This document shows positions 1-64,000 of a stretch of DNA of 64,000 nucleotides, one piece after another. Below the pieces are notes generated by a model, which was not told where the DNA came from, ran no database searches, and saw only the letters and a program-made list of their open reading frames with translations. A program made the position numbers and the translations under genes. Within the stretch, counting starts at the first letter, position 1. Each line of letters opens with the position of its first letter. This DNA is from Eledone cirrhosa. Its lineage: Eukaryota. The stretch covers positions 34,100,001 to 34,164,000 of the forward strand of contig OZ024759.1 in the NCBI GenBank assembly GCA_964016885.1. The letters are read 5' to 3'.

Positions 1-31654: not shown

Positions 31655-31885
31655 CGAAACATAAGTCAATCGCATGAACTCATAATCTTTTATTTACTGC
31701 TATAAATATTTCGATGATAGCCGTTGAATGGCTATGACCTCATCAGGCAGTTAGTCAGTTCTTAGATATGCCATCTGTGTGTGTATAGTGTTGATGGTAT
31801 TAGAGCCAATGTTAGAAATATATACACTACGTGATGCTATATATATATATATATAGCATCACGTAGTGTATATATTTCTAACATT
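31651..31885 (-). mobile_element. TA-inserted hammerhead-bearing element ending in a perfect 78-bp TA-centred hairpin
   Basis: AATGTTAGAAATATATACACTACGTGATGC-(TA)n-GCATCACGTAGTGTATATATTTCTAACATT at 31808-31885. Confidence 0.75.
31696..31751 (-). ncRNA. Minimal type I hammerhead ribozyme motif
   Basis: The minus strand reads ACTGC CTGATGA GGTCATAGCC ATTCAAC GGCTATCATC GAAA T ATTT A TA GCAGT: 5-bp stem I, intact core, long stem II, minimal stem III, AUA triplet. Confidence 0.8.
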
Positions 31886-32087
31886 ACTGTCACTAATATG
31901 AATTTACTACTATAATATATCCACACTAATCGTAGCAATAAACCTGTCAAAATGTAAGACGTTTTAGTCATCAATTCCCAATAGTTCACTCAATTATTTT
32001 ACTTCAATTCATTTATTTATAGTTATTTATTTAAAACATTTTTAATAACTAACGTACGTCAGTCAACTAGTTGTTTTATGCGAATAT

Positions 32088-32710
32088 TTTTTATGATAAT
32101 TCCTCCCCTTTTTTAATATCTTGGCATAACTTCTTCTCCGTCTTCACTTGAGTTTTTTTTTTTTTTGTTTGAGGTAGGGACGGAAACCATACTAGATACT
32201 TTGGTGTCTGAGGAATAATTCGCTGGACATAGTTTAGAGACAAACAATGCACCGTCAGGAATCCCAGGTTTAGACCCCGAACAACATGGTTGTATATCAT
32301 CCTTGAGATTGATTAGTCTCGCTTGGAGATCGAGCTGGATATGTTGTCCTCCAGTAATATCTTTATGGTAATTCCTCTCCTATTTCAATACGTTCGCATA
32401 GGATCTTCTCAGTCGTCACTTGAGGTGTGTGGCATGGCTTTTTAAGTGGGAACGGAAACCATACTACATAGATATATATCAAAGATTCAACGTTGTTATT
32501 TGAGGTACGAATCGTTGGGCAGATTTTACGGAGAAAAAAATGCACCGCCAGGAGTCCCAGAGTTAGACCGCGAGCAAGATGGTTGGATAACGTCCATGAG
32601 ATTAGTTAATCTTGTTTGCGGATCAATCGGATCAGTTGTCCGCCATGAATATATTGATGATACTTATTCACCTGTTTTAATACCTTGGCATAGGATCTTC
32701 TACTTTCAAG
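32088..32710. repeat. Diverged tandem repeat, unit about 270-295 bp, about 2.2 copies
   Basis: Recurring blocks CGGAAACCATACTA, ATGCACCG.CAGGA.TCCCAG, TGAGATT..TTA.TCT and GCATAGGATCTTCT. Confidence 0.75.
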
Positions 32711-32793
32711 TATTGAAGAGTTTTTACATACAATGTTTTTGGATAAACAATATGCTATACATATTTACATACACATTGGTTGTTGGCATATAC

Positions 32794-32851
<58 letters not shown>

Positions 32852-33221
32852 TGCTGAAGGACTAGCGTCCAAACGTTAGAGCTGTCTTCCTGATATTTCA
32901 AGCGTTAGCCTATTATATCCCTCCATATACTGTACCGATTGTGTTCTTATTTCTATTTACCTTATACATATATATACACACATACATCTTTAATACATAT
33001 GTATATAAAGTGTATATAAATACAATATATGTAAATATATTTATATATAAATACAATATATATATATATTTATATATATATTTATATATATATATGTATT
33101 TATATATACATGCATATATGTGTGTGTGTATGTAGTAAGGTTGTTTAGATACGTCCATAGGAAGTATGCCGGTTGGGCACTGTATGCTCCTTCAGATTAT
33201 CCGTTTTCCATAGTATATATA

Positions 33222-33252
<31 letters not shown>

Positions 33253-33754
33253 GAGTGTGTCTGTTTAGTGTTCATTTAAATAAATACTTTTTATATTTTT
33301 TGTGCGTGTATATGTGTATATTTCTACGTGTGTATATTCTACATGTGTGTATGTTTAGACGTGAACATACTTAGAAGTACACAGGAAAGATTATACACAA
33401 ATCAATACCCGCAAATAGAATATATTTATTCGTTCATTCGGAAACTAAGGCTTCACTAAGTTGTTTCACTGAATTTACCACTCCATGGCAAATACACCAA
33501 GCAAACTTTATAGATTTTTAGTTTACAAAAAACACATACACTGCAGTTATATTTATGTTAATAATTAGTTAGGCGGCCCAACGTAATAACATGGCTCTAT
33601 AACTGTTGGTTTTATTGTTATAATTATTAGCTATTGCATCGAGAACTATCGCAATATATCAGATTTGTATAGTTAATGTTGTAAATGGATTGAATTCTGT
33701 GAGAAGCATCAATGCACTCTCGAAATTTCAGCAATAACTCGGGTACCTTCCTAA

Positions 33755-33822
<68 letters not shown>

Positions 33823-33868
33823 TATTCATTCACCTGTATGGATATATATACGTGTGTACATATACGTA

Positions 33869-33970
<102 letters not shown>

Positions 33971-33975
33971 GAGAG

Positions 33976-34350
33976 AGAATTCACAAGAATCAAAGCTATG
34001 TTCAAAGCATTTATTCTCTTACAATTGTTTCCTCCAAACCTAGGCTTGGTGTCTTCGGAGCATTTTTCAATGTTTTTACACATAATTGACTTCCTATCCA
34101 ACGCAGGAGAAATACAGATACATATATATATAATATATATATATTGATGTACAATGGAGTGGCATATGCCACTCCACTGTACATCATTATATATATATAT
34201 ATATTTATCTGTATGTCTCTTGCGTTGGGAAGGAGGTAAATTATGTGTACAAACATTGAAAAATGCTCCGAAGATTCCAAGCCTAGGTTTGGATGAAACA
34301 ATTGTAAGTGAATAAATGCTTTGAACATAGCTTTGATTCTTGTGAATTCT
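33976..34350. mobile_element. 375-bp palindrome with a hammerhead-like motif in each arm
   Basis: Centre GGCATATGCC (34161-34170); the arms are clearly complementary with scattered mismatches and include internal TA tracts. Confidence 0.9.
34264..34310 (+). ncRNA. Variant minimal type I hammerhead (CCGAAGA core); mirror copy at 34016-34062 (-)
   Basis: TGCT CCGAAGA TTCCAAGCCTAGGTTTGGAT GAAA C AATT G TA AGTG; palindromic stem III ACAATTGT and GUA triplet; U4 is C in both arms. Confidence 0.6.
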
Positions 34351-34881
34351 ATATAACTGCTCTGTAGAACAACTGATGTTATTACATTGAGCTATTTATC
34401 TTACTGGTAAAAAGGTAGTAATAAATTACTGACCTACACTGTTTAGGGTTTAAAATATACATAACTATAACAAGTATTAATACATACATAACTATAAATA
34501 GTATCCCTAATATTATATATATATTTATAAACTCAAGAAAATTAACAGAGGATAAGAGAACGAACGGAAAGAAAACAAAACGATAAACATTTCTTTTAAG
34601 GGGAAATCTTAAAAATTAAATAAAAAAAATAAAAAAATACAAACGAAGGTATATACATGTATTTAAGGTGAAGTGTGTGTATATGTGTATGTGTGTACAG
34701 ACAGGTAAATCCTCGAGGAATCGTAAGAGTGTCGTAGTGACTGACGAAGATTCTGGGGTATTTTAAAGGTGGATTCCAACCTGTCTCCAGATTTGAACGA
34801 AGCTGATATCTTCCAGAGAAGGAAAAAGTGAGAGAGATAGGAAGAGAATAGTTTAAGGGAAAAGTCGATACCAGTACGAGG

Positions 34882-35072
34882 TACCAGTAATACACTGGAA
34901 TAATTGCTGGTCTTGTGCCAAAAGTAGAAACAGTATTATATGTGTATAGTCACCAGTAATACGCTGGGATAATTGCTGGTCTTGTGCCAAAAGTAGAAAC
35001 AGTATTATATGTGTATAGTCACCAGTAATACACTGGGATAATTGCTGGTCTTGTGCCACAAGTAGAAACACA
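34882..35072 (+). repeat. Three tandem 69-bp copies of the Meta-SINE 3' tail
   Basis: ACCAGTAATAC starts at 34883, 34952 and 35021. Confidence 0.9.
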
Positions 35073-35097
35073 TATTTCTATCTACCACCGCTTCAAA

Positions 35098-35625
35098 TAA
35101 TTGTTTCTACATATTGTGCAAAGCCAGCAATTTGAATGGAAGGGGATAGCCGACTAAATCAACCCTAATACATTACTGGTACTTTATTTTTTCAACCGTT
35201 TAAGGATGAAAAGGAAAGCTAACTTCGGCGGGATTTGGACTCAGAAGGTAAAGCGTTAATCCAGCACCCTATCTACCCAGGAAAATAATTTTCTACTTTA
35301 GGTACACGGCCAGTAATTTGTAGGGAAGCGGGAAAGGTGATTATATCGATGCCCAGTGCATTACTGATACTTTATTTTATCGACCCCGAAAATAATTGTT
35401 TCTTATATAGGCACAAGGCCATCAATTTTTGGGGAGGGGAAAGTCTATTAAATCGACCCCAGTGCGTGGCTGGTACTTTATTTTATCGATCCCGTAAGGA
35501 TGAAAAGCAAAATTAACCTCGGCGGGATTTGAACTCAGATCATAAAGGGCCGTAACTCTATGCTGCAAAGCATGGCGTCCGGCTCTATACCGATACTGCC
35601 AATCCACCTCCCTATCGACCCCGAA
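35098..35625 (-). mobile_element. Cluster of three Meta-domain SINEs (long form)
   Basis: Copies at about 35098-35275, 35285-35390 and 35394-35608; the last is full length with A box TGGCAGTATCGG and B box GAGTTCAAATCCC on the minus strand. Confidence 0.88.
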
Positions 35626-35739
35626 AATAATGAAATCAAATCTAATTTGACCTTAGCTGTGTTTGAACTAATAGCACAGAAAACCGTATGAATACAGCAA
35701 AGCCTTCTATCTGCCATTCTAACGACGGTGATTTACACA

Positions 35740-36512
35740 CATTCACACACACACACATACAGGTGCACCTAAATACGCACACACACATTTGCATACACAT
35801 ATGCCCACATACGCATATACACACTTACATACACATATGTACCCACATACAGCTTTACACGGATACATACAAATACACACATAAATATACGTACACAGGT
35901 ACACATATACGTAGACACAAACACATACAGATACATACAGATACCCGCACACACGCATACACACGGATATACACACACACACACTACACACATAAATATA
36001 AATACGCAGATACAGATATCTATACGTACACACACGCATACACAGATACATACAGATACTCGCACACACATGCATATACACACAAACAGCCATAGACATA
36101 CACATACATATACACATACACACATACACGGCCATAGACATACACACGTACACGCACATTCATACACACATCCATAGACACACACATACACATTCACACA
36201 GCCATATACATACACATACATACACATACACATACACACACATACAGCCATATATATACACACACACATACACATTCACACATACACAGCCATAGACACG
36301 CACACACATACAGCCACACACACACTCACACACAATCCCACAAATACAGCCACACACACACGCGCACATACACACACACACACACAATCTCACACATACA
36401 GCCACACATACACACACACACACACACACAATCCCACACAATCTCCCCCACACATGCACACACACACACACACACGCACACACACACACACACACACGCA
36501 CTCACACACACA
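35740..36512. repeat. Degenerate (CA)n tract with CAGCCA variants
   Basis: Visible directly. Confidence 0.92.
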
Positions 36513-36974
36513 GCTAAATCACATGATGAAATGTTAACCAGTTATCAAGAGATTCCTGCTGATTTTAATGTTATCTTTATATAAATTCCTGAACAAAATA
36601 ATAAGTTCACTTTTCTTAAAATGTATTTTTTAGTTCGATGTTTATCTGGTGTTACCCAAACGGAAATACTCGAATGTTGCCGGAATTTGTCGATGTTGTG
36701 TCAATTCGTGAATAAACTAAGATATTGTATTTAGATTATTTTAGGATTGAGTTATATGTACTTTTCGTCATTGTATAATTTTGTTTTTTTCTCCAAGCAA
36801 TTTATATAGGATCTGATGTGCCTCCTCCTCTACCACTACTACTACCCTACCCTCTATCAATGCTGCACTACCTCCACTACTAGCATCACTGCCACCACCA
36901 CTCAACCACCTACAATACCATCACGATCTTTACCACCACCACCACGCTCTTTACCACCACTACCACTATTAACA

Positions 36975-37720
36975 CTACAAACACCATTCCACTATTAACA
37001 CTACCAACACCATCCTACTATCAACACCACCAACACCACCCTACTATCAACACCACCAACACCACCCTACTATCAACACCACCAACACCACCCTACTATC
37101 AACACCACCAACACCACCCTACTATCAACACCACCAACACCACCCTACTACCAAGACCACCAACACCAGCCTACTATCAACACCACCAACACCACCCTAC
37201 TATCAACACCACCAACAACACCCTACTATCAACACCACCAACACCACCCTACTACCAAGACCACCAACACCACCCTACTATCAACACCACCAACACCACC
37301 CTACTATCAACACCACCAACACCACCCTACTATCAACACCACCAACACCACCCTACTACCAAGACCACCAACACCATCCTACTATCAACACCACCAACAC
37401 CAGCCCACTATTAACACTACCAACACCATCCTACTATCAACACCACCAACACCACCCCACTATCAACACCACCAACACCACCCTACTATCAACACCACAA
37501 ACACCACCAACACTACCCTACTATTAACACCACAAACACCACCAACACCACCCTACTATCAACACCACCAACACCACCCTACTATCAACACCACAAACAC
37601 CACCAACACCACCCTACTACCAACACCACCAACACCACCCTACTATCAACACCACAAACACCACCAACACCACCCTACTACCAACACCACCAACACCACC
37701 CTACTATTAACACCACCACA
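36975..37720. repeat. 26-bp minisatellite TCAACACCACCAACACCACCCTACTA with 35-bp variants
   Basis: More than 25 near-identical tandem units. Confidence 0.95.
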
Positions 37721-37844
37721 ATTCCTGATTTACACGAGTACTCTTAATTTATTAACATTGGTGTCATGTGGTTATTTTTTTAGGTGCCAGGTGCACCTTG
37801 AAGTTGTTATTTTGGTTCCTCTTTTGATCAAATCATTAGGAGAG

Positions 37845-38030
37845 TGTTTGACTTAGGGGTTAGATAGTTGGATACACAGTCACAAGTCTGAGGGTTCAAT
37901 TCCCGGACCGGGCGATATGTTATGTTCTTCAGCAAGACATTTTATTTCACGTTGCTATTTTCCTACCATGAGTTGCGATTGGTAGATAATATGAGCAATG
38001 GTAAGACCAATGGAAACATTGATTCCTCGG
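37845..38030 (+). mobile_element. CORE-SINE-derived unit related to the 22770-23450 array
   Basis: GGGTTCAATTCCCGGACCGGGCGAT..CAGCAAGACATTTTATTTCACGTTGCTATTT..GTTGCGATTGGTAGATAAT. Confidence 0.7.
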
Positions 38031-38616
38031 TTCGATTTCCCGAATTCCATACCATTTGTTAGGCGAATGAGGTTTGAGATGTTGTCATTCGATTCCTTTT
38101 TCCCCCTCTTAACTATGAAGCTTTAGTTAATCTCATTTCGCTTTCACAGTGTATATTTCAAGTGTTACATGAATAAGGCATTAGTGTTCCACATCTTACT
38201 GCATACCACATGTTATATAGTTGATACATCTTTTCTGACATGGTCTCAACTTAAGGTTACAGCTCAAACTAATATTTATACAGTTTCTCCTCAAAAGTTT
38301 TTATTAACAATAGTGAATACGAATATAGTTATACACCATGACAAAGGTTGAGGTGAACACTTTTGGGGATTAAAGAAATGGACACGGCAGACAATTATAA
38401 ATAAGCAACGTTGTCTCGTATTTCGGTTGGAGTCTCGTTTGCAAGTCCCGCGGTTTGTAGTCGGCTGTTACGCCTGAGATAAAATTGTCAGTACCCTTGT
38501 ATTGTAGAAGATATAAGCAGTTCAAAGGGTTATAAAATTCAGAAAAAAAATTGGATGCAGATCTTATAATGTTAAGGGGAATATTAGTAGTGCAGTACGT
38601 TTGGTGTGATATGATA

Positions 38617-38908
38617 ATAATTGTTTCTACTGTTGGCACAAGGCCAGCAATGAACCAGTGTATTACTGGTACTTTATTTTACCGATACTGCCAATCCACC
38701 GCCCTATCGACCCCGAAAATAATTGTTTCTACTTTTGGCACAAGTGTTAATCAATTATCCCAGTACATTACTGGTACTTTATTTTATTGACCCCATAAGG
38801 ATGAAAGGCAAAGTTAACCTCAGCGGGATTTGAACTCAGAATGGCAAGGGCCGTAACTCTATGCGTCGAAGCATAGCGTCCGACCCTCTACCGATGCCGC
38901 CAATCCAC
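38617..38908 (-). mobile_element. Two tandem Meta-domain SINEs (short form; first internally deleted)
   Basis: Family motifs; the second copy is full length (38720-38908). Confidence 0.88.
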
Positions 38909-39580
38909 GATAATAATATAAGCATTCTCGAACCACTGATGTTTAATGCTCTATTGTAAAAGATACCATATTAACAATGTTTTGTTATTGCTGTGTAGGT
39001 TTGCTGTAGATTTTCTTACAGGGAACATTAAACATTGGAGACCTTTGACAATAGTTTTTTAAGACTGTCAGATTAATCTCCCGAATTAAGTTGTAGAGAT
39101 AGCAAAGAATTAATGTATATTAACATTAGGTTTGTGGATAGCTTTAGGCCTTCAGAGGTAGCTAGATGCAGAGGGGCACATAAACAAGCAGAGATGAAAG
39201 CCGGCTTAACATATATAAACTTACAACAAACCTCACGTGACTGGATATATATATACGATAAAATATGTAATGTATATATATATAAGAAAAGTATATAATA
39301 TATATATATAATATATTATACATATATATATATATATATAAATATATAATATATATAAAATACAAAATATATAATATATAAATATATATGTAAATATATA
39401 ATATATATATAATAAATATATATATAATATATATATTCAGATATGTGGATATGTATACAAAATTATTTCTACGTGTGCATAATAGAGTTTTTGTTATAGT
39501 GAATGTGTATGAATATATACATATATATATATATATCATAAAACATGTCTATAGAATCTCCAGATAAAATATATACCAAC

Positions 39581-40056
<476 letters not shown>

Positions 40057-40598
40057 ATATATATATACACACACACACATACATACATATTTGTTCATGT
40101 GTGTGTGTGTAAGTCTGCATGTGTGTGCATCTTGAAAAATACCCATGAGTGAGAGAGTAGAACACTATTGGAGGAGGACGATAAGAATTGTATATTAAAA
40201 TTTCAATAAGGTAGGTGCTTTTTACGTGTTGGTTTACATTTATATATTCCTGTTTTCTATACCATTATTATTATTATCTATGTTACTATGATTATTATTC
40301 TTATTAACATTGTTATTATTATCATTATTATTATTTTTTTATTTCTATACTTTTAAGATATAATTTTATTGCTTGTCGTCTTTGAAACAAACAAGCTTTG
40401 AAATTTTAATAAATCACAGATTTATTGCAAAAAGAAAATATTTGCAGTTTTTCCGATATTATCTTCAGGAATTTTCGGATATAATCTTGGAAGAGTTCCA
40501 AGTAATAAAAATGTGATATTTAACCTGGTCTGGTCGGGCATTGCATTGACGAGTCGTGATCTTCTAGTCTGTCTCTTTTGTGGGACATACATATAGAG

Positions 40599-40660
<62 letters not shown>

Positions 40661-42957
40661 TGTGTGTGTCTGTATATATATATACACACACATATATATA
40701 TACACCTATACACACATACATATATATAGATATAAATATATTTAAATGTATATATATATACATAGACAAAGTTTGCCTTGTTTTTATAAATATACGAGTG
40801 TATGTGTGCTCATATATATAAAACACACCATGTTTAATATATATACATTTACAGATATTAGTGACTGATCGAAGTAAGGCTATGGATATTTAAAAACAAA
40901 CAAAATATTCTACATTGATGAATTTCTGGACAAATTAGAAAGTTATGGTAGAGTGTGATTAATAGAAGAGTTATACAAGAAAAAGACATTTAAAGTAGAA
41001 ACTTTTTGCTGGAATTGTAAATCTAAGTGAAAAATTTAAAACTGCGTGTATACGTTTAGAATATTCTATGTGTTGATGCATTGTCAAATTATTTATCTAA
41101 TTGGTCTTAAAATTAATTGCAAATGCTTCCTTCAAGTTTTACTTCCCTAAAAATTTAATCAGTCTCCGAGCTATTAAAGAATTATTAATAAGATTAAAGC
41201 TAATACGAACAGAAAATTGCTAAACGCCATCATGGGAAAAAAAATAACATAAAAAGGCTCGATATATATATATGAAAAAATATTCAAAATAATATAGAAA
41301 ATACGCCTTCATTAATTCTACGGCTTGAAATAGACAACGATTAATCTTTAATAATCTGGTCAAATTTTGAAAATCATAAACGTTTTCAATATTTCGTATT
41401 TGCCTAATTGTTAGTTTTGTTCGTTGTTTGTTGTTTATTTTGAGTGTAAGATATTGCTTTAATGCTTTTTAATTTCATTTTAGTTTTCTATTCGATTTCT
41501 CAAAATTTCAGAAAAATGTTGAGACTAAATTCTGAACATTTCAATTGAAACACCAAGAAAATAGAAGCAATCAAATGCAATCATGTTACTGTTATTGTTG
41601 CTGTTGTTTCTTTTATTGTTGTTGTTGTTCTTGCTAAGCACAAGGACAGCCCTTTAATTAAATGCGTTTTTTTTCCCTTCTTATTAAGCAACAGATAAAC
41701 CCTGATTGCGCAATTACTCGACTGGTTTGTTACTGTTGGTTGTTATTTCAAGTAAAACCTTGATCGTGTGTACCTCTAAATAATAAGTTGTCAAAAACTA
41801 TGTTCTATCTTTCTATTAATTTGACGGACCTAGTGGTAACCATGAACTTACGCTCGTGATGTCGTGGGTTTGACTTTAAGGACCAAATCATTTGCTTGGG
41901 GTCGGGGGTTCTTGTCTGAAGACATTCTGCATTCCAGTATGAAATGTTCATAAGCTGAGCAAGACACTCTATTGGAATGACGAAATGTGGTTTATATTTC
42001 AACAAAACTACTGGAAAGAAACAATGCAGTTATTAAAAGGAAGAGTTGAAATTAATGCACGGAAGATTACACAGCTCTAACATTAATACTACGAAATGCA
42101 GTCAAAGGTGCGTAAACTCTATAAAAACAAAAACAAAAGCAAACAAACACGATAAGGTTTAAAATATTGGGTAAATGTAGTTAGTTATGTCTGTATGTAT
42201 GTCTGTTTATCTGATTGTCTGTATGCATGACTGTCTGACTGTATGTATGTATGTATGTCTATCTGCCTATCTGTCTGTATATAATGTCTGTATATAATGT
42301 CTGTATGTCTGTCGGATCAGGTGAACTAGATTGATTTAATTTTTTCGACCAATTCTCGTAGGTATTCTACACTCTCATGTCTGAAAATGCCAGAGAATGG
42401 GAGCGAACCAGAGACACAAACATTCGAGGGCGATCACTTTAACAATTCGTTATAGAAACAAATATATTATATTATACTGATTCACACACAATATGTTTGA
42501 AAATGTTATTGGATGGTCATAGCTGGAAAGATTTGTTCAATCACAGATCACATGGGGCTGCAAAAACCGAATATATATAACCAATTTATTGGATTCCGAT
42601 AGCAATAATTAAGAAGCCGAAATACTGAAGTTTCATATACCTCACTTTGAAATGGTCACCACGGGACCTGCATATGCCATTGTAAATACCATTGACTTTC
42701 ATTTATAAACAACAAACCAGCCAGAGTTTGGCATAAATGGTGTGTGTCTACGTAAATATATTTATGAACTGTCACATGTTTATCACTCCTCACTGATAAA
42801 ACTGAATATGACTGAAAATACGTCCATCATGAGACACACAGAGGTGAGATACGTAGTAAATCAATATCCATTCACAAGAATATCTATTGTAAATCTCATA
42901 AGTTATACATACATATTATGTACATATGTGTGTGTGTGTGTAGACATGTGCATATAA

Positions 42958-43073
<116 letters not shown>

Positions 43074-43167
43074 ATATATATATGTGTATATATGCTTATG
43101 TGTGCGTATATGTAAGTGTGCCACTATATATGTGTATGTTTATGTACCATACGTGTATGTATATATA

Positions 43168-43203
<36 letters not shown>

Positions 43204-43619
43204 TGTTTCAGTAGAATATAAACATGCACATATATACCCACATATATACATGTGAGTTTATGAACACACGGAAGCATGACTGCACACAAAAGCACACACA
43301 CACACCACAGACACACATATATATATATATATAAACACACACATACACACACACATATATATATATATATAAACACACACAGACACACGTGTATGAGTTT
43401 GTATGCATGTATAGGTATATGCTATCATGACTGCATGTGTGTGTAGGAGTGAGTGAGTGTGTGTTCATCAGTTTTGTATGTCAATAAATAATATTTAATT
43501 GGCTATATGCAATATAAATTATATTAAGAAAAAAAAGCGAAACAAACATAGAACAATTTTCCCGACCTAGGCGTTTAACGTGATAAATAAAAAAAAACAC
43601 TGCATAGAACACACACCAA

Positions 43620-43638
43620 ATATATATATATATGTATA

Positions 43639-43721
<83 letters not shown>

Positions 43722-43954
43722 GTATATATATGTATATATATATGTATCTATATATATCTATATGTGTATATATATGTATATGTGTATATATATATGTATA
43801 TATATATGTGTATATATATGTATATATATGTATATATATATGTGTATATATATGTGTATATATATGTATATATGTATATGTATATATGTATGTATATATT
43901 TATATATGTATATGTATATATGTATGTATATATATGTATATGTATATATGTATG

Positions 43955-44001
<47 letters not shown>

Positions 44002-44226
44002 GTATATATATATGTATATATATGTATATATATATGTATGTATGTATATATATATATGTATGTATATATGTATATATATGTATATATATATATGTATATA
44101 TATATATGTGTATGTATATATATATGTGTATATATATATATATATATGTATGTATATATATATATGTATGTATATATATATGTATATATATATGTATATA
44201 TATATATGTATGTATATATATATATG

Positions 44227-44258
<32 letters not shown>

Positions 44259-44370
44259 TGTATGTATATATATATATGTGTATATATATATGTATATATA
44301 TATGTATATATATATATATGTATATATATATGTATATATATATGTATATATATATATGTATATATATATG

Positions 44371-44437
<67 letters not shown>

Positions 44438-44458
44438 GTATATATATTTATATATATG

Positions 44459-44531
<73 letters not shown>

Positions 44532-44532
44532 G

Positions 44533-44615
<83 letters not shown>

Positions 44616-44672
44616 GTATATATATATATGTATATATATATATATGTATATATATATATGTATATATATATT
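43620..44672. repeat. Complex (TA)n array with TGTA interruptions
   Basis: Visible directly. Confidence 0.97.
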
Positions 44673-45018
44673 AACGGAAAAAATGAAACGAATTTTCAGT
44701 TCCCACTGTCAGTACGGCTGTTACTTAAATATAAGTATGTACACGTACATACATATATGTATACAGACGTACAGTAGTATGTATATATATACATACATGC
44801 AAACATATATATATATATGTACGTATGGATTCATCGAACATTTATTATGATGCTCGGTGTGTTTGTAAACAAACATCCCGTATTAAGCCGTAGTGTCTAG
44901 CAACCATCGTTGCTCGTTTGTTCAACACTGACAAAGGAACGCTGTACTAGTTTCAAGCTTATTAGCTATCGTCAGCAACGTATACCTTCCTGCCAGATAG
45001 CTGAACGTATATACTTAC

Positions 45019-45138
45019 CTTATGCATATTAACGGCTGAGTAGCCCAATTTGCATATTGAGTGGGTTAACCGGCCGCGTGTACCGAAAACGATAAGTCTC
45101 GACTGCAGTCTCGCTGATCCGTGTCTGACGTGTCTGCA
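45019..45138 (-). other. Candidate 120-nt spliced exon
   Basis: Acceptor GCATTTTTATAG| and consensus donor AAG|GTAAGTAT; CpG-rich unique sequence; open in phase 0 (CRHVRHGSARLQSRLIVFGTRGRLTHSICKLGYSAVNMHK); protein not recognised. Confidence 0.35.
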
Positions 45139-46146
45139 CTATAAAAATGCATCAACGCTGTGAGTTTGATACATATTATCAAGAGATCCCCCAGAAGAAA
45201 GGTCTGTCTTGATACATTCGTAGCAAGTCTCTTGATAAGCCATATCGACCTCCCAAACATGAAGCATTTTTATAATACCAGAACTACCAGCAGCTCCAAC
45301 AATAGTAACACTAACAACAAGACCTCCACCACCATCAGTTACAATATCATTAAGATTTCCACCATCTCCACCACGAACAACAACAAAAATAACAGAAAAC
45401 ATCAATAATAAATATAAGAACATTAGCAATTGTTGCTACCTCGTCACGAGCAGTAGTACTTGTGGGTACGATCATTTATTAATTAAGACTTTGCCACACT
45501 AATTAACATTAACTAAACAAGATTAACGACATTCGAGGTGACTGATATAATATGAAAGTGCTGTTAAGCAATTGTTTTGAATCATTTCCAAGTTTAATTG
45601 TATAGTCGTAAGTATAGGAACCTCTGCTAATAATCTATCAACATGATATTTAAATATATAACTACATACTATATATGTAGATGGCAAGCGAAGTTGTAGA
45701 ACAAGTAACCTTTGCGTGAAAGTGTTAAAGGACACATCAGTTAATACAGTGTTAGATTAAAATTAGTGTGAAATGAAATGGGCTGGAATGGAATTAACTG
45801 GAATATAGTGAACTTTTATTGCTATGTGCTTCCTATGAGTCTTCCTGTTGTTCAACTAATGGAGGAGGAAAGTTTTGCTTTTGAAATTAACGTAAGAATC
45901 ACTCTAGGTAAAGTTTACAGAGATTTCAGTTCCGAATTCAGAGATTTCAGTTCCGATACTATGGGCATGTGGTTAGAATATCTCAGCAAAGAATCACTGG
46001 ACATATTTGTAGCTCGGAGATAAGAGAATTCCAAGTAGAGCGACTATTTCTGCGAACTGAGGGATCATAACTCCGATACTATGGACATGTCATTAGAGTG
46101 TCTCAGGGGAGAATCATTGGATTCACGCAAGAAACGCTACCACTTC

Positions 46147-46571
46147 GAATTGGGAGGATACAGGAGGTTTGGAAGTATCGGTATGCTTTGCAGCACAGAG
46201 TTACGGCACTTTGCGGTCTGAGTTAAAAAACCGCCGAGGTAATTTTGCCTTTCATCGTCACGATGTCGATGAAATAATGTACCAGTCGCGCACTGGGGTT
46301 CGATTTCATTGACTTTCCTCTCCTCCAAAATTGCTGGCCCTGTGCCTATATAAGAAACCATTATTATAATATTCACTAGGGTAGTGGATTGGCAGTATCG
46401 GTAAAGGGTCGGCCGACATGTTTTGCAGCAAAGAGTTACGGTCCTTTATGATCTGAGTTCAAATCCCGCCGAGGTTCACTTTGTTTTTTCATCCTTACAG
46501 GGTTGATAAAATAAAGTACCAGTACTGCACTGGGTAATTGCTGGCCTTGTGCCTAAACATAGAAACAATTA
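46147..46571 (+). mobile_element. Two tandem Meta-domain SINEs (long form 46147-46365, short form 46383-46571)
   Basis: GTGGATTGGCAGTATCGG..GAGTTCAAATCCCGCCGAGG..TTTCATCCTTACAGGGTTGATAAAATAAAGTACCAG..GGCCTTGTGCC. Confidence 0.9.
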
Positions 46572-46760
46572 TACGTTACACTACACTTTTAGATTTGAAA
46601 ACACTTCAGCTGACACCAGAATCTCGAGGCTCCTTTCATGATAATGGAATACAGAATCTCATTTAATAAACTATGATACAAGCACATCAGAGCCGTTTGC
46701 TGTATATTAAACACCTGTATTTATATATCTGTAACATAATATGAAAAAAAATACTCCTGC

Positions 46761-46842
<82 letters not shown>

Positions 46843-46851
46843 CACGTACCT

Positions 46852-46919
<68 letters not shown>

Positions 46920-46928
46920 CACGTACCT

Positions 46929-46993
<65 letters not shown>

Positions 46994-47039
46994 CACACAC
47001 ATAGGTATAATTATATGTGTACATATGTGTGTTTTTATA

Positions 47040-47123
47040 TATATATGTAATTATATATATATATATATTTATGTATATGTATATGGAGATATGTATATGT
47101 ATATATGTATATGTATATATATG

Positions 47124-47156
<33 letters not shown>

Positions 47157-47325
47157 GTATATATATATGTATATATATATATATGTGTATATATATATAT
47201 GTACATATATATGTATATATATGTATATATATATGTATATATATATATATATGTATATATGTATATATATGTATATATATGTATATATATATATGTATAT
47301 ATATATATGTATATATATATATATG

Positions 47326-47388
<63 letters not shown>

Positions 47389-47525
47389 GTATATATATGT
47401 ATATATGTATATATATATATATGTACATATATATATATGTATATATGTATATATATGTATATATATGTATATATATGTATATATATGTATATATATGTAT
47501 ATATATATATGTATATATATATATG

Positions 47526-47588
<63 letters not shown>

Positions 47589-47593
47589 GTATT

Positions 47594-47624
<31 letters not shown>

Positions 47625-47970
47625 GTATATATGTATATATATGTATATATATGTATATATATATGTATGTATATATATATGTATATATATGTATATATAT
47701 ATATGTATAATATATATATGTATATATATATGTATATATATGTATATATATGTATATATATATATGTATATATATGTATATATATATGTATATATATGTA
47801 TATATATATATGTATATATATATATGTATATATATATATGTATATATATGTATATGTATATATATGTATATATATATATGTATATATATGTATATATATA
47901 TATGTATATATATGTATATATATATATGTATATATATGTATATATATATATGTATATATGTATATATATG

Positions 47971-48005
<35 letters not shown>

Positions 48006-48140
48006 GTATATATATGTATATATGTATATATATGTATATATATGTATATATATATATGTGTATATGTATATATATATCTATATGTATATATATATATGTA
48101 TATATATATATATGTATATGTATATATGTATATATATATG

Positions 48141-48187
<47 letters not shown>

Positions 48188-48228
48188 GTATATATGTATA
48201 TATATATGTGTATATATATATGTATATA

Positions 48229-48265
<37 letters not shown>

Positions 48266-48306
48266 GTATATATGTATATATATATGTGTATATATATATG
48301 TATATA

Positions 48307-48349
<43 letters not shown>

Positions 48350-48350
48350 G

Positions 48351-48383
<33 letters not shown>

Positions 48384-48422
48384 GTATATATATATATATA
48401 TATATATGTATATGTATATATG

Positions 48423-48453
<31 letters not shown>

Positions 48454-48534
48454 GTATATATATATATATATATATATGTATATGTATATATGTATATATA
48501 TATGTATATATATATATGTATATATATATATATG

Positions 48535-48587
<53 letters not shown>

Positions 48588-48754
48588 GTATATATATATA
48601 TATGTATATTTATATATATGTATATATATATGTATATTTATATATATGTATATATATATGTATATTTATATATATGTATATATATATGTATATTTATATA
48701 TATGTATATATATATGTATATATATATATGTATATATATATATGTATATATATG

Positions 48755-48826
<72 letters not shown>
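47040..48826. repeat. About 1.8-kb complex (TA)n array with TGTA interruptions
   Basis: Visible directly. Confidence 0.97.
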
Positions 48827-48831
<5 letters not shown>

Positions 48832-49095
48832 CTTTTGTCACACACTCTGAAGAGGTCACAGAGTCTGTGACGAAAGGACTATGACTATATATAAACAAGT
48901 ATCTTGTTGTGCAACCAACCAACCAGAAATTTATAAATTTATAAACTTGTAAATTTATAAATATATAATAAACTGAAGTGAAAGCAACTGGTGCGTGTGT
49001 TTCTTATTGGCAACATGACCCTCCCAAAGTATAACAATATCGGTTTCAACACAGGATTTCAGATAAAGAATCTTGCTAAACAAATTCAGAAACGA
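48827..49095 (+). mobile_element. Family D element with a 5' fold-back through a hammerhead core
   Basis: TAGTCCTTTTGTCACACACTCTG mirrors CAGAGTCTGTGACGAAAGGACTA; core CTGAAGA GGTCACAG AGT CTGTGAC GAAA GGAC TA TGACT; body homologous to 5140-5250. Confidence 0.75.
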
Positions 49096-49097
49096 AA

Positions 49098-49795
<698 letters not shown>

Positions 49796-50243
49796 TACGA
49801 GTACATTATATATTACTGACTAGGTTGTATCTATAACATGAAAGACACAGATACAATACAATAACTAAAATTTGAAAGTAAATATTGTTTGGAATCAAAT
49901 AATATCTGTTAAGGATTCATGTTGTGAGGTGTGGCTGGGTTGTGGGTGGGATGGGTGAGATAGGATTCTAGTTTAGTAACAAAAATAAAAAAGAAAATTG
50001 CTTGAAAACCTTGTCTCAATACAGCGTTTTAGAAGAGAAAATCCCTTGCCAAATATATCCAATCATAATATATCGTGTGATATTTATTCTTGAATATAAA
50101 TATATAAATATGTACACATATATGGTATATAGATATATATATATATTCACATCTAAAGTAATCGCACGCAGACAAATACACATACATACGAGTGTGAACA
50201 AACACGTAAGTGTACCCATATAGTCTTATACATACACACACAA

Positions 50244-50295
<52 letters not shown>

Positions 50296-50344
50296 GTGTG
50301 TGTGTTTAAAAGTATACCTATATACCCATATAGATTTATACATG

Positions 50345-50397
<53 letters not shown>

Positions 50398-51134
50398 GTG
50401 TGTGTGTGTAAAGGTATACCTATATACACATATGTTTATATATATGCATACATATACACAAGTGTTCATATATATGCATACATACACATGGTTGTATACA
50501 TACATACAAATCGTTATATATATATATATATATATGATTGTATATAGATGCCTGTGTGTATATATGTATACAGATTCAAGCAACTATAAACAAATGTATA
50601 TATATATATATGATTGTATATATATGCCTGTGTGTATATATGTATACATATTCAAGCAACTTGTATATATGTATATATATGTATATATATATATTTAGTT
50701 ATAGCTACCCGTGATTATATACTCATACATTCACACAGTTATATATATATATATACATAGCATATGCATTATATGTATCTGCCTCTCTGTTCTGTCCCTG
50801 TTCAATTTTTTATTATATATATATATATATATATATAATCACGTAGCTTCTAACAAGAAAGTATATCAAGACCATTTTAATAACATATATAAATAAAAGT
50901 GGAATATATATGGTACTTCTAATGGAGATTTCGTCCTGTGTTTGCATTCTGATAATATCTATATAGTCGTTGCTTCTTTCTTTATTTGTATTTTGGCAGA
51001 TAGAGAATGGCATTCTTGTAATATGAAGAATCGTCTTAACCACGTGGGAACATGGAACAACGATAGTAAAACCTAGAACATATATAAGTGTGTAGATTTA
51101 TATATTTATATTTACATATGGTATAAATAAATGA

Positions 51135-51173
<39 letters not shown>

Positions 51174-51219
51174 GTTATATAGGTATATATAGATATATAT
51201 AGCTACCACTGTACACAAC

Positions 51220-51254
<35 letters not shown>

Positions 51255-51334
51255 TTTTATGTGATTGTTACTGTAAATGTAAATTATCTTGTGGATATGC
51301 ACACATATACGCTCATACCAATGAAAGATATTGC

Positions 51335-53452
<2,118 letters not shown>

Positions 53453-53829
53453 AGAGAGTTATAGACAAATATTTATTTTTCATTATGAAACACTCTTCTG
53501 CATAATCTATAATTTGGAAAACTACTGTATTATGGTTTTCATTATCTCACGGATGTCCTAAATACTGTTATTTCTTTCGTTAATAAAGACGTTGTTACAT
53601 AGTCTTGATAGACGTATGTACTGTTTCAGAGAATGAGACAGAGAGTGACATGAATTTGGAGACAGAGAGGGTGAGACAAGAAGACGGAGAGAGACTGACA
53701 GAGGTAGATACGTAGAGCTACATGTAAAGAATGCCAGGGTAAGAGAAAGGGAGAGAGAAAGAAAGAGAGAAAGAATGAGTAAAAGAGAATAAATGAAAGA
53801 GATAGAAACTATAAGAAAGGAAGAAATAT

Positions 53830-54280
53830 CCGCCGCAACCTGATGCAGTCTGCGACTAACCCAGGTTCTGCTGCATGTCGGGTTGAGGAGGCCAAACTCT
53901 TCAAATACCGGTCGCTCTACAACAGGTCTGCAGTCGTACCCTTGGCAGTGGAGATTTCTGGTGTCCTCTGCCTTAGGGCTACCTCACTATTCACCAGGTT
54001 CACGGCCGTACCCTTGACAGTGGAGACTTGTGGTATCCTCGGCCCTAGGGCTATATCTCTATTGACCAGGTTCACAGTCGTACCCCTGGCAGTGGAGACC
54101 TCTTGTGCCCTTGGCCCTAGGGCTACCTCCCTACTCACCCCCATAGGCGCTGGGCTGGCCAGCCGCAGGTGTGAGCCTCGTGAGCTGGAATGGCTTTCCC
54201 AACGCGTCTCCCTTGCCGTTCTCCGGGGAAACGCCTTCTGCATTCTGTCCGCCTTGGCTGCAGTGAGGCCACCAATATGA
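53830..54280 (+). pseudogene. 5'-truncated CRE-like non-LTR retrotransposon, C-terminal restriction-like endonuclease region with an internal 72-bp triplication
   Basis: Motifs EEAKLFKY, PLAVETS.ALG and EPRELEWLSQRVSLAVLRGNAFCIL match the 'E..K..KY / P.AVET.G..G / QRLS.A..RGNA' C-terminus I associate with CRE-clade elements. Confidence 0.8.
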
Positions 54281-54651
54281 TTGACTGACTTATCATTTGA
54301 TCAGTCAGATGTTTTTAGATATCACCCAGTTAATTATGATTTCTGCAGAATTGTTATCCTTCATCAACTTGAAATGATATGAAAGATGAAATCGATCTCA
54401 GAGAAGTAAGATTCTGAATGTACACCACAACATCCCCAATCATTCTAGCTATTTAATGTCTTGGAGGAACGCAACCAAATTAAATTATAATCGAAGGTTG
54501 TATATATTGATAATAAATCTCTCGCATGTCATTAAAAGTAGGTTTACAAATTATATTAAAGCAAGGCTTCATTAGTTTTCCATTTTCTCCAGCATCTGCT
54601 CAGAATGTTTTTTAATTAAACAAGGAAAATAAGGATTTCTTCATTCTAAAT

Positions 54652-54876
54652 ACTGGTTTCTTATATTGGCACAAGGCCAGCAATTTTGGGAGAGGGGAAA
54701 GTTGATTATATCGACCTCAGTGCGTGACTGGTACTTTATTTTATCGACACCGTGAGGATGAAAGGTAAAATTAACCTCAGCAGGATTTGAACTCAGACCT
54801 TAAAGGGGCGTAACTCTATTCTACAAAACTACAAAACATGGCGTGCGCCCCTCCACGGTTACTGCTAATCCACCGC
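54652..54876 (-). mobile_element. Meta-domain SINE (long form), full length
   Basis: Family motifs including the GGGAGAGGGGAAAGTTGATTATATCGAC segment. Confidence 0.88.
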
Positions 54877-55221
54877 GCTAGTAACAATAATATATATTAA
54901 CGATTTATTTATTAATCCAATATAATGAAAACTTATTTAAGTCAAACAAACTTCTGTCATCAGAAATTCTCCAAAAGCAATAAACTACATCTACATGAAT
55001 GACATAATTACAATGGCTTTATTTTCTCTTATTTTGCTTTATACGTCATTGTTTTCTTTTGTTTTTGATTTTGTTTTGTATTGTTTTGTTTGTTTTTAGT
55101 TTCGGCTTTATTGAAAGACTATTGTCTAATCAATATCTATTTCCAGGTCGAATATTATGTTATCGAACAGACTGGCAAATATTCAAACCGATGTTTACAT
55201 ATGTTGATTTGTTCGTTACAT

Positions 55222-55239
55222 TTGCTGTTGTTGTTATTA

Positions 55240-55273
<34 letters not shown>

Positions 55274-55468
55274 GCTATTGTTATTGTTGTTGCTGTTGTT
55301 GTTGTTGTTGTTGTTGTTGTGTTATGGTTGTTAATGATATTATTATTATTTGGCTGTTATTATAATCGTTGCTGTTGGTGGCGTTGTTGTTGCTGTTGCT
55401 GTTGATGTTGATGATGTTGTTGTTGTTGTTGCTGTTGTTATTGTTGTCGTTGCTGCTGTTGTTGTTTT
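55222..55468. repeat. (TTA)n/(GTT)n trinucleotide tract
   Basis: Visible directly. Confidence 0.92.
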
Positions 55469-55916
55469 ATTAAAACGTTTGCATCATACACTTATCTCAT
55501 TATACTTTCAAAAATGTCAAACTGAGTCAGAATAATTGAGTGGTTTCTAGCAGTAAGTAGTGTAGTCACGTGATGCTACTTATTCTGCTCTGTACATGTA
55601 ATTGATATTGTTCCAGTTGAGCGTTGCCACCGCCCGCGGACTTGCGGCTGCTATTTTTGGAATCATGATCGAAAGGTCATGTTACATTATCAAATTAAGA
55701 TATCTCACAATATGAAGCATTCGGTCCTTGAAATAGACACTACATTATAAGTTGTTCTTGTCGACTGAGCTGCTAGAAACATGTACTAGAAGTATCGAGA
55801 ACTTTTGTACTCTCAGTCCTTTAATGGAGATAAGGTTGTTGATATGAAATCGTCTGTTGAAACAAATATTGTTATACATAGATACGGTCATATTGTTATA
55901 ATATTGCAAGACATAA

Positions 55917-56097
55917 TAATTGTTTCTACTTGTTGGCATAAGGCCAGCAATTATCCCAGTGCATTACTGGTACTTTATTTTATCGGCCCCGTAAGGATGA
56001 AAGGCAAAGTTAACCTCGGCAGGATTTTAACTCAGATGGTAAATTGCCATTACTCTATACTGTAAAGCATATCCGACCCTCTACTAATACTGCCAAC

Positions 56098-56098
<1 letters not shown>
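55917..56098 (-). mobile_element. Meta-domain SINE (short form)
   Basis: Family motifs. Confidence 0.88.
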
Positions 56099-56134
<36 letters not shown>

Positions 56135-56136
<2 letters not shown>

Positions 56137-56243
56137 GGAAAAAGTATGTATACTTTTTCCTATTTTCCACTCTACTACCCTAAGTATTGAGTACTCTGGT
56201 ACGTTATGGTCCATTTGGTTCCTTACCACAATTCCTTTGTTAT
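56135..56243 (+). mobile_element. Family B element with only a 28-bp terminal hairpin
   Basis: TAGGAAAAAGTAT-GT-ATACTTTTTCCTA followed by the same tail as the copies at 19483 and 27497. Confidence 0.85.
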
Positions 56244-56554
56244 ATATATTTATATATATATTTATATTCATACGTACATATATATGTTTTATATTAGTAC
56301 TGATTATGATATTGCTAAATGGATTTGTTATTCGTGTTAATAGCACATGCTCTATTTAGTGCCTCTTACACGTGTTTCGCGGTGTCAAGATAAAAGTCCG
56401 CTGTGTTATGTCATTAGGTTTTAATACCTATCCCGGATTTTTTAAAAAATCTTGGTTTGTTTTTTACATCCGTGACCTGGATATCAATATCTTAAGAATG
56501 CAAGTTTTATAAGGTTCAAAATAGGGACTAAGTCCCTGTAATAAATTCATCAAC

Positions 56555-56615
<61 letters not shown>

Positions 56616-57469
56616 GTGGGAGACTGGAAGGTAATATCCGTAGTGGTAGGGCACTCAGTCCAAGGGACGAGTTAGATAGAAGTGGTTACACAACAGTTAG
56701 TTCACCATACATATATATATATATATATATATATAAGAGTGTGTGTGTGTTTCGGTGTCACGGAATTGCACAAGCTCATGCTGTATGAGTCAAAACTCAA
56801 CTAATCTGCCCAACAGTGGAACCGAACTCAAAGAGAGACCGACCACATATATATTCCCACCTGCTCGAAACCATGTTTGAGTTGCATATTTGAAATATCG
56901 CTTTATACCATGAGATGAATACGTATTAAACGAAACAAAAGCAAAAACAACAACAAACACTGCATATCAAATGAAAATAATAATTTCAAGTGTCTATAAC
57001 GTTTTTTTATTTTTATTTTTTCATGTTCGTCTTCTTTTCCCCTCCAATTTATTTGCTTGCCATTCGGGCAGTGTTACACTCTAGTAACTAAACAATAGAA
57101 ATGCTGTTGATAATATTAAGGAATATCTATTCCTATCCATAATCCATAATTTCACAGCAAATGAACAAAATAATCTTCGGCACATCATGGCAGAAATTCC
57201 ATCAAAATCATCGAAACGAGACGCCTGTGTGAAATGACTAAAGAAAGGCAGCCGAGACAATATGACATATTCTGGCTTAGAAAGATAAACCTTCTTCTGC
57301 TGACATATTATCAATAGTACTGCATTACTAAGGTCCACATATATTGATTACAATTTTATATGTCAAGACGTGTGGCTTAGTGGTTAGGTTGTTTGGTTAG
57401 ACACACGAACATAGCGTCAGGTGTTCGTTTCCTGCATGTATCCATTCCGACAACTTTTAAACATTTAGA

Positions 57470-58085
57470 TAGGAAGTGATTTGAACTCAGAAAGTAAAGG
57501 GTTATAATCCCTTATTACAAGTAATAATAATTTCTACATTAGGCACAAGGCTAGTAATTCTGTAGATAGACGAATATTGGTTAAATGGAGGCCAGAACGT
57601 GGCTGGAACTTTATTTTATCGACCCCATAAGAATGAAAGGCAAAGGTAACCTCGGTGGGATTTGAACTCAGAACGTAAAGGTCATTAATTCAATAATAAA
57701 GCATGTAGTCCGACGCTCTACTGCTTACCGGCCTTACTAATGATAATAATAAGTGTTTCTACTTCTGGCACAAGGCCAGCAATTATCCCAGTGTATTACT
57801 GGTACTTTATTTTATCGACCCCGTAAGGATGAAAGACAAAGGTAACCTCGGTTGGATTTGAACTCAGAATGGCAAGGGCAGTAACTCTATGCGTCAAAGC
57901 ATGGCGTCCGACCCTCTAGCGATACTGCCAATCCATAATGATAATAATTGTTTCTACTTTAGGCATAAGGCCAGCAATTACCCAGTGCATTACTGGTACT
58001 TTATTTTATCGACCCCGTAAAGATGAAAGGCAAAGTCAACCTCGGCGCGATTTGAACTCAGATCGTAAGGGGACGTAACTATGCT
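57470..58085 (-). mobile_element. Tandem cluster of Meta-domain SINEs separated by (TAA)-rich spacers
   Basis: Copies at about 57527-57722, 57750-57935 and 57945-58085, plus a head fragment near 57478. Confidence 0.9.
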
Positions 58086-58474
58086 GATAATAATAATACT
58101 TGTTTGTAATTTTGGTACAAGACAATAAATTGATGTGTGGGGTGGAGTAAATTATACCCCTGGCTATTTCATGTTGCTATACCTCTTCCTTGGAGGCCGG
58201 CTTTTGGAAGTATATTAGAAGAAAATGAATCGCGGTATTTCGTTTGTGTCAGAGTTCAAAACAAGAAATCACTTAGAAATTGGTAGAATTTGAACTCTGA
58301 ACAAAATGAAATTATTCTGTTTCACAAGTTTTCCATTACACCACCCCTAAAGAAATAATAACAATAACGATAATGTTAATGATTGTCGTTATTATCATAT
58401 TTTTAGCGATATATTTCGCGCTAAAAATAGTTTTATTTATAAATTATAGGTTTCTTTGAAGTTTACACAGCACG

Positions 58475-58522
<48 letters not shown>

Positions 58523-58652
58523 ATGTGTGTGTGTGTATCTAACAGTTTTTACTGTATTCCCTCCCAATCACCTACGCACATTTTAAAAGCCAACTTTTAC
58601 TAATGTATATATATATATATATAATATGTATGTACATAATATATTTATATAT

Positions 58653-58735
<83 letters not shown>

Positions 58736-59173
58736 CAAATACACCGTATATATATATATATTTCATAACCCAATTTCTGAAACAGTATTTTTTAAGCGAG
58801 GAAACCAGACAGGAAGAATTGAATTTTTAAATTTGTTCTTTTATCGAAGATGGGCAAAATAATTTGATTAAAAAATATTAAATCAAAAAAATATAATTTG
58901 ATTTAAAAAAAAATAGTATACCACATTATAAAAAGCATCTCTCTCTGTATGTGTATTTATGTATATTTATATATAATATACAATATATATATATATATGT
59001 ATAATATACAATATATATATATATAATATAATATATATATATATATATATATTTATTAAATACACATATATATATATATATATATGTGTGTGTGTATATA
59101 TATAATATATATATATATAAATATATATATGTATATATAAAGTGTGTGTATGTATATATGTAACATATACAAT

Positions 59174-59207
<34 letters not shown>

Positions 59208-59917
59208 GTGTGTATATGTATAAACTGAGTGTGTATGCGTGTGTATTATTTATATAAAACAATAAATATTTTTTGCATTCTAAATATATTGACTAAATGT
59301 ATTTCAGAAGTGCGGATAACAAAAACCAGTTGATTAAATGCATCTCTCTCTCTCTCTCTCTCTCTCGCTCTCGCTCTCTCTCTCTCTCTCTCTCTTATAC
59401 CGTTAAACCATTGAAATGATTTAGATTTGCTCTTAGCATTGCACGTCTGCCAATATTTGTTATTCCGGTGGATGTCTGACCCATCATGAAACGTGCTTAA
59501 ATATATATGTGTGTGTATGCATGCATGTATGTATGTATATATATATATATTTATATATATATATATAAAGAAAGGTAAACAGAAATGGCAAAATGAACCA
59601 ATCAAAGCGCATAGTACACGGAAGAAACATATTAGTTTAACGTTTCGGGCACTAGTCTCTCATCAGAAGATAGATTTAGAAATAGATGATAAATAGAAAG
59701 TAAAGAGTGATGGGAAGGAACGGCGAAAATAAGAAAAACAAATGGGAAGAAATAAAAACACACCTGCGTTCAATACCGAAGTAGAGTTTTAGTATTCATT
59801 TATATTAAGGCTAAAACGTGAGTCTTGTTATTGTGGAGCTTAGCCTATTTATCTCATAATTACTCCTGTGACGAAACAAGGAAAGGGTAAATAGAACGAG
59901 AAGAACAAGGTGGTCTA

Positions 59918-60040
59918 CTGAGTGGACTAGAGCAGCGTAAAATAAAGTATCTTGCTCAAGAAAACAACGCAACACTGTGACTCGAACTCACAAGCTTACA
60001 GTTGTGAGACTAATACCCTAACCACAAGGCGAAGCGGCTG
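59918..60040 (-). mobile_element. CORE-type SINE head
   Basis: GAGTGGACTAGAGCAGCGTAAAATAAAGTATCTTGCTCAAG..CTCGAACTCAC..CCCTAACCAC. Confidence 0.78.
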
Positions 60041-60148
60041 CACACATACACAAATACATACATACACGCACACACACACACGCACACGCACACATACATG
60101 ATGGCTACCTCCTCGTTATCGAGTATGGCCATTGCACGAAATAATATT

Positions 60149-60461
60149 AATTGTTTCTACTTTAGGCACAATGCCACCAATTACCCAGTGTATTACTGGT
60201 ACTTTATTTCATCGACCCCTGTAAGGATGAAAGGCAAAGTCAACCTCGGCAGGATTTGAACTCAGATCGTAAAGGGACGTAACTATGCTGGAAAGCATGG
60301 TGTCTGACGCTCTACCGATACTGCCAATCCACCGCCCTATTGCACGATATGATATTAATAATTGTTTCTACTTTAGGCACAAGGCCAGCAATTACCCAGT
60401 ACATTACTGGTACTTTATTTTATCGACCCCATAAGGATGAAAGGCTAAGTTAACCTCGGCG
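60149..60461 (-). mobile_element. Two tandem Meta-domain SINEs (short form)
   Basis: Full copy 60149-60335 and truncated copy 60360-60461, each preceded by TTGCACGA.AT.ATATTAAT. Confidence 0.9.
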
Positions 60462-60527
60462 ATATAATATTAATAATAATTAGTAATTAATTCTATCGTG
60501 CAATGCCTGTGCTTAAATATTTTTTTT

Positions 60528-60775
60528 TAAAGTGAGGAAAGACTGTGCACTGAGCCAATACCACTCTCTGATTGACAGTAGCTATAACCCGAAAACAAGA
60601 AAATATCAACATCATCGGTAACTACTGAGCCACAGGTTTTATGTCCGATCTATCCCAGGTTCCTGAGTTGCCTTCTCTTAGAAGAATGCCCTGACAAAGG
60701 CTAGGGGCCCTTCACTCCCTGTGATTAAACGGCGCGATCGGGTATCCAGCCAGACTATTTCTATGTCCCCGCGCA
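60528..60775 (-). mobile_element. RTE-like UTR fragment homologous to 6849-7030
   Basis: The minus strand reads ATCACAGGGAG..CCCCTAGCCTTTGTCAGGGCA..CTAAGAGAAGGCAACTC..GATGATGTTGA..AGAGAGTGGTATTGGCT. Confidence 0.65.
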
Positions 60776-60964
60776 TATACATGCATATACATATACATAT
60801 ATGTATATACATATATGCATATACATGTATGCATATACATATACATATATATATACATATTTACACATATATGCATATACATATATGCATATACATATAT
60901 ATATACATATTTACACATTCTTCCTCCCTGCAGGACAAAAACACACATACATATTTACATACAA

Positions 60965-61468
60965 AGAATGTCATCTCGCTACTACCTCCCCATGAGATAC
61001 GATGGGATAGCTAGAACCATCTGGAACGCACTTCGGAAAACAAAATTAACAACAAACGAGGAAGAATGTATTGAGACAGAGGACTCTAAGGAATATTGGT
61101 GGAACCTGAAAATAAAAACTGCCACTAAAGTAAAGCACAACCGGCCGGATATTGTAGTTTGGGACTACACATTGAAAACGTGTTCTGTTGTGGAGATCAG
61201 CTGCCCACTTGATGTAAACGTTGTCAGAAAAATACAGGAGAAGGAGGACATCTACGGACCATTGATGAGGAGTTTACAAATCCAGTATCCAAGATACACC
61301 TTTAGCTTCATACCCGTCATTATTGGAGCTACGGGTTATATACCAACCCGCTTGGACCAATGTATAACTGAACTTGGATTTGCAGACAAAGAGCGCAGCT
61401 CCCTAATTCATAGTTTCCAAATGACTGCGATAGCTGGCACCTTCAAAATTTGCAAAACATTCTTGTGA
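60965..61468 (+). pseudogene. 5'-truncated R4/Dong-like (R2-group) non-LTR retrotransposon, restriction-like endonuclease domain
   Basis: About 165 open codons with RYD (RHD-like), [30 protein letters not shown] and IPVIIGATG, the PD..D/E..K RLE signature. The N-terminal part of the listed ORF is microsatellite. Confidence 0.88.
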
Positions 61469-63833
61469 TTCAAGGGATGACAATTTCTTTTCTTTTACAA
61501 CCTTGCCACCAGGAAGGTGGCCGGTCAAAAATATACTCGAAATTAAGAGAAAGAGAGAACATACATACAGAAAGTTGTTCCAGTCCAAACATTCAAAGGA
61601 TATTTTGTTGAAAGATATAACGCCAGCAATGATATGTTTCATGCTTTAATCTGGGTCATTATTCACCTGAACACCTTATCCATTGAAATATATTTGTTTA
61701 AATCATTAATTGAATTCGTTGTTATTTTGTAAACAGCCCATTGTTTCTTTTCAAGCGAACACCCCAGCATGCATCACGTTAACGGAAGTTAATGACAGAA
61801 AAGAAATGTAGCAACAGAGAAGAACATATTGTGTAAGTGTGTTTGTATAGAGGCAACACAGTAAGATTTAACTGTTGGAAAATCAAATAATACTGATATT
61901 TTCTTTTCTTTAAAACTACACTGGTATTATATTTCCAGTACTAATACAAAGACTAACAGTTATACAATAAGACCATACCTCACACCACAAAACAAAAAAA
62001 CAAAGGGTAATATAATGAAAAACAAACAGCATAATGGTTTTTAGTTTTGTGTATAACAATAGAGCTTTTTTTAACAAAACTAATGTGACAAAATAAATTT
62101 ATTTTATTATAAAGTCTAACATTTTATGAAAGTAAATATATTTCCATTGAAAAATAAACTAATTTCAACGAAAAATAATTTTTCTTCATTACAATTTTTC
62201 ATTATTTGTTTTTCGAAAATATTTTTTGTTATTTTGGTGAGAAAGTTTCTATTAGAAAACATGGAATATCAAATATATCATTACATCAAAGAGAAATTAA
62301 GAAAACTTTAAAAGATTTCTCATAAATTTACTTTAATAACTTTACAATAAGAGAGAACAATGAGCTAAAGAAAAAAAATGACAATTGCTTAGTAATTTAT
62401 GAACTAAAGTTAAATGCGTATATATTGTAGAGAAATATCACACAACTTCATCTAGGTTATTTATCCATACACTTGCAGTAGCTATGGGCGAACAACCAAA
62501 TATAATTTTGAAAGTTACAACAGTCTATATTTCTTTGTTTCTTTGGAAGTATATTATATTTAACATGGTATCTCAATATTTAAATTGCTATGTTTCTGTT
62601 CAACGTACAACGAAAGAATTTCCTATGTCTATTATTGTTAGGCTTCCGGTTGATAGTTTTAATAAATATCTTCGAATATGTTTAGGTGATGACATTGTGA
62701 CGTAATAAAACATGTCTTCCCCTGGCATAGATAAAATGTTGATACATGTATTATAAGTGTGTGGGCTACCGGCAAGCAATACAATATACAATTATTGTCT
62801 TTGTCTTACGTCAAGGTTAGGTAATAATTCCAATAATTGGCTGCCATTTTTGTAGGCTTTGGGCAACGTAAATTTTATTGCAATATATATCATGCAAAGA
62901 AATTATTTATATAGTTATTTTCTTCCTGTAATTTGACTAGTACAATAAATAATGTAGTACAATATTTACAAATCTTTTTTGCCAGAAGTTTCACAAGCTA
63001 GCATATGTATACTATGTTACACAGTGTTAAAATAGTATTAATATAGTAGGTGATATAATATTAAAACTCTAATAAATTGTAGGTTATGTCATTTGTAGCG
63101 CAATGCAACATTCCAGTAAGTCAACAGAGTTATATGGCTGTCAAACATATAGGCTACGGGCTTGTAATATAATATAGTATTTATGATCGTAGTAAGTCAA
63201 TAAATTTAATAAAATTATTGCCATCTGTGTTAGGATATGGGTCTGTAACCTAATATAATGTTATAAGTCTGGTGAATGTTGATATTTCTTATATTTTTTT
63301 AATCAATAAACAACTGACATTTATGAAAAGTCTGGTGTGTTTTTCCGAAGTAAAACACATTTTTAAAATTACAGCAAACAGGATAAATAACGAAATTGAA
63401 ATGAAATAAATGCAAAACGTAAAAGCAGATAAAAAACCGAAATGCATTCATGATGATAAAAACTACAACAACAACAACGACAATAATAGTAATACTAATA
63501 ATAATAATAACAAGAATATAACTAACAACAAAGTAAAAAGTAACAGTGAATAAGATTAGAAGAGAGGAAAATACATTTAAAAATAAATAATTTGAAATGA
63601 AATATGAAATGTCTACATTTTGAAAGATATGTTAAACAATTTGCTTAAATTCGAAATTATTTACAATTATGTTTTCGGTAAACTGGAAAATGAAATAAGA
63701 AAAATATATGATGTGAGTGAAAGGCTTCACGTATGAAATGTAATTAAAGGTAATTGTACATCATTAAAAAAATATAGAAATATATATTTGTAAATACATG
63801 TATCATAAATGTATATATTTATATATAGTTATG

Positions 63834-63901
<68 letters not shown>

Positions 63902-64000
63902 TTTATATAAAAGATATATGAATTTCTGAGCTTCGACATTTAGTTACTATGAAATGTCTCTTCGATCGTGACTATTTCTAAAGATTATATATATATATAT

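Follow-up and report, generated by a model that had tools for sequence, protein, structure and literature searches.

In this study, a palindromic locus was analysed within a window of 64,000 nucleotides of Eledone cirrhosa DNA (the whole stretch from position 34,100,001 to 34,164,000 of contig OZ024759.1). A single palindrome of 375 bases lies at 33976-34350, as had been described in the initial annotation, and its axis falls at 34165/34166 (Table 1). The outer arms align without gaps and differ from one another at 12 of 146 positions. The inner arms are mismatched in 1 of 21 pairs and share their centre with the outer arms; the 42-bp hairpin that had been regarded as a separate nested structure is thus the middle of the whole palindrome. 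The TA tracts that set off the inner arms are unequal in length, with an offset of 5 nt. The limits first proposed hold for the palindrome but not for the element as a whole, which runs on to about 34525-34530 on the right. On the left, apart from a short GA slippage, the arm ends at the family position of the internal TATATA. In addition, 14 nt of stem I and core (34261-34274) recur at 34314-34327 just past the cut site with 11 of 14 identities, a likeness that is possibly a decayed local duplication.

Table 1. Parts of the locus and fold-backs found in the window (positions of the window; strand as +, - or. for none)
Feature	Positions	Strand	Remarks
Likely left target site: (TA)n tract with a short (GA) slippage at its end	33872-33975	.	
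Inverted short copy of the repeat end; halts at the equivalent of the internal TATATA (34350-34355)	33976-34165	-	16 X1 contigs stop at 34355 and pass into (TA)n
Left minimal type I hammerhead-like motif	34016-34062	-	core CCGAAGA 34058-34052; predicted cut between 34020 and 34019
Junction palindrome, 21-nt arms around axis 34165/34166, between TA tracts	34145-34186	.	
Direct copy, palindromic part (pLTR-like)	34166-34350	+	
Right minimal type I hammerhead-like motif	34264-34310	+	predicted cut after 34306
One-sided extension (tail) of the same repeat family	34351-34530	+	ends in TA tract 34512-34528
Fold-back	500-739		
Fold-back	19479-19607		
Fold-back	27496-27611		
Fold-back	29353-29463		
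Fold-back (this locus)	33976-34350		

The two arms carry CCGAAGA cores with C at position 4 (C4), at 34268 on the forward and at 34058 on the reverse strand, which face outward. Both arms read CCGAAGA ... GAAACAATTGTA, and both motifs contain the self-complementary ACAATTGT and GUA. A minimal hammerhead facing outward had initially been assigned to each arm; the cores, ACAATTGT and GUA are indeed present in both, but the left motif fails a strict descriptor, as only 2 contiguous pairs are left in its stem I. In the right motif, stem I pairs 34264-67 with 34307-10 through two Watson-Crick and two G-U pairs, the core at 34268-74 places C4 at 34269, stem II occupies 34276-93, GAAA 34295-98, and stem III with its palindromic loop 34298-305. 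Neither stem II nor the ACAATTGT palindrome is disrupted in this arm. Three private changes lie in the left motif: one disrupts stem I, another disrupts a pair of stem II, and the third gives rise to a C-G pair at the base of that stem. The strict descriptor matched four motifs in the window (640+, 599-, 34268+ and 44975-), and a dinucleotide shuffle contained 0.01 matches on average and 1 at most (100 shuffles, 36,000 complex bases), so the hammerhead-like motifs are beyond chance. No hammerhead was reported for the window by Rfam at the gathering score or at E values up to 10, where microRNA-like hairpin noise alone appeared; this blank is uninformative because Rfam also misses the canonical-core motif at 640. 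The right direct copy by itself folded no better than its shuffles (z 0.08). In the predicted fold of the right motif alone, stem II and part of stem I form.

Of 13 public runs listed, 6 contain part of the stretch. Four of these, X1 and X11 (organism A), X4 (organism B) and X5 (organism C), were aligned over 34110-34710 at 80% likeness; 34110-34220 was skipped as repeat, which places the inner 21 nt and the TA tract outside coverage. Matches on 34221 to about 34530 came from 1398 contigs of X1, 21 of X4 and 11 of X5 and from 3556 reads of X11, and the depth collapses beyond. The repeat family therefore extends for about 180 nt beyond the right arm, with a TA tract at its end. Two family ends were observed, at about 34355 and at about 34525-34529: 16 X1 contigs terminate at 34355, the internal TATATA, and pass into (TA)n, and in 298 X11 reads (TA)n follows behind 34529. 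Sharp ends of X11 reads at 34300/34303, 34345 and 34424/34427 were rejected as element boundaries, since all of them lie on AATT sites of the RAD library and are restriction artefacts; allele shares in X11 are biased likewise by these sites. Scans with patterns of the ribozyme and of the tail retrieved 0 loci in metagenome contigs, viral contigs and prokaryote genomes. Within the window, the only other matching copy is the inverted one, and no further unit in tandem was found.

The same architecture recurs in the window. After microsatellite masking, 19 local inverted repeats were detected, of which five are self-overlapping, at least 70 nt long and at least 85% identical. Each of the five has one end at most 14 nt from (TA)5 and an extension of 73-166 nt on its other side; the background for such nearness is 2.3% of unmasked positions per end, which is a rough figure because the masking itself ends at TA tracts. 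The fold-backs at 19479 and 27496 belong to one family (z 50.8) and have different centres. The palindromes at 33976-34350 and 500-739 are unrelated, in agreement with the initial annotation (local alignment z 1.3). By these comparisons, the five fold-backs are from at least four families, and the architecture is a recurrent insertion product. A 9-nt word common to the tails of the 34351-34530 element and of 500-739 was considered and is not significant.

Long inverted arms and TA-rich flanks would also suit an insertion into TA of a MITE or a foldback DNA transposon whose termini are long inverted repeats. However, the inverted repeats are not at both family termini, as the family runs about 180 nt beyond the right arm; moreover, the same-family copies at 19479 and 27496 fold at different centres, and a hammerhead motif lies within the arm. 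Such a transposon is therefore regarded as highly improbable.

Several other structures were observed in the window. The fold-back at 499-739 (tail 441-498) is younger, with 96-97% arm identity, a one-sided tail and (TA)n ends, belongs to an unrelated family and carries canonical CTGATGA minimal hammerheads at 640 (+) and 599 (-). The copies at 19479-19686 and 27496-27692 have the short arm against (TA)n and a tail of about 80 nt, and in family coordinates their short arms end only a few nt apart; a further palindrome, of 40 nt, lies in the tail of the 27496 copy (27643-27682). The fold-back at 29353-29545 has a 15-nt spacer and a tail of about 80 nt, and related pieces lie at 26137-26246 and 17588-17643. 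At 31650-31885, a canonical-core hammerhead motif (31746, -) with G10.1-C11.1 is flanked on one side by (TA)n and on the other by a perfect palindrome of 78 nt, which has a TA tract at its centre. A solo minimal hammerhead motif, CTGACGA (44975, -), occurs at 44940-44985; its stem I has 6 bp, and its stem II has a U/U mismatch at the base. Inverted repeats of 48-56 nt surround a long (TA)n tract at 39578-39807, where the right side is extended. The old inverted pairs at 21686-22145 and 23051-23317, about 69% identical, presumably consist of two SINE-like copies in opposite orientation, in which motifs resemble tRNA boxes. The complex sequence of the window is dominated by a dispersed repeat family, of which numerous copies lie in either orientation (34864-35614, 46180-46573, 54650-60460 and others).

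The time of folding back was approached through contig 9 of X4, which covers 34221-34397 (177 nt, depth 14.3), comes from another organism and is 98% identical to the right arm. Its 3 differences from the right arm were assigned by depth to 34229, 34238 and 34275, positions at which it agrees with the left arm in every case. With this contig as reference, the 9 arm differences in 34221-34350 (130 nt) comprise 3 private to the right arm and 6 private to the left, with 0 derived changes shared, and each arm is about 3.5% from the contig. The probability of 0 shared changes is about 0.01 if the fold-back arose halfway through the life of the copy and 0.22 if it arose at a quarter. Because the arms share no derived change relative to the family contig, the data support formation of the fold-back at or soon after insertion. 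The alternative is that an old solo copy, together with 21 nt of host flank, was duplicated in inverted form at the DNA level at a later time, or that the fold-back is an artefact of assembly. The inner 21 nt beyond the TA tract have no other copy in the window and could be host DNA, which would be expected under such a duplication. On the other hand, the count of shared changes argues against it, as does the end of the short arm at the point where 16 other contigs end, and a read artefact is excluded by the 12 of 146 positions that differ between the arms. This alternative is thus judged improbable, and formation close to the insertion event is retained.

These features resemble those of Penelope-like elements (PLEs). 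Published insertions of endonuclease-positive (EN+) PLEs (Penelope/Poseidon, Neptune and Hydra; PMC8557442, PMC3846280, PMC11167929) likewise show a head-to-head inverted copy, a junction palindrome, a one-sided extension, (TA)n surroundings, a TA tract upstream of the ribozyme and a multi-copy family. PLEs are described with an inverted 5'-truncated copy, a tail of 30-40 bp at one end and a microsatellite bias (PMC8557442), and with palindromes of 18 and 38 bp at pLTR 5' ends and TATATATA in the pLTR, for which self-priming was proposed as the cause (PMC3846280). At the present locus, an inverted 5'-truncated copy adjoins the direct copy with a junction palindrome between them, the family is dispersed in many copies in AT-rich or (TA)n targets (1398 X1 contigs, with ends into (TA)n), and a type I hammerhead motif with a variant core lies in the pLTR-like part. 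The copy differs from the EN+ elements in that it is without an ORF and in that its extension, in a family with two ends, measures about 180 nt as against the published 30-40 bp. Furthermore, a motif search of published supplements, including the consensus file of PMC8557442, gave no family match. Further background came from PMC6765202, PMC7229834, the retrozyme preprint (bioRxiv 10.64898/2026.07.22.740005) and PMC13282606.

The motifs also agree in most respects with the minimal hammerheads of metazoan PLEs, for which dual motifs 100-700 bp apart on opposite strands, a short helix I, a long helix II, a palindromic helix III and low activity have been described (PMC4209133). The locus has opposite-strand motifs about 200 nt apart, GAAA, a short stem I, an 8-bp stem II, a palindromic stem III with loop 3, and GUA at the NUH site. 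Two features of that consensus are absent, and the motif is therefore filed as a variant: in place of CUGANGA, both arms and contig 9 read CCGAAGA, with C for U at core position 4, and the G10.1-C11.1 pair closing stem II is found neither in the right arm (U/U), nor in the left arm (C-G), nor in contig 9 (C/U). The core variant given in the available text of PMC4209133 is U3-A8, not C4. In this analysis the locus is, in structural terms, a known architecture with a small core variant.

Animal non-LTR retrozymes (PMC7229834; bioRxiv 10.64898/2026.07.22.740005) are alike in being non-coding, in carrying a type I hammerhead and in their proposed derivation from PLEs. However, these are head-to-tail tandem units, each with a hammerhead, whereas the locus is head-to-head, and at least two such units in tandem are not found within the window.

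Among 115 ORFs of the window, no match to a reverse transcriptase or a GIY-YIG domain was found with Pfam, nothing scored above the curated cut-off, and truncated copies are expected to lack such an ORF; tRNA genes were not found in the window either. Because no reverse transcriptase or endonuclease gene was found in the window, PLE parentage is something that we infer. Two other frames were noted. The open frame at 60725-61468 (+) has no Pfam match, and its second half has an RPD...E...K pattern, which we take to resemble the restriction-like endonuclease of non-LTR retroelements. A short frame at 7031-7201 (+) has a weak C2H2 zinc-finger match (E 6e-05, below the cut-off).

Taken together, with good though not full confidence, the locus is read as the 3' end of a multi-copy repeat that occurs here twice between (TA)n tracts, in forward orientation together with its tail and in inverted orientation with the tail missing. 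This repeat would likely be a 5'-truncated Penelope-like retroelement or a non-autonomous derivative of one, whose insertion would have folded back at the centre and whose C4 hammerhead, shared across the subfamily, is likely weak or inactive.

The outward orientation of the two motifs bears on how they could act. A two-polarity unit of viroid-like or retrozyme-like kind would be transcribed both ways from the central TA tracts, or would be an integrated circular RNA with a ribozyme on each strand. The motifs do lie on both strands and point outward from TA tracts, and a bidirectional TATATATA promoter has been suggested for rotifer pLTRs (PMC3846280). However, the two motifs are copies of one sequence and not ribozymes on the complementary strands of a rod, the family extends on one side only and has no tandem unit in the window, viral and metagenome contigs gave no match, and both arms have drifted privately. 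Since the motifs face outward, a read-through RNA from either side makes the antisense copy first, and such a transcript is predicted to bury both motifs in one hairpin; imposing the hammerhead fold on the 375-nt RNA carries a predicted penalty of 75.5 kcal/mol relative to the long hairpin. By this prediction, the locus could at most give double-stranded RNA. A two-polarity unit is accordingly very improbable. The further claim of the initial annotation, that a special dual-polarity design had arisen independently twice, is not upheld, given that the structure matches a published form of PLE insertion, that there are five in the window and that both motifs are predicted to be buried.

With the truncated Penelope-type insertion as the preferred reading, the state of the core in the family was considered. 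In contig 9 the letter at 34269 is C, since its 3 differences all fall at other positions. A C-to-T change at 34269 is absent among the 40 variants listed of 107, where variants with shares near 30% are listed; beyond these 40, C-to-T changes occur at one place in X1, one in X5 and four in X11. Thus C at 34269 is very probably the majority state in the four runs aligned, and C4 appears to be the norm in the closest relatives and not a lesion of this copy. Of the two origins of U4C that had been put forward, a family core variant therefore fits better than an inactivating mutation of this copy, and the change predates the fold-back. The proposed comparison of homologues for CCGAAGA or CTGAAGA gave CCGAAGA in contig 9, with the variants listed as the remaining evidence.

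A diverged subfamily (80-88% alike) may keep U4. Its stem I is Watson-Crick (changes at 34309 and 34310), a G-U pair of stem II becomes A-U at 34281 with the pair kept, and loop 2 varies at 34285; the stem I state and the 34281 change suggest that in some members of the family the fold has been under selection. The close subfamily has a pyrimidine-U mismatch in place of the published G10.1-C11.1 and a stem I of 4 bp with two G-U pairs. Furthermore, a C-to-G change at 34266, which breaks stem I, makes up 6% of the depth in X1 and 141 of 439 reads in X11, and occurs in 2 contigs of X5. This change is uncompensated, as the sole G-to-C place in X1 is 34558 and X5 has none. C4, the missing G10.1-C11.1 pair and the tolerated break of stem I in the close subfamily are read here as signs of relaxed selection. 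The master element would already have had C4, and a weak or dead ribozyme is the more probable outcome. Catalytic decay may have affected the variant subfamily as a whole.

The C4 hammerhead of a PLE-type fold-back could nevertheless be a working natural variant that cleaves as a stem III dimer or with the help of protein. The majority state of C4 in the runs aligned, among the variants listed, and the intact stem II and ACAATTGT palindrome of the right arm are in line with activity. For a viroid hammerhead with the same core change, U4C, lower activity in vitro with retained infectivity has been reported, as cited in Perreault et al. 2011 (PMC3088659), where cleavage is also described with U-U mismatched at 10.1-11.1; an anole PLE hammerhead cleaves only with protein (PMC11167929). 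However, the viroid ribozyme has full stems and tertiary contacts, whereas the motif described here is minimal, and three departures are stacked in the close subfamily (C4, the pyrimidine-U mismatch and the 4-bp stem I with two G-U pairs). The uncompensated break of stem I at 34266 speaks against activity as well, and predicted homodimers of the right motif pair through stem II and not through stem III. A working C4 ribozyme is therefore considered unlikely. In the literature searched, no C4 core was found in a PLE hammerhead, the study of PLE hammerhead variants by Lunse et al. lying outside the comparison; the core spelling CCGANGA was unmatched, CCGAUGA appeared only in an unrelated context, and U4C was mentioned alongside PLEs only in Perreault 2011.

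The following course of events would account for the locus under the preferred reading of a truncated Penelope-type insertion. From the PLE literature, the endonuclease of the element would nick (TA)n, and the reverse transcriptase would copy the RNA from an internal start near the pLTR. Two start sites of reverse transcription define the PLE tail, and hammerhead mutants still insert in vitro (PMC11167929). Synthesis would stop upstream of the ribozyme and then prime itself or join a second copy head to head, which would give the junction palindrome; the template strand for head-to-head products is described as unsettled (PMC3846280). The inverted copy would be resolved at the internal TATATA against the other end of the target, with folding back at or soon after insertion, as the arm comparison supports. 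C4 would already have been in the master element, where cleavage was probably needless for spread and the core would have drifted. Read-through RNA from the outward motifs would then form one long hairpin with the antisense copy first, and a working two-polarity ribozyme is not predicted.

In conclusion, hammerhead-bearing palindromes beside (TA)n in such genomes would be routine Penelope-type insertion scars. The role of PLE hammerheads is still open (PMC8557442, PMC11167929), and the spread of a subfamily with a damaged core would support the view of cleavage as dispensable. It is rather improbable that a high-copy animal PLE subfamily, present in more than one species, has a C4 minimal hammerhead without G10.1-C11.1 that still cleaves, as a dimer or with the aid of protein, beside a sister subfamily with the canonical fold. 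If this were true, it would have no precedent, in the literature searched, as a natural U4C ribozyme family of animal retroelements, and the two subfamilies would offer a natural pair for testing whether PLE hammerheads matter in transposition. Moreover, if the C4 family does cleave, the consensus of the hammerhead core would widen, and searches based on CUGANGA would undercount the ribozymes of animals.
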